Below, in pieces: positions 1 to 64,000 of a DNA stretch of 64,000 nt. The notes below the pieces were generated by a model that did not search any database, had not been told where the DNA came from, and saw nothing but the letters and a program-made list of their open reading frames with translations. This DNA is from a virus. Lineage: Duplodnaviria; Caudoviricetes. Within the stretch, counting starts at the first letter, position 1, and each line of letters opens with the position of its first letter. The stretch lies in the IMG/VR virus record IMGVR_UViG_2889049205_000001, positions 128,001 through 192,000 of that record; one strand, written 5' to 3'. The position numbers and the translations under genes were made by a program.

Positions 1-26
1 CTGTGTTGCCTGAAAGGTGATGTTCA

Positions 27-389
27 ATGTCTTCTTCCAACCCCACTGCGTCACTCAGTCGTTTCTTGTATGCTATCTTTGATTACCACCAGGATAAAGG
101 CCTGCCGGTTCCGGTTGCTAAAGCCAAGATGTATGACGATTCCTTCGAGACGCTCTTCAAGTTGATGAAGCAAGAGAAGGGCATTCCTGACCACATGCTG
201 GCGATCGCCGCTCAGTTTATGTCCCGCACATTGAACTTGCGTGGCTCGCAGTTGGCGAAACAGGCGCAGGATCTCCAGAAGGATGATCCGCAAGTCCAGG
301 TTATTCTCAAAGCCATGCAAGACATTAAGCTGGTCAAAGATGCGGTGGACATCTTCATCAGCTCTTACAAGGGCACCACTTCATCATAG
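27..389 (+). CDS. hypothetical protein
   Basis: 120-aa ORF with AAAGGTG RBS, co-oriented with recA. Confidence 0.7.
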   Translation: MSSSNPTASLSRFLYAIFDYHQDKGLPVPVAKAKMYDDSFETLFKLMKQEKGIPDHMLAIAAQFMSRTLNLRGSQLAKQAQDLQKDDPQVQVILKAMQDIKLVKDAVDIFISSYKGTTSS

Positions 390-400
390 GGGGAATTTGC

Positions 401-1645
401 ATGGCACCAAAAGCTAAGAGTAAAAGTTTGCCCGAAAGTCCCGTTGCAGCGGCAGCAGCAGAAACGGGTAAGGGAGGTTATGATGTACAGGCCGATTTCA
501 ATAAACGATTCGGCGCAGGTACGTTTTTTACCTTCGAAGATATCGGTGCCTCGAGAGAGATCTTCCCGATACCATCAGGTATTCCATCCTTTGATTATGC
601 ATCCGGCATTGGCGGTCTTCCGCTGGGCCGTATCGTCGAAGTGTATGGACCGGAATCATCCGGCAAGACGACGTTCTCGCTTTACGTCGCAGCCGCCTTT
701 CAACGTATTGCAAAAGTGTTTGGGCATCGTTTGTTTGGCCGTCGTGTAGGCTTCGTCGATGCAGAGCATGCGCTTGATCCGATTCACGTCGCTGCTATTG
801 GGGTGGACACATCGGCCTCTACCGGTATGTTGATCAACCAGCCTAACAATGGTGAAGAGGCATTCGATCTAATCGAAGCCATGATCAAATCGGATCAATT
901 TGGCGTCATCATCGTCGATAGCGTTCCGTCCCTAGTGCCGAAAGCCGAAATTGAAGGAGAGATGGACGATCAATTCATCGGTCTTCAGGCTCGTCTTATG
1001 GGCAAGGGGCTGCGTAAGATCCACGGTATCGCTCAGAAACATGACGTGCTTGTGATCTTCATCAATCAGATCCGGGAGAAGCCGGGCACCAGATCACCAC
1101 ACGGTGGAACACCGGAGACGACTCCTGGCGGCCGGGCATTGAAATTCTATGCCAGCATGCGCCTGGACGTTCGCCGCACGACGATCGAGAAGGGGAACAC
1201 CTTCATTGGTCAATCGACTACGGTCAAGATCGTTAAAAATAAGTGTGCAAGGCCATTCACGAAGGCCGAGTACGATTATTACTGGCAAGGTGGCATCGAC
1301 ATGACCAAGAATATCATGACAGTTGCCATTGACACCAACGTTATTGGACGTGCGGGCGCTTATTATTATGTGGGCCCAAGCAACAAGGAGCCCTACACTG
1401 ACGGAAACGGGAACGAGCTGAAGTGGCAAGGAGCGGAATCGCTGCTTGAATCGCTTCGTGTCAGCCCGCAGCTGTTCGCCTATATCAACGACATGGTGCT
1501 GGGGATCATTCCTCGTGATGCTCAATTCATTGTTGAAGAGGCTGATGATCCGTCGGAGCTTGTTGAGCTGGAGCGAGAAACGGGCGAAGAGTCTGATAAC
1601 GCTTCTGCCGGGCCGGATTTATTTACCCAAGCCGGCCAATCATAA
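401..1645 (+). CDS. recA: RecA recombinase
   Basis: GGLPLGRIVEVYGPESSGKTT Walker A, IIVDSV Walker B, FINQIREK, TPGGRALKFYASMRLDVRR signature. Confidence 0.97.
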   Translation: MAPKAKSKSLPESPVAAAAAETGKGGYDVQADFNKRFGAGTFFTFEDIGASREIFPIPSGIPSFDYASGIGGLPLGRIVEVYGPESSGKTTFSLYVAAAFQRIAKVFGHRLFGRRVGFVDAEHALDPIHVAAIGVDTSASTGMLINQPNNGEEAFDLIEAMIKSDQFGVIIVDSVPSLVPKAEIEGEMDDQFIGLQARLMGKGLRKIHGIAQKHDVLVIFINQIREKPGTRSPHGGTPETTPGGRALKFYASMRLDVRRTTIEKGNTFIGQSTTVKIVKNKCARPFTKAEYDYYWQGGIDMTKNIMTVAIDTNVIGRAGAYYYVGPSNKEPYTDGNGNELKWQGAESLLESLRVSPQLFAYINDMVLGIIPRDAQFIVEEADDPSELVELERETGEESDNASAGPDLFTQAGQS

Positions 1646-1657
1646 GGAGGAGAGCAT

Positions 1658-2254
1658 ATGGCTTTTGCTGTTCCACTTAGCCCTCATGATACCGATGACG
1701 TTCCTTTTCTTGACATGTTGAATATTCCTATTGCCGGGCTTCTTTCAGCCCGGCACGGGGAGATTCGCAAAAACATAATCAATTGCCAAGCCTGCTTTTC
1801 TTGTCAGCTGACAAAGCCTCTAAGCCTTCATAACGAAGAGGCTCGGATCATGATCATTGGCGAACGGCCGGATGATGTCATGCTGGATACAGAAATGGGC
1901 ATGGCGCTATCAACTTTACTGCAATCAAGTCAATTGTCCTTGAAAGATGTATATTTGACCTCTGTTACTAAATGTATTGAAGCCATGGATCCGACCCGCT
2001 GCCAGCATCACTTGGTTGCTGAGTTACTCACGGTTCGACCTCTCCTGGCTATCGCTCTTGGCTACAACGCATCATTGGCACTGACGCCGCAGCCTGCTGT
2101 TGGAAGCTACATTCCACTATTTGCGAAAATTACTTTACTGCCAACCTATTCCATGCGGGATGTTGAGGCAGACAACACAGGTCAAGTGAAACAGTATCTT
2201 TTAGGGCAATTCTCCTATATTGCACAACAAATACGGGAGATGAAGACCGCATGA
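1658..2254 (+). CDS. uracil-DNA glycosylase family 4-like protein (degenerate)
   Basis: CxxC, IMIIGERP (cf. GEGPG), VYLTSVTKC; motif-B His appears lost (PTYSM). Confidence 0.7.
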   Translation: MAFAVPLSPHDTDDVPFLDMLNIPIAGLLSARHGEIRKNIINCQACFSCQLTKPLSLHNEEARIMIIGERPDDVMLDTEMGMALSTLLQSSQLSLKDVYLTSVTKCIEAMDPTRCQHHLVAELLTVRPLLAIALGYNASLALTPQPAVGSYIPLFAKITLLPTYSMRDVEADNTGQVKQYLLGQFSYIAQQIREMKTA

Positions 2255-2463
2255 AAAAAGATCTGACGATCAAAAAGGCTGCAGCGGCTCTCGGTGTCCA
2301 TCAGGATACCGTGAAATATTGGGAGGAGCAGAAACTGATTCCGCCCGCAAGACGAAATCCTGGGAACGGCTACAGAATTTATAATATCGCTGAAATTCGT
2401 GAAATTGCCAAATCGAGAGGGATATGTGCGAACGAGCTCGAATCTGCCCTTGCAATGATGTAA
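2251..2463 (+). CDS. MerR-type HTH DNA-binding protein
   Basis: TIKKAAAALGVHQDTVKYWE...RNPGNGYRIY. Confidence 0.85.
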   Translation: MKKDLTIKKAAAALGVHQDTVKYWEEQKLIPPARRNPGNGYRIYNIAEIREIAKSRGICANELESALAMM

Positions 2464-2694
2464 GAAAATGTACAACGGGTGTTATTTCTGCTCGTATTTT
2501 GTGTAAATTCCTAGAATATTGCAGAAAATACGAGCTATTGCATATGCTCCCCTCTCCAAATGGCAATATTTCGGTTTCCGTGTAATACATTAGGCACAGC
2601 TATGGATAATGGTGTATAGGTGTGGTATAGTGTATTACATCAATGTGATACTGATGCAGCAGACCGTGCCGGGTCGAAAGCATAAAATTGGAGG

Positions 2695-3321
2695 ATGCAT
2701 GCAATGAACAAAGAAGAACTGATCATTGGGCAGCTATTGAGCCAGGCCGAACAGCTGGTTTATCGCTTTCTGAAGGAAGAATCCCTTCACGGAACGATAA
2801 AGCTATCAATGAAAGAAATGGCCAAGCAAATTCTGCATCGTTACAATGACGAAATTCAGGGACGCCCAAACCCAACCACTGGTGAAACGGAGAAAACGCT
2901 AAGCGAAGCGACTGTCCATCGTGCGATCCGTAAAATGACTAAAGAGGGCATTGTCGGTGTTCTTGCCAGCCAGGAAAAGTCTGAAAGCAACGAGATAATT
3001 TTCTATGGCCTTCCCGATGAGGAGCGTCAAGTTGACGAATTGATGGATCTCGGACAAAAACTCAGCCTGAGCTTGTCCAGATTCCAGAGTTTGCTTGCTC
3101 GCAAAGATCAGGAGCTAGAGCAGGTGAAGCGTGAACGTCAAGGGCTTTTCAAAGAAATCGACGCCGTCAAGGCAGCGAATGCGCAGCTGACAAACACGAA
3201 CACCATGCTCAACCAAATGCTGCAGGAGTATCTAGCCGGGCACGAGGTATTTGGACAAGGGAAAATAATCGAAGCGGAGAAGCTTCCTGATGGCACCATC
3301 GCAGTGATCCTCCAACAGTAA
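2695..3321 (+). CDS. winged-HTH plus coiled-coil protein
   Basis: SEATVHRAIRKMTKEGIV recognition helix, heptad-rich C-terminus; GGAGG RBS. Confidence 0.65.
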   Translation: MHAMNKEELIIGQLLSQAEQLVYRFLKEESLHGTIKLSMKEMAKQILHRYNDEIQGRPNPTTGETEKTLSEATVHRAIRKMTKEGIVGVLASQEKSESNEIIFYGLPDEERQVDELMDLGQKLSLSLSRFQSLLARKDQELEQVKRERQGLFKEIDAVKAANAQLTNTNTMLNQMLQEYLAGHEVFGQGKIIEAEKLPDGTIAVILQQ

Positions 3322-3337
3322 TCTGGGAGGATTGGGA

Positions 3338-3697
3338 ATGAATAAAGGCGTCTCACTTAAATATTTTCAATGTATTGTTGAGGAGTCGGTTGATTTTGAA
3401 GAAAGGTGCCACGGGGTGGCACAGGAGCTATTGAGGCTCTTGAGCCGCCCGCTTTCTCCTTCCGAACACCAAGGGATACGGAAAGATCTTCAGCTATTAG
3501 GGCGACTCGATGAGCGATTCATGTTTCATGTCCAACGTGAGATGATGCGGTTAACGATCAGTTCATTTGACCGGCTGATTTTTGAGGCTGAGAAGGACGT
3601 GGACATGTCTCTGGCTATGATGGCTGCCACTACTTTTATGGGCGGTGATTTCGATGAGCTTGGTTTTAACACGGCTGGTACGGGAAACTTCCACTGA
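3338..3697 (+). CDS. hypothetical protein
   Basis: GGGAGG RBS then ATG at 3338. Confidence 0.6.
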   Translation: MNKGVSLKYFQCIVEESVDFEERCHGVAQELLRLLSRPLSPSEHQGIRKDLQLLGRLDERFMFHVQREMMRLTISSFDRLIFEAEKDVDMSLAMMAATTFMGGDFDELGFNTAGTGNFH

Positions 3698-4124
3698 TTG
3701 GGAGTCCCTTGTACATAATTACGAGCAAGAAAATCGAGCCCTGCTGGTTCCGTCTGAGAATAGCGCAGCTACGCTTCATCGGTTTAATGTCCGGTTAAGC
3801 GAGCTGTTCACTCGTGCCCATTATGATTTCGCAAGGGCTAGACGGAATAAGGACGCTGTCGAGCGGCTGGTCGAAAACGTCATAAAGGACTACTATAACG
3901 GGCCGAATGAGCTCGCTCGTAAGGCAGCCGGCATTCAATACGCCAGGTGCTATCCAGCTCCGGAGGAATGGCATGCGGATACAGTCGATTTGTTCGATCT
4001 GGAGGATCGGTTCCGGTATTATTTCTATTCCTTGGAATCCACGATCAAAACCCTAGCCATGAAATCCGAGGCGAAAATCACGAACAATTCGCTACTGAAG
4101 TTGGAAAAGGATCTAACCGGCTAA
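3654..4124 (+). CDS. hypothetical protein
   Basis: GGCGGTG RBS, helical ORF within the operon. Confidence 0.65.
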   Translation: MSLVLTRLVRETSTDWESLVHNYEQENRALLVPSENSAATLHRFNVRLSELFTRAHYDFARARRNKDAVERLVENVIKDYYNGPNELARKAAGIQYARCYPAPEEWHADTVDLFDLEDRFRYYFYSLESTIKTLAMKSEAKITNNSLLKLEKDLTG

Positions 4125-4145
4125 CGCCGAAAGGAAGTGCATTAC

Positions 4146-4679
4146 ATGGATTGCGTTTACGAGGCGGAATGCGCCAATTTCGGCCAGTGCCGGCGGTGCT
4201 TTAACCATGACATGTACAAGCCTCATAAAGAATATCAACAGCTGCGCTCCCGATCCGAAAATCGGAAAGAAGTTAAACAGGGGATGGACTTCGAGAATAG
4301 GGGCACGAAAGCTTATAATTCAGCCGTAACTCGAGCCCGTCAAGCAGCTCGCCGTCAACCAAACTCCGGAGCAATGTCTAATGCGCTCGGGGATATGATC
4401 ACCGAAGAACAATTGACCGCCTCGCTTGCGGAGTTCAAGGAGCGCTCTAGTGTAGGCGCCAAAGGCGGAAAGCAGATCACGATCAAAAAGGAATGGCTGG
4501 ATAAGCTTGCCTGGGAATCTAGGCAAATGAATCGGGACTTTTATTTCTTGCCCTTCTCATTTGCTGGAGCAGAGAAAGATTATGTGGCCATGGAATATGA
4601 TATGCTGCTTCGCTATATTCAGAATATTCAATTCCTCCTTGAACAGAATCGTTTATTGAAATTGCAACTCAATGGTTAA
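4146..4679 (+). CDS. Hjc-like PD-(D/E)XK nuclease / putative Holliday junction resolvase
   Basis: GMDFEN...RRQPNSGA...GDMI...AEFK pattern; Cys-rich N-terminus. Confidence 0.6.
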   Translation: MDCVYEAECANFGQCRRCFNHDMYKPHKEYQQLRSRSENRKEVKQGMDFENRGTKAYNSAVTRARQAARRQPNSGAMSNALGDMITEEQLTASLAEFKERSSVGAKGGKQITIKKEWLDKLAWESRQMNRDFYFLPFSFAGAEKDYVAMEYDMLLRYIQNIQFLLEQNRLLKLQLNG

Positions 4680-5175
4680 TGCATTTCAACAATGGAAGGA
4701 GGAGGTGATCCTGGACGATTTCGGTTTTTATAATGCTGAGATTCGCCGCAACTTGAATAAGGAACTACACAGCCTGGTCGATCACGCTAATAGGCATATC
4801 GACCAGCGAGATGATTATCCGGCCCATGAGATCATCAAGAGCATTATTTCGCAGTACAGTGCTCGGAGATCGCTATCGGACAAGCAGCGGGTGTGCTTGG
4901 CAAAGTTCATCTTTTACATTCAACATATTCAACCTGTTCCGCCGAGAAAGAAATATTTGCAGAGACCAGTTGTGCCGCCTTCTGATCCAAAGAAGGATCC
5001 GAAATCGTTCATGTATTCTCCGTTCGGAAATCCTAACTTGGGCTCTTATGAGGTTAGAGAAGGACTTGAATTAGTGGCCGCATACATAAACAAGCAGCAA
5101 AGTACCCGCCATCAGAGTCGTGTAAACAGCATGGCAATGAGGGCCGGCCTTAGCGTACATCGTATCCAAATATGA
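4672..5175 (+). CDS. hypothetical protein
   Basis: 167-aa ORF overlapping the previous stop. Confidence 0.6.
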   Translation: MVNAFQQWKEEVILDDFGFYNAEIRRNLNKELHSLVDHANRHIDQRDDYPAHEIIKSIISQYSARRSLSDKQRVCLAKFIFYIQHIQPVPPRKKYLQRPVVPPSDPKKDPKSFMYSPFGNPNLGSYEVREGLELVAAYINKQQSTRHQSRVNSMAMRAGLSVHRIQI

Positions 5176-5207
5176 AATAAACATCCTAAATAAAGGGGCA
5201 CTTGGTC

Positions 5208-5939
5208 ATGTCCGTTTTGATTGCAAATTTTTTGGTATCCCTGGAATGGCTTACAATAGTCATTCTGCTGATTTCACTGTTTAACCTCAGCTTCAGCGGG
5301 TTCATCCCGCACATTATTTTTATTTCCTGGCTGATGGCTTTTGTCGGATGGGGGATTGATCAAACTTACTTATCGGGATCTACGTATGCACTGCTGATTC
5401 AAGTAATAGCGCTGTACCTGTGTACTTGGCTTATATTGCGGATCAACGTCTTTTATGCATTCGGAATATCCGTTGTGTCATACGGAATCTACATGATCAC
5501 TCAGTCTGCATTGTTTTTGGGGCTGCATGCTATATCGTTCATGGATGAAACCGACTTGGTGCCGTTATCCGAAAAACAGCTTATCTTGCAAGGACTTTCA
5601 ATAGCGGTTCCGCTTTTGATTAGTTACCTTGCGACAAAGCTTCGTATCCGTTACAACCTGTTCGTTCCTACGACAGAGTTCATCAAGCTGCAATTCAATC
5701 GCCTAAATAATATCACGGTGTTCGTGCTCATATCCATGATCGGCATATCGGTGGTTAACTTCCACTTCATAACCGAAGGCAAGATTACTTTGTTCATTCT
5801 GATCTCAGTGATCCAGCTCGCATGCGTCGCCTTGCTCTTGTATTTGTTCAAGCGAAAGGAAGGGATTAAACATGATAGAAAAGTGGTCAGAAAAATCAGC
5901 TATAGCAATAAAGAGGATGAATCCCGAGCAAACGCATAG
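5208..5939 (+). CDS. multi-pass membrane protein resembling an AgrC sensor domain, without kinase domain
   Basis: 6-7 hydrophobic segments, no H-box or HATPase motifs; directly upstream of agrB. Confidence 0.7.
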   Translation: MSVLIANFLVSLEWLTIVILLISLFNLSFSGFIPHIIFISWLMAFVGWGIDQTYLSGSTYALLIQVIALYLCTWLILRINVFYAFGISVVSYGIYMITQSALFLGLHAISFMDETDLVPLSEKQLILQGLSIAVPLLISYLATKLRIRYNLFVPTTEFIKLQFNRLNNITVFVLISMIGISVVNFHFITEGKITLFILISVIQLACVALLLYLFKRKEGIKHDRKVVRKISYSNKEDESRANA

Positions 5940-6396
5940 CATTGCCGTTCTCACTTACGGCTTCACAGTGCTGCTCAATGGATTTCTTACCTTATTTGCC
6001 TGCATTATTTTTGGGGCAATTACCGGGCATTTCACTGAAACATTAATCTCGCTGCTTACGTTTATCATGTTGCGGCAGATTTCAGGTGGATATCATTTGC
6101 GCTCGGCTTTATCGTGTTGTCTGTTTTCTGTAACCATTTTTTTATTGATTCCGTGGATTCATGTCGCTAACGAGAACATTCTGTATGCTATGGATATATG
6201 TAGTCTTGTCCTTGCTGCTGTCTATGCACCATCAAACATCAGGAATCAGTCGAACATTCCAGAGAGGTTTTATCCTCTCTTGAAATACCTCTCAGTGCTG
6301 CTCATTGCTATCGGATCGTTGCTCCGGTCAGAAGTGGTTTCCATCACCATTCTGGTCCAGTGTTTGCTTCTGATCCGAAAGCCTGAGAGGAGGTGA
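5872..6396 (+). CDS. agrB: AgrB-family autoinducing peptide processing protein
   Basis: LRQISGGYHLRSALSC (R..GG.H...C catalytic motif), YAPS, multiple TM helices. Confidence 0.92.
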   Translation: MIEKWSEKSAIAIKRMNPEQTHSIAVLTYGFTVLLNGFLTLFACIIFGAITGHFTETLISLLTFIMLRQISGGYHLRSALSCCLFSVTIFLLIPWIHVANENILYAMDICSLVLAAVYAPSNIRNQSNIPERFYPLLKYLSVLLIAIGSLLRSEVVSITILVQCLLLIRKPERR

Positions 6397-6401
6397 TTTC
6401 A

Positions 6402-6524
6402 ATGAAAAGGTTTGTAGCAAAGCATACTTCTACGCTTGTTGCCGCTGTCGCATTTGCCGTTGTAGCCATGGCATCCCCATGGCTGACTAACAGCCCTGAC
6501 GTTCCTGCAGAGCTGAAAAAGTAG
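6402..6524 (+). CDS. agrD: AgrD-like cyclic lactone autoinducer precursor (40 aa, absent from ORF track)
   Basis: AGGAGGTG RBS; MKRFVAKHTSTLVAAVAFAVVAMASPWLTNSPDVPAELKK with amphipathic leader, Ser-X4 ring and PxxPxEL tail. Confidence 0.9.
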   Translation: MKRFVAKHTSTLVAAVAFAVVAMASPWLTNSPDVPAELKK

Positions 6525-6542
6525 AAACTGGAGAACAAATTT

Positions 6543-6905
6543 ATGGACCTTCCAGCAATCAGCCACGATGGCTCGCCAGTATTGCTTGATGAATCTGATA
6601 TATTCTCTGTGCGTCTACTTGGAAGGCGGATAGTAATGACCACTGTCACTAATGAGGAATATTACTGGCCGCTTTCCATCGATGACGTCTCTATGTTCTT
6701 CGGCCCAGGATTTGAAATATCCGATCGAAAAAACATTTTCAATGCAGAGAAGATCAAAAATTACGATTCCAGTAAGGGGGCCGTATATAGTGACGAGGTA
6801 GTTACCAATAAATCCGCTTCGGTTGCGCTGAACGATACGAAAATGAGAGAAATCAAAAGAAAACTAGGAAAAGAGAAGGATATCGCAAGCGATTGGGAGT
6901 ATTAG
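6543..6905 (+). CDS. stand-alone LytTR-family DNA-binding protein (no receiver domain)
   Basis: DI..V...RRIVMTT...GFEISDRKNIFNAEKIKNYD resembles LytTR F.R.HRS..VN...I; only 120 aa. Confidence 0.7.
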   Translation: MDLPAISHDGSPVLLDESDIFSVRLLGRRIVMTTVTNEEYYWPLSIDDVSMFFGPGFEISDRKNIFNAEKIKNYDSSKGAVYSDEVVTNKSASVALNDTKMREIKRKLGKEKDIASDWEY

Positions 6906-7118
6906 TAGTCAAATAGTCCCAATATAGCCTAATTACATAAACCTTACAGCTTGTCAATAGGAATTTATGTACACAAATAGGCATGGAAGCATTTGACCTC
7001 GGCTGGTATACTTTAGGATATAAGGCAGCGACACAAGATTTGAAATTGCTATGTAGCAATGCCCTGTATCAAATCATTGTGGTTGATGTACTACCTATTT
7101 TTGGAGGCGTACCTACCC

Positions 7119-7403
7119 ATGGCGAGATCTTTCACTGTTTACGGCTTTTTCACTTTCAAAGTAAATCAAACTCCTCACGCTGAGGACATCGCTCTTAACC
7201 TCAATTCCATTTTGTCGCAAATTCCTACCGGGAACACAAAACCTGTCGTGATTCCATGTTATCTGGATAATTCCGATCGTGAGGCGATTGTTGTTGCTGA
7301 TCACGCAATCAGCGAGGATCTCGCAGCCGAGATTGTCGAAAAATCAGGACAAGATTTCACATATACGTCCTTTGTGCATCTCATCCAGAATACGGCTTGC
7401 TAA
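7119..7403 (+). CDS. hypothetical protein
   Basis: GGAGG RBS before ATG 7119. Confidence 0.55.
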   Translation: MARSFTVYGFFTFKVNQTPHAEDIALNLNSILSQIPTGNTKPVVIPCYLDNSDREAIVVADHAISEDLAAEIVEKSGQDFTYTSFVHLIQNTAC

Positions 7404-7508
7404 CCACAATCAAAAGAAAAACTCACATACAGTGGGTTTTATTTTGATTGTGGGGGTACTTTCCGGTCGCTATCGCTCTCATTCATTTTAGAATACAGGA
7501 GGTGTCCC

Positions 7509-7973
7509 ATGGGAGACTTTTATTACGCCAAACTATTAATTCCGGATCGCTTCATGAATGACGAGATTCGGGCCCGAATTGCATCGCATTTCAAGATGAA
7601 TCGATTTGAAGAAATCGACGGGAAGATCACGCTGGACAGCGGACTCTGGATGATGGAGGATCCGCTGGCACGGAGCGGTGAGTTTGATCTTGAGCATTAT
7701 TTGGTAGAGCAGGGGGTTCCGTTTGATCGTTGGACGGAGAATACGGGCTCTTCTAGTCCGGCGTACAATCGGGTGTTCCGTCCTGGTCTATTGGATCGAG
7801 AGTTTCCGGAGTCCGATGAAGGCACCGTTGTCCCCGTTACTAAGATTCAAGAGATCTACGATCGTGGAGGAGCCCTTGATATTGTCGAGGGGATTGAAGA
7901 TTTGCTCAAAGAATACAACCCGAAGTATCCTGCAATTGAATCCTATACCGATGGAGGCGAAGCCAATGAGTGA
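7509..7973 (+). CDS. hypothetical protein
   Basis: AGGAGGTG RBS; acidic 154-aa ORF. Confidence 0.75.
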   Translation: MGDFYYAKLLIPDRFMNDEIRARIASHFKMNRFEEIDGKITLDSGLWMMEDPLARSGEFDLEHYLVEQGVPFDRWTENTGSSSPAYNRVFRPGLLDREFPESDEGTVVPVTKIQEIYDRGGALDIVEGIEDLLKEYNPKYPAIESYTDGGEANE

Positions 7974-8649
7974 TTTGCTGCAAGAAGCACTGCTGTCCGA
8001 AGATGTGTCCATGCTCGACGAAATGATGGAGATGCTGGCCAATGTAAAAGCGGCCGGCGGCCATGTCCCACAAGAAGTGGACGAAATGACGATCCGTCGC
8101 ATGATGATTCGCATGAAGATCAACGAGCGAGAGATCTCGAAAGACAAGAAGATGAAATCCGCTATCGTCGAAACATGGGATGGTCGTATTAAGAAGAAGG
8201 AAGAAGAGGTCAAGACCCTCCGTGCCTTCATTGAACGATGGATTATCGAAACCAACAAAGGCAAGCCGTTGCAGCTTGACGTCGGAACCGCCAGCACACG
8301 CAAGGTTCCGCATGCGTTCGAGATCAAAGACCCAATCTTGTTCCGTGAATGGCTAAAATCGATCGGCAAAGAGGCCACCTTCCTCAAGCCGCAAGAGCTC
8401 GATGTGACAGCTGCGAAGGCGGATATTATCGAGTATGTTGACAAGAATGCCGACGAGATGGCAGAAGCAGAACTGAAGAAATTGCAGGAAGAAAATCCAG
8501 ATAAGAAATTCACAAAAGCGGAGCTGAAGCGCCGAAAAGACGAACTTATCGCCGGTTATATTCCTGCACTCGTTGCAAAAGTCGGCCTTCCAGAAAACGT
8601 TGGTGAATATAAGGCAGAAGGTCAATCAGTTAACCTTCGTTTTGCTTAA
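7966..8649 (+). CDS. Mu Gam / Gp157-like host-nuclease inhibitor family protein
   Basis: GGAGG RBS; coiled coil followed by K.LQLDVGTASTRK...EI.D pattern. Confidence 0.55.
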   Translation: MSDLLQEALLSEDVSMLDEMMEMLANVKAAGGHVPQEVDEMTIRRMMIRMKINEREISKDKKMKSAIVETWDGRIKKKEEEVKTLRAFIERWIIETNKGKPLQLDVGTASTRKVPHAFEIKDPILFREWLKSIGKEATFLKPQELDVTAAKADIIEYVDKNADEMAEAELKKLQEENPDKKFTKAELKRRKDELIAGYIPALVAKVGLPENVGEYKAEGQSVNLRFA

Positions 8650-8655
8650 CCTGTG

Positions 8656-8708
8656 CCCCGATCTGATGATAATGCGATGTATTGCATTACATTGATCGGG
8701 GTGTTTTT
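8656..8708 (+). terminator. intrinsic terminator (long hairpin)
   Basis: CCCCGATC...GATCGGGG stem followed by TGTTTTT. Confidence 0.7.
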
Positions 8709-8964
8709 ATTCCTGGACTTGCGATAGGCTACACGTCGGAGCTGTCATTGTGCGTAGTATAAAACACCAGATCTCCAAAAAGATATAGTGGCTCCTTCGA
8801 GTGTTTCGATCAAGCATTGATGTAGGCTGCAAGGTCGTTAAAATCATTGCAATCGAAGTATTTACGCCGAATGAAGTTCAATACGCCAACGACTAACATA
8901 ATAATCAATATGCCATGGATCTATTTCGCAAGGCTCAAGTCAGCCCAGTTTAAGTCGTGAAAGG

Positions 8965-9276
8965 ATGAGCCTGTTGAATACTTATACAGTCATAGCCATA
9001 TTGATGAATACCCTTATCAATGGTGGCCCGTGCATGATTATTTTTTTCCCGTCAATTGGATATATCTGTTTGGCCATTGCCATAATTTTGAGCATCTTCA
9101 TAAAGAGGAAAGCGGAAGCTCTGCAGGACAAGACTGACGAGCTGAAACAACAAATTGTGGAACTCAAAATGGCGCAAGTTGATCTGAATAACGCTCAGAA
9201 TGAGTTTATTAAGCTGTCAGAACAGCTCAACGAGAAGATGCAAGAAAAAACCGGCATCTATCGCCGCATTTCTTAA
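8965..9276 (+). CDS. small membrane-anchored coiled-coil protein (start uncertain)
   Basis: one TM segment followed by a coiled coil. Confidence 0.5.
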   Translation: MSLLNTYTVIAILMNTLINGGPCMIIFFPSIGYICLAIAIILSIFIKRKAEALQDKTDELKQQIVELKMAQVDLNNAQNEFIKLSEQLNEKMQEKTGIYRRIS

Positions 9277-9304
9277 TGAAGCGTTAAATATTTCATACTT
9301 TCTA

Positions 9305-9350
9305 TTGTGTTACCGCAGGTTTTGGATTATACTTTGTGTAATGCATTACG
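9305..9350 (+). promoter_or_regulatory. sigmaA-type promoter with palindromic operator
   Basis: TTGTGT-17-TATACT, then GTAATGCATTAC at 9338-9349. Confidence 0.7.
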
Positions 9351-9368
9351 CAAGTCAGGAGAGATAAT

Positions 9369-10187
9369 ATGAGTGACATTGAAGAATCGATCTCTGAGCG
9401 TCAACATATGCGCTTTATCGGGGTCACAAAGGACGCCACCACTGCCGGGCCAGGGAAACGGCTAGAGCTATTTCTCAAGGGTTGCATCCGTGGGATTGTT
9501 AATCCTTGCGAAGGTTGCTTTAACCCATCGACATGGGAGTTTGGCGGCGATCGCAAGCGCATGCACATCAATGAAGTTGTCGAGATGATCGATCGTGATG
9601 CCTGGAATCGTCAGGTGACGTTCTGCGGCGGTGAGCCATTGCTGCAAACACGCAATCTGATTGAAGTTTGCAGGGAACTCAAGCGCCGTGATCCTCGGAT
9701 ACATATCGTCGTATACACCGCATATCTGTTGGAGAATCTGCTCTCCCAAGGAGTCTTTTATCGACTGCGTGGAGGCGACGAACCTGCTGTTCAAGAGACG
9801 TTATTATCCTACAGCGCCCATTGGAATCCGGAGCTTACGCATTTTCAAATTGCGACTGCGGATCAGATCCGAGAGCTCATGGGAACCATTGATATTTTGG
9901 TTGATGGCGACTACCAATCGAAGCACCGGATTCCAACCGAGAAATACATGAACGAAGGCATGTTCATTGGGTCGAGCAACCAACGGGTGATCGACACTCA
10001 GGAAACGCTTCGCTGGGCGCCGCAATTCGTGTTCGACTATGCGGATGTTTGGATGGAGAAGCACCTTATCAAGAAGCATTGTAAATGCTGCGGCCATCCT
10101 ATCAACAATCGTCAGTTCACGTACTGCGACAGTCGTTGCCGCAAGGCATTTCATAAACGCCAGAAAGACATTGCGGTTTTCCGATAA
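9369..10187 (+). CDS. NrdG-like radical SAM (4Fe-4S) protein
   Basis: GPGKRLELFLKGC..., CX7CX2C, VTFCGGEPLLQ, IDILVDG, GSSNQRVID; C-terminal Cys cluster. Confidence 0.85.
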   Translation: MSDIEESISERQHMRFIGVTKDATTAGPGKRLELFLKGCIRGIVNPCEGCFNPSTWEFGGDRKRMHINEVVEMIDRDAWNRQVTFCGGEPLLQTRNLIEVCRELKRRDPRIHIVVYTAYLLENLLSQGVFYRLRGGDEPAVQETLLSYSAHWNPELTHFQIATADQIRELMGTIDILVDGDYQSKHRIPTEKYMNEGMFIGSSNQRVIDTQETLRWAPQFVFDYADVWMEKHLIKKHCKCCGHPINNRQFTYCDSRCRKAFHKRQKDIAVFR

Positions 10188-11312
10188 ATGATGGCTGATA
10201 TCGATGTCTCTCGATTGTTTCAGTCCTTGGAAGAGGAGCTTGATTCGCTCGTGTCAGTAGATAGGCCTACTACTATTCAAATTCCGCCGGTTTCCCAACA
10301 AAAACGTAATGACCCCATGATAAGGTTCGGAGGCGTCTTAAAGGCGCTGCGCCAAAAGCTCTTTCGGGCCAACATGGAATTTCACTCGGAGGTGTATCAA
10401 CCCATGCCAGTAATGAATCCAAAGACCGGCGAGATGGATCATGTTGATCTGTCGATCGTCAATAAAATCATCGTCGAGCCCGAATATCTGCATGATTTCG
10501 ACATGAACGAGAAGAAGAAGATCGATTTCTCGATCATCGGCGATGAAGAAGCGAATATCGTTACGTTCCAAGCTATGTTCCCGCTTGAGACAAGAAGCAC
10601 TCGGGCGTTCAAGAGCGAGCAATTTGAAACGATCATGTCTCGTGTCGTACATAGCGACACGCAGCTCCGGTTGGAACAAACGGAGGAGTTCAAGAACGCC
10701 ACGGATTCGATGATCGAGAACTATATTTCGAATCAGCGTGGTGACGGAAAGCTGTTTTCTCGCATTGACGAGATCGTGTCGCTGGATAACGGAATTGGTA
10801 TTATTCATGACCTGAAAGCTAACCAGGACGTCGGCACATTCGAGACACTTGTTTTCTGCGTCAAAAAGAATACAAATGAAACGCATTTCGATATCCTCGA
10901 TATCCTATCTGGCGTCCGATCCATGAAGGATCTGCTCGATGATCCAACTCGCTATCGGTTCAGCTATTATGCATTGGACACGCAGACGATTTACGAATTC
11001 ATTGTCTTGGAATCCGGCAGAGGCGTGCTCGCCTTGGATGAAACACTGGAAGGTCATAGCGACCAATCCATTCGAATGAATCATGTTCAAATGGAAATCC
11101 GCAGCCTGGAAACAGAGAAGGACAAAGTCCTTCTGATCGAGAAGGCCAATGAAACCAAGAATACGCTTCGTGGCGTGGCCAGCGATGACTTTTTGCATTC
11201 GCAGTACGTGGAACAGTTTAATTCTGCTCGGTTCGACATCCTTAAAGTCAGCGAACAAAAGGCCAAGAAGGCGCAAATGATGAATAAATATGCCGATCTG
11301 GAGCTGTTCTAG
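10188..11312 (+). CDS. hypothetical protein
   Basis: 374-aa ORF abutting the radical SAM gene. Confidence 0.8.
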   Translation: MMADIDVSRLFQSLEEELDSLVSVDRPTTIQIPPVSQQKRNDPMIRFGGVLKALRQKLFRANMEFHSEVYQPMPVMNPKTGEMDHVDLSIVNKIIVEPEYLHDFDMNEKKKIDFSIIGDEEANIVTFQAMFPLETRSTRAFKSEQFETIMSRVVHSDTQLRLEQTEEFKNATDSMIENYISNQRGDGKLFSRIDEIVSLDNGIGIIHDLKANQDVGTFETLVFCVKKNTNETHFDILDILSGVRSMKDLLDDPTRYRFSYYALDTQTIYEFIVLESGRGVLALDETLEGHSDQSIRMNHVQMEIRSLETEKDKVLLIEKANETKNTLRGVASDDFLHSQYVEQFNSARFDILKVSEQKAKKAQMMNKYADLELF

Positions 11313-11377
11313 GTCGCTGTCGCTCTCATTCCTTGAAATAATCTCCAAACCAAAATCGCTTAGGAGGAACACCATAC

Positions 11378-13033
11378 ATGACTACCGCCGCCGCTTCAAT
11401 GCTTGTATCCGGGATGGAAGAGATCCAAATCCTTCTCAATTCCCGCCGCCGTTTGATCCTTGTTCAAACCTACGAGGAGGAAAGATTCACTGAGGACATG
11501 AAGTCCTTGATCGAGGCCCGCAGCTACAAGGGCTTATCCTGGACCGCCAGCTCTGGATTGCGTGACGTTATTACCCGTGAGCCGGCTAAGGAGCAGATGA
11601 CTGATCCAATCAAAATGCTACAGCACATCATGGATACTAAAGATCAAACCGTATTTATTCTGAAGGACTTCCATGATATCTGGGACAACAAGATGGCCAA
11701 GCGTAAGCTGCGTGACGTCATTGAATGGCCAGACAACATGTATAAGCCGATCATCATTGTTGCGCCGCAATGCCAGATCCCGACTGAGCTCGAGAAGCTG
11801 GTGACGTTGGTAAAATATGACCTCCCAGATCGCAGGCGGGTGACAGAGCACCTCGAAAGCCTGGAGGCCTATTTGCAATCGAAAGATCTGGCCTTACCAA
11901 CAGGCCGGGAACGGGAAGCGATTATCAACGCTTTGGTCGGCATGACGGATTCGGAAGTCACGAACGTCTTGAAGAAGTCCGTCGCTAAACACAAAGCGAT
12001 CGTACTGGCTGAAATCGTGGCCGAGAAGGAGCAGGTGATCCGGAAGACCGGACTGCTAGAGTACATCACCAAGCTGGGCGACATGGGTAATGTCGGCGGT
12101 ATGGATGTAGTGAAAAGCTGGCTGACCGATGCCTACTTCGCCTTTGATCCGGAGGCCCGCAACTTCGGCGTCGATCCGGTTCGTGGGGCGGTACTGGCAG
12201 GATGGCCAGGCGCCGGTAAGTCACTGTTCGCTAAAGCCACAGCATTCATGTGGAACCTTCCCCTACTCAAGATGAACATGAGTGACATCATGGATTCTCG
12301 TGTCGGTCAATCCGAAAAGAACATCGCCAGGGCGTTGAAGCTCGCAGAGGCGGTTAGCCCATGTGTGCTATGGATCGATGAGCTGGAGAAAGGTCTTGCT
12401 GGCATCGCATCTTCGGACAAGTCCGATTCCGGCACGTTGTCTCGTGTCGTTCAAGAGCTGCTGACGTGGCTCTCCGAGAAAGAAGCGCCGGTATTCGTTA
12501 TCGCCACGGCGAATGATGTGACGAAGCTTCCTCCGGAGCTCACTCGTGCCGGCCGATTCGATGAGGTATTCTTTGTTTCCTTGCCTCATGACAAAGAGCG
12601 GGAGCAGATCCTTTCGATCCACCTGCAGAAGCGTGGCTACCAGATTGTTGACACGGTTCCGGAAATCGGATCCGGCAAGTTCTCGGTTGTAGAAATTGCT
12701 GAACTGGCCAGTCGGATGAAAGACTTTTCCGGTGCAGAAATCGAGCAAGTGGTTGCCGAGTCTGGCCGCCGTGCGTATGCCTCGTTCAAGAAGAACGAGC
12801 GAACAGTACACCACATTCAACCGGAGGATTTGGTATTCCAGATCGAAACGATCGTTCCGCTGGCTAAGCGTAATCCACAGCTGCTGGCAGATCTGCGGAA
12901 CTGGGCAAAACATTCTGCGAAGTGTGCGTCTTCCGAGGAGCACAACTTCTTGCACAAGGACTATAAAGCAGAGGGGAAATCGAAGCTTCGTGTCATTGGC
13001 GGCGGCTTCGAAGACCTTGATCTTGAAAACTAA
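11378..13033 (+). CDS. Ycf46-like AAA+ ATPase
   Basis: degenerate N-terminal AAA (FILKDFH); GWPGAGKS, LWIDELEK, IATAN, PPELTRAGRFDE. Confidence 0.9.
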   Translation: MTTAAASMLVSGMEEIQILLNSRRRLILVQTYEEERFTEDMKSLIEARSYKGLSWTASSGLRDVITREPAKEQMTDPIKMLQHIMDTKDQTVFILKDFHDIWDNKMAKRKLRDVIEWPDNMYKPIIIVAPQCQIPTELEKLVTLVKYDLPDRRRVTEHLESLEAYLQSKDLALPTGREREAIINALVGMTDSEVTNVLKKSVAKHKAIVLAEIVAEKEQVIRKTGLLEYITKLGDMGNVGGMDVVKSWLTDAYFAFDPEARNFGVDPVRGAVLAGWPGAGKSLFAKATAFMWNLPLLKMNMSDIMDSRVGQSEKNIARALKLAEAVSPCVLWIDELEKGLAGIASSDKSDSGTLSRVVQELLTWLSEKEAPVFVIATANDVTKLPPELTRAGRFDEVFFVSLPHDKEREQILSIHLQKRGYQIVDTVPEIGSGKFSVVEIAELASRMKDFSGAEIEQVVAESGRRAYASFKKNERTVHHIQPEDLVFQIETIVPLAKRNPQLLADLRNWAKHSAKCASSEEHNFLHKDYKAEGKSKLRVIGGGFEDLDLEN

Positions 13034-13052
13034 TTGCAAGGAGGGGGTGATT

Positions 13053-13433
13053 TTGCTCTATAACCCAACGATGGAAAAAATCAAGGCCATCGATTTTGTG
13101 AATCAGTCCATGGCCTTTGAGCGTGATTTCGATAAAACGGATAAGGTTCGGCGGGCGATACAAATTGCCCTGGATGAGATTCTTGAATTTGAAAATTCTT
13201 ATCGCAATTTTTCGCAGCAGAATCAGCACCTGCAAGTGTTTCAGCACTTACTGAAGCCCATTCTGGATGAGCGTATGGGTCAAATGATCAATCACGCTCG
13301 GCACATGATGGAGAAGACGTACACGACCGATGAGCTCCAGGAGCTTCCGGAGCACGTCTATCAGGATGTGATCGCCGTTCAGAAGCAGCGGGTTGAAGTG
13401 CTTAAAAAGATTGCGAAAAGCTATTTTTCATAA
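13053..13433 (+). CDS. hypothetical protein
   Basis: GGAGGGGGTG RBS, TTG start; helical. Confidence 0.7.
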   Translation: MLYNPTMEKIKAIDFVNQSMAFERDFDKTDKVRRAIQIALDEILEFENSYRNFSQQNQHLQVFQHLLKPILDERMGQMINHARHMMEKTYTTDELQELPEHVYQDVIAVQKQRVEVLKKIAKSYFS

Positions 13434-13437
13434 CAGC

Positions 13438-13581
13438 AACGTGGTGGCGCAAGAGAACGCAACGCTTATGAGCAGGACGGCAATGGGGTGCCTGTCGCTA
13501 AAGGCCGGGCAGTCCGGTAGAAATCCGGGTACGACTTTTTGAGAGTCGGCATGCATGGGAGAGTGGCCCATGCCCACGTTA
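13438..13581 (+). ncRNA. candidate structured RNA with tRNA-like acceptor, D-like and T-like elements
   Basis: AACGTGG/CCACGTT closing stem, GTGGCGCAAGAGAACGC D-like arm, CCGG-TAGAAAT-CCGG, several further hairpins. Confidence 0.55.
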
Positions 13582-13628
13582 CGATCGGTAGTAAAAATAA
13601 AACATACAGAAGGGTAAAGGTGATTTGA

Positions 13629-14012
13629 ATGTCTCATTTCAAAGCATTCGCATGTAAGGTTGATTCCGTGGAGTTCGTCAAGAAAGCTCTGCAAGAAATG
13701 AATCTCGGCTACAAGGAGAACTGCCAGATCGAGGACTGGGCGCATCAAAAACGCAACGTCGTTCTCGGCGTCGTAAAAGATGGCAAGCTGGTACCGCTCG
13801 GCTTTGCTCAAGAAGAAGGCGAGCTGAAACTGTACGCCGATTGGTTCATGACCGGCTTCTCCGAGAAGCAATTCACGGAAAAAGTGGCGCAGCTGCATGA
13901 CAAGCACAAAGCGATCGACGTTTGCGAACAAAACGGATGGAGCGTGGATATGGATTCCCTGACCACGAATGAAGCCGGCGAGATCGAGTTCCTGGCTACG
14001 AGCTGGGCGTAA
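13629..14012 (+). CDS. DUF1257 (Ycf35-like) protein
   Basis: MSHF...KKALQEM, LGF......LYADW, downstream of Ycf46-like AAA. Confidence 0.8.
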   Translation: MSHFKAFACKVDSVEFVKKALQEMNLGYKENCQIEDWAHQKRNVVLGVVKDGKLVPLGFAQEEGELKLYADWFMTGFSEKQFTEKVAQLHDKHKAIDVCEQNGWSVDMDSLTTNEAGEIEFLATSWA

Positions 14013-14302
14013 TGAGCGTTGTAACGCAATACGTTCTGCTCTCCATTTTTTTGGCTCTCCTGGTGGGATATTATCTCCACCAGGCTGACCCAGAGAAAAT
14101 GAAGCGGGCTCGAATGGGCGCAAACATTGCGGCCCTTGGTTTCATGATTAACATCATCTACACAGCATTCATGGGTTGGAATCAGACTGCTCAATCAACC
14201 TTGGAGTGGGCGCTTGATATTTTCACGTCCATTATCTTGTTTGGTGGCATTCTGATCATCATGTCTTGTTCTCGAAAAAAAAGTGTCAAGCGATCTTCTT
14301 AG
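14012..14302 (+). CDS. small three-TM membrane protein
   Basis: three hydrophobic segments; TAATG coupling. Confidence 0.7.
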   Translation: MSVVTQYVLLSIFLALLVGYYLHQADPEKMKRARMGANIAALGFMINIIYTAFMGWNQTAQSTLEWALDIFTSIILFGGILIIMSCSRKKSVKRSS

Positions 14303-14334
14303 GCCGCTGCATAAAATTGATGCGTCCTGTTAGG

Positions 14335-14470
14335 TGACGATGCCAGTGGTCGATCGGGAACCACGGCTGCACTTGAATCCCGTATATTGGGGGCTGCCGC
14401 TACTATGGTGTAGGTCCCCCAATATTTATACATACCGTGCCTGGTATGACCCAAATCCAACATTCCGTCA
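14335..14470 (+). ncRNA. candidate structured intergenic RNA / leader
   Basis: ATATTGGGGG/CCCCCAATAT 10-bp stem, GTGGT/ACCAC, CATACC/GGTATG, TGACG/CGTCA outer pairing. Confidence 0.4.
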
Positions 14471-14484
14471 GGAGGAATTTTACC

Positions 14485-14694
14485 ATGGAACAACAACAAG
14501 TGAAGTTTACGATCGGCAAAGCCGGCGGTATCAAATTCGAAGCAATGAACGTGCAAGGTCAAGCCTGCACTGTCGTCACTCGTGACATCGAGCTGCACCT
14601 TTCCCGCACCAATGCGGTCGTTTCTGAAGGCAAGAAGCCGGAGTTCTATGAGGACGGCCCGAACACTGAAGTGTTCAACAGCCTGAACGACTAA
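14485..14694 (+). CDS. DUF2997 protein
   Basis: VKFTIGKAGGIKFEAMNVQGQACTVVTRDIE...KPEFY; AGGAGG RBS. Confidence 0.8.
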   Translation: MEQQQVKFTIGKAGGIKFEAMNVQGQACTVVTRDIELHLSRTNAVVSEGKKPEFYEDGPNTEVFNSLND

Positions 14695-14703
14695 TTGCGT
14701 AAT

Positions 14704-14734
14704 GAGCGGCGGGCGAAATGCCCGCTTGCTTTTT
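14704..14734 (+). terminator. intrinsic terminator
   Basis: GCGGGC-GAAAT-GCCCGC stem followed by TTGCTTTTT. Confidence 0.7.
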
Positions 14735-14755
14735 CAAAGAATGGAGTGATTTGGC

Positions 14756-16342
14756 TTGACGACAACACGCAGCAATAAGCGTACCGGTGGAACAAAGCCC
14801 GCCGAACAAAATCCTGATCTCTTTGACCAGGCTCCGGCGAGTTTGGTCCTCGACGAGTTCCAGATGCTAAAACGCTTCATTACCAACATGGAAGATAACG
14901 TGTATTGCGTTACGAATCTTCCTGAAGAATTTATCGCCGTTCTTTTTGCATGGGTATCCCGCTCTCCAAAAAGCTTCAAGGAGCATGTGCTTCAGGCGAT
15001 TAAGGACGGATTTATTGATCCGGCCAAGATCCTGGAGAATCCATATGAGCAACTGAGCGATAAAGCGGCAGCCTTCCACGAAAAGTGGGTTGTAGGCTAT
15101 GGTCATAGCTCGGTTGCCGAGCATGCTAATGCCCACGTCGGCGTGGAGCGAGTGTCCCGCTTGGCCTCTGCCGAGCTGGAACTTTCCAACGAGCATTATG
15201 CCATTACGGAATACTCACAGCGTTACCAGAAGCCCGTGCGTGGCGCCTGGTTCAATCCGTTCGAGCGGTGGATTAATCACAGCGGACCGACTCGTGACAT
15301 GCACGAGAACCCCGCCTGGATCGCCTACGAGGGCTTCATGAATGAGTGCTTCGACGTATTCGAAGAGCTGATTGATGGCGTTTATAAGCATCTCACGGAA
15401 GGCAAGTTTTATCCGTCGGCCGACTCGGAGATCGCTCGTATCAATGCCACTGCCATGAAGCTGTCATTCGAGGATGCCCGCTATGCGCTGCCGCTGGCGA
15501 TGTTCACGCAACTGGGTATGACGGCAAACGGCCGGTCATGGCGGGATGGACTCAGCAACTTGTATGCGTCTGATTATGCTGAAGTGCATGACATGACCAA
15601 CAAGCTAAAACGTGAAATCACGAAGGTGCTGCCGACACTGCTGAAACATGCCGATCCGTCTGAATACCAGGCGAAAAGCAAAAAGCGCATGAAGGCTCGC
15701 TTCCCGGAAACGTTTGTCAAAGGCAAGGCGCTGCAACCGGTGGCGCTTTACGACTTCCCATTGGAAGGTCACGCACTTCGGGAAATTGTTACGCATGAAA
15801 TAGTACGAGCTCAAGGACTTACGATCAATGAGGCTCGTGCTCGTGCCGGCACATACTCCACGGAGGAGCTTAAAGAAATCGTTCTCGAGCTCATCTGGGA
15901 GATGGGTAAATATGACGCTCCGCCTGAGAGCTTCAAGCAGATTCACTACCAGTTCTCCATGCTCATTTCGGAGGCCAACTGGCATCAGCTGCTTCGCCAT
16001 AATCGCAAAACAGCCTTCACTTTTGCCCCACCAAATGTTCACAGCGGAATCACTATCCCGCCGAGGATCAAAGAGGCCGGACTCGAACACAAACTTGTCG
16101 AGCTCGCAGCAAAAGCCGAAGAGTTTTTCGGAACACTTAGCCCAGGCATTAGAGAATACGTCGTCCTGAATGCGCATCGGCGCCAGATTCTGGCCGACTG
16201 CAACCTCTGGGAGATGTACCATCTGATCAACCTGCGTACGAGTGAAGAGGCGCAGTGGGATATCCGGCAGGCATTCAATGATCTGTACGAACAGCTCAAG
16301 TTTGCCCATCCAACCCTGATTTCGGCAGCCAAGCGGAGGTAG
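14756..16342 (+). CDS. thyX: FAD-dependent thymidylate synthase ThyX (tandem-domain long form)
   Basis: GYGHSSVAEH, TEYSQRY, DARYALP, HQLLRH, LRTSEEAQWDIR. Confidence 0.88.
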   Translation: MTTTRSNKRTGGTKPAEQNPDLFDQAPASLVLDEFQMLKRFITNMEDNVYCVTNLPEEFIAVLFAWVSRSPKSFKEHVLQAIKDGFIDPAKILENPYEQLSDKAAAFHEKWVVGYGHSSVAEHANAHVGVERVSRLASAELELSNEHYAITEYSQRYQKPVRGAWFNPFERWINHSGPTRDMHENPAWIAYEGFMNECFDVFEELIDGVYKHLTEGKFYPSADSEIARINATAMKLSFEDARYALPLAMFTQLGMTANGRSWRDGLSNLYASDYAEVHDMTNKLKREITKVLPTLLKHADPSEYQAKSKKRMKARFPETFVKGKALQPVALYDFPLEGHALREIVTHEIVRAQGLTINEARARAGTYSTEELKEIVLELIWEMGKYDAPPESFKQIHYQFSMLISEANWHQLLRHNRKTAFTFAPPNVHSGITIPPRIKEAGLEHKLVELAAKAEEFFGTLSPGIREYVVLNAHRRQILADCNLWEMYHLINLRTSEEAQWDIRQAFNDLYEQLKFAHPTLISAAKRR

Positions 16343-16344
16343 CC

Positions 16345-16602
16345 ATGACGACATCTGAAGTACGATTTTGCTTCCGAATCAAAGCGGAAGCTGAGATGGC
16401 GCACGACCTCGACACAGGGGAGCTGGTGCCGCTGTATTCGCAGCTGAAAATGGATCTGCCCGAGGTGCCTCCTGCAGACCGCTATACGGAGATGCACCAG
16501 AACTTCGCAGAAAAAGTGGCCGGTATCGCTAAGAAGCCGGTGGAAATGTTTGAGCTGATTACGCCCGAAGAATACGACCGTAACGTGGGCTGGGAATCAT
16601 GA
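16345..16602 (+). CDS. hypothetical protein
   Basis: GGAGGT RBS. Confidence 0.7.
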   Translation: MTTSEVRFCFRIKAEAEMAHDLDTGELVPLYSQLKMDLPEVPPADRYTEMHQNFAEKVAGIAKKPVEMFELITPEEYDRNVGWES

Positions 16603-16608
16603 GGGGAG

Positions 16609-16803
16609 GTGATTGTCATGAACGCAGCTAAGGCGCAAGCGGTTTTTGATGCGACCGTTGAGAAGTACGTAAACTCCGAGAAAAATTATATCCGCATGCA
16701 AGCGGGTATCAATGTCATTCAGGAGAATGCGATCGTGGACCAGAATGCGGCAGCTCTTAAAGCACAATTTAAGGCAGCCGCAGATGAGCCGGATCCGACT
16801 TAA
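16609..16803 (+). CDS. hypothetical protein
   Basis: GGGGAGGTG RBS. Confidence 0.6.
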   Translation: MIVMNAAKAQAVFDATVEKYVNSEKNYIRMQAGINVIQENAIVDQNAAALKAQFKAAADEPDPT

Positions 16804-16810
16804 CCAGCAT

Positions 16811-16993
16811 GGAAGGAAGGGGCAGATTGTTTGTTCCTTCCGTCTTGCATATCAATATGGAGCGCCCTGACCTTTGTAGAGGGTTCGATGAGAGCACAGC
16901 TTCGGTGGCCGGTGGGAAGCGCCCTGGATTGGATCAGGGAAAGTCGGAAGCCGTTAAATGCGTGAGGACACCCTGATATGCAAGACGGAGGTG
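16811..16993 (+). ncRNA. candidate cis-regulatory or structured RNA sequestering the downstream RBS
   Basis: perfect 16-bp stem 16839-16854 / 16974-16989 overlapping GGAGGTG; competing hairpin 16811-16841. Confidence 0.55.
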
Positions 16994-17001
16994 AATAAGC
17001 G

Positions 17002-17268
17002 ATGTATCTCGATCGCACTGAACAGCACCGCCGGGATCTCAAGCACCTTATTTACGAGGATCCCTCCAAGCTCCGAACCATGCTTCAGGATATTACTGAT
17101 AAAATCAACATGTTATCTGACAAGTTGGAAGTGGTCACAGATCTATATGGGGATGCCTTGGCTTTTCAGCGGCGCCTTACCAATGAAGAGCGAAGAAAAG
17201 AAGCAAACATGGATTTAGTTGAAAAATATTTGAGAGGCGGGATGCGGCATGGCCGAGTACAAACATAG
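17002..17268 (+). CDS. hypothetical protein
   Basis: GGAGGTG RBS; coiled coil. Confidence 0.7.
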   Translation: MYLDRTEQHRRDLKHLIYEDPSKLRTMLQDITDKINMLSDKLEVVTDLYGDALAFQRRLTNEERRKEANMDLVEKYLRGGMRHGRVQT

Positions 17269-17890
17269 CAAATCAGTATCGGAAACGTATCACATTACAT
17301 GGCCAGGGGAATTTACCTGGGCAAATATCATGATCAATGAAATGGGCGACCTGAACATCCAATCCGACTACGGCAATTATACATACGGATGGCGCTCCTT
17401 CGGCGACAACTTCAAGAAGTTCCTGATCCGGATCTGCGGCAAGTCCGGCGATCACCCAAAAGGCTATTTGTACGACAAGCTGCATGATCATAGTAAGGCA
17501 GCCACAGTCGATGTGAAGAAATCGCTGACCGTTTGGAAAAAGGAAATCATCCGTATGCGCCGTGAAACGGGCCTCCGGTATAAGCGGTATGATTGGGTGA
17601 AACTTTCTAGCGGCGAGATCTCGCAGGAACAAGCCAAAGATGTCTGGGATTCGATATGCATTATTGAGCGTGAACTTGGAAGCACTTGTTCTCAAGATCG
17701 CTTTTACATGTCGCTGGATCGTGAATCTATCAACGATGTATTCGATTGGGAATGGCGTATTCACGGTGACGGCAGTCCGGAGACGACTGGTGACGTCGCC
17801 TGCGAGGCGTTTTGCAGGGAGATTGCACCAGTGTTTGCCAAGATCCTGCAAGATGAGCTCGATCAAGAAGCCATGAAGGAGAGTGCGTAA
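17249..17890 (+). CDS. hypothetical phage protein
   Basis: 213-aa ORF, G.L.I.SDYGNY..GW pattern. Confidence 0.75.
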   Translation: MAEYKHSKSVSETYHITWPGEFTWANIMINEMGDLNIQSDYGNYTYGWRSFGDNFKKFLIRICGKSGDHPKGYLYDKLHDHSKAATVDVKKSLTVWKKEIIRMRRETGLRYKRYDWVKLSSGEISQEQAKDVWDSICIIERELGSTCSQDRFYMSLDRESINDVFDWEWRIHGDGSPETTGDVACEAFCREIAPVFAKILQDELDQEAMKESA

Positions 17891-18372
17891 TGCGCTATTT
17901 CAGAAGCAAAGTATGTCAACTCGAAACGTCCGAACAGTTCCAGAAGCTGCTGGATCAGTTCTTGGATTTATTCTATCCATTCATCCAAAAGACCGGCGGA
18001 GACGAGCACGACTTTAACCGTTGCTCCAATAACATTAGGTACCGAATCATTAAGATGCGTGAATCAGAGCAAAAGCTCGCTGAAGATTCTGAATCGACAG
18101 ATCTTCGGAGAGATGTAAATTCTAGCGCTCGCCAACTCCGCATGTATTTTCAAGAGTTCCACAATCTCAGTTTTTCGGAATCCAATCAGCTCACGATTGA
18201 GGCTCGTCTTATTGAGTATGAGAACGAAATTGAGGAGCTGGAGAAGCACGGCAATGCACGGCCGGTGATGCGTGAACAGCTCGCAGCTCGCCGTGATTAT
18301 TACTTGGAGCATTATCCAACCCTCGCCTCCAAATTGGCTCAATTCCCGATCCTGTCGGATTCATTCAACTAG
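17890..18372 (+). CDS. hypothetical protein
   Basis: TAATG coupling. Confidence 0.7.
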   Translation: MRYFRSKVCQLETSEQFQKLLDQFLDLFYPFIQKTGGDEHDFNRCSNNIRYRIIKMRESEQKLAEDSESTDLRRDVNSSARQLRMYFQEFHNLSFSESNQLTIEARLIEYENEIEELEKHGNARPVMREQLAARRDYYLEHYPTLASKLAQFPILSDSFN

Positions 18373-18387
18373 AAGGAGGAGATAGTC

Positions 18388-20364
18388 ATGTCAATCCCAG
18401 CTAATCAGCTGCCACAGGTGTCCATCGAACAGATGCTTATGGAGCTCAATCCGCAGCAGCGGCGTGCGGCGGAAATCATTTATGGGCCAGTTCTCGTTAT
18501 TGCGGGCGCCGGATCCGGAAAAACCAAGACCTTGACGTATCGGATTGCCAACATGATTGGCCGCCATAACATTCAGGCTAAAAACATGTTTGTTGCGACG
18601 TTTACGAATAAGGCAGCAGGGGAGATGAAGGAGCGGATTATCAAGGCATGCGGTCCAGATGCAGTTAGCGATATCTGGGCAGGCACGTTCCACAGCCTCT
18701 GTGTTCGTATCCTACGCCGCTTTGGCCATCATCTGGGTTATGACCCCAAATACTCGATTTACGACCAGGATGACTCCCACAGGCTGATCTACAAGGTGTA
18801 CCAGATGCACAGCGTCGAAGATAAGTATCATCCGAAGCAAGCAGCAGAGTTCATTGGCGACTGCAAGAACAACCTGGCCGACGTGGAGACGGCAATGGTC
18901 CATCGAGTTTACACGACCCAAGATGAAATGATGGCCATCGTGTACCGGGATTATCAGATGATGCTCAAAGAGGCCAATGCTATGGACTTCGATGATCTCA
19001 TTATGAACACGGTCATGCTGCTGGAGAATTTCGAAGAGGTCCGAAACTGGGCTCAGAACAAGTTCCAGTATGTGATGAGCGACGAGTACCAGGACGTCAA
19101 CCATGCGCAGTTCCGGCTGCTGCAGATGCTGGCATGGCCACAGAATAACATTTTCGTCGTCGGGGACGATAAACAGTCCATCTACCGATTCCGTGGCAGC
19201 GACATTGCTCACATCATGAACTTTGAGGCTGTTTACTTTCCGTGTAATACGGTTCAACTCACGATCAATTACAGATCCAATGCGACCATCGTGGCGGCCG
19301 GCAACGGCGTAATCAAGAACAACACACGTCAGAAGGAAATGACGCTAATCGCCAACAAACAGGGCGGGCAGCCGATCAACGACGTGACGCTGGAGAATGA
19401 ACACAAGGAAGCCGCATTCGTGTCCTGGCTGATCCAGAAGGCTGTTAAGGAAGGAAAGCGAAAGTGGAGCGACTTTGCGATTCTCTATCGGACGAACAAC
19501 CAGTCGGCGCCGTTTGAGCAGTTATTTCTGCACAACATGATCCCGCATAAGGTCGTCGGAGGGCTGGGCTTCTTCCAGCGAGAGGAGATCAAGGACATTG
19601 TCTCGTACCTTCGAGTGATCAACAATCCGAAAGACGATGCAGCGATCGGGCGGATCATGAACAAGCCGGCACGAGGCATAGGAGACACCTCACAAGATCA
19701 CCTTCAGGCTTTTGCGCTGTCTCATAAAGTCAGCTTGCATCGAGCCATGAAAATGGTCCGGGACATCGACAAGATCAATAAGCGAACGGGAACTAAAATC
19801 ACTGAGTTCGTGGATCTGATAGAACACTTCCAGAAGTTCTTGGACATGGACGTCTTGAGGTTCTGCCAGTACGTGCTGGATCAAACCGGCTACGTCCGTA
19901 TGTGGGAAAACAAGGCGACGCCGGAAGCTCAAGAGAAAGTTGAGAACATCCAAGAGTTCTTGCGTCTTGTTGAGCGTTACAAACAAGAACATCCAGATAA
20001 AGAACTGAGCGAATTCCTTCTTGAAACTTCCTTGCTCATGGATTTCGATAATCCAGCTGCGGATAATTCGGTCAAACTCATGACGATGCACTCCAGTAAA
20101 GGCTTGGAGTTCCCAGTTGTGTTCATTGTCGGCGTCAATGAAAAGGTGTTCCCATCCTGGCGCAGCAAGGATCAAGAGGACATCGAAGAAGAGCGTCGGC
20201 TGGCTTATGTCGGCATTACACGAGCTGAAGAAGAGTTGTATTTGACACACACCACCCAGCGGACAAACTTCCGTGGCGGTATGGAACTGGTTGAACCTTC
20301 TCGCTTCTTGGACGAACTTCCAGAAGAAATCGTAAGGAAAATGGAGATTCCGCAGAGAAACTAA
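18388..20364 (+). CDS. pcrA: UvrD/PcrA SF1 DNA helicase
   Basis: AGAGSGKT, TFTNKAA, DEYQD, VGDDKQSIYRFRG, NYRS, TMHSSKGLEF, EERRLAYVGITRA. Confidence 0.96.
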   Translation: MSIPANQLPQVSIEQMLMELNPQQRRAAEIIYGPVLVIAGAGSGKTKTLTYRIANMIGRHNIQAKNMFVATFTNKAAGEMKERIIKACGPDAVSDIWAGTFHSLCVRILRRFGHHLGYDPKYSIYDQDDSHRLIYKVYQMHSVEDKYHPKQAAEFIGDCKNNLADVETAMVHRVYTTQDEMMAIVYRDYQMMLKEANAMDFDDLIMNTVMLLENFEEVRNWAQNKFQYVMSDEYQDVNHAQFRLLQMLAWPQNNIFVVGDDKQSIYRFRGSDIAHIMNFEAVYFPCNTVQLTINYRSNATIVAAGNGVIKNNTRQKEMTLIANKQGGQPINDVTLENEHKEAAFVSWLIQKAVKEGKRKWSDFAILYRTNNQSAPFEQLFLHNMIPHKVVGGLGFFQREEIKDIVSYLRVINNPKDDAAIGRIMNKPARGIGDTSQDHLQAFALSHKVSLHRAMKMVRDIDKINKRTGTKITEFVDLIEHFQKFLDMDVLRFCQYVLDQTGYVRMWENKATPEAQEKVENIQEFLRLVERYKQEHPDKELSEFLLETSLLMDFDNPAADNSVKLMTMHSSKGLEFPVVFIVGVNEKVFPSWRSKDQEDIEEERRLAYVGITRAEEELYLTHTTQRTNFRGGMELVEPSRFLDELPEEIVRKMEIPQRN

Positions 20365-20389
20365 AGAATACATTAGCTTTTTCTCTCTT

Positions 20390-20443
20390 TCTAGTTTATA
20401 ATGTATTACATCAGGCAATAACTGTCTTATATTATAAACTAGA
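20390..20443. promoter_or_regulatory. 13-bp inverted repeat with operator-like site upstream of wHTH gene
   Basis: TCTAGTTTATAAT (20390-20402) / ATTATAAACTAGA (20431-20443); ATAATGTATTAC at 20398-20409. Confidence 0.55.
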
Positions 20444-20474
20444 GAGTTTCCTTATAGATTAAAGGAGGATTCGC

Positions 20475-21485
20475 ATGGCCGCCACTGCAAGAACAAGAAA
20501 GGTTGATCGCCAGGAATTATTCGATCATATCGCCAACTTAATTAAAAATTCACCCAACCAGCAGTCCGAAATCTCGTCCACAGATCTTGCGCATGAGTTT
20601 CAAGTAGAACCACCTACAATGGATCATCATCTCAAGGCTCTTGTTAAGGATGGACTAATTCGGGCAACAGAACGGCGAGGTCGCTACAATCGTAAAATTT
20701 ATGTGTTAACGGATGAAAGCAGTGGCCCATCGATCCCCGTAAGCGTTCCAAAAGAAGAAGGCTCATCCGAGATCGGATCTGCAGGAAGAAAGTGGCTTGA
20801 ACAGCGCCGAGCAGGCACAGGCTCATCCGTTACGGATATCTCGTCCAGGTTCAAGACAGACGATGAGAGCGCAACAACGGAACAGGACGCTTCACCGTTA
20901 ACACCGCAGCCGGCACCCGCATTGCGTGAAGAAGAAGCTCGTCAGCCCGAACTGCCGATAGATCTTGATCCTGTGGCAGCGCCTGCGCCAAGTGTCGGCA
21001 TCCCGGAGTTTTCCTTGGATCAAAAAATTCAAGACTTCCTTGCTCGATCTAATTCGATTCCTTCTGCAGAAGTCGTGCTGCAAAAGACTGACCGTGATAT
21101 CTTAGCTGTCGTCAATGAGACGATTCAGCAAAACATGATCTATCTCAAGGATCTTATGGATCAGCTCTCGACCGTGACAGACAAGAATTTGATTCTTGGA
21201 TTGGTTGAAGAGCGCAATCAGCTTATGGGTAAGATCACAAAGCTGGAAGAGGAAGTCAAAGGTCATGTGGCAATGATCACGAACATGCAGAAGCAAAACA
21301 AGCAGGAACAAGATAAAATCGATCAAAACCGAGTCAAAATGATGTACCAGGTGATGGTGAATACGATCGACCGTTTCGTTGATCAGCCCAACCAATCGAT
21401 GGCTCTGAGCCGGAACGAGTTCCGGAAGCAAGTCACCACTGAGCTTTCTAACCTCGTGAAATATGTACTTGGTGCAGAAAAGTAG
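20475..21485 (+). CDS. winged-HTH transcriptional regulator with C-terminal coiled coil
   Basis: STDLAHEFQVEPPTMDHHLKALVKDGLI...IYVL. Confidence 0.75.
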   Translation: MAATARTRKVDRQELFDHIANLIKNSPNQQSEISSTDLAHEFQVEPPTMDHHLKALVKDGLIRATERRGRYNRKIYVLTDESSGPSIPVSVPKEEGSSEIGSAGRKWLEQRRAGTGSSVTDISSRFKTDDESATTEQDASPLTPQPAPALREEEARQPELPIDLDPVAAPAPSVGIPEFSLDQKIQDFLARSNSIPSAEVVLQKTDRDILAVVNETIQQNMIYLKDLMDQLSTVTDKNLILGLVEERNQLMGKITKLEEEVKGHVAMITNMQKQNKQEQDKIDQNRVKMMYQVMVNTIDRFVDQPNQSMALSRNEFRKQVTTELSNLVKYVLGAEK

Positions 21486-21540
21486 GAGAGGCGCTTGTCG
21501 CTTCTCCTTTTTATTTTGTCTATAAAAGGCTGGTGTATGC

Positions 21541-21903
21541 ATGGAATGCCCGTATTGCGGCAGCCCCGCAGTTTTTATGACGCACAAGGAGTTCTACGGG
21601 CGGGATTATGGCGGCAATGTTTACGTTTGTCGGCCATGCGATGCCTACGTCGGGACTCACGGGAGAAGCAAGGCGCCATTAGGGACGATGGCGAATGCAG
21701 AGCTTAGACGGTATCGGAATCAGGCTCATGCAGCCTTTGATCCGATCTGGAAAAGCAAGAGCATGCACCGCACTGCGGCATATCGTTGGATGCAGAAGGT
21801 TATGGATCTCACGCCGCAGGAAGCGCACATCGGCATGTTCGATGTTCCGAAGTGCATTAAGCTTGTTGAAATTTGTAGTCGCTATCGCTCCCATTCATCA
21901 TGA
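21541..21903 (+). CDS. DUF3268-like zinc-finger protein
   Basis: CPYCG, C..CDAYVGTH, LGTMANAELR, AHAAFDPIW, HIGMF. Confidence 0.85.
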   Translation: MECPYCGSPAVFMTHKEFYGRDYGGNVYVCRPCDAYVGTHGRSKAPLGTMANAELRRYRNQAHAAFDPIWKSKSMHRTAAYRWMQKVMDLTPQEAHIGMFDVPKCIKLVEICSRYRSHSS

Positions 21904-21918
21904 AATAAACAAACGGAG

Positions 21919-23301
21919 GTGACGGGTGTGGGGAGAAAATATCCCGACGAATTTAAGCAAATGCTCAAAGACAAGGCCACGATCCTGGATGTAGTTTCGC
22001 AATTCGTGCAGATCCAGCAAAACGGGAATGCATTCGTAGCGATTTGCCCATTTCACAACGATACGGATCCGAGTATGCAAATTCGTCCGGATCTGAATAC
22101 GTTCGGATGCTGGGCATGTGGCGCCGGATCTAAGCATCATAGTAGCGTTCAATCTTGTGATGTTTTTGGATTCCTGAAAGGTGTCTTGAATTGCAATCTC
22201 GGCGAAGCGATAGAGTGGCTGGCCACTTTCTTGCATCAGCCGCTGCCGGCCCTTACGCCGGAGGATCAAAAGAAAGCAACGCTGCGGCAGGCATGGGTGG
22301 ACCATTGTAAGCAGGCTGCTGATCGGTTTACGGAAAGCCTCATGAATCACAAGGTTGCCTACAATTACTTGTATCATCGAGGTCTCAACCTGCATGACAT
22401 ATTATCATGGGGTCTGGGATTCGGCGATGACAAGGATACCGACTTCACCAATACCAGGGACCGAATTGTATTTTCGCTTCATGATTATTACGGAGATCTC
22501 GTGAGCTTCACTGGCCGGGTGTTGCTGCCAGATGAAGAGCTCAATCGAATCAACCAAGAACGGAAGTCGAGAGGGGAGAGGGAGATTCCGAAATATCAGG
22601 ATCGTTTCCCTATTAAGAAGGAAGATCCTTATTTCCAAAACCATCCGTATCCGGAATTCGATAAGCGAAATCACCTATATGGGATCCACTTGGCCAAGAC
22701 GTATATCAAGGACTGGCGGACCGCCATTGTCGTTGAGGGATGGACCGATGCGATCATGTTACATAAGTGCGGCGCACGTCATGCGGTTAGTACGATGGGT
22801 GTAGCGCTCACAGACGCCCAGATGGAGTTGATCAAGCGCTCCGGGGCCAAATATGTGATCACCATGCGGGACGGCGACAAGGCCGGCCTGGACGCCGCAG
22901 AACGGGACTGTAAAATTATTGAGCAGCATGGACTGATTCCAATGATCGTGCCGCTCGACAATAAGCTAGATCCCTTTGATTTATGCAAGGCGTATCTTGA
23001 CGGCATGGATGCCGAAGGAATGCTTAAATACATCGACCGGAACAAGCGCACCTATAAGCAATGGCTGATTCAGAAAGTGTTCAATGAGACTCAAGAGGGG
23101 ATCATGTACCATCATTCTGAGATTGCCTATTTGCAGAACATGCGGATGCAGAAGGTGATCGAAATTTTGAGCGCCGTCATGGTGCCGGTCGAGCAGGACA
23201 CGTATCTTCGCCAGGCTTCGGAGCTGTTCAACGTTTCGTATGAAGCTCTGCAAGCGCAAGTCAATCATTATGCGATTCAAAAAAAACATCTGGTGTCATG
23301 A
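21919..23301 (+). CDS. dnaG: DNA primase
   Basis: CPFHND...CWAC zinc finger, TOPRIM VVEGWTD, DGDKAG. Confidence 0.93.
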   Translation: MTGVGRKYPDEFKQMLKDKATILDVVSQFVQIQQNGNAFVAICPFHNDTDPSMQIRPDLNTFGCWACGAGSKHHSSVQSCDVFGFLKGVLNCNLGEAIEWLATFLHQPLPALTPEDQKKATLRQAWVDHCKQAADRFTESLMNHKVAYNYLYHRGLNLHDILSWGLGFGDDKDTDFTNTRDRIVFSLHDYYGDLVSFTGRVLLPDEELNRINQERKSRGEREIPKYQDRFPIKKEDPYFQNHPYPEFDKRNHLYGIHLAKTYIKDWRTAIVVEGWTDAIMLHKCGARHAVSTMGVALTDAQMELIKRSGAKYVITMRDGDKAGLDAAERDCKIIEQHGLIPMIVPLDNKLDPFDLCKAYLDGMDAEGMLKYIDRNKRTYKQWLIQKVFNETQEGIMYHHSEIAYLQNMRMQKVIEILSAVMVPVEQDTYLRQASELFNVSYEALQAQVNHYAIQKKHLVS

Positions 23302-23311
23302 GGTGCATTAC

Positions 23312-23866
23312 ATGATAGAATGGTTGAAGAAACATATTCAATTTCACGCTTTCGTTCGGGATGGCCGCTATTTTAATCGATTATTCTGGTTCCTGCCTGC
23401 AAAAGAGATCACCAAGCAGGAATTTGATACAATCATGAGTACGAAGCGCATTACGGAAATGCGATTCAAAATGGATCCGCATAAGATAGGTGACTTCTTG
23501 AGCGGTGTCCTCCATGATATCAAACAGTTCAATGAAGAAGACTTCTCTCCCTATGGAGAGCGGGTCGTTCTCACTCCCATTCGTTGTAAAGAATTTCTCA
23601 GATACGACGGATATGAGCTCGATGGCGTATGGAAATGCGAAACGGTGTCCGGCTCGTATATTCATGACTTCTCGATCCATGTAGCCGGCTTTTCTGGACC
23701 GGCCGTGGATCGAGGTGCTAAGCCGTCCGAGTGGCTGCCAGCAATGATTCAGCTTCAATTAAGCGGTGCTTCCGCTACTGAAGAAGATCACGATGCCTTC
23801 TTACGAGCGTTCAAAGCGGAGAAGATCAGGGAGGACTCCTCGGATGAGTTACGGGAACAACAATAA
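23312..23866 (+). CDS. hypothetical protein
   Basis: GAGGTG RBS. Confidence 0.65.
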   Translation: MIEWLKKHIQFHAFVRDGRYFNRLFWFLPAKEITKQEFDTIMSTKRITEMRFKMDPHKIGDFLSGVLHDIKQFNEEDFSPYGERVVLTPIRCKEFLRYDGYELDGVWKCETVSGSYIHDFSIHVAGFSGPAVDRGAKPSEWLPAMIQLQLSGASATEEDHDAFLRAFKAEKIREDSSDELREQQ

Positions 23867-24521
23867 AGGGAATGCGGGCAATGGTGGGTTCGATCTGGCT
23901 AATTACGAGACAGTCAAGCAGCGCAAGGTTCGCCTACGCAAGGACTATCCGAATTCAATCATTCATCCAATGACGATCTCCGGTATCGGCTATGCAAACA
24001 ATTTCGTTATGCATGTGGCGATGGTCTGGAAAGAGAAGACGGAGATGAGCCTGACACCTGAAGTGGTTGCAGCGATCTCCGATCTGGCCAAGAGTGCGAC
24101 GCATGACAATGCCGGCATCGTGGCGACGACGATCGCTATCATGACCAGGGCGGATAGCGTTGGCCACTCTTTATCCCTTGCGGGTGGACCCAAAGCGGAT
24201 AAGAATGCCTGGGTCGAGAACTCGGAGGAATCAGCGGTTGGCCGGGCACTGGATAATCTGGGGTACCACAGTGGATCCTGCAGCCAGGAAGAGATGATTA
24301 AGGTTGGCTACACAGAAGCTACACAGCAACAGCGTGTGCGCCTTGAGAACGAAATCAATGGCATCTTGATGGATCTGGCTGCTCGTCAGGTGAACTTAGT
24401 TCAACTGCACCAAGAGTGCATCCGGAGGACACGTCCATTCCAACAGCTGCATGAACTGTCCGTGGACGAACTCACGACAATACAGAACTTTCTCACGAGC
24501 AATCAGCCCATAACAGCATAA
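23844..24521 (+). CDS. putative Sak/Rad52-like ssDNA annealing protein
   Basis: YETVKQR...YP and ENSEESAVGRALDNLG motifs resembling phage Sak-like proteins. Confidence 0.5.
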   Translation: MSYGNNNKGNAGNGGFDLANYETVKQRKVRLRKDYPNSIIHPMTISGIGYANNFVMHVAMVWKEKTEMSLTPEVVAAISDLAKSATHDNAGIVATTIAIMTRADSVGHSLSLAGGPKADKNAWVENSEESAVGRALDNLGYHSGSCSQEEMIKVGYTEATQQQRVRLENEINGILMDLAARQVNLVQLHQECIRRTRPFQQLHELSVDELTTIQNFLTSNQPITA

Positions 24522-24547
24522 AAAACGTAATAACGGTATGAAATATG

Positions 24548-24576
24548 TTGATACTTAATTCTGTATCGCCTATAAT
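24548..24576 (+). promoter_or_regulatory. sigmaA promoter
   Basis: TTGATA-17-TATAAT. Confidence 0.8.
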
Positions 24577-24605
24577 CAAGGCATACATAGTTAAGGAGGG
24601 CTCAC

Positions 24606-25136
24606 ATGTCTAAGGATATCAGGGAGCTTGCCAAGGGACTGGTGGGCAGCCCGACAAACAACACCGCATTGCCTTCGGGTGGAGGTTTCCTCGGAGGTAA
24701 AAAGCAATCGTCAAGCAATGAACCATCTTCAGCGCCCGCTATTAATCATTCCCAGGTCGCAGCAGCTTCTGAGGCGACACCGGCCGCCCAAACAACACCG
24801 GCGCCAAGACGGCAGCAGCAGGTTGTACCGAAAGGCGAAAGAATGTATGATGATCTTCCCGCCGAAGCAAAGAAAGTGTACCGGGACGATGTGGATCCGG
24901 AGCGTTACGGCGTCAAGCCGCTTCAGCGCAACGTGCGCTATTATAACAAGGATATTGTCAAATGGCTCGGGGACTTCTCGGAAGAGAATCAGCTCGAGGG
25001 CGGCGAGGCGATTACGCAGTCCGTCTTGATCGAGACGCTGCTCGGTATCGCCATGTATGACCTGCAGCTGCAGCCGGACGGATTTAAATCCGCAAGAGAC
25101 GTTCGTCAATATATCTTGAGTAAATTAAAGGAATAA
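24606..25136 (+). CDS. hypothetical protein (disordered N-terminus, folded C-terminus; possible DNA-binding adaptor)
   Basis: monocistronic, with own promoter, AAGGAGG RBS and terminator. Confidence 0.75.
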   Translation: MSKDIRELAKGLVGSPTNNTALPSGGGFLGGKKQSSSNEPSSAPAINHSQVAAASEATPAAQTTPAPRRQQQVVPKGERMYDDLPAEAKKVYRDDVDPERYGVKPLQRNVRYYNKDIVKWLGDFSEENQLEGGEAITQSVLIETLLGIAMYDLQLQPDGFKSARDVRQYILSKLKE

Positions 25137-25148
25137 CGATCTATATTG

Positions 25149-25188
25149 AAAGGCATTACACAAATTTAAGTGTAGTGCCTTTTCTTTA
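25149..25188 (+). terminator. intrinsic terminator
   Basis: AAGGCATTACAC / GTGTAGTGCCTT stem followed by TTCTTT. Confidence 0.7.
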
Positions 25189-25242
25189 TGTATATATGTG
25201 GTATAATAGCTTAGAAATTAATCGGAGGTGTACTTTTCCACC

Positions 25243-25998
25243 ATGGAACTGATTACAGCTTATTTATATAATCAGTCGCCCATCGATGTATTTAACATCA
25301 TGGAATCGACATTCAAAAATATGACCTCATCGAGGTGGTTCGAGGAAGAACGTCAACCGAAGAATTTCAAGATCATGAACAAACGATTCAAGGTTGCCGA
25401 TGTCGTTTACCGGGTTGTTCTGCGATTCCGCTTGGATACGCCAGGAGTTTACACACTCGATACGCCTATCCCATTTGCAGTTATGCTCTCGGAGCGGTAT
25501 GAGGTCGAAAAAGCGCACGGGACGGAATCCCGTTACAAAGACGTCAAAGTATGGCACAGCAAGGAAATGAAGAGCACGATCGGCTACTTCCAGGCGGGAG
25601 TTCCCGTAGTGCTGATTAATGAAGTCATTGATGATCTTAAAACGGTGATTCAACATGTTGATGCGCCAGAGGTCGATATCGATCTTTACTCGGCGCAGCG
25701 ACGACCAATCCGCATGTTTTTGGGTGGCCAAGAGATTGGGGAGGTCCAATCGGTTTCAATCACGCCTGAGCGAGATATTAACGGGCGGCCGGTCCGCCGT
25801 GTGAATGTGCTTGGCGGTGGGGATATTTCAGCTGCTCTTGAAGCGGACGCTATCGCTCTCATTCGTCGTGAAATAGGGGTCGGCGTCGCAGAGGCAGAAC
25901 GCCTTTTTCATCGGCTTATCGGCAGCGCAGACATCGGAGAAGAAGCTATTTTAAGATCGATTCGAAATTACATGGACGATACGGAGGATGAGTCGTAA
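25243..25998 (+). CDS. hypothetical protein
   Basis: extended -10 TGGTATAAT and GGAGGTG upstream. Confidence 0.7.
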   Translation: MELITAYLYNQSPIDVFNIMESTFKNMTSSRWFEEERQPKNFKIMNKRFKVADVVYRVVLRFRLDTPGVYTLDTPIPFAVMLSERYEVEKAHGTESRYKDVKVWHSKEMKSTIGYFQAGVPVVLINEVIDDLKTVIQHVDAPEVDIDLYSAQRRPIRMFLGGQEIGEVQSVSITPERDINGRPVRRVNVLGGGDISAALEADAIALIRREIGVGVAEAERLFHRLIGSADIGEEAILRSIRNYMDDTEDES

Positions 25999-27251
25999 TG
26001 CGATACATGAATGATCCATTATCCAAGATTACTTCAAGGTGTATCGGTACACACCTGGGTTTCCCGGAAAATCAGCCGATCACAGCGCTCGACATCAAAT
26101 GTCATGACGGTGAGCCGCTTCTTGAAATGACCAAGAAAGCAGCTCAGCCTCACCGCTATGGGATCGAGGAGAATACATACCAGGCACGCTTGGCGCAGAG
26201 CAACGGCTTCGACAAGGTATGCCGGTCGGACTACAAGAGCCAATCGAAGATCACGAATGAAGTGTTCTCCATGGTATTGGCCAACCCGATCGTTGACGAT
26301 CGCTTCACAGATGAGCTTTTCCGTGATTTTGATCCGTTTAAGGTTCCGAACTTTGAGGCTGAAGAGCGGGCTCGCATCGAGGCTATGGCACAGCAGATGG
26401 AAATGATCGACTTCGGTGATGAAGGCCAAACCGAAGAAGAGATCCAAAAACGGAAAGAAGAAGCTGACAGGCAGCTCAAGAAAGCAATAGAAGATCGAGA
26501 GATCGCCTTCCGTCGTGCTCTATTTGAACAAGAAAAACGCACGGAGCAGTATCGGTGGGACCGGTTCGTCTTGAACTTCGTCAGTAAGTATTTGATGCCC
26601 GGCGGGATCCTTGTGTTCGTGACGCCGAAGGAATTTATCGATGGCCAAATTTGCTTTAAGTTGGCGAGCAGCTACGAGGACGTGAAAATTTTCCGTCTGG
26701 AAGATGAAGAGTATGCCGAACAGCGGAAATGTATTATCTTCGCCAAGAAGCGGCGGCAAGCGAATCGTGATCAGGATGCGGCACGGGTGCTTATGCAGTA
26801 CCGGCTGACACCGTATAAAGAAATCCCAGAGATCAGTTTTCAACAAACACCAATGTACCAGGTGCCGATGAGTAAACCGGAGTGGATCGAAAACTTCAGG
26901 GTAGGCCCTATCACTGGTGACGAGGTCCTGGGCGCCCTGGGCAAGTCTCCGCTTATCTCGAAGTATGTAGAGACATACGGATCGGTGCTGAACAATGAGG
27001 CGCCACAGCCGCCTACGCAGTTGCATAAGGGGCATGTTTCCTTGCTGCTTGCGAGTGGACTTTTGAACGGTCATATCGGAACCGGGCCCGACCAGCATCT
27101 GGTTAAGGGCAGTGTCATCAAAATGTCGAAGGAAACGACCGAGGAAGAAGAAAGCGAAGATGGCACCGATGTGCGCATCAAAGAGCGAGAGTTCTTCAAT
27201 ATCGGCATCAAGTACCTCGATCGTCACGGAGAATTTCATCGATTACTTTAG
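25998..27251 (+). CDS. DUF6094-like class I methyltransferase-fold protein (degenerate motifs)
   Basis: ALDIKCHDG, YGIE, FSMVLANP, YLMPGGILVFVTP; paired with SNF2-like helicase. Confidence 0.65.
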   Translation: MRYMNDPLSKITSRCIGTHLGFPENQPITALDIKCHDGEPLLEMTKKAAQPHRYGIEENTYQARLAQSNGFDKVCRSDYKSQSKITNEVFSMVLANPIVDDRFTDELFRDFDPFKVPNFEAEERARIEAMAQQMEMIDFGDEGQTEEEIQKRKEEADRQLKKAIEDREIAFRRALFEQEKRTEQYRWDRFVLNFVSKYLMPGGILVFVTPKEFIDGQICFKLASSYEDVKIFRLEDEEYAEQRKCIIFAKKRRQANRDQDAARVLMQYRLTPYKEIPEISFQQTPMYQVPMSKPEWIENFRVGPITGDEVLGALGKSPLISKYVETYGSVLNNEAPQPPTQLHKGHVSLLLASGLLNGHIGTGPDQHLVKGSVIKMSKETTEEEESEDGTDVRIKEREFFNIGIKYLDRHGEFHRLL

Positions 27252-27262
27252 GAGGATGAACA

Positions 27263-36775: not shown

Positions 36776-37226
36776 ACTTTCGCTCAGCGGCTACATCAAT
36801 GACTTGGAGCCGGACCTACCTGGCGTATTCTCAAGCGAATACGGATGGATCTCCCCGGCAGGCGATTGGTACTCCTGCGGATTTGGCGGCCATGATGTAA
36901 AGTCCCGCATGCTTGCCGCCCACTTGAAACTCGACAAGGAGATCGCCGAGTTCACGGAGCGGATAGAAGAGGGGACTCCCTGGGGGCAGATGCGCAAAGC
37001 CGGCCTCGGTCCGAAAGATCCCTATATCCACGCTCGTGAGTTTCTAGTGGAATCCGGATGGGTTCGTGTGCATGATGAGGACAATTGCGGCTATCTAACC
37101 GCAGTGTGTAAGGCACAAATGAATGAGCTGCAGGTCCAAACTTTTGGATGGATGCTGAAGCAATTCAGGTATTTATTGGACACGGAGGTTACGTTTGATG
37201 GATATAAACTTGCATTCAAGGTTTAA
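36747..37226 (+). CDS. hypothetical protein (WxSPxGxWYxC...H domain)
   Basis: GWISPAGDWYSCGFGGH. Confidence 0.75.
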   Translation: MMMSAVRLTELSLSGYINDLEPDLPGVFSSEYGWISPAGDWYSCGFGGHDVKSRMLAAHLKLDKEIAEFTERIEEGTPWGQMRKAGLGPKDPYIHAREFLVESGWVRVHDEDNCGYLTAVCKAQMNELQVQTFGWMLKQFRYLLDTEVTFDGYKLAFKV

Positions 37227-37635
37227 GAATACAAATACCGGATTAAATGGTACTCTCTGTCCGAACGGGGAGTTTATCCCTTGCGAGTATGGATGCCATG
37301 AAGCTGATGCCAATGTATACCGGCTATATGCCGTCGCAGCGAAGCTAGGGCTGCGTTCTAGGCGTTCGCTGGAAGAATCCATGTATGAGTTCGTCAAACG
37401 CATGGGGTTCGTTACAATGGGCAGCAGGGGCCCTGACAAGGAGGTCTTCTCTCATTTGCGTATTGAAGGTGCCGAGAAGATGTCCATGAATCAGGTCGAA
37501 TGGTTTGTAACGCATTTCAAGGAGCTGGACGAGATCCAGCGCCAGTTCCTATTGGATTACTGGAGGGAGGTGAACATTCTTGTCGAGATACCAGGAGAAG
37601 AAGGACCTGTTGCAGGCGATCAAAAAGAAGTATGA
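37195..37635 (+). CDS. hypothetical protein (diverged copy of the same domain)
   Basis: GTLCPNGEFIPCEYGCH. Confidence 0.7.
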   Translation: MMDINLHSRFKNTNTGLNGTLCPNGEFIPCEYGCHEADANVYRLYAVAAKLGLRSRRSLEESMYEFVKRMGFVTMGSRGPDKEVFSHLRIEGAEKMSMNQVEWFVTHFKELDEIQRQFLLDYWREVNILVEIPGEEGPVAGDQKEV

Positions 37636-37969
37636 TCTTCGGTTGATGCTCACTGGCTGCCTTGATGTCCATGATTTCATGGTTGTCCATGGTAATGCAG
37701 TGCAGTCGCTCCACAAGCTGGAGCAGGAGAAAGAAGGCTCCGACCGCCACGAGTGGATTCAATTCCATATGAGCATCGTTGAACAGGCAATTGATACATT
37801 GCCTGAATGGGCAGAGCGTCGCCTGACAGTTGAGGCGTTAACCGAGAGGCAGATGCATAACCGTTCATTGATGGAGGACGAGAAGCAGCCGGAACGTGTC
37901 CGTCGGGCGGCTGAGCAGCGATACGGCAGCATAACCAAAGAACTGGAGGCAATCGCCCATGGTCAATGA
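37580..37969 (+). CDS. hypothetical protein
   Basis: GGAGGTG RBS, TTG start. Confidence 0.65.
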   Translation: MSRYQEKKDLLQAIKKKYDLRLMLTGCLDVHDFMVVHGNAVQSLHKLEQEKEGSDRHEWIQFHMSIVEQAIDTLPEWAERRLTVEALTERQMHNRSLMEDEKQPERVRRAAEQRYGSITKELEAIAHGQ

Positions 37970-38357
37970 CATGAAGAGTATCTCTCAATCGATCAAATAC
38001 CGTATGCCGTGCGCTGATGACGATCCTCGTAACGAGTATCGAGTCATTAGCCAGAAGCTATCCCCGGATCTGAGGGGAAAGGGTTTCTATTGGTTATTTA
38101 AGTCTGACCTTCCGCCGACCATTTCAGAGCTGTTCCTCGGCAGCTTGCGTCTGATGGTGCATGAAACATGCGATCTAAATCGAATTGCAGAGGCCATTAA
38201 TAAAGTTCCACGTTACATGGACGCTCGAGCGGTCGCACTAGACATGACTATTTATTTGAAAGGCACGTCATCGAACGGAGCTCCTCGGCTTCAGACTAGT
38301 TTCCACTGCTTCAAAGAGTGGGACAAGGACGGTAACGAAGTAGAAATCATCATCTAA
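37959..38357 (+). CDS. hypothetical protein
   Basis: GGAGG RBS. Confidence 0.65.
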   Translation: MVNDMKSISQSIKYRMPCADDDPRNEYRVISQKLSPDLRGKGFYWLFKSDLPPTISELFLGSLRLMVHETCDLNRIAEAINKVPRYMDARAVALDMTIYLKGTSSNGAPRLQTSFHCFKEWDKDGNEVEIII

Positions 38358-38371
38358 CATTGGAGGCCACC

Positions 38372-39196
38372 ATGACTGAAGAGAAAAAACCATATGAGCC
38401 ATACACGCTCAGTATTCCTCAGCGCACCGAGCAGGATTTGCAGATCGTGACCATGACGGCCGACCAGGAGGCGCTGGCAAATAAAAGCCTGAAGGATATT
38501 TACGGCTCTGTCGGCCATCTTCATCAATTGCTCAAAGAGGGCAAGCTCACATACGAAATGCGCAACACGCTGATGAGTCTGATTGAATCTTATGTCTCTG
38601 AACTCGGCGAGCCGTTGGAGTATGCTGGTACCTTGAAAGCAGAACAGGAAAAGCGCTATAAGGATATCCGCCGGGCGAACGGCGAGATTCACCGCCTCCG
38701 GGAGCAGCTTGGCTCCAGTAAGCCAATAGACGGCCTGGACGAGCAGCTGGGGGTGCTGCATGATACCGTTCGAGACTGGTGGAACAACCATGGATTCTGT
38801 TACGTCTCTGAGGACTCCTTCACTCAATACGGCTATAAGGTGAAGTTCGGCTTCATGCTCAGCTCGATGGAACGACGGAGCTTCACCAAGACGCCAGTAA
38901 GCGATGAGCAGGATCATCGCAACAGGCTGCAGGAGCTGAAAGATGCCGGCTTCGAAATCTACATGGACGACGACGGCCGGGATCCGCAGCTTATCGACAA
39001 CGATAATAATCGCCAGTTGCTCGAACAGCTGATCAAAAGCAGATTTCCATCGGCACAGATCACCAGCATCCAGAGTTGGAAGGCAAATCGAAGGGACTGC
39101 TTCGTGGTCCGGTACATGGACGTGACCATTCGGGATTATCAGGACGTTCCGGCGGCCGAGTCCGAGTCCGAAGAAGGCCAATCCGATGGACAGTAA
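38372..39196 (+). CDS. hypothetical phage protein
   Basis: GGAGG RBS; 274 aa. Confidence 0.8.
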   Translation: MTEEKKPYEPYTLSIPQRTEQDLQIVTMTADQEALANKSLKDIYGSVGHLHQLLKEGKLTYEMRNTLMSLIESYVSELGEPLEYAGTLKAEQEKRYKDIRRANGEIHRLREQLGSSKPIDGLDEQLGVLHDTVRDWWNNHGFCYVSEDSFTQYGYKVKFGFMLSSMERRSFTKTPVSDEQDHRNRLQELKDAGFEIYMDDDGRDPQLIDNDNNRQLLEQLIKSRFPSAQITSIQSWKANRRDCFVVRYMDVTIRDYQDVPAAESESEEGQSDGQ

Positions 39197-39476
39197 ATAC
39201 ATGCAAGTCCGGATGCCGGACGGATCGCTTTGGCAATTTCCTATTGAAGTCGTAGCCACTCATAAGGGAGAAAACGATGATTGCGAAGTGGATTACGTCC
39301 CGGATGCAGTGGAACTGGCCATGAAGGAGTCTGATGACGTTCTTATCAATTGGGCAATCAATGAAATGCATTGGTCCGATCTGGCGCCTCATGCCGAACA
39401 GATCGAGCCGCCAACCACAACCGATTACGAGAGGGCCTGGATGAATAGCGAACCCAAAATCGTTGACTACAATTAG
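39186..39476 (+). CDS. hypothetical phage protein
   Basis: V.MPDGS.W..P, WA.N.M.W.D pattern. Confidence 0.75.
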   Translation: MDSKYMQVRMPDGSLWQFPIEVVATHKGENDDCEVDYVPDAVELAMKESDDVLINWAINEMHWSDLAPHAEQIEPPTTTDYERAWMNSEPKIVDYN

Positions 39477-39487
39477 GGGGTAGCGTC

Positions 39488-39733
39488 ATGAAGGTTACAA
39501 TTCTGCGCACCGGGGCTTCCGTTCCGGTGCAAATGAAAATATACGTCGCTGAAACAAATACGATCTGGTATTTGGTACATGAAGGTAACTTGAAGGCTAT
39601 CAACCTGCTAATCGTGCGCAATGACGTACAGGTCCTTTACCAGGATCCAAAATTCTCGATCCCAGACCAGATACTAATGCATGATAGCTATTGGTACACC
39701 AGCGAGTCCGTCATGGAAAACTTTTTATCTTAG
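39488..39733 (+). CDS. hypothetical protein
   Basis: AGGGGG RBS. Confidence 0.6.
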   Translation: MKVTILRTGASVPVQMKIYVAETNTIWYLVHEGNLKAINLLIVRNDVQVLYQDPKFSIPDQILMHDSYWYTSESVMENFLS

Positions 39734-39744
39734 GAGGAAATACA

Positions 39745-40089
39745 ATGACCAGCTTTTATTCATCCAATTTCAATTTCAAAGACGAAGCCGGATACGACAA
39801 GCGAGTCGATGAAATGGTCAAGATCATCAACGACAACAATCTTCGCCGGGCAGTATTCGTTTGGGAAAACAAGGTCGTAGAAGTAACCAAGATGAAGGAT
39901 GACGAGTTCTCGATCGATCCAGGTCCGGAGGATGAATCTGACGTCATGGAGTTCCTCGGAAAGCAACAATGCGATGAATGTAAGACCTGGCACGACACAC
40001 TCACGCAAGTGGATCTGCCACGGGTGCGTGGAACATCAGGCAGGACTGTTGATCTCTGCAAGAAATGCACGACGGACAAGTTATGCTGA
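39745..40089 (+). CDS. hypothetical protein with C-terminal Zn ribbon
   Basis: AGGAGG RBS; CDEC...CKKC. Confidence 0.7.
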   Translation: MTSFYSSNFNFKDEAGYDKRVDEMVKIINDNNLRRAVFVWENKVVEVTKMKDDEFSIDPGPEDESDVMEFLGKQQCDECKTWHDTLTQVDLPRVRGTSGRTVDLCKKCTTDKLC

Positions 40090-40322
40090 CCGGTGAAAAA
40101 TGTCGGCTGGCCGTGTCGAAGGTGACAGGGATCCCGGAGGGATCCCTGATCATTCAGGAAGATTACGGCAAGGACGGTGCGGCTATTCAAGACGAGAGCT
40201 CTAACGAATATTACGTCGAGCCGACGAATCAAATCAAGGATTACACACCTGCGCAGCTGCAGAGCATTGAGATCCTTGGCGAGCATGAAGGCCGAACAGT
40301 CTACAAGGAGAAGATTTCATGA
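40083..40322 (+). CDS. hypothetical protein
   Basis: overlaps the previous stop. Confidence 0.6.
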   Translation: MLTGEKCRLAVSKVTGIPEGSLIIQEDYGKDGAAIQDESSNEYYVEPTNQIKDYTPAQLQSIEILGEHEGRTVYKEKIS

Positions 40323-40484
40323 TCAAAACAACGATCACAGTTGAGGTCACTCATCATTCTTATAACGCAGCCTGGCTGGAGCGCCAGATCCAGGAGACTC
40401 TGCATCGCTTGGACGATGTAAAAGAAGTCAAAACGAAAACCGTCGAGCACAAGCCGGCAAATTAACTGCGAGGAGCTTATCAAG

Positions 40485-40766
40485 ATGGGAATGCAAAAGA
40501 AATTGGAAGCGGCGAGACATGAAGGGTACCTTGCAGGGCTGAAATCTGGAGCTGCTCAGAAAGAGCTGCAGAAATCTTTCCTTGATGGTATCAAGGTGGG
40601 AGCCGATGCTGCCAATGAAGTTTGGTCATCTGCGATTCAGAACACGCACGGCGTGGGCACGAAAACGATCCAGAAAATCTATGCCCAGGCCGAACAAGAG
40701 CATCAGCAACGGAAAGTCGAGCGAAAAATGCTTGCCTCCGACCAGCCTGAAGAAGTTGTGGCGTAA
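40485..40766 (+). CDS. hypothetical protein
   Basis: GAGGAG RBS. Confidence 0.7.
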   Translation: MGMQKKLEAARHEGYLAGLKSGAAQKELQKSFLDGIKVGADAANEVWSSAIQNTHGVGTKTIQKIYAQAEQEHQQRKVERKMLASDQPEEVVA

Positions 40767-41016
40767 TGAACAAAGTGGAGCAAGATCTGGCCCTTGTCTT
40801 GGGCATGATCCAGCAGCTATTGGACCGTGAAATGACAGAGGCTGAAGTCGCTTTAGCCACCATTTCATTTAAGTCAGGCGTTCAAACAGGACTGGAGTGG
40901 GAACCGAATCCAAATCGAAATAATTAACGGCATTAAATACCTTATTTTTCCATACATGGACATATGTACAAAATACATCTTTTGTGCAGTAGTGCGGTAA
41001 AGCGTTAACTTATGAA

Positions 41017-41304
41017 ATGAGTTCTTTCATTATGCCACATGTGGCCGCTGTAATGCAAGGGGATGGTGTTCGGTATGATCGCTACAACCGAATGCTTTAC
41101 CATCCGGATTACCATCCGAATCAAGGCAAGCCATATACCACTAAGGAAAATGCGTATCTGTGCAAGCATTATATCCGTGGCCAGGTTAAAACTTTAGCTT
41201 TGGATATGGGACGCACTGAGCATTCGATCCGCCAACACGTCAACGAATTGCGGCGCCTTGGCCAGTTCGATCATTACAAGTCGATGGTATTCAAGGACGA
41301 ATAA
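41017..41304 (+). CDS. conserved Bacillota phage protein (HTH-like; start uncertain)
   Basis: RM.YHPD.H.N.GK..T..E..YLCK, LAL..GRTE.SI. Confidence 0.7.
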   Translation: MSSFIMPHVAAVMQGDGVRYDRYNRMLYHPDYHPNQGKPYTTKENAYLCKHYIRGQVKTLALDMGRTEHSIRQHVNELRRLGQFDHYKSMVFKDE

Positions 41305-41403
41305 ATCCCTATATAGGGGCGAAATTTTCAAAAAAAATTTTTCGGGGTTTTGCATTATCGAACCTGTATTCCATTTCAATATACATAAGGAGGATTCGCT
41401 GTA

Positions 41404-41487
41404 ATGCAATACGTCACCACCATTATCATTGCTGCTCTTTATATTTGGGCCAAGTATTACAAGCGCAAGCACTTGCGGAGCTTCTAG
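41404..41487 (+). CDS. 27-aa hydrophobic/basic peptide
   Basis: AAGGAGG RBS; MQYVTTIIIAALYIWAKYYKRKHLRSF. Confidence 0.5.
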   Translation: MQYVTTIIIAALYIWAKYYKRKHLRSF

Positions 41488-41735
41488 TGGATCTCACGAT
41501 CGCATACTTGATTCGAACTGAACAATGGCCTGAGCCCCCGTTCCCCGGATGGCGGCGACAATGGCTGTGCTGCAAGGTTTGCGGATACCTACAGTATTAC
41601 GATTATATCCCCTACTCGCTGCAGAATCCTATTATGTGGAGTGCGTGCGGCCATGATCTCAAAACGCAAATGCACCGTCTTTCCGATCCGCCGCTACAAC
41701 TAAACCCGAAACCAGAAAGGAACGACCATGGATAA
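41487..41735 (+). CDS. hypothetical protein
   Basis: TAGTG coupling; CKVCG...CGH. Confidence 0.55.
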   Translation: MDLTIAYLIRTEQWPEPPFPGWRRQWLCCKVCGYLQYYDYIPYSLQNPIMWSACGHDLKTQMHRLSDPPLQLNPKPERNDHG

Positions 41736-42309
41736 AGAAAAAAAAGAAATCGGAAACGTGATCAACGGGCTCTTCGGCGCCTTTGAAGCCGAGTCGGACG
41801 CAAAGAATGCGGACTGGATCCGCAGCGTTACGCAGGAATATCATTACCTGGACCTAAACAATCCGGAGAAATTTTCTCTGCTGCTTACGATGGCCGTTCG
41901 AGACAAAGCTGATGCTTTGATGCGCCATGCCCTCCCCTCTATCGTGCCGGCGGACCTGAACCGTAAACTCAAGCACAAGGTGGAGTTCGCCTTCCTTCAT
42001 TACGATTTCATTGCCCGTCATCTGAAAAGCATCATTCTGAAGTTCGAAGGCCACGGCTGCTCCACAGACAAGACCCGTTGGCTGATCGACAGCTATGTGA
42101 AATACATTATTAGTGGCGATCTGCCCCTAATTGAGGAGAAGAAATACTGGCATCCGGCCTGCGGCGAAGTCGCCGACTGGATGGCATGGATCGATACGAT
42201 GGGCGATCTCTATTACGGAAACGTTGAGCGGTATGCGCTTGCCAAGATCAAAGTCTTCAATAGCTATGCGTATAAATGGACAGAATCCGGAGGCGATTCG
42301 AATGAATGA
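41728..42309 (+). CDS. hypothetical protein
   Basis: AAAGGA RBS. Confidence 0.75.
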   Translation: MDKEKKEIGNVINGLFGAFEAESDAKNADWIRSVTQEYHYLDLNNPEKFSLLLTMAVRDKADALMRHALPSIVPADLNRKLKHKVEFAFLHYDFIARHLKSIILKFEGHGCSTDKTRWLIDSYVKYIISGDLPLIEEKKYWHPACGEVADWMAWIDTMGDLYYGNVERYALAKIKVFNSYAYKWTESGGDSNE

Positions 42310-42901
42310 CACAGCGATGATCAGAACGTTTGGTGAGTACCACAAAAAGTGGAGTGCTGGCGCCACGATGCTGATTGCACCACATGACGTGGACACTCGG
42401 GATCACAACGAATTCGGCATTATTGATGGCCGGCACTGGCGTCCTCTCTCCTTTTCCCCTGCTCTTCAGGATCTGACTGGTACCTTTGTTCGCTCGCAAA
42501 TCCTGGAGTATTGCAGCGAGCGGTCTATTAAGCTGACCGAGGAACAAATCGTTTCAACTGTCGAAATCGTTCAATATTGGCTGACAGATGCGATCAGTAA
42601 TTCTATCGACAATGCCATCGATAATCTGGAATTGGACCGTGAGCTCGTAATCCTGAATGCCTGGGGCGGTAAGAACGAAGGCGGTGATCTGGAGCTCCTC
42701 ACCACCGACGTAAGCGAAATACCGAACGGCACCTGCGAGCTCGAGATTGTCAAGGGCTTTATCGTCAGCGGCGGCGCTGATATCCGGGATTGGGTCGAGG
42801 ATAATCTCAAAGAATTCTATGAAGACAAAGATGAGCTGAATGCTGCCCTCGTTGAGCATAATCTCACCCACCTGGTTAATGACCAAAGTGAAGGAGCGTA
42901 A
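42302..42901 (+). CDS. hypothetical protein
   Basis: GGAGG RBS. Confidence 0.7.
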   Translation: MNDTAMIRTFGEYHKKWSAGATMLIAPHDVDTRDHNEFGIIDGRHWRPLSFSPALQDLTGTFVRSQILEYCSERSIKLTEEQIVSTVEIVQYWLTDAISNSIDNAIDNLELDRELVILNAWGGKNEGGDLELLTTDVSEIPNGTCELEIVKGFIVSGGADIRDWVEDNLKEFYEDKDELNAALVEHNLTHLVNDQSEGA

Positions 42902-42906
42902 TAAAC

Positions 42907-43338
42907 ATGGATCCACTTGTAGGAATGATGGTTGATATGATGATTGCGGGGAACCAAGAGGCAGCCGCCATCTACGATAGCATCACCGGCATTGATGAAA
43001 TGTCAGACGTGCCAATGAGCAATGAAGTGCTGAGCCTCATTTACGTGCCATGCGACGTGAAAACGATCGGATCTGATTACTATCTGATCCACGAAGGAAA
43101 AGTCGTTTACATGGGCCACATTGATAACGAAGGGTTGGTGGACACGGTAATCAAAGATATTACCACGCTGCCCGAATTTATCAATGTCGGGATCGCCGCT
43201 AAGCTCAATGATCGAGCGAAATTGGGAGAGTTCCTTTCCAATGAAGAGACACTGCTCAAGATCATGAGCCAGCAGCAGCTCGGACTGCAGTATCTCGAGG
43301 AGAATCACGGTCCGATCGACTCTCGGAAGGTTAACTAG
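42907..43338 (+). CDS. hypothetical protein
   Basis: AAGGAG RBS. Confidence 0.7.
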   Translation: MDPLVGMMVDMMIAGNQEAAAIYDSITGIDEMSDVPMSNEVLSLIYVPCDVKTIGSDYYLIHEGKVVYMGHIDNEGLVDTVIKDITTLPEFINVGIAAKLNDRAKLGEFLSNEETLLKIMSQQQLGLQYLEENHGPIDSRKVN

Positions 43339-43345
43339 GTGTCCA

Positions 43346-43813
43346 ATGGGATATGTATGCCTGAATGATTTCCATAAGGTTCGTACCGACGGTCGTGCAA
43401 TGCGCCGTCGGGCGGCCCATCTGGACGCCGGCGATCGCTACGAGTTCCGTGAATCCTTGCACGGCTTCATTTATGAGGTCGTCGATCACGAGAGGATGGT
43501 CTTCTATCGTCAGGATCGCCCTGTATTCAATCAAGGGGATCTGTTTGAGGGGTTCCTCCCTTTCATGTGCGACTACTGCAAGCAAGTGGTCTACAGTACC
43601 TACTTGGTGCCCTATCGCCTGAAATTTGAAATGCTCACCCGACCGTTTACCGATAGGCCTGAATGGAAGAGTAGCTACTTGGATATCAAGTTCTCCTGCT
43701 GTAATGCATGTCATAATGGCCCGCTGCCCATTCCGGAGAAGCTGATCGGCCATCATTTGACGGAGCTGCAGCAAGACGGCCGAGCAATCTTTACCCAAAA
43801 ACGAAAACTGTGA
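43346..43813 (+). CDS. hypothetical protein with CxxC pairs
   Basis: AGGTG RBS. Confidence 0.7.
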   Translation: MGYVCLNDFHKVRTDGRAMRRRAAHLDAGDRYEFRESLHGFIYEVVDHERMVFYRQDRPVFNQGDLFEGFLPFMCDYCKQVVYSTYLVPYRLKFEMLTRPFTDRPEWKSSYLDIKFSCCNACHNGPLPIPEKLIGHHLTELQQDGRAIFTQKRKL

Positions 43814-43823
43814 GGTGGCTTTT

Positions 43824-44090
43824 ATGAGTAGTAAGCGCAACAGGATTTTGACGATTATCACCCAGGGCTGTTTGGACCCGATTACCGCATTAGACGTTAA
43901 GACCGACAACATCATGTACGTTTATGGCGGCCGCAGCGAATTTGACGACATGCTGAGTGAGATTGAAGATTTCTTCGATGTAGACGTTTCTCTTCCGGAG
44001 GACGAGGATATCGGTGAAATGACCGTTCAGAAATTTGTGGACACTGTGCTCCATCTTCTTGGAGGCGAAGACGAGGAGGTTGCAAGCTGA
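43824..44090 (+). CDS. acyl-carrier-protein-like protein
   Basis: small and acidic; GGRSEF..ML.EIEDFFDV.....E....MTV..FVD.V resembles ACP helices II-IV. Confidence 0.5.
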   Translation: MSSKRNRILTIITQGCLDPITALDVKTDNIMYVYGGRSEFDDMLSEIEDFFDVDVSLPEDEDIGEMTVQKFVDTVLHLLGGEDEEVAS

Positions 44091-44371
44091 TGGGATTCAC
44101 GATCACGAAGGACAACATCCATACGGAGCCGGATGAAAAGCAGTGGGATAAGACCGGAAAGAGATTCAAATGCATCTGTGTCGATGAAGCTAAGAGCTAT
44201 GCCGAAGGGCAGCATAAATTTAGGCTCCTCGATGACGACCGCAATGTTTATTTATACGGCAAGTCCGACGATGACAACTGCTTTTGTCCGCTGGACTGGT
44301 CGCAGCCGCTGTGGGGCACCACAGAGATTCAATATTATGACGAGCAGACAAGGGAATACAAAACGCTCTAG
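44090..44371 (+). CDS. hypothetical phage protein
   Basis: FRLLDDD...Y..G...F.PLD...G.T.I.Y pattern. Confidence 0.75.
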   Translation: MGFTITKDNIHTEPDEKQWDKTGKRFKCICVDEAKSYAEGQHKFRLLDDDRNVYLYGKSDDDNCFCPLDWSQPLWGTTEIQYYDEQTREYKTL

Positions 44372-44386
44372 GAAGGAAGAAGCGAA

Positions 44387-44815
44387 ATGATGCGAGGCAT
44401 GATCATCACGCATAACGACGGAACTCCGGATCTTGAAATGGAGATCAGCAAGGCCAATCTGGTTAGATCCAGCGAGCGTGGATTTGTTTACATGGAGGAA
44501 ATGGCCGATGGCAAGTGGCGCCTCACATATACTGATAAGGCAATCAGTGATTTCTCTAAGATCGCAGCCTTCCGAATGATTCGTCGGGGCGGCATAGTGG
44601 AAATGCCTGAAGAGCCCTTCCATATCAAGACGTACCGGGATCTCTTGATTGCACTTTCGGATCTCGATCCGACCGATCTGGACCGGCCCTTGCGCTTGTA
44701 CGAGGCGGCTGATGAGATGAACCTCTTCACCGTTGAGACGACAATTGAACGTGACGGCAGCGGCGATCCATTCCTCGATCTTAATTTTCTGGATTCTGAT
44801 TACATCGATAGATAG
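44387..44815 (+). CDS. hypothetical protein
   Basis: ORF within the operon. Confidence 0.7.
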   Translation: MMRGMIITHNDGTPDLEMEISKANLVRSSERGFVYMEEMADGKWRLTYTDKAISDFSKIAAFRMIRRGGIVEMPEEPFHIKTYRDLLIALSDLDPTDLDRPLRLYEAADEMNLFTVETTIERDGSGDPFLDLNFLDSDYIDR

Positions 44816-44825
44816 GAGAATCGTT

Positions 44826-45311
44826 ATGCGATCGAACGACACCCTCGTTGTCCTATACAACGAAACCGAATTCCCTTCGGACCTATACCAGCTTGCTTTC
44901 CCGGCCACCGCCCAAGAAATGTATGAGTTGCTGGTCAAGCTCCGCAATATCAAGACAAAGACCGGTCAGACTATGGACGAATTTGCATATGTCTTTCCAA
45001 AAGGATCCCTCTACCCTGCGGACTACAAGGCGTTCTGGGATGAGCGTAAGAACCCGCAGCGCAAACGTTTCAACACGCAAGCTGATTTCTTCCTGCAGCG
45101 GCCAATCCGTGGCGGCAAGGTAAAGCAGAAGCTATATGCATTCGCAGAGGATTTCGATTGGCAGTTTGATAAATGGACAGGCCAGGACGTGATTATCTTG
45201 GACATGAACGAAGCCTTGAAAGGCGATTATGTTTATGAACGGGATATCCTCAAGCGTTGGGGTGACAAAGACCCCCTCATCTCGGCAGACCTTACCTACT
45301 GCGCTCAGTAG
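44826..45311 (+). CDS. hypothetical protein
   Basis: AGGAG RBS. Confidence 0.7.
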   Translation: MRSNDTLVVLYNETEFPSDLYQLAFPATAQEMYELLVKLRNIKTKTGQTMDEFAYVFPKGSLYPADYKAFWDERKNPQRKRFNTQADFFLQRPIRGGKVKQKLYAFAEDFDWQFDKWTGQDVIILDMNEALKGDYVYERDILKRWGDKDPLISADLTYCAQ

Positions 45312-45312
45312 A

Positions 45313-45651
45313 TCAATACACAATGTGAAGGCTGCCATCGTCGAAGATCTGGATCTCCTGCGTGGCCATCATGAAGTCGGCGCCTGACGTGTATCCTTTT
45401 TCATTGAGTTCCTTCTGACCTGCCTCCCACGTATGACGATCAATGACGAGCCGGTAGTTCCACAAATCCTGGCCATCCACATCGTAAATGTCCGTGAGCT
45501 CGAGCTCGTTGCCGAACAGCTCCGTAAAGAAGGCAGCTGCTTCTTTTTGGGATCCGAACTGCGGAAGGTCTGCTTCGAACTGGCGGGTCAGCCGCTTGTG
45601 CTTTCCATTCCACATGTGAAAATAGGATTCCAAATTCTCTTTTGTAACCAT
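45313..45651 (-). CDS. hypothetical protein (lone minus-strand gene)
   Basis: AAGGGGTG RBS and own promoter. Confidence 0.75.
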   Translation of the reverse strand: MVTKENLESYFHMWNGKHKRLTRQFEADLPQFGSQKEAAAFFTELFGNELELTDIYDVDGQDLWNYRLVIDRHTWEAGQKELNEKGYTSGADFMMATQEIQIFDDGSLHIVY

Positions 45652-45676
45652 AACGCACCCCTTTGCCTTTTTCGTA

Positions 45677-45706
45677 ATTATACTTTTTCACCGACGTGAT
45701 ACGCAA
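45677..45706 (-). promoter_or_regulatory. sigmaA-type promoter
   Basis: TTGCGT-18-TATAAT on the minus strand. Confidence 0.6.
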
Positions 45707-45775
45707 TGAGCAAACAAACCGTGCAAGATCCAAGCATCATGCTGAACTGCCAACTTTTGAGTGGAGGTAAACCAA

Positions 45776-46138
45776 ATGGGATACATGACGACCATTACGA
45801 TTCTAAACGACGCCTTTGATCAGATCGAGAAGCATCCTGTCGAATTCGTAGAGTCAATTAAGCTTGGTATGAACGGTATCGATAAGTTCGGTGCCCGAAA
45901 TAAGGAGATTTCCAATTTTGGAATCGGCAACTACGCAAACCCGATTGATGTAGCAAGAGCACATCATGCTGACGATCCACGCCTATACCTGGCTTTCCAA
46001 AATATGACGGTCGCCTTTGGATACTCAAACGACCTGAAAGATCCTCGCCACTTGGAGCTCCGCAAGCGAATGCTGAAGATGGCCAAAGACATCCTGAAGC
46101 AAGAGGAGCGATTGATTAAAGAACTTGAAGGGAGATAA
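45776..46138 (+). CDS. hypothetical protein
   Basis: GGAGGT RBS. Confidence 0.75.
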   Translation: MGYMTTITILNDAFDQIEKHPVEFVESIKLGMNGIDKFGARNKEISNFGIGNYANPIDVARAHHADDPRLYLAFQNMTVAFGYSNDLKDPRHLELRKRMLKMAKDILKQEERLIKELEGR

Positions 46139-46143
46139 GCACC

Positions 46144-46863
46144 ATGGGAAAACATCGCCTGGGTACCAAAAATTATCAAGCCACAAATGCCAATCAGATT
46201 TGGTTGGACGAGGATCTACTTTATCTTCTCCTCAATTATAAGAAGCTTTCTGTCCGCTATAAGCCGGACGTTTGCTTCGACATGATCGGCCGGGAGCTCG
46301 GTCGATCGGTCAAGGCGTGTGCGTCGCAGCTTAGTCTGCTTCGCACCGGCAAGACCAAAATTAACATGCTCCCTATCCAGATCATGCTGGAAGATGTGTC
46401 TAGCATGGATGACTTCACCATTCCAGAGGACGACACAGCCGATGAGGTCCACGATCCTGTCATCTCCGTGGTTCCCAACGAGAACTATGCAGACCTGGAC
46501 GCAGCACAGGATTTTATCCGGAATATGTTCGGTCAACTCAATCAGACAGTTCAAACGCTTGAGGCGTTGAACGATAAGCTGATCGCTGACAACGAGCATT
46601 TGACCGGAGAACTTGAGGCGAAAACATCCAATGCCGAGGACCTCCAGCTGATCGAGAAGCTTCGGGAAGAAATTGCAACTCTGGAGCAGTGGCTGCGGGA
46701 GGAGCAAGCCAAGACGCACGGGCTTACGGAAGAAAACATCCGGCACATCAATGAGATCGAGCGTCTCAAGCGCAAGCTCTCTACGGTGCTTAATATACGG
46801 CATGAGCTGGAACAGGATCTGCAGCAGCAAGAGCAGCAGCCCGGCATTCGGAGAGTGAAATGA
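46144..46863 (+). CDS. Myb/HTH-like plus coiled-coil protein
   Basis: W..ED..L...F..IGRELGRS..AC; long coiled coil. Confidence 0.65.
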   Translation: MGKHRLGTKNYQATNANQIWLDEDLLYLLLNYKKLSVRYKPDVCFDMIGRELGRSVKACASQLSLLRTGKTKINMLPIQIMLEDVSSMDDFTIPEDDTADEVHDPVISVVPNENYADLDAAQDFIRNMFGQLNQTVQTLEALNDKLIADNEHLTGELEAKTSNAEDLQLIEKLREEIATLEQWLREEQAKTHGLTEENIRHINEIERLKRKLSTVLNIRHELEQDLQQQEQQPGIRRVK

Positions 46864-47123
46864 ATCTCGTCTACAAATATCTAATCATCCACAATATGGT
46901 CGGTAATTACAAAGAGGGCGACGAGTGCCCTCTTTGCGGCGAAAAATGTGATGACCAGTCTGAAAGTGTGGATGTAGGTGTCGGCTGGGTTCCAGTCACA
47001 TACGACATGTACTGTTGGAATTGCGGCGCCGAAGGGCATAACTCCGGAACTCAGGTCAGATGGTATGCTCCGGATCCGGACTCCCCATACGGTGTCTCGG
47101 CACTCTATGGACCAGCTATATAA
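46860..47123 (+). CDS. zinc-ribbon protein
   Basis: CPLCG...SVDVGVG...CWNCG. Confidence 0.65.
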   Translation: MNLVYKYLIIHNMVGNYKEGDECPLCGEKCDDQSESVDVGVGWVPVTYDMYCWNCGAEGHNSGTQVRWYAPDPDSPYGVSALYGPAI

Positions 47124-47133
47124 ATGAAATGAG

Positions 47134-48123
47134 GTGCTTCGAATGCCAGATCTGTTCGACTTCGATTACACCATTGAGCTAACAGAAGAAGTCATTCAGG
47201 AATCGTTGCAGGGTTTGATCCTGCATTTCAAAGCAAGTGGCAACAGTCACTCTGTGCATATGAAAGACCGGGAGTTCGGCCGCATCTATCAGGCAGGCGG
47301 TGAAAGCATCATCGTCCCTGGGCTGAACGGCAAAATCCGGATGTGTATCCCAGAGCTGGAGAAGCGTGGACATTGCCACCGATGGAATGGGAGCTCCTCC
47401 CCCATGCTTCATCTGAACGATGAGCTGCGTGACTTCCAAGATCCGGAGGAAATCGCAGCCAAGTTCCGTGCTGCTGCCGATCGCTGTTTGGCTGCCGGCG
47501 GGGATTACTACACGCTCTATAGTATTCGAACCAATATCAGTATCGGCGTATCCGGCCCTGGCATTGACAAGGCAATTACCAGAGAGATGGACCGTCTCGC
47601 TGTTGAGCTTGGCTTCCGCCATTACAAAGAAAAGCCCAAGGCTCTTGGCATGCGCATAAATCACATCAATAAGAAAAACAAGCCAATCATCGAAGCGATC
47701 TTCGAGGCTATGAAGCCAATGAAGGATCACCGGGAAGCTCGTCAGTTTTTTGATAGTCATGCCTTTCAGGATCCATCCAGGTACGGCGACGGCTCGGAGA
47801 ACTTTATCACCCTCATGCCTTCCGTTTTCGATTGCCAGTGTCTAATTGAGTCCGACAACATCAAGGACACGGCTGAAATACTGGCACATATTGGTGGCAG
47901 CTGGTGGAAACCAGAGAACGAAGGTCGCTTGATCATCCGAACCAAAGACGATGTGTATGACACGATCATGAGCGAGCCGGACGACGACGTAGAAGACGAA
48001 AACGAATATCGGATTTACGAAGACGACGATATCGACGATGAGGCTGCAGAGCTTGAGGAGGATCATCATGAAGCAGATTCAGACGTGCCTGGACCGAGCA
48101 TTCCAGAAGGCATCCCCGCTTAA
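47134..48123 (+). CDS. hypothetical protein with acidic tail
   Basis: 329-aa ORF. Confidence 0.75.
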   Translation: MLRMPDLFDFDYTIELTEEVIQESLQGLILHFKASGNSHSVHMKDREFGRIYQAGGESIIVPGLNGKIRMCIPELEKRGHCHRWNGSSSPMLHLNDELRDFQDPEEIAAKFRAAADRCLAAGGDYYTLYSIRTNISIGVSGPGIDKAITREMDRLAVELGFRHYKEKPKALGMRINHINKKNKPIIEAIFEAMKPMKDHREARQFFDSHAFQDPSRYGDGSENFITLMPSVFDCQCLIESDNIKDTAEILAHIGGSWWKPENEGRLIIRTKDDVYDTIMSEPDDDVEDENEYRIYEDDDIDDEAAELEEDHHEADSDVPGPSIPEGIPA

Positions 48124-48379
48124 ACAAAAGTGGCGAGCGGCGATCGGCCAGGCTCCTATTATTCATCACCAGTGGCTGATTCTCAGACACTATCACCATA
48201 TCGTTCTAATCTACGATCTGGACACCAGCGAGGTCCTTATGCAGTGGTGGGAGCGACCGGCCGACAAACGTGGACTTGACGCTGCACTTGCATATTTGGA
48301 GAGGAAGAAAAGCGATGCCAGTGAAAACGAAAGCAAAGAAGCCGGATCCGGCAGTGAGCTTCAGCGATCAGTTTATTGA
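48068..48379 (+). CDS. hypothetical protein
   Basis: GAGGAGG RBS. Confidence 0.55.
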   Translation: MKQIQTCLDRAFQKASPLKQKWRAAIGQAPIIHHQWLILRHYHHIVLIYDLDTSEVLMQWWERPADKRGLDAALAYLERKKSDASENESKEAGSGSELQRSVY

Positions 48380-49637
48380 TAAAATCGGTCTGGATGAGAT
48401 GTGCCGAAGGCATGCAAGGGCCGCTGAGATTATGCGGTCCCCTATTTTTGTTCAGCCGCCTAAGTCGGTTGAAGACTCTCATCGGTTCGGCTGGATGCGT
48501 GGCATTGCCTTAATGACCGAAACGCTGATTAATGGCCGGTGGTACGAGTGGCTCCGAGTGAACGCACTTGGCCGGCTGCCTGAAGACATCGACTGGCCGG
48601 ACGTGTCGATGAGCATGTATCCGTCTGGGAGACATGAGGTATCAAAGATGCTGGAAAACTGCATGAAGCACGTCTACCAGTACGGGCTGCGTGTCGATGT
48701 ATTACTGGATTGGATCGGCTATGCGCTTGGTATTTCCTGGTTTGATAAACCGTCCATGCCCGAATCACTTTGGGGCCATTTGTACCGGTCATTCAATTTG
48801 GATTTGTTCTTCATGTATCCGTCGGATTACTTTTCTGATTTTCTGGCCACACACGGATACAGCGGTGTCGCCGATTATTTTCCGACTCCTCTGAACATCA
48901 CAATCATGATGAATATGATTGCTGAGCCGCAGCTCTATGAAACGCTCTATGAACCATGCTTGGGCGCAGCTGCGCAACTGTTACCTTCACGCAGCCTAAA
49001 CATGATCGGTACGGATCTTAATCCAGCCATGGTCAAGACGGCCTCCATACAAGCGTTCCTGTATCAACCCGCCCTTCTCTACGCCCCTCATCCAATCAAA
49101 GGCATCCACTTCGACGAGAAAGAGATGCGCATGTGCCGGTACTTCGAGTTCACCACGGATACCCGGATCTACTGCGGCGATTCCTTAATGGGCGAGTTTA
49201 CGGCACCTCGTAATATTTTTGAAGAGAGCAGCGAACACATCGATGTGTACTTGTCTCCAGTGGATTTGAAGAAACGGGAGCTCTATAAGTATGAAGAGGA
49301 AATGATGATGCCTTGGGATGAACTGCCCAAGGAGATGAAATGGAAGATCGTTGTAGCGCAATCGAGGGAGTTTCCGATGGACGTGTGTTTGAGCAATCCG
49401 CCGTTCAATATGAGTGTGGGCAAATTCTGGCGAGACAACCTGCAACGGATTGAGGATGGCAATTCGATGTTTCTTCAGGAAAGAGAACAGCGGCTGGCGC
49501 TTTGGCAGGAGAAGTATGCCAATCGGCCAGCCGCTGTATTTCAAAGCATTGAGGAAGATGTGAGTCATCGAATCGTTGTTATCGAGACACGAGCGAAGAA
49601 TGTGATCAAGGGTCAGCTGGCGTTTGAGTTCGCCTAA
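48315..49637 (+). CDS. N6-adenine DNA methyltransferase-like protein
   Basis: YFPTP, YEPCLG (motif I variant), GDSL, NPPF (motif IV). Confidence 0.75.
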   Translation: MPVKTKAKKPDPAVSFSDQFIDKIGLDEMCRRHARAAEIMRSPIFVQPPKSVEDSHRFGWMRGIALMTETLINGRWYEWLRVNALGRLPEDIDWPDVSMSMYPSGRHEVSKMLENCMKHVYQYGLRVDVLLDWIGYALGISWFDKPSMPESLWGHLYRSFNLDLFFMYPSDYFSDFLATHGYSGVADYFPTPLNITIMMNMIAEPQLYETLYEPCLGAAAQLLPSRSLNMIGTDLNPAMVKTASIQAFLYQPALLYAPHPIKGIHFDEKEMRMCRYFEFTTDTRIYCGDSLMGEFTAPRNIFEESSEHIDVYLSPVDLKKRELYKYEEEMMMPWDELPKEMKWKIVVAQSREFPMDVCLSNPPFNMSVGKFWRDNLQRIEDGNSMFLQEREQRLALWQEKYANRPAAVFQSIEEDVSHRIVVIETRAKNVIKGQLAFEFA

Positions 49638-49900
49638 TAGGTGACTGACATGCTCCATGTCCCGCAGTTACCACAAACGAAAAGCTCGATTTCTTTGCTG
49701 TCGATAGCGGTATCCACCCAGTAGCCGGCTCCGGTCGTGCATCCGCACTTGGTGTAGAAGCGAGCCATTTCTGGGTTCGTCTTCGTGCCAACGTGATCCT
49801 CAGATACATCAATTTTGAGAACCTCTTCCATTAAATCCGGCCGCTCTTGGAACAGCTCAGGAACAAACTTCAGTTTCTCCGCTTGGAGCAGCATGGGCAA
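49634..49900 (-). CDS. hypothetical protein (Cys motifs)
   Basis: downstream of rep in the same orientation. Confidence 0.6.
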   Translation of the reverse strand: MPMLLQAEKLKFVPELFQERPDLMEEVLKIDVSEDHVGTKTNPEMARFYTKCGCTTGAGYWVDTAIDSKEIELFVCGNCGTWSMSVTY

Positions 49901-49907
49901 TTTCCTT

Positions 49908-50138
49908 TCAATTTGGATCGCTTTCTGGATCCTGAAGGATTTCGATCTTCTCGTCCAGTTCCATTTTTATCATCGTCAGCCGCAATTGAATGTCATCGCT
50001 CTTGTTGTAGCTTAATTTGCGGTGTGCTCTGGAGATCAGCTGCGAGGCCTGAAGGAGCATATCCGCTGCTTGCCTTCTGGCCCCGATGGCCTCTGCTAGA
50101 TCCCGTTTGCGTCGGAGCTCCTTGTCACGCTCGTCCAT
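49908..50138 (-). CDS. hypothetical protein
   Basis: GAGGTG RBS. Confidence 0.65.
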   Translation of the reverse strand: MDERDKELRRKRDLAEAIGARRQAADMLLQASQLISRAHRKLSYNKSDDIQLRLTMIKMELDEKIEILQDPESDPN

Positions 50139-50145
50139 TCGTGGA

Positions 50146-51096
50146 TCACCTCATATTGTAGAACTCATTTGTGTAAAGGACCTCTTCATTATCGAGCGTC
50201 GATTTGAACCAGACGAATGGGTTCTTGTCGATCTTTCCGGTTTTGAACCCCTGCCGGAATTTGACCGCTGCCCGCTGCACTGCAACCGGGGTGTACTTGT
50301 CCCACTCGATCTCTTTCAGCACTTTGTCGGTGAACGCTTGAGGAAGTCTGATTTTGCTTGAGACTTCTTCTATGAAACAATCCTTACCCATTTGAGAGTA
50401 GATGGACTCTTCATCTTCTTCTTCAAAAGATCTATTTCTACTATCTTTAAAATCTAATATATTTATAGATTTATTTAGGGCATCGTCGGAGCCTTGTCCC
50501 GCCTGGGCTGAAGGGCTCTCAGGTGTAGTGCTTTTGCCAACCTCGTCGGGGTGATTTTGACTACCTTCTGTTGTCAATTTTACCCCGTCATTGGTGGCTT
50601 TTTCACTACCCGTGTTGTCGTTTATACCACCAGGGTTGTCTTTTCCACCACCGGGGTTGTCAATTTGACCACCGGGGTTGTCTTTTTTACTACCCCTGTT
50701 GTCCTTTTTACTACTGGGGTTGTCAATTTCACCCCAGTTGACGACTTTTTTCCAATCAAAATCGTATGTCCACTCGACTTGAGTAGTCTCATCCATCACG
50801 AGGCGATAGAAATTATGGCCGTGAAGGTTGTTTTGCTCTATGTAGCCCTTCTCCGTACACTGCTTGATGGCATTTGATGCTTGCTTCTTATCGAAGCCCA
50901 GGTACTTCACGAGATCGTTGAGGCTAAATTGGAGGCAATAGCCATCCTTTCGCCATCCGAACGTGAAACGCATCATAAATGATAGCAGCCTGATCTCTAT
51001 GAGGCTCAGCTCGTTCCGCATGATCAGATCGTAGAACTCGTTGGGAGTCTGCGTAAAGCCACTTGGAATGCTGAATCCTTTGAAATTTTCATGCAA
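50146..51096 (-). CDS. phage O-like replication initiator
   Basis: FTQTPNE..D...LS..E.R....R.TFGW wHTH N-terminus; internal 7-aa/21-bp repeats. Confidence 0.8.
   Translation of the reverse strand: MHENFKGFSIPSGFTQTPNEFYDLIMRNELSLIEIRLLSFMMRFTFGWRKDGYCLQFSLNDLVKYLGFDKKQASNAIKQCTEKGYIEQNNLHGHNFYRLVMDETTQVEWTYDFDWKKVVNWGEIDNPSSKKDNRGSKKDNPGGQIDNPGGGKDNPGGINDNTGSEKATNDGVKLTTEGSQNHPDEVGKSTTPESPSAQAGQGSDDALNKSINILDFKDSRNRSFEEEDEESIYSQMGKDCFIEEVSSKIRLPQAFTDKVLKEIEWDKYTPVAVQRAAVKFRQGFKTGKIDKNPFVWFKSTLDNEEVLYTNEFYNMR
50599..50724. repeat. six tandem 21-bp iterons (putative origin)
   Basis: GTTGTC at 50614, 50635, 50656, 50677, 50698 and 50719; AT-rich tract at about 50430-50480. Confidence 0.85.
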
Positions 51097-51112
51097 CTCT
51101 TTTCCCTCCTAC

Positions 51113-51220
51113 TTTACAAATAGTAGGGGTATCGACTATACTAAAAGCATCAAATCGCATAGCAATACCCCCAAAGGGAACCTAAACCACCGGCCAAAGT
51201 GAGAAGGTTCCTTTTTCTTT
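51113..51220 (+). ncRNA. putative countertranscript (antisense to rep leader) with promoter and terminator
   Basis: TTTACA-18-TATACT; AAAGGGAACCT/AGGTTCCTTT hairpin followed by TTCTTT. Confidence 0.5.
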
Positions 51221-51506
51221 GTCTTAATAGTAAACGATTCGTGTTAATTTTACAAATAGTTTTGGTATGTTTTGAGAATAGTTTGGGGGTTGTAATGATG
51301 CATCCTGCGGGCAAAATCCTTGTCACGCTTGGGCGTGTGGCTGCAGCAGAGGCCGGAAGGCAATTGGTGAAACATGGAGTGCCGGCTTTGCAAAAAGCGA
51401 CAGCTCTGGCCTATCGAAAATATCAATCTATCAAGAAATAAAAAATATAACGTATAACATATTACGGTACGAAATATGTTTTGCATTCCATGCTGGAGGT
51501 GATGCG

Positions 51507-51641
51507 ATGTTCAGAGTATACTGGATTAATGCAGCTGGCCATCAGGATGAATCGTTCCATGGCAGCGAAAAATTGCGTGACGATAAAATTGCGGATCTCG
51601 AGAGTCAAGGAATTACCGCAGAATGGGAGCATACGAAATGA
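51507..51641 (+). CDS. small hypothetical protein (44 aa)
   Basis: GGAGGTG RBS; ATGA overlap with the next gene. Confidence 0.55.
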   Translation: MFRVYWINAAGHQDESFHGSEKLRDDKIADLESQGITAEWEHTK

Positions 51642-51820
51642 AGGAACTAGAAAAGGTAAGCATGTCTCGAATCGAAACCGCCCTCTTCCGGATTGATCGT
51701 GCCACTTCAGATCCGGAGGTTAAGAAGCTCGTCGAACAGGCGCTGCAGGTAGTAAAGGAAGAACGTGACCGTGTGGAGAACATCCGTGAGGTCGCATTCA
51801 TGATCGCCAACAAACTGTAA
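51638..51820 (+). CDS. hypothetical protein
   Basis: helical 60-aa ORF. Confidence 0.6.
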   Translation: MKELEKVSMSRIETALFRIDRATSDPEVKKLVEQALQVVKEERDRVENIREVAFMIANKL

Positions 51821-51851
51821 CTGCCCTTCAGGGCTTTGTATTGTTGTATAG

Positions 51852-51892
51852 AAAGAGCGGCACCCTTCTCTATTGGGTCGCCGCTCTTTTTC
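51852..51892. terminator. bidirectional terminator
   Basis: AAAGAGCGG...CCGCTCTTTTT between convergent genes. Confidence 0.7.
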
Positions 51893-52273
51893 TTATCCAA
51901 AATTATCCTTCAGTGCTTGCTGCAGTAATCCCTGGCAGCGATCGATTTCCTCTTTCAGCTGCTTCTTATAGATTTCTGCCCGATCGGCGCCATCGTCGGT
52001 GAACTGATAGTACACCAGTTTTTTGAACCGGTCATGCGGCGGTACGATTTCTTGCCTATGTAAAATGCCGTCTTCTACAAGATCATACAAGGCCTCATAC
52101 ATGGCCGAGTGGGTGGGCTGGTATCCGAAAGGCTTGAACGTTTCGGTCAGCGTGTCCAGGATCTGTAGTCCATATGCTTTTTTCTTTTCCATCAATGTAA
52201 TGAGATACAGTTTCAGGAAGGCCCGCTGCTTGAGCATGAACCCTCTACTTTCTCTCTTCTGTTTTTCCGCCAT
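51893..52273 (-). CDS. rtp: replication terminator protein
   Basis: GFMLKQRAFLKLY...YGL...YKKQLK.E.DRC..L...AL.DNF, collinear with Bacillus RTP. Confidence 0.93.
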   Translation of the reverse strand: MAEKQKRESRGFMLKQRAFLKLYLITLMEKKKAYGLQILDTLTETFKPFGYQPTHSAMYEALYDLVEDGILHRQEIVPPHDRFKKLVYYQFTDDGADRAEIYKKQLKEEIDRCQGLLQQALKDNFG

Positions 52274-52308
52274 GCAATCTATCACCCTCCTAAATCTTAA
52301 TTATTCAC

Positions 52309-52465
52309 TGTCTAAAATCTTCAACGTGAATCCAGTATAAACCATCTCCACCACCCTTGTCCATATAGGTCCTGAGACTTCTTTGATACTGAACTTAGAG
52401 ACGTTACAGAACTGCAGGTAATAACGGGTGAACATTTATACGTTGAAGACTTTAGACAATGTTCA
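52309..52465. promoter_or_regulatory. inverted Ter-like repeat pair upstream of rtp
   Basis: TGTCTAAAATCTTCAACGT (52309-52327) / ACGTTGAAGACTTTAGACA (52440-52458), 18/19; flanking TGAACATTT resembles the RTP core AAATGTTCA. Confidence 0.6.
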
Positions 52466-52478
52466 AATTAGATTAAAC

Positions 52479-52508
52479 TTGCATTGCAAACATATGTTCT
52501 CGTATAAT
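52479..52508 (+). promoter_or_regulatory. sigmaA promoter with LexA (SOS) box
   Basis: TTGCAT-18-TATAAT enclosing CAAACATATGTTCT (52487-52500). Confidence 0.75.
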
Positions 52509-52526
52509 GGCCGTGAGGTGATTGTT

Positions 52527-52838
52527 ATGAGCAAATTAGATGGCAATGGTGTGTGGTCGTCCAAGTTCATTGTTCCGGAGTTCGGCGCTGCACTCGCTAA
52601 GCATCAGCTCGAAAGCCGCCGCCGGGCAAAGCCCCTTCTCGATGACCAGGAATGGGAGATTATTACGCAGGCGATCGGAACATCGAGGTTTAATCGTGAA
52701 CCGGTGAAGCTGATTCTGTTCGACCCATTTGAGGATGTATCCATTGAAGGCGTCGTTGAAAAGTTTGATCCGCAGCTGCAGCAGATCCGGATGAATAGTT
52801 CCTGGTTCAAGCTGGCTGATGTGATCGGTGTCGGATAA
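52527..52838 (+). CDS. yolD: YolD-like protein
   Basis: W....VPE...L, KPLLDDQEWE.I, G.V.K.D.....I; SOS box upstream. Confidence 0.8.
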   Translation: MSKLDGNGVWSSKFIVPEFGAALAKHQLESRRRAKPLLDDQEWEIITQAIGTSRFNREPVKLILFDPFEDVSIEGVVEKFDPQLQQIRMNSSWFKLADVIGVG

Positions 52839-52852
52839 ATGAAAAACCGCCC

Positions 52853-53431
52853 CTATTCGGAGGCGGCCACAAAACCATATGCTTCTCGGCCGTCACGGTT
52901 GAGTTCGGCTTTGAAATATTGAAAGACGTCCAGCCAGTTGCGGCAGCGGATGTGCCTGTTCTTCAGGTACTGGTTATACGGCATGTCCATCAGGATTCCT
53001 TTTCCCCTGAATCCTTCAATGTTGTGCGGTCCGTCGTCGATCAAGTAATCCATCCGGAAGAGATCCTTGGGATGGAGCGGGACGAAGTGGTAGCTGTCGA
53101 TGAACGGTAGATGTTTCTCCACCCACGCCCACTTGTCGGCCACGACGTTCGGATGCGCTGACGTAACGATGAACACTTCGTAGTGGTCGTTCAGCCACGC
53201 CATGATGGAAGCTGCGCTCGGTTTGATGCCCAGGTCTCTGAACAATCCAGGCTCCCACAAGAACTTGTACATGTCCTTGCCGCATTCCGGCTTCACGTAG
53301 GTCGTGACGTCCCAGTTGGCCATGTCGGCCACTGTTAGACTGTCATTGTACTTCTCATTATATTTGGCGAGCCACACCTGTTCCAGGTTATTCAACGTGG
53401 TGTCCAGGTCTACTCCTACGATTTTCCGCAT
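52853..53431 (-). CDS. 5'(3')-deoxyribonucleotidase (HAD)
   Basis: VDLDTTL, IVTS, K..WV..HLPF, DYLIDDGPHN, PYN. Confidence 0.88.
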   Translation of the reverse strand: MRKIVGVDLDTTLNNLEQVWLAKYNEKYNDSLTVADMANWDVTTYVKPECGKDMYKFLWEPGLFRDLGIKPSAASIMAWLNDHYEVFIVTSAHPNVVADKWAWVEKHLPFIDSYHFVPLHPKDLFRMDYLIDDGPHNIEGFRGKGILMDMPYNQYLKNRHIRCRNWLDVFQYFKAELNRDGREAYGFVAASE

Positions 53432-53464
53432 AGCTGTCTCCTCCCCTGCTATGTATAGCCCCCA

Positions 53465-54136
53465 TTAAACTGGAGGCAATACCCGCTTTGCTTCCTTGTA
53501 AATGTCTTTGTGAATCTCTTCAGCCGGCAGCTGTCCCATCACCATGGCTGAGGATCCACGAACAAGGGTGTTGATATGGTCGTAGTACATGCTGCGCACG
53601 TCGGTCAGCAGATTAAAATCGGATTCATACCGATCGTTTCCACCGTGTTTCCCTTTGCGATTGATGCTTTCCTTCGGCGGCAGATCGATCAGGATCGTTA
53701 GATCCGGAGTCCGGACAAACCGCAGCAGGCTTTGAAGCCAGGAGTGAATCTCGCCGTATTTGAGATTCTGATCAGCTGCTTTGTTAGCCGGCAAACCATA
53801 TGCGTACTGGCTGCCAACGTAGCGGTCCAGAATCAACACATCGGTTCCTGCGGCGTCGAGCTCTTCGAACCATTTCTGCTGCGCCTGTTTGTCGGCCGCC
53901 ATAATTAGCTCAATCGTTTTCTGATCCACGTCGTAAGGTTCCATGCCCTCGGGCATATTGCCGGATCTTGTGTAGAGCCAGCGTTGGATCAATTGTCCGG
54001 TCGGCGTATCGTACCGGTGGAACTCGCTTTGCTCGACTTTGTATCCTTCAGCTCTCAAGCGTTCGACCAGCAGCTCCGTTTGCGTGTGCTTGCCGGATTT
54101 ATCGAGGCCCTCCAGGGCAATGATGGTCATCTTCAT
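53465..54136 (-). CDS. tmk: thymidylate kinase
   Basis: IALEGLDKSGKHTQ P-loop, ILDRYVGSQYAY, PDLTILID. Confidence 0.9.
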   Translation of the reverse strand: MKMTIIALEGLDKSGKHTQTELLVERLRAEGYKVEQSEFHRYDTPTGQLIQRWLYTRSGNMPEGMEPYDVDQKTIELIMAADKQAQQKWFEELDAAGTDVLILDRYVGSQYAYGLPANKAADQNLKYGEIHSWLQSLLRFVRTPDLTILIDLPPKESINRKGKHGGNDRYESDFNLLTDVRSMYYDHINTLVRGSSAMVMGQLPAEEIHKDIYKEAKRVLPPV

Positions 54137-54381
54137 TTGTCTTCATCCTCCTGTTTTCTACGTTCCTCGACTTGCTCCATTGCAAGCTCCAGCACGGTAA
54201 GCATGACGGCAATACTGGCATTGGTCGTCGTCATCCAGTTGGCATTGTTCTTGTTGACGATTTTGCTGATCTCCTCGAACATCTCCTCTGCCATACTCCG
54301 TGACTTCGCCTTGTCCTCGTCCGTCATTTGCGACTGCAGCACGCTCAGAAACGCTTTCGATTGATTAAGAAGTCTTTCCAT
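54133..54381 (-). CDS. hypothetical protein
   Basis: ATGA coupling to tmk. Confidence 0.65.
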   Translation of the reverse strand: MERLLNQSKAFLSVLQSQMTDEDKAKSRSMAEEMFEEISKIVNKNNANWMTTTNASIAVMLTVLELAMEQVEERRKQEDEDK

Positions 54382-54569
54382 TGATCCTTGTCCCCTTTGA
54401 TTGATTCAATCTCATCTTCCATATCCGATAGATCCGAGAACAAAAAGAAGATCACCAACATAAATGCGAATGTTGGCCACTTCAAAACCTCGGCCAGAAC
54501 ATAGAAGGCGCCCATGATCGCCAGGATCCGGAAACGCTTGGCTAGGTACATCCAGTTGAATTTCTTCAT
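54345..54569 (-). CDS. small two-TM membrane protein
   Basis: two hydrophobic segments. Confidence 0.6.
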   Translation of the reverse strand: MKKFNWMYLAKRFRILAIMGAFYVLAEVLKWPTFAFMLVIFFLFSDLSDMEDEIESIKGDKDQWKDFLINRKRF

Positions 54570-54575
54570 CCCCCG

Positions 54576-54893
54576 CTACACCTCGTTGTCTTTCTCGTCG
54601 TTGCCAAATCGGCATTTCAATTCGAATAGCCAGTCATGAAATAGCCACTTGGCAGGTTGGCCCAAGGCCAGAGACAAATCGATCAAAGCCTCCAGCTCCT
54701 CTTTGGTGCGGTATGCTTTAATCTGGTGATACCAGAAGCCATCCTTGTATCCGTCATCGAACTCAACGATGTACCGCATCTTGGCATTGTCGGCTTGCTT
54801 GATAATGCCAAGGCGGTTCTCGCATGGTGAAAGCGGGTCAATAATGACCACGAGTTGCTCGACCTGGTATTTCTTGAACTTGTTTTGGTCCAT
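54576..54893 (-). CDS. IDEAL-domain-like protein
   Basis: SH3/KOW-like N-terminus; LEALIDLSL...WLF. Confidence 0.6.
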   Translation of the reverse strand: MDQNKFKKYQVEQLVVIIDPLSPCENRLGIIKQADNAKMRYIVEFDDGYKDGFWYHQIKAYRTKEELEALIDLSLALGQPAKWLFHDWLFELKCRFGNDEKDNEV

Positions 54894-54996
54894 GAAGATT
54901 CACCTCAATGAACCCCTACTTCCCTTTCCGGCCGGTCTTCTTTCCACCTGGTGGAACGATAATCATTGCATCGCCTGTGCTGATTGCCATTGAGCC

Positions 54997-56127
54997 TTAC
55001 TCCTTCGTCAGCTTTACCGTGTTTGTGGCTCCATCCCATTTGATGTTCAGGCCAAGAATTGCTGCAACCTCTCTCGTATGGGCGTACCCGACTTCCTGGT
55101 AGACGAAGGTCGTTTGAAGTGCAGTGCCATTCAAGCTGGACAAGAGTGTTTCTTGATCCCAACCGACCGTTGCCCCTGCAGCATCGCCGGCATCACGGAC
55201 GGCCACATACGAATTGCTATTGGCTTGCCGGATGAACCCCTTGACGGTCTTGCCCCCAATGACGACATTGCACTCGTGGACGATTTCATCGAAACCGACA
55301 GCGGAATCTTTGCCGCCCCATTTGACGTTCAATCCAAGAGCTGCAGCCACCTCGGTGGATTTGGCATAGCCTACGCCATTGATAACGAATGAGCTGTCCA
55401 TCACCTTGCTGTTCAAGATTCCTTTGTTCAGTTTCGGATCCCAGTTTACGGAAGTCCGGCTGCGCTCAGCGATCGCACGAAGCGGTGTGTACGAATCAGT
55501 TCCTCGGGAGATACCTTTCTCTGCCAGCGCCGTTCCGTTGTATTTCACATCGATGCGGTATTCACTCGGCGCAATTACCGGATGTAGACGGGCATTGACT
55601 TCTTTCTTGAACCGTTCGTATTCACTCGGTTTCTGCACCCATGGCAGCGGACAGTCTTTCCAGCCGACAACGCCTTTGTGTGTCCAGATCTCGCTTTCCG
55701 GAAACGCATAAGTCGTGATCAAGTAAGCAGCCAGATCTGCAGCATTTTGGAAGGTTTCCTCGTGGATACTGCCGTCTTTTTCGATGCACATCTCGATCCC
55801 GATCGTACTGTTGTTCGGATAGCTTCCCAGATGATTCAGCGCTTCGGCCGTGTACGTTTTCGAGCCGCAGTGATAGGCCATCTCGTAGTCTGGAATGACA
55901 CGATAGATAGACTTCCGATCGACGCTGTATTGAGCACTCGCATAGGTGTCATCATCGCTGTCATTCTCGTGTTGGAACTGCAAGCCTGCGAAGTATTTGG
56001 CGATGTTCACGGCCGGGGCTCCTCTGGAAGCCGTATAGTGCATGACCAGTCCTTTTCTCGCCTTCAGCTTGATGCCTGGTCTGGAGAACGGGTTAACGGG
56101 AATCATCATTTCTGTGATTGCTAACAT
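54997..56127 (-). CDS. N-acetylmuramoyl-L-alanine amidase (Amidase_2) with two stalk/Cu-amine-oxidase-N-like repeats
   Basis: VMHYTA, AYHCG, N..IGIEMC, H......KDCP; repeated Y..LR.......V.WD. Confidence 0.9.
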   Translation of the reverse strand: MLAITEMMIPVNPFSRPGIKLKARKGLVMHYTASRGAPAVNIAKYFAGLQFQHENDSDDDTYASAQYSVDRKSIYRVIPDYEMAYHCGSKTYTAEALNHLGSYPNNSTIGIEMCIEKDGSIHEETFQNAADLAAYLITTYAFPESEIWTHKGVVGWKDCPLPWVQKPSEYERFKKEVNARLHPVIAPSEYRIDVKYNGTALAEKGISRGTDSYTPLRAIAERSRTSVNWDPKLNKGILNSKVMDSSFVINGVGYAKSTEVAAALGLNVKWGGKDSAVGFDEIVHECNVVIGGKTVKGFIRQANSNSYVAVRDAGDAAGATVGWDQETLLSSLNGTALQTTFVYQEVGYAHTREVAAILGLNIKWDGATNTVKLTKE

Positions 56128-56152
56128 GTCTTCACCTCGTTGTTTTATTTTT

Positions 56153-56185
56153 GTGTAATGCATTACACTATGAAAAGTATATCAC
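56153..56185 (-). promoter_or_regulatory. extended -10 promoter with perfect palindromic operator
   Basis: TGATATACT on minus strand; GTGTAATGCATTACAC at 56153-56168. Confidence 0.7.
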
Positions 56186-56201
56186 AGTATTTCTCTTGTT
56201 T

Positions 56202-56630
56202 TCATCCATTATTTGAGAGATGTCTCATGCTCTCGAATATGAATGATCCCTCGACGGTCATCGGATCGTCCGGCCCGTTTAATCGAACCTGATAGCTGAC
56301 AAGGTATGCCTTCTGCAGAAGCTCATCGCCGAAGTGGATATTTACGCAAGGAGTGCTGGTCATGTACATAAAGAACCGATTGCAGGCTTCGTTATTGGGG
56401 AATGCGATCGCAAGTTCTGCTTGTCCCGTATAGGATGCAGCCATATAGGATCCGTCCTGCAGCTCCGTGCCTCCGGCACCGAATGTCGTGGACAATAGTC
56501 GAGCGGAGATTGGGATCTCAAGGTCAAAAGCGACGCTCGTTATTTTACCAGGCAAGTGGCCATAGGGCCGCTGCACCCGCCAGACGACTGGATCTCCATG
56601 AAGCCGGCAATATGCTTTAACGAGCTCCAT
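56202..56630 (-). CDS. hypothetical protein
   Basis: ORF in the minus-strand operon. Confidence 0.65.
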   Translation of the reverse strand: MELVKAYCRLHGDPVVWRVQRPYGHLPGKITSVAFDLEIPISARLLSTTFGAGGTELQDGSYMAASYTGQAELAIAFPNNEACNRFFMYMTSTPCVNIHFGDELLQKAYLVSYQVRLNGPDDPMTVEGSFIFESMRHLSNNG

Positions 56631-56632
56631 GG

Positions 56633-56983
56633 CTACTCCGGAAGCGGATCGACGAGGAAACTGTACTGCATATCATCGCCGTCCAAGAAAAAAGTCATCG
56701 AAAGGATTCTGAATGGTAGCTCCTTTTGAAGTCCATTATCCAAGAGGAGGACAGCCAATCGCTTGCTCCAATTCTCGGTCTTGCCGCTGTGCATTTGCTT
56801 GTGGACCCACTCCTCGACACGGACAATAGCTCTGAACCTGGTACCAGTGAAATTGTGATCCCGCTTGAAGCTAACGAGCTTACAAAATTCCTCGTTGATT
56901 TGCTGCACGTTATCGCTCTTGTCCGTGATCCAGAGTCGGCAGCGGACGAATGTGCTTTCCAGGTACTTCTCCGTCATCTCCAT
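56633..56983 (-). CDS. hypothetical protein
   Basis: GGGGGTG RBS. Confidence 0.65.
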   Translation of the reverse strand: MEMTEKYLESTFVRCRLWITDKSDNVQQINEEFCKLVSFKRDHNFTGTRFRAIVRVEEWVHKQMHSGKTENWSKRLAVLLLDNGLQKELPFRILSMTFFLDGDDMQYSFLVDPLPE

Positions 56984-56989
56984 GGTGCG

Positions 56990-57274
56990 TCACCCCCGCT
57001 TCGAGCGGATCAGATTGTCGGCGAGCATCATCAGGTAGTTCTGTGCATGCGTGATATCTTCGATGACCATATCGATTGCCGAGTCCTCTGGTGCCACATT
57101 CAGGTAATTAAGGCCGTCCTTTACTTCCTCTACTTTCTTATGGAAGCCTGCGAACAGGTACTCAGAGGTCTCCCCCTCCCATCCACCTTTCCAGACATGG
57201 ATCTGCAGCTGCTCCTCCATTCTAGTGGTGTTGGCTGCAAGGGCTGGGCGAATGGTCATGTTCTCGTTTTGCAT
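56990..57274 (-). CDS. hypothetical protein (possibly MazG-like helical fold)
   Basis: KGGW...VEEV...I.H..N..MM.AD pattern. Confidence 0.55.
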   Translation of the reverse strand: MQNENMTIRPALAANTTRMEEQLQIHVWKGGWEGETSEYLFAGFHKKVEEVKDGLNYLNVAPEDSAIDMVIEDITHAQNYLMMLADNLIRSKRG

Positions 57275-57279
57275 GAATG

Positions 57280-57711
57280 TTACCTCCAGGGTCTCATCGA
57301 AAGGCCGGTTCTGCCATCTTGAGTGTTGTAGTTAAAGACAATTTTTTTGAACGAAAATTTACGTAAGGAAAACGGAAGCGGCCCGTTGTCCATGTTTATT
57401 CTCAGCTGCAATGGCATAAGGCGTTTCAACACGCAGCTCTCAAATCGATATATGAAGCCGCCCTTTCTGAAGAAAAGCTCGAAAGGTGTCTTTTGATTCA
57501 GGCAGCGTCGCACAAACTCATCTTCATGCTCGACGTTGGTGAAACCGGCAGCAACAGAGGCTTCTCCCTTATTCCGATCGTCGCTATGTTCACGCACCCA
57601 CATCTCGAGCTCCATGTCGAAGCCGGATATGGTTATCGTTGCACGGGTAAAGCCATGTTTATCAATGGCGTTCTTGGCCACAAGATCAATATAGTTGGCG
57701 ATCATCTCCAT
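57280..57711 (-). CDS. hypothetical protein
   Basis: TAATG coupling to dnaE. Confidence 0.65.
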   Translation of the reverse strand: MEMIANYIDLVAKNAIDKHGFTRATITISGFDMELEMWVREHSDDRNKGEASVAAGFTNVEHEDEFVRRCLNQKTPFELFFRKGGFIYRFESCVLKRLMPLQLRINMDNGPLPFSLRKFSFKKIVFNYNTQDGRTGLSMRPWR

Positions 57712-60700
57712 TAGGCGATGTCCACCTCCCACTTCTCGTTGTCCCTGGTCATGATTGTCAGTGAGTCGCAGACCAAATCATCCTTCTGTTTCTTGCCGAC
57801 CACTTGTACTTTGATGTTTTCCCGCAGCGCATCCCCATGCTTATTGATGATCTTTGAGAACACAACAACCTTGCGGACATCCTCCGCTGTGTTAATCCAC
57901 ATCTCAGCGTACTTGTTCCCTTTTTTGGAGGTCAGCACGTCGTATTTGAAGACAACGCCGGTCATATGGACATCCGTTTTACCTTCCGGAATTTGATCCC
58001 ATCTGGACTTGATCGTAACTGATGTGCCAAGGAGCTCCCGCTCGTAATCGAGGATGTGCTTCTTGTTTGTCTGCGCCGAGATTTCTTCCCACTTCTTGTC
58101 GCCCTTTGACTGCAGGAACGTCCGCAGCAGCTGGTTGCGTCCCTTGTTAATGGAATCGAAAGCGCCAACCTTGATTAGGTTAACGACCTTGGTCTTGTTG
58201 ACCTTCACGCCGTTTGTGAGGAACACGAGCGCTTCAACCGATTCATATGGTCGCTTGCTAATGATCTCCTCCACCGTGTCCGAGCTGATGCCGGCAATAC
58301 TGGCCAGACCATACCGGATGTAACCGATGCTGTCGTCACCGAAATCAATGTTCTCTTTACGCTCCGGTGTCCAGGAGGCATTTGAGCGGTTGATGTCCGG
58401 CGGCAGGATCTTGATCTTCATCTCTTCGCATTCCTTCATGTAGATGACGTTCTTAGGAATGTTCTCCTTCTTCTTGCCCTCAGAAATGGTCATTAGAGCG
58501 GCCATAAACTCAACAGGGTAGTAAGTCTTCAGCCACGCCGTTTGAATCGATAGCTTGGCGTAGCAGGCGCTGTGCGCTAGGTTAAAGCAGTAGTCGCCAA
58601 ACTTTACCCAGTCAGCTTTGATTTTCAGCAGCGCTTCCTCAGAGAAGCCACGATTTACGGCGCCTTCCAGGTGCGGAACCTTCATGTATTCCGGATCGTA
58701 CTTGATAATAATTTCGGATGGCACGTCGTCTTTATTGGCATAACTGGCAACGATCTCTGCGACCTTAGCACGGTCTTGCTTGTACCATTCGCTACCGTAG
58801 ATCATAAGATCGATCCATTTGCTCATGATGTCGTGCTTCTTCTTTGAAATCCCTTTACGCAGAATGTTTGACTGGCCACGGGTGAATCCTCCGAGTCGAA
58901 TCGAGGCCTTCATGATCTGCTCCTGGTACGTCCAAATGCCGAACGTATCCTTCAGGATCTCTTCAAGTTCCGGCACTGGATAGACAATGCGTTCACGGCC
59001 AAATTTGCGATTGATGTAGGACGGAATCAAGTCCATAGGGCCTGGCCGGCCAAGCGCCACGATGACGGAGATGTCATCAAAGCTGGATGGCCTCATCTCC
59101 TTGATAATCCCTTGATACAGATCGCTTTCGCATTGGAAAATGCCAGCTAGGTTCAGGGCCTGGTACACATCTTGATAGACCTTCGGATCATTGAGATCGA
59201 TATCGTCAATGTCTACTACGCCCCAGATGCCGGCATATTCCATGGTCAGCTTGATGACATCGAGCGCATCAATTTTCAGGATATCGAATTTGACCAGCAA
59301 TTTTTCGATCCATTCCATATCGAACATTGTCGTTTCAAGTGCATCTTTATCAAGCCGCAATGGGACACGCTTCGTAATCTTATCTGGTGACAGAACGATG
59401 CCGCCGGCATGTGTTCCGACATGATCGATGTGCCCCTCGAGTTTTCTGGCAGCCTTCCACCAATCCGGGTACTGATCAGCATAAACCTTAACCATTGGCG
59501 TATTGACGTCATTGTAGGCCTGCTCGAGCATCGACCGCTTATCGCTGTACGTGACCAGCGCACGTTCGGATATCGATTTGGCGAATCCATCTTGTGTATC
59601 CAAGTCAAAGCCGAGTGTCTTACCGACTTTCCGAATAGCGGAGCGAGCTGCCAGTGTGCCGATCGTACCGATTTGCGCCACACGATCGATACCATATTTT
59701 TCTTTAAGATACATCTGCACGGCACGGGCGCCGGCATAAGAGAAGTCAATGTCGATGTCCGGATATTCCGCCCGTTCTGGATCGAGGAAACGCTCGAACA
59801 TCAGATTGTGCTTGATCGGATCCAGCGTGGTGATCTGAATGCAATAGCAGACGAGTGAACCGGCGGCGGAGCCACGTCCTGGTCCAACGAGGTATCCGTT
59901 GTTCTTCGCCCACTGGATGAAGTCGGCAACGATTAGGTGATAATCGGCAAAGCCGAGTTTATTAATGACCCCAAGCTCATATTTGAGCTGCTGGGAGTAT
60001 CGTTCAATTTGAGCTGAAACATCAGCGTACTTCATGGCCTTTTGGAACAAGCCGTTCCAGGCCATCTTCTCAAGAAGCTGCTCGCTTGTCTCATCCCCAT
60101 TGATCGGATAACGTGGCAGCAGCGGCTTGTCAGGCAGTGAGACATTGACGAGCTCAGCGATCTTGTATGTATTGGCGATCGCTTCTTCATCATTCCAATT
60201 CTCACGGATCTCTTCTTCGGACTTCATCCAGAACTCATGCGCATACCGCATCCGGTCTTCATCGTGGATGCATTTACCGGTCGAGGAAGCCACAAGAATA
60301 TCATGAATATCATAATCGTCTTTTTGTGCGTAATGCACATCAGTCGTGAGGATCTTCGGCGTATTGGTTTCAATAGCGAGTTGATCCAGCAGGGCGTTCA
60401 GCCGCACCTGGTCAGGGATCATTGTTGCTTGTTTTTCGAGGTAGAACGAGTGAAACGTTTCTTTGCATTCCTGAATGAACGCTTTAGCTTCATCCATCCT
60501 TCCTGCGAGAGCAAGACGGCTAAGCCAACTACCCAAACAAGCAGAAGTAGCAATAATATTGGCCCCAAGATTATGGCTGCGAATGAAAGAAAGATCAGTG
60601 CGAGGGTCAGAATAAAAGCCATTGATATGAGCATCGGAAACAATTTCATACAGGTCCTCCAGCCCTTGATTGTTTACGGCAATCAAGACGAGATGATAGT

Positions 60701-61190
60701 TGTCATACAAGAGATAATCATAGATTTCTTCACGGAACTCAGCGATCTTCTGCTCGTCAGCCGTCTTGCCCTGGTGAATCGTGAATAGGTCCTCCTGGAC
60801 ATTCATGATCCAATCCATCAGCAGCGTGCGAGCTTCGGTTTCGAAGTCCTGCGGATTACGTTCGATATGTCGAATGAACTGCTTCAAGGGCTTGTCCTTC
60901 AGATTATATTTCTCCAAGAGTGCTGTGCGCTTCTCTTTGAGAAACTCCCCTTTAAGAAGACGATCCTTGGTCATGTATGCTTCACAACCAGGGATCGGTT
61001 TAATGCCTTGTTTGAGGCAAGAAGATATAAAATCGGGAATGGCCCCACACACACCGTGGTCGGTAATTGCCAGCGCAGGGCTTCCGATTTCTTTTGCTCG
61101 TTCGACCAGTTCATGCACTTGCGATAAGCCATCCAATGCAGAATGTTCGCTATGCACATGCAGATGAACGTGTATACACATGAAAGCCAA
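57711..61190 (-). CDS. dnaE: DNA polymerase III alpha subunit
   Basis: PHP HLHVHSEHS.LDG, AITDHG; GPGRGSAAGS, PDIDIDF, KFDIL, FNLAHS..Y; C-terminal OB fold. Confidence 0.96.
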   Translation of the reverse strand: MAFMCIHVHLHVHSEHSALDGLSQVHELVERAKEIGSPALAITDHGVCGAIPDFISSCLKQGIKPIPGCEAYMTKDRLLKGEFLKEKRTALLEKYNLKDKPLKQFIRHIERNPQDFETEARTLLMDWIMNVQEDLFTIHQGKTADEQKIAEFREEIYDYLLYDNYHLVLIAVNNQGLEDLYEIVSDAHINGFYSDPRTDLSFIRSHNLGANIIATSACLGSWLSRLALAGRMDEAKAFIQECKETFHSFYLEKQATMIPDQVRLNALLDQLAIETNTPKILTTDVHYAQKDDYDIHDILVASSTGKCIHDEDRMRYAHEFWMKSEEEIRENWNDEEAIANTYKIAELVNVSLPDKPLLPRYPINGDETSEQLLEKMAWNGLFQKAMKYADVSAQIERYSQQLKYELGVINKLGFADYHLIVADFIQWAKNNGYLVGPGRGSAAGSLVCYCIQITTLDPIKHNLMFERFLDPERAEYPDIDIDFSYAGARAVQMYLKEKYGIDRVAQIGTIGTLAARSAIRKVGKTLGFDLDTQDGFAKSISERALVTYSDKRSMLEQAYNDVNTPMVKVYADQYPDWWKAARKLEGHIDHVGTHAGGIVLSPDKITKRVPLRLDKDALETTMFDMEWIEKLLVKFDILKIDALDVIKLTMEYAGIWGVVDIDDIDLNDPKVYQDVYQALNLAGIFQCESDLYQGIIKEMRPSSFDDISVIVALGRPGPMDLIPSYINRKFGRERIVYPVPELEEILKDTFGIWTYQEQIMKASIRLGGFTRGQSNILRKGISKKKHDIMSKWIDLMIYGSEWYKQDRAKVAEIVASYANKDDVPSEIIIKYDPEYMKVPHLEGAVNRGFSEEALLKIKADWVKFGDYCFNLAHSACYAKLSIQTAWLKTYYPVEFMAALMTISEGKKKENIPKNVIYMKECEEMKIKILPPDINRSNASWTPERKENIDFGDDSIGYIRYGLASIAGISSDTVEEIISKRPYESVEALVFLTNGVKVNKTKVVNLIKVGAFDSINKGRNQLLRTFLQSKGDKKWEEISAQTNKKHILDYERELLGTSVTIKSRWDQIPEGKTDVHMTGVVFKYDVLTSKKGNKYAEMWINTAEDVRKVVVFSKIINKHGDALRENIKVQVVGKKQKDDLVCDSLTIMTRDNEKWEVDIA

Positions 61191-61193
61191 CCC

Positions 61194-61532
61194 CTATTCT
61201 TCCGACGAACCTCCACCGATTACTTCAAGTCCAGGCACCATCAAAGGTGCTGCAATAATCCGGGCCGTATGTTCATCTCTCATTTTCTTGATGCGTGTTA
61301 CGATCGTCGTAGCTTGTACAGCTGCACCCACCAAAAGAGTTTGGTTCAAGCTGGACGTGACAATGACGGAGCGGGTTTTCTTTCCCTGCGTAAGGTCGAT
61401 GAAGCGGCCGGAGTCCTTCGCCTCTTTCATCAGGCGCTTGATCGGAGAAGAATCCGGGCGGCTGATCGTGATGATTTTTTCGACCTCTACAAAATTATTA
61501 AATCCAACGTCTACGAACATTCCATATTCCAC
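61194..61532 (-). CDS. remA: RemA/DUF370 family regulator
   Basis: VGFNNFV...II.I..PDSSPIKRL..EAK..G..ID.TQGKKTRSVIVT. Confidence 0.88.
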   Translation of the reverse strand: MEYGMFVDVGFNNFVEVEKIITISRPDSSPIKRLMKEAKDSGRFIDLTQGKKTRSVIVTSSLNQTLLVGAAVQATTIVTRIKKMRDEHTARIIAAPLMVPGLEVIGGGSSEE

Positions 61533-62395
61533 CTTTGTGTGTATTGAGTAACCAGCTCATTTTTTCTCGTCACTTCTCGAACTAAGTCACCATTGGTGGA
61601 ACCTTCAAGTACATCTGGAATCGGATCGCCCTGCTGGATGGCTGCGATAATTCGCAGCACGTCTTGGTAGATTTCGCTTCCCATATTGAATGGGATTGGA
61701 TACCTCACAGCTCCATCTTGTCTCGTTGCACCGGCGTGACAGTAGATATTGTAAGGGCATTGCGCACACTTGTAGTTGCTCGGCGTATATCCTTTTTCAA
61801 TCGCCGGCAGCCTGCGTTGTTGCGCCATTTCTATCAAGCGATGAGCCTTGTTCATGAGTTGCTGACCCAGCGCCGGATCGTACTCCAGCTCGTATTCCCA
61901 GACCTCTTGGGTGTCTTTGTTTTCCACGAAGATGATTCCTTTTTTGATCCCGGTCAGGTGCATGTAGAACGTGAGCTGTGCTCGGTGTTCCTTCTTTGGT
62001 AAATTGTTCTTGACCATCCACTCAAAGCTTTTGCTGAATGCACTTTTCAGCTCGACCAGGTAATCCTCTCCGTGAGGGTTTGCGAAGCTGCGTATTTTTA
62101 CCCAAGCATCCGTGTGGCCGCTGATATTCTCCAGCTCAATCCTCATTTCCGCTTGAACCAAGATCCCCATATCCTCGAACATCTTTTCGTAACGATGGTG
62201 CATGCCGTGGCCGTTATCGAAGATCCGCATGAGCTGCGCATCATTGGCCTCTTTGGGCACCATGATCATGTCGAAAACGATGCGCCGGTCACACATGCCG
62301 ATTGTGCTTGGGTGAAGCTTGCCTCTCATCGGCCGGTTCCCGTCTTTTTGTGACTCATGATAGTAACTCTTGATCATCGGCTCCAGTACGCCCAT
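61511..62395 (-). CDS. Cas4-like PD-(D/E)XK exonuclease
   Basis: PS.I..C.R, G...H, SGHTD, VELKS, QL..YM, C..C.Y...C. Confidence 0.85.
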   Translation of the reverse strand: MGVLEPMIKSYYHESQKDGNRPMRGKLHPSTIGMCDRRIVFDMIMVPKEANDAQLMRIFDNGHGMHHRYEKMFEDMGILVQAEMRIELENISGHTDAWVKIRSFANPHGEDYLVELKSAFSKSFEWMVKNNLPKKEHRAQLTFYMHLTGIKKGIIFVENKDTQEVWEYELEYDPALGQQLMNKAHRLIEMAQQRRLPAIEKGYTPSNYKCAQCPYNIYCHAGATRQDGAVRYPIPFNMGSEIYQDVLRIIAAIQQGDPIPDVLEGSTNGDLVREVTRKNELVTQYTQRWNMECS

Positions 62396-62412
62396 TCCAT
62401 CATTCCCTTGAC

Positions 62413-62459
62413 GTAATGCATTACATATTTATTATACTGGTGAAAACAAGAGAAATCAA
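62413..62459 (-). promoter_or_regulatory. sigmaA promoter with palindromic operator
   Basis: TTGATT-17-TATAAT on minus strand; GTAATGCATTAC at 62413-62424. Confidence 0.8.
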
Positions 62460-62464
62460 GAGAA

Positions 62465-62707
62465 TCAAGGAGTTCCGATGAGATTATCTTGCTCTTTTGC
62501 GGCTTTCTTGAAGTTTGCGAATGTTTGGTTCGTGTGCAGGTCGATGGCCTGGTACATGGCCACTGGATAGAGCACGTTTTTGACCTGCAACGCCAGTCCG
62601 GATTCATGCATTTTGATCTCGTCTTGATCTACATTGCAGGGAGTGAAGAACAATTCGCCATTACGGGCAAGCGCACCAATACGTGTAACTCGATTCATCT
62701 TAGCCAT
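62465..62707 (-). CDS. hypothetical protein
   Basis: GAGGAG RBS. Confidence 0.65.
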   Translation of the reverse strand: MAKMNRVTRIGALARNGELFFTPCNVDQDEIKMHESGLALQVKNVLYPVAMYQAIDLHTNQTFANFKKAAKEQDNLIGTP

Positions 62708-63522
62708 TTTATTTCTCCTCGCTTTCTCATGTCACGGAAATGCTCCACCAGATCCCGCCGCACCTTTCCGATGTAAACCGGGTTATAGCCGATATCCCGT
62801 GCGATATCCTTGTCCTTGTAGCCACATTCATAATATTTGACGAGCACCCGGCGCTGCATGTAAGACAGGTCCTTGAACAGATCCCCGTTACCATAGCCAT
62901 TGAACCAGTTCTCATTGTTCAAATCATCCTGAATATCGGGGTCCAGCTGCAGCGGGTTCTCAATTGTATCCATAAGGGAATCAACAAACGGTACACGTTG
63001 TCCAGCCTGCATCATGTCAGAGTATGTAGAGCTGGAATCACTGGCGTCGTACATTTTGGCATCGATATGATGCTTGAGGCGGTACCGGAAAGTTTTGTAG
63101 ACGTATCGCTGGAATCCTGCGCCTTGATCAACATAATCTTTGGCGCAGCCAAGGAAGATCATGACGAGCTCATTGTACAAGTCGTCATACGGTATGAAGT
63201 CCTTTATCTCGGAGTCCCTATAGTCGAGCGGGATTCGTGCCCAATCGTAGTCCTCAAAGACTTTTACGATCAAAGAAAGCATCCGGTAGGCGGCGGCCCG
63301 TGCTTCTGCACTTTGATACTTGGGCCCACGCCGCAGGCTTTTCACATGCTCCGGATTGCGAATATAGCAAGACATGAACTGTCGGATGTCATAGTTTTCA
63401 AAATCAATATGTTTCTTCCGAAACAGCATGTAATATTTCAGTATGAAATACTTATAAGCTGCTACCAGGTCATCGGATTTACCCGACGCCTGGTAGGCTT
63501 TGATTAACTCGTCGCTCATCAA
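62695..63522 (-). CDS. phage-type sigma-70 family RNA polymerase sigma factor
   Basis: region 2 DDLYNE....F...AKDY....GF..Y; region 4 LS..QRRVL..YY..G..D.DIA..IG. Confidence 0.75.
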   Translation of the reverse strand: MMSDELIKAYQASGKSDDLVAAYKYFILKYYMLFRKKHIDFENYDIRQFMSCYIRNPEHVKSLRRGPKYQSAEARAAAYRMLSLIVKVFEDYDWARIPLDYRDSEIKDFIPYDDLYNELVMIFLGCAKDYVDQGAGFQRYVYKTFRYRLKHHIDAKMYDASDSSSTYSDMMQAGQRVPFVDSLMDTIENPLQLDPDIQDDLNNENWFNGYGNGDLFKDLSYMQRRVLVKYYECGYKDKDIARDIGYNPVYIGKVRRDLVEHFRDMRKRGEIKWLR

Positions 63523-63994
63523 CCATCATCTCCTGGCCATATAGCCGCTGCTGCAGGATCTCGTCCTCATCAGCCTTGCGGTAAATGTAAAGCTCGAAGA
63601 ATGGCTTTTCGCCCGGAGCGACCGTTTTGAAGTCCATGACCCTCGGCAGCGCAAAGTGGTCGTCATCGTAGATGATTTTATTCAATGCGTCCATCAGCAG
63701 CTTGAATACGTTATTCGTGTCCCGGTCCCGGCTCTCGTCAGGGAAGTGAGCGATCATCTCGACGACGATCTTCTCCTTCTCAGTCATCTGCCAGGCTGTG
63801 TCGTGCGCCCACATAGAGGCCAGTGCCTCCCACTTCTCTTTCAGCGCCTCAGCCGGCTTTGAGAGCCTGCGGCCGCCCTTGCCAGTATGAACGTAGATAT
63901 GATTGACACTCGGGTATACCCCCGCATCGCCACTCTCTTCTTTATGAATGATCCAGACTTTTTCCTTGACGGAAGCCTCCTTGCCTTTGAGCAT
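63479..63994 (-). CDS. rusA: RusA family Holliday junction resolvase (may start beyond the window)
   Basis: PSVNH.Y, RDTNN..K...DAL....DDD. Confidence 0.8.
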   Translation of the reverse strand: MLKGKEASVKEKVWIIHKEESGDAGVYPSVNHIYVHTGKGGRRLSKPAEALKEKWEALASMWAHDTAWQMTEKEKIVVEMIAHFPDESRDRDTNNVFKLLMDALNKIIYDDDHFALPRVMDFKTVAPGEKPFFELYIYRKADEDEILQQRLYGQEMMVDERRVNQSLPGVG

Positions 63995-64000
63995 TTTCTT

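Follow-up and report, generated by a model that had tools for sequence, protein, structure and literature searches.

A kinase-less and receiver-less agr-type gene cassette on a jumbo phage genome

A jumbo phage genome of ~212 kb carries, at positions 5208 to 6905 of the window (the whole 64,000-nucleotide stretch of DNA analyzed here), four tightly packed and co-directional genes with overlaps that encode a membrane protein, AgrB, AgrD, and a stand-alone LytTR protein. These proteins are homologous to the AgrC sensor module, AgrB, AgrD, and the LytTR domain of AgrA, respectively; kinase and receiver are both absent, and the unit is conserved. The agr system is the textbook example of peptide quorum sensing in Gram-positive bacteria, and its signaling is understood as phosphotransfer from AgrC to AgrA. 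Because the membrane protein has neither a DHp nor an ATPase domain and the regulator lacks a receiver, phosphotransfer is impossible within the phage unit. Judged from its sequence, the cassette resembles an agrCBDA operon from which kinase and receiver have been removed, given that the family profile of the membrane protein matches the sensor part of AgrC-like proteins and that the order AgrC-AgrB-AgrD-AgrA is kept. On balance, it is probably a phage-borne agr-type peptide signaling unit that works without a phosphorelay.

Gene content and domain architecture of the cassette

The first-pass annotation had described this four-gene block on a mobile element, and each gene was found at the position and with the identity that it had claimed (Table 1). 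It had also noted that the block is AT-richer than its surroundings, and the GC content is indeed 43.2%, versus 50.0% for the replicon. None of the four reading frames is disrupted, and they show good ribosome-binding sites as well as overlaps.

TABLE 1 Features of the cassette and of the region downstream, in window coordinates
Feature	Position	Strand	Remarks
Seven-helix membrane protein	5208..5939	+	243 aa from ATG 5208; 245 aa from TTG 5202 (also possible)
AgrB	5872..6396	+	Membrane peptidase family that cyclizes and exports AgrD; PF04647, phrog_10353
AgrD precursor	6402..6524	+	40 aa; 43 aa from GTG 6393 (also open); TIGR04223
Stand-alone LytTR DNA-binding protein	6543..6905	+	120 aa; Atlas, family profile, positional homologues
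Candidate operator and promoter	6951..7012	+	TTGTCAATAGGAATTT at 6951-6966; AAATAGGCATGGA at 6975-6987; −10-like TATACT at 7007-7012
Conserved 94-aa protein	7119..7403	+	Directly downstream; candidate output gene; GGAGG ribosome-binding site
Terminator-like hairpin with T-run	7418..7440	+	Closes the unit; pattern scan, 9-bp stem then ATTTTGATTG

The peptide machinery is readily recognized. AgrB matches its Pfam family with an E value of 3.9e-23 (82 bits against a cut-off of 23) and its PHROG family with an E value of 1.2e-32. The catalytic dyad is retained in a GGYH motif as His75 and Cys82, with a spacing of 7, which we take to correspond to H77 and C84 of Staphylococcus aureus. The membrane-protein gene and agrB overlap at the 3′ end of the former. 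AgrD scores 27.1 bits against a cut-off of 19 for its NCBIfam model, and its ATG at 6402 is preceded, 7 nt upstream, by the ribosome-binding site AGGAGGTG. The predicted ring is a five-residue Ser-lactone, S-P-W-L-T, followed by N-S-P-D-V-P-A-E-L-K-K. The register, [C/S]-x4 and then x-x-P-x-[IV]-P-x-E-L, is common to 16 homologous cassettes, and the ring, the acidic P-x-x-P-x-E-L tail, and the position of the gene directly after agrB all fit the pattern of agr precursors, to which an amphipathic leader also belongs.

The membrane protein gave no match in Pfam, NCBIfam, or PHROG searches, and no DHp or ATPase domain was found, in line with the first-pass annotation, which had held that kinase and receiver are both missing from the block. 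Its AlphaFold2 model (pLDDT 91.4) has seven helices, and the protein terminates ~27 residues past helix 7. The distribution of charge over loops and tail predicts an N terminus outside and a basic C-terminal tail inside, with the K/R-rich loop 147-166 and tail 219-245 both in the cytoplasm. If the protein were a kinase that had been truncated in this genome, its homologues should continue into a kinase domain. They do not: the nearest 50 phmmer relatives, from a search of 1.84 billion representatives, are all short (110 to 293 aa), which rules out a truncation here and argues for a conserved kinase-less family. A profile of the family (A1) also retrieved no longer relatives of 430 to 2000 aa, a result that carries little weight, and none of 44 family members has a Pfam domain, including any protease or transporter family.

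Several comparisons identify the membrane protein, at the level of sequence, as a homologue of the AgrC sensor domain. Profile A1 matches the N-terminal ~210 aa of AgrC-like proteins of 406 to 450 aa that are encoded directly upstream of AgrB. Alignment of the family profile with this sensor part by hhalign gave a probability of 99.3 and an E value of 2e-20 over 178 columns; alignment with one unrelated membrane kinase (L039) gave a probability of 2.5, which is not significant. In the Atlas fold search, the protein reached TM scores of 0.67 to 0.68 with the N termini of HATPase_c_5 kinases. The Protein Data Bank contributed nothing meaningful: profile A1 had no match among its sequences, the best Foldseek E value with the model was 0.38, and VIA-align returned only helical hairpins with Z scores up to 9.1, the noise level for helical proteins.

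The last protein of the cassette is a LytTR protein, as the first-pass annotation had proposed, and at 120 aa it leaves no room for a receiver domain. By itself it misses the Pfam threshold, and a word-indexed protein search returned only the query. The fold is upheld by three other observations. ESM-Atlas features scored 0.93, with LytTR in 30 of 30 matches, and the structure comparison gave TM scores of 0.63 to 0.70 with LytTR clusters. Its homologues at the equivalent position of other cassettes score above the cut-off of the Pfam LytTR model. Finally, a family profile that includes the phage protein (A2) matches the LytTR domain of AgrA (4xqq/3bs1) with an E value of 2.3e-6 over positions 6 to 101. 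A single-sequence AlphaFold2 model (pLDDT 54) was too poor to be used and was left out of the fold search. Asp61 and Arg62 are invariant in the family; the residues by which AgrA contacts DNA are not identical, with D-R in place of the H-N of AgrA.

No promoter-like site was found before the cassette. The gap between the upstream gene and the membrane-protein gene is 27 to 33 nt, which leaves no room for a promoter, so that the autoregulatory loop typical of agr and of LytTR regulatory systems (LRS) is not evident here. A conserved operator-like site lies downstream of the lytTR gene rather than upstream of the operon. Its blocks are conserved with a related 214-kb contig (L023) inside an otherwise diverged spacer, a comparison of two sequences only. 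On the phage replicon, the operator-like 16-mer occurs just once even when up to three mismatches are allowed, and no further copy exists in the 7.5-Mb genome at up to one mismatch; two copies occur on the chromosome at two mismatches. The 94-aa protein encoded next is 46% identical to that of the same-position gene in L023 (E value of 6e-20); it has no Pfam match and no informative neighbor in the Atlas. A hairpin similar to the one that follows this gene was seen by eye after its homologue in L023. Upstream of chromosomal homologues of the cassette, a repeated AAAATATGGA-like box near an extended −10 was noted by eye only, and counts of repeated 9-mers there were swamped by the AT-rich background.

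Occurrence in phages, host, and related bacteria

The phage replicon gave no match for a tyrosine integrase or for ParB, and a temperate lifestyle is therefore not supported. No lysis-lysogeny module was identified near the cassette. The related contig L023 retains all five genes at 42 to 52% identity, and the AgrD core ASPWLT is identical between the two. A nucleotide search of positions 4000 to 9000 against phages, and a tblastn search of the membrane protein against phages and plasmids, gave no match. Profile A2 found one locus among viral contigs (L048), and searches of viral and metagenome contigs with single proteins and a two-sequence alignment found no further relatives. All four gene families recur in the Brevibacillus phages Emery and Abouo; phage Davies matched in AgrB only.

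The first-pass annotation had guessed that similar layouts would occur on chromosomes. They were seen both on the host chromosome and in sampled genomes of the class. The host cassette, likewise kinase-less, shares the gene order but encodes another ring, S-Y-L-I-F. Similarity between the phage and host copies is detectable for AgrB alone (40%), the membrane and LytTR proteins being below tblastn detection, and a recent capture of the phage cassette from the chromosome of this host is thereby ruled out. The whole genome has just two AgrB genes, each in a kinase-less cassette. No AgrC-type kinase was recognized among the HATPase_c_5 matches inspected; the strongest of these are a 587-aa LytS-like protein and soluble-looking kinases of 375 to 385 aa, none of which adjoins agr genes. 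The host also has a pair of genes for a membrane protein and a LytTR-like protein without AgrB.

The kinase-less layout is common in related bacteria. The membrane family is present in 37 of 401 sampled genomes of the class, and the gene-neighborhood survey that had been suggested earlier found the same order in 17 of 19 loci. In a second sample, the membrane-protein gene lies immediately upstream of agrB in all 29 loci, 19 of which also have a LytTR protein of 110 to 134 aa. The membrane protein is thus not always paired with a bare LytTR, since in seven of the 29 loci the flank contains no gene for LytTR, and three others encode a LytTR protein of 242 to 253 aa instead. One of these three (L079) has, by eye, a receiver-like N terminus. 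Together with the short homologues described above, these data indicate, at the sequence level, that the kinase-less form is a large conserved family.

Full-length counterparts were found in sampled operons of other Bacilli (L100-L107), which encode the 406- to 450-aa AgrC-like proteins in the order AgrC-AgrB-AgrD-AgrA. In L106, SPOB_a and HATPase_c_5 domains mark the AgrC-like protein as a genuine kinase, and in four operons (L101, L102, L103, and L107) AgrB and AgrD are followed by a REC and LytTR protein of 240 to 245 aa. The kinase-less cassette therefore keeps the order AgrC-AgrB-AgrD-AgrA minus the phosphotransfer domains. The first-pass annotation had viewed the cassette as a hybrid with streptococcal LRS. 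As worded, this view was not supported: the membrane protein is homologous to the sensor domain of AgrC, the match of the LytTR protein is to the DNA-binding domain of AgrA, and the gene order is that of these operons.

Proposed signaling mechanism and alternative readings

In the mechanism that we propose, AgrB would use His75 and Cys82 to process the 40-aa AgrD into a small cyclic lactone with the ring Ser-Pro-Trp-Leu-Thr and would export it. The seven-helix protein, which corresponds in evolutionary terms to the sensor module by which AgrC binds its peptide, would be the receptor. Because there is no kinase on the membrane protein and no receiver on the LytTR protein, we propose that the signal is passed by direct protein contact, the basic cytoplasmic loop or tail of the receptor holding or releasing LytTR according to peptide occupancy. 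Such a step would functionally resemble streptococcal LRS, and the two putative partners sit in one co-directional, overlapping four-gene block. Free LytTR would then act at the single conserved operator at 6951-6987 and control the promoter of the conserved 94-aa protein. Of these steps, it is inferred rather than shown that the membrane protein binds the peptide and contacts LytTR, that LytTR recognizes the candidate operator, and that the 94-aa protein is the output.

The same genes can be read in other ways. Instead of being a receptor, the membrane protein might assist in the production or export of the peptide or in tolerance to it, for example as a helper in leader removal or export, the LytTR-only protein then being a constitutive, peptide-independent repressor or antagonist of the BlpS type. 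LytTR-only proteins can be plain competitive repressors, as BlpS is (PMC8545106), seven of the 29 loci do combine the membrane protein and AgrB with no flanking LytTR gene, and a gene placed immediately before agrB in every locus would suit a biosynthetic partner too. We nevertheless consider this reading unlikely, given that the membrane protein is homologous to an AgrC-like sensor module and not to known processing enzymes, that no protease or transporter family was matched by any of its 44 relatives, and that BlpS works beside a full two-component system, of which the phage operon has none; the host pair without AgrB also fits a sensor and its regulator better. Somewhat less likely again is interference with the host, in which the phage peptide would antagonize, or the phage LytTR compete with, the chromosomal kinase-less cassette, in a cross-inhibition like that between staphylococcal agr groups. 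A paralogous cassette with its genes in the same arrangement but another ring is indeed present in the host, Ser closes the ring in both cases and in the same register, and manipulation of host signaling has been suggested as a role for phage agr genes (PMC3901668). Against this, the phage cassette is complete and self-contained, and the restriction of detectable similarity to AgrB favors an orthogonal channel. The operator-like 16-mer, moreover, is absent from the host chromosome at up to one mismatch, with only the two copies at two mismatches.

Phosphorylation could also be retained, either because the membrane protein partners an unlinked host kinase or because such a kinase senses the peptide, as VirS does in Clostridium perfringens, with LytTR as a secondary modulator. 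We regard this as improbable. The clostridia offer a precedent in orphan agrBD loci that are sensed by unlinked kinases, and the three sampled cassettes in which the kinase-less membrane protein is paired with a 242- to 253-aa LytTR protein are compatible with it, as the receiver that L079 seems by eye to have would need some phosphodonor. The 120-aa phage protein, however, has no receiver domain to accept phosphate, and the strongest HATPase_c_5 matches in the genome are the LytS-like and soluble-looking kinases, none beside agr genes. That the cassette is an inert passenger, the decaying remnant of a captured agr operon, is very improbable indeed: its AT-rich composition and the lack of a visible independent promoter upstream would fit decay, but the intact frames with their ribosome-binding sites and overlaps, the retained AgrB dyad, the persistence of the unit and of an identical peptide core in the diverged relative L023, and the breadth of the kinase-less family all speak for a maintained unit.

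The favored reading, an agr-type unit signaling without a phosphorelay, allows a more specific and more speculative extension, which we put forward only tentatively. The jumbo phage might sense the density of infected or carrier cells by means of the phosphorylation-free, agr-derived cyclic lactone, the seven-helix receptor, and the bare LytTR, and might switch the 94-aa effector from one dedicated promoter and thereby set a decision of the phage, for example between carrier state and lysis or on the exclusion of superinfecting phages. If so, this would be a second phage communication system, mechanistically unrelated to arbitrium, and an AgrC-type receptor would signal in a new way, by stoichiometric capture of a regulator.

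Comparison with known peptide-signaling and LytTR systems

The phage cassette shares with canonical agr (agrBDCA of S. aureus) the His/Cys dyad of AgrB, an AgrD whose ring has five residues and whose tail follows the P-x-x-P-acidic pattern, and homology of its membrane protein and regulator to the AgrC sensor module and the AgrA LytTR domain; with the agrCBDA-ordered operons of Bacilli (L100-L107) it also shares an identical gene order. In canonical agr, AgrC joins a polytopic sensor to an HPK10 histidine kinase (DHp and HATPase_c_5), and AgrA joins a receiver to the LytTR domain. The phage cassette differs from canonical agr in that its receptor is without DHp or ATPase domain and its regulator without receiver, in that its ring is predicted to close on Ser as a lactone and not on Cys, and in that no autoregulated promoter is evident upstream. 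The family lacks both phosphotransfer domains, yet it retains the sensor along with the peptide machinery, the DNA-binding domain, and the order of the genes. By implication, an AgrC-type receptor is coupled here in a different way, and one for which a ligand is predicted. The module is also small, with four genes, one candidate operator, and one candidate output gene, and could be reconstituted in Bacillus subtilis.

In the LRS of Streptococcus mutans (HdrRM and BrsRM), the regulator gene comes first in the operon, no signal is known, and the paper on these systems makes no connection to agrBD (PMC6193735). The phage cassette resembles them in having a stand-alone LytTR regulator co-encoded with a membrane protein and no kinase, and control by membrane sequestration is the likely logic. 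In contrast to LRS, its regulator gene is last, no homology of its membrane protein to HdrM or BrsM was found (no Pfam domain matched any of the 44 family members), and it includes AgrB and AgrD, so that a ligand can be predicted. BlpS of S. gallolyticus (108 aa), shown by EMSA and footprinting to be a competitive repressor (PMC8545106), is likewise a LytTR domain-only protein of ~110 to 120 aa within a peptide-signaling locus. It competes, however, with the phosphorylated REC-LytTR regulator of its own locus, whereas the phage cassette has no such regulator or kinase.

Phage-borne agr genes are also found in the Clostridioides difficile phage phiCDHM1, which differs in having a full AgrC kinase and no regulator (PMC3901668). 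Kinase-less AgrC-like proteins were noted in passing in the same study for the cassette of the Brevibacillus phages Davies, Emery, and Abouo; the LytTR-only fourth gene is absent from that account, which gives no homology proof or model (Hargreaves 2014, PMC3901668). Emery and Abouo have the same four families as the cassette described here. The phages of that study are temperate, with genomes of 45 to 59 kb and integrases, in contrast to the ~212-kb replicon, in which no integrase was found. Occurrence on phages that range from 45-kb temperate Brevibacillus phages to this replicon makes the module a candidate phage communication channel. The circuit proposed here, in which a peptide encoded by the phage is secreted and sensed by a receptor that governs one small output gene downstream, has the logic of arbitrium (AimP/AimR/AimX), but the parts are unrelated: the arbitrium peptide is linear, is imported by Opp, and has a cytoplasmic TPR receptor, whereas the cyclic lactone of the phage cassette is presumably sensed at the membrane.

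Gene content and replicon of the cassette

The first-pass annotation had described an agr-like block lacking kinase and receiver domains, and this block was recovered as four tightly packed genes in the same direction at 5208-6905 (table). The first gene gave no match, to a kinase or otherwise, in searches of Pfam, NCBIfam and PHROG. AlphaFold2, run on an alignment of 44 relatives, gave a confident model of its product with seven helices (pLDDT 91.4, pTM 0.85). Loops 80-82 and 147-166 and the tail at 219-245 carry Lys/Arg clusters and loop 111-123 is acidic, which predicts an extracellular N-terminus and a cytoplasmic basic tail. AgrB contains the GGYH motif, and its His75 and Cys82 are seven positions apart, the spacing of the catalytic pair of Staphylococcus aureus AgrB. 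AgrD has no Cys, and its C-terminal part reads A-S-P-W-L-T, then N-S-P-D-V-P-A-E-L-K-K. The register common to 16 homologous cassettes, [C/S]-x4 followed by x-x-P-x-[IV]-P-x-E-L, points to a predicted Ser-lactone with the five-residue ring S-P-W-L-T.

Although the fourth gene itself had no direct Pfam match, three independent lines of sequence and model comparison identify its product as a LytTR protein. In the ESM Atlas, it reached a feature score of 0.93, with 193 of 256 features in common and LytTR in 30/30 matches, and the Atlas's own model aligned with LytTR clusters at TM 0.63-0.70. Proteins at the same position in other cassettes, including the host copy, phage Abouo gp47, L004, L014, L017 and L018, score above the Pfam LytTR cut-off. 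Moreover, a 20-protein profile that includes this protein matched the AgrA LytTR structures 4xqq and 3bs1 (E 2.3e-6, positions 6-101). The reservation that the fold might not be LytTR was thus dispelled, and the length of the protein shows that it is without a receiver domain.

Features of the cassette and of the region downstream
Feature	Position	Details
Gene 1, membrane protein	5208-5939	243 aa from ATG 5208, AAAGGGG ribosome-binding site ahead; alternative start TTG 5202
Gene 2, AgrB	5872-6396	PF04647, 82 bits (cut-off 23), E 3.9e-23
Gene 3, AgrD	best start ATG 6402	AGGAGGTG ahead of start; TIGR04223, 27.1 bits (cut-off 19)
Gene 4, LytTR protein	6543-6905	120 aa
Spacer		213 nt, downstream of lytTR
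Conserved block 1	6951-6966	TTGTCAATA[G/T]GAATTT; spacer aligned with L023
Conserved block 2	6975-6987	AAAT-n3-CATGGA; spacer aligned with L023
Conserved block 3	7007-7012	TATACT; spacer aligned with L023
94-aa ORF	7119-7403	GGAGG site
Terminator-like hairpin	7418-7440	after 94-aa ORF

The block is AT-rich, as had been suspected (GC of 43.2% versus 50.0% for the replicon), and its placement on a mobile element, here a jumbo phage, was also confirmed. The window lies within C3, a 228,841-bp contig from a 7.5-Mb genome, and the sole Terminase_6N and sole HK97-capsid matches of that genome are both on C3. The window encodes a UvsX-like recombinase, a primase, helicases, a sliding-clamp-like factor and a 1159-aa DNA polymerase; neither a tyrosine integrase nor a ParB match was found on C3. 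Positions 1-17066 of C3 are repeated at 211772-228837, outside the window (17,066 bp, 99.94% identity), which leaves a unique length of about 211.8 kb, near that of the related 214-kb metagenomic contig L023. Either these are long direct terminal repeats, or the two ends overlap because the assembly is circular or concatemeric.

L023 shows synteny throughout this region, and its flanking genes are 32-72% identical. The membrane protein (42%), AgrB (46%), AgrD, LytTR (51%) and the gene that follows (46-49%) are all retained, and the L023 AgrD has a diverged leader and a core, A-S-P-W-L-T, identical to that of the window. A 167-aa ORF at 4672-5175, between a Holliday-junction-resolvase-like gene and the cassette, had no family match and no counterpart at the same position in L023.

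No promoter-like site was found upstream of the cassette (gap of 27-33 nt). Downstream, the spacer has diverged from L023 outside the three conserved blocks. No second copy of the 16-mer of block 1 was found on C3 at up to three mismatches, nor genome-wide at up to one; at two mismatches there were two, both on the host chromosome (C1). Judged from these two sequences only, the conserved site would fit a candidate dedicated operator for the locally encoded regulator, to which we infer LytTR binding. The 94-aa protein had no family and no informative neighbor. The lytTR stop codon falls inside a 12-nt inverted repeat at 6892-6923 (ATTGGGAGTATT / AATAGTCCCAAT; complementarity 92%) with no T-run after it; this repeat might form a hairpin that marks an RNA end or a processing site.

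Relation of the membrane protein to AgrC sensors

A truncation here would be indicated if homologs of the membrane protein normally continued into a kinase. A phmmer search of 1.84 billion representative proteins returned 50 relatives, all of 110-293 aa and mostly of 213-240 aa, which rules out a local truncation. In the Atlas fold search the first two matches were unnamed clusters (197-223 aa), followed by two clusters of HATPase_c_5 sensor histidine kinases (TM 0.67-0.68 over 214-218 residues), with HATPase_c_5 in 100% of members of one and 18% of the other.

Of 401 genomes sampled from the class, 37 contained the family. With weaker scores (per-genome E 2e-14 to 3e-6), its profile also matched the N-terminal ~210 residues of 418-453-aa open frames from other families. 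Eight loci with longer open frames (L100-L107) were retrieved for comparison. In each of the eight, AgrB is immediately preceded by a long protein of 406-450 aa, and in four (L101, L102, L103 and L107) a 240-245-aa REC+LytTR response regulator follows. The long protein of L106 is a bona fide kinase (SPOB_a + HATPase_c_5). Alignment of the kinase-less family with the N-terminal domains of the eight long proteins by hhalign was significant (Prob 99.3%, E 2e-20, 178 columns), and helix 1 has an S-x-x-E motif in both families. The gene order of the window is, moreover, exactly that of AgrC-AgrB-AgrD-AgrA in the longer operons. The simplest reading of these comparisons would be an agr operon whose receptor lost, or never had, DHp/CA and whose regulator lost its receiver.

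The first-pass annotation had instead proposed a hybrid with the LytTR regulatory systems (LRS) of streptococci. This was not upheld: no Pfam domain match was obtained for 44 family members and no evidence of homology to streptococcal LRS membrane proteins was found, while gene order and profile point to AgrC-AgrB-AgrD-AgrA.

In the other seven long loci (L100-L105 and L107), the AgrC-like proteins adjoining AgrB have C-terminal halves with no Pfam kinase match at E 1e-3. By eye, their H-box His is replaced (N-R-D-F versus R-H-D-F in the L106 kinase) and the G-boxes are missing, and the receiver of the following regulator in L101, L102, L103 and L107 looks intact. Such proteins could be pseudokinases, intermediate between full AgrC and the form that lacks a kinase.

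Occurrence in genomes and phages

Similar layouts had been anticipated on chromosomes, and the neighborhood survey bore this out. The host chromosome carries a cassette (L002) in the same order, with a 221-aa membrane protein, 175-aa AgrB, 40-aa AgrD whose ring is S-Y-L-I-F, and a LytTR protein of 133 aa that scores 27.1 bits in Pfam. The AgrB genes of these two cassettes are the only ones in the genome. Since only AgrB is detectably similar between them (40%), recent capture of the phage copy from the host is ruled out. A terminator-like hairpin (L002 about 2640-2730, minus strand) ends the host cassette and adjoins what by eye is an opposite-strand tRNA-like gene.

Among family genomes, 17 of 19 loci pulled with the 120-aa protein hold the full cassette. 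In a class sample of 29 loci pulled with the membrane-protein profile, AgrB is immediately downstream in 29/29; the LytTR protein measures 110-134 aa in 19 and 242-253 aa in 3, and no LytTR gene was seen within the 1.5-kb flank in 7. In the three with longer proteins (L079, L080 and L096), a 242-253-aa LytTR protein takes the place of the bare one beside AgrB and a membrane protein of 214-236 aa that lacks a kinase; the LytTR protein of L079 appears receiver-like by eye at its N-terminus. The same cassette is found on metagenomic and genomic contigs, in some with the LytTR gene first. All four families also occur next to lysogeny genes in the published Brevibacillus phages Emery and Abouo, and in phage Davies the protein under an AgrB match is annotated "membrane protein."

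Some cassettes have two paralogous membrane-protein genes: L087 (1495-2902), L025 (6001-6663 and 7445-8131) and L027 (Emery gp53 and gp54). At C1 4695612-4696751, the host chromosome encodes a third family member of 238 aa (E 2e-18 against the family HMM) and, after it, a 117-aa protein with a weak LytTR-family match (12 bits) and a motif like F-E-I-S-D-R-K-N-I-F-N of the window. No AgrB was found near this pair, which may be a sensor-regulator pair without peptide genes of its own.

Proposed signaling and comparison with known systems

The best reading of the cassette, which we hold at slightly better than even, is a phosphorelay-free agr circuit. A lactone would be made and exported by AgrB and bound by the AgrC-sensor homolog, as family membership suggests. 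Occupancy would then be passed to the LytTR protein, by capture or release, through direct contact with the cytoplasmic loop or tail of the receptor, and the LytTR protein would act on the downstream operator; domain architecture, synteny and the footprint suggest these last two steps.

Four less likely alternatives to this circuit remain. The membrane protein could be accessory or biosynthetic, with the LytTR protein a constitutive repressor like the LytTR-only BlpS (PMC8545106), or the signal could be transduced by a hidden, unlinked kinase. The phage cassette probably forms a channel separate from that of the host; it might instead interfere with the host's own cassette or, least likely, be an inert passenger.

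In full-text literature, no description of the four-gene unit was found. Hargreaves et al. (PMC3901668), who noted kinase-less AgrC-like proteins in passing, did not mention the LytTR gene, and the Brevibacillus phage papers list AgrB in a figure legend only. The LRS work (PMC6193735) draws no connection to agrBD, and that on Paenibacillus polymyxa agr concerns a canonical AgrC/AgrA locus. The cassette also occurs beyond the window, and part of it had been noticed in 2014; it is real and conserved, and is a new variant of agr signaling whose coupling mechanism is worth testing.
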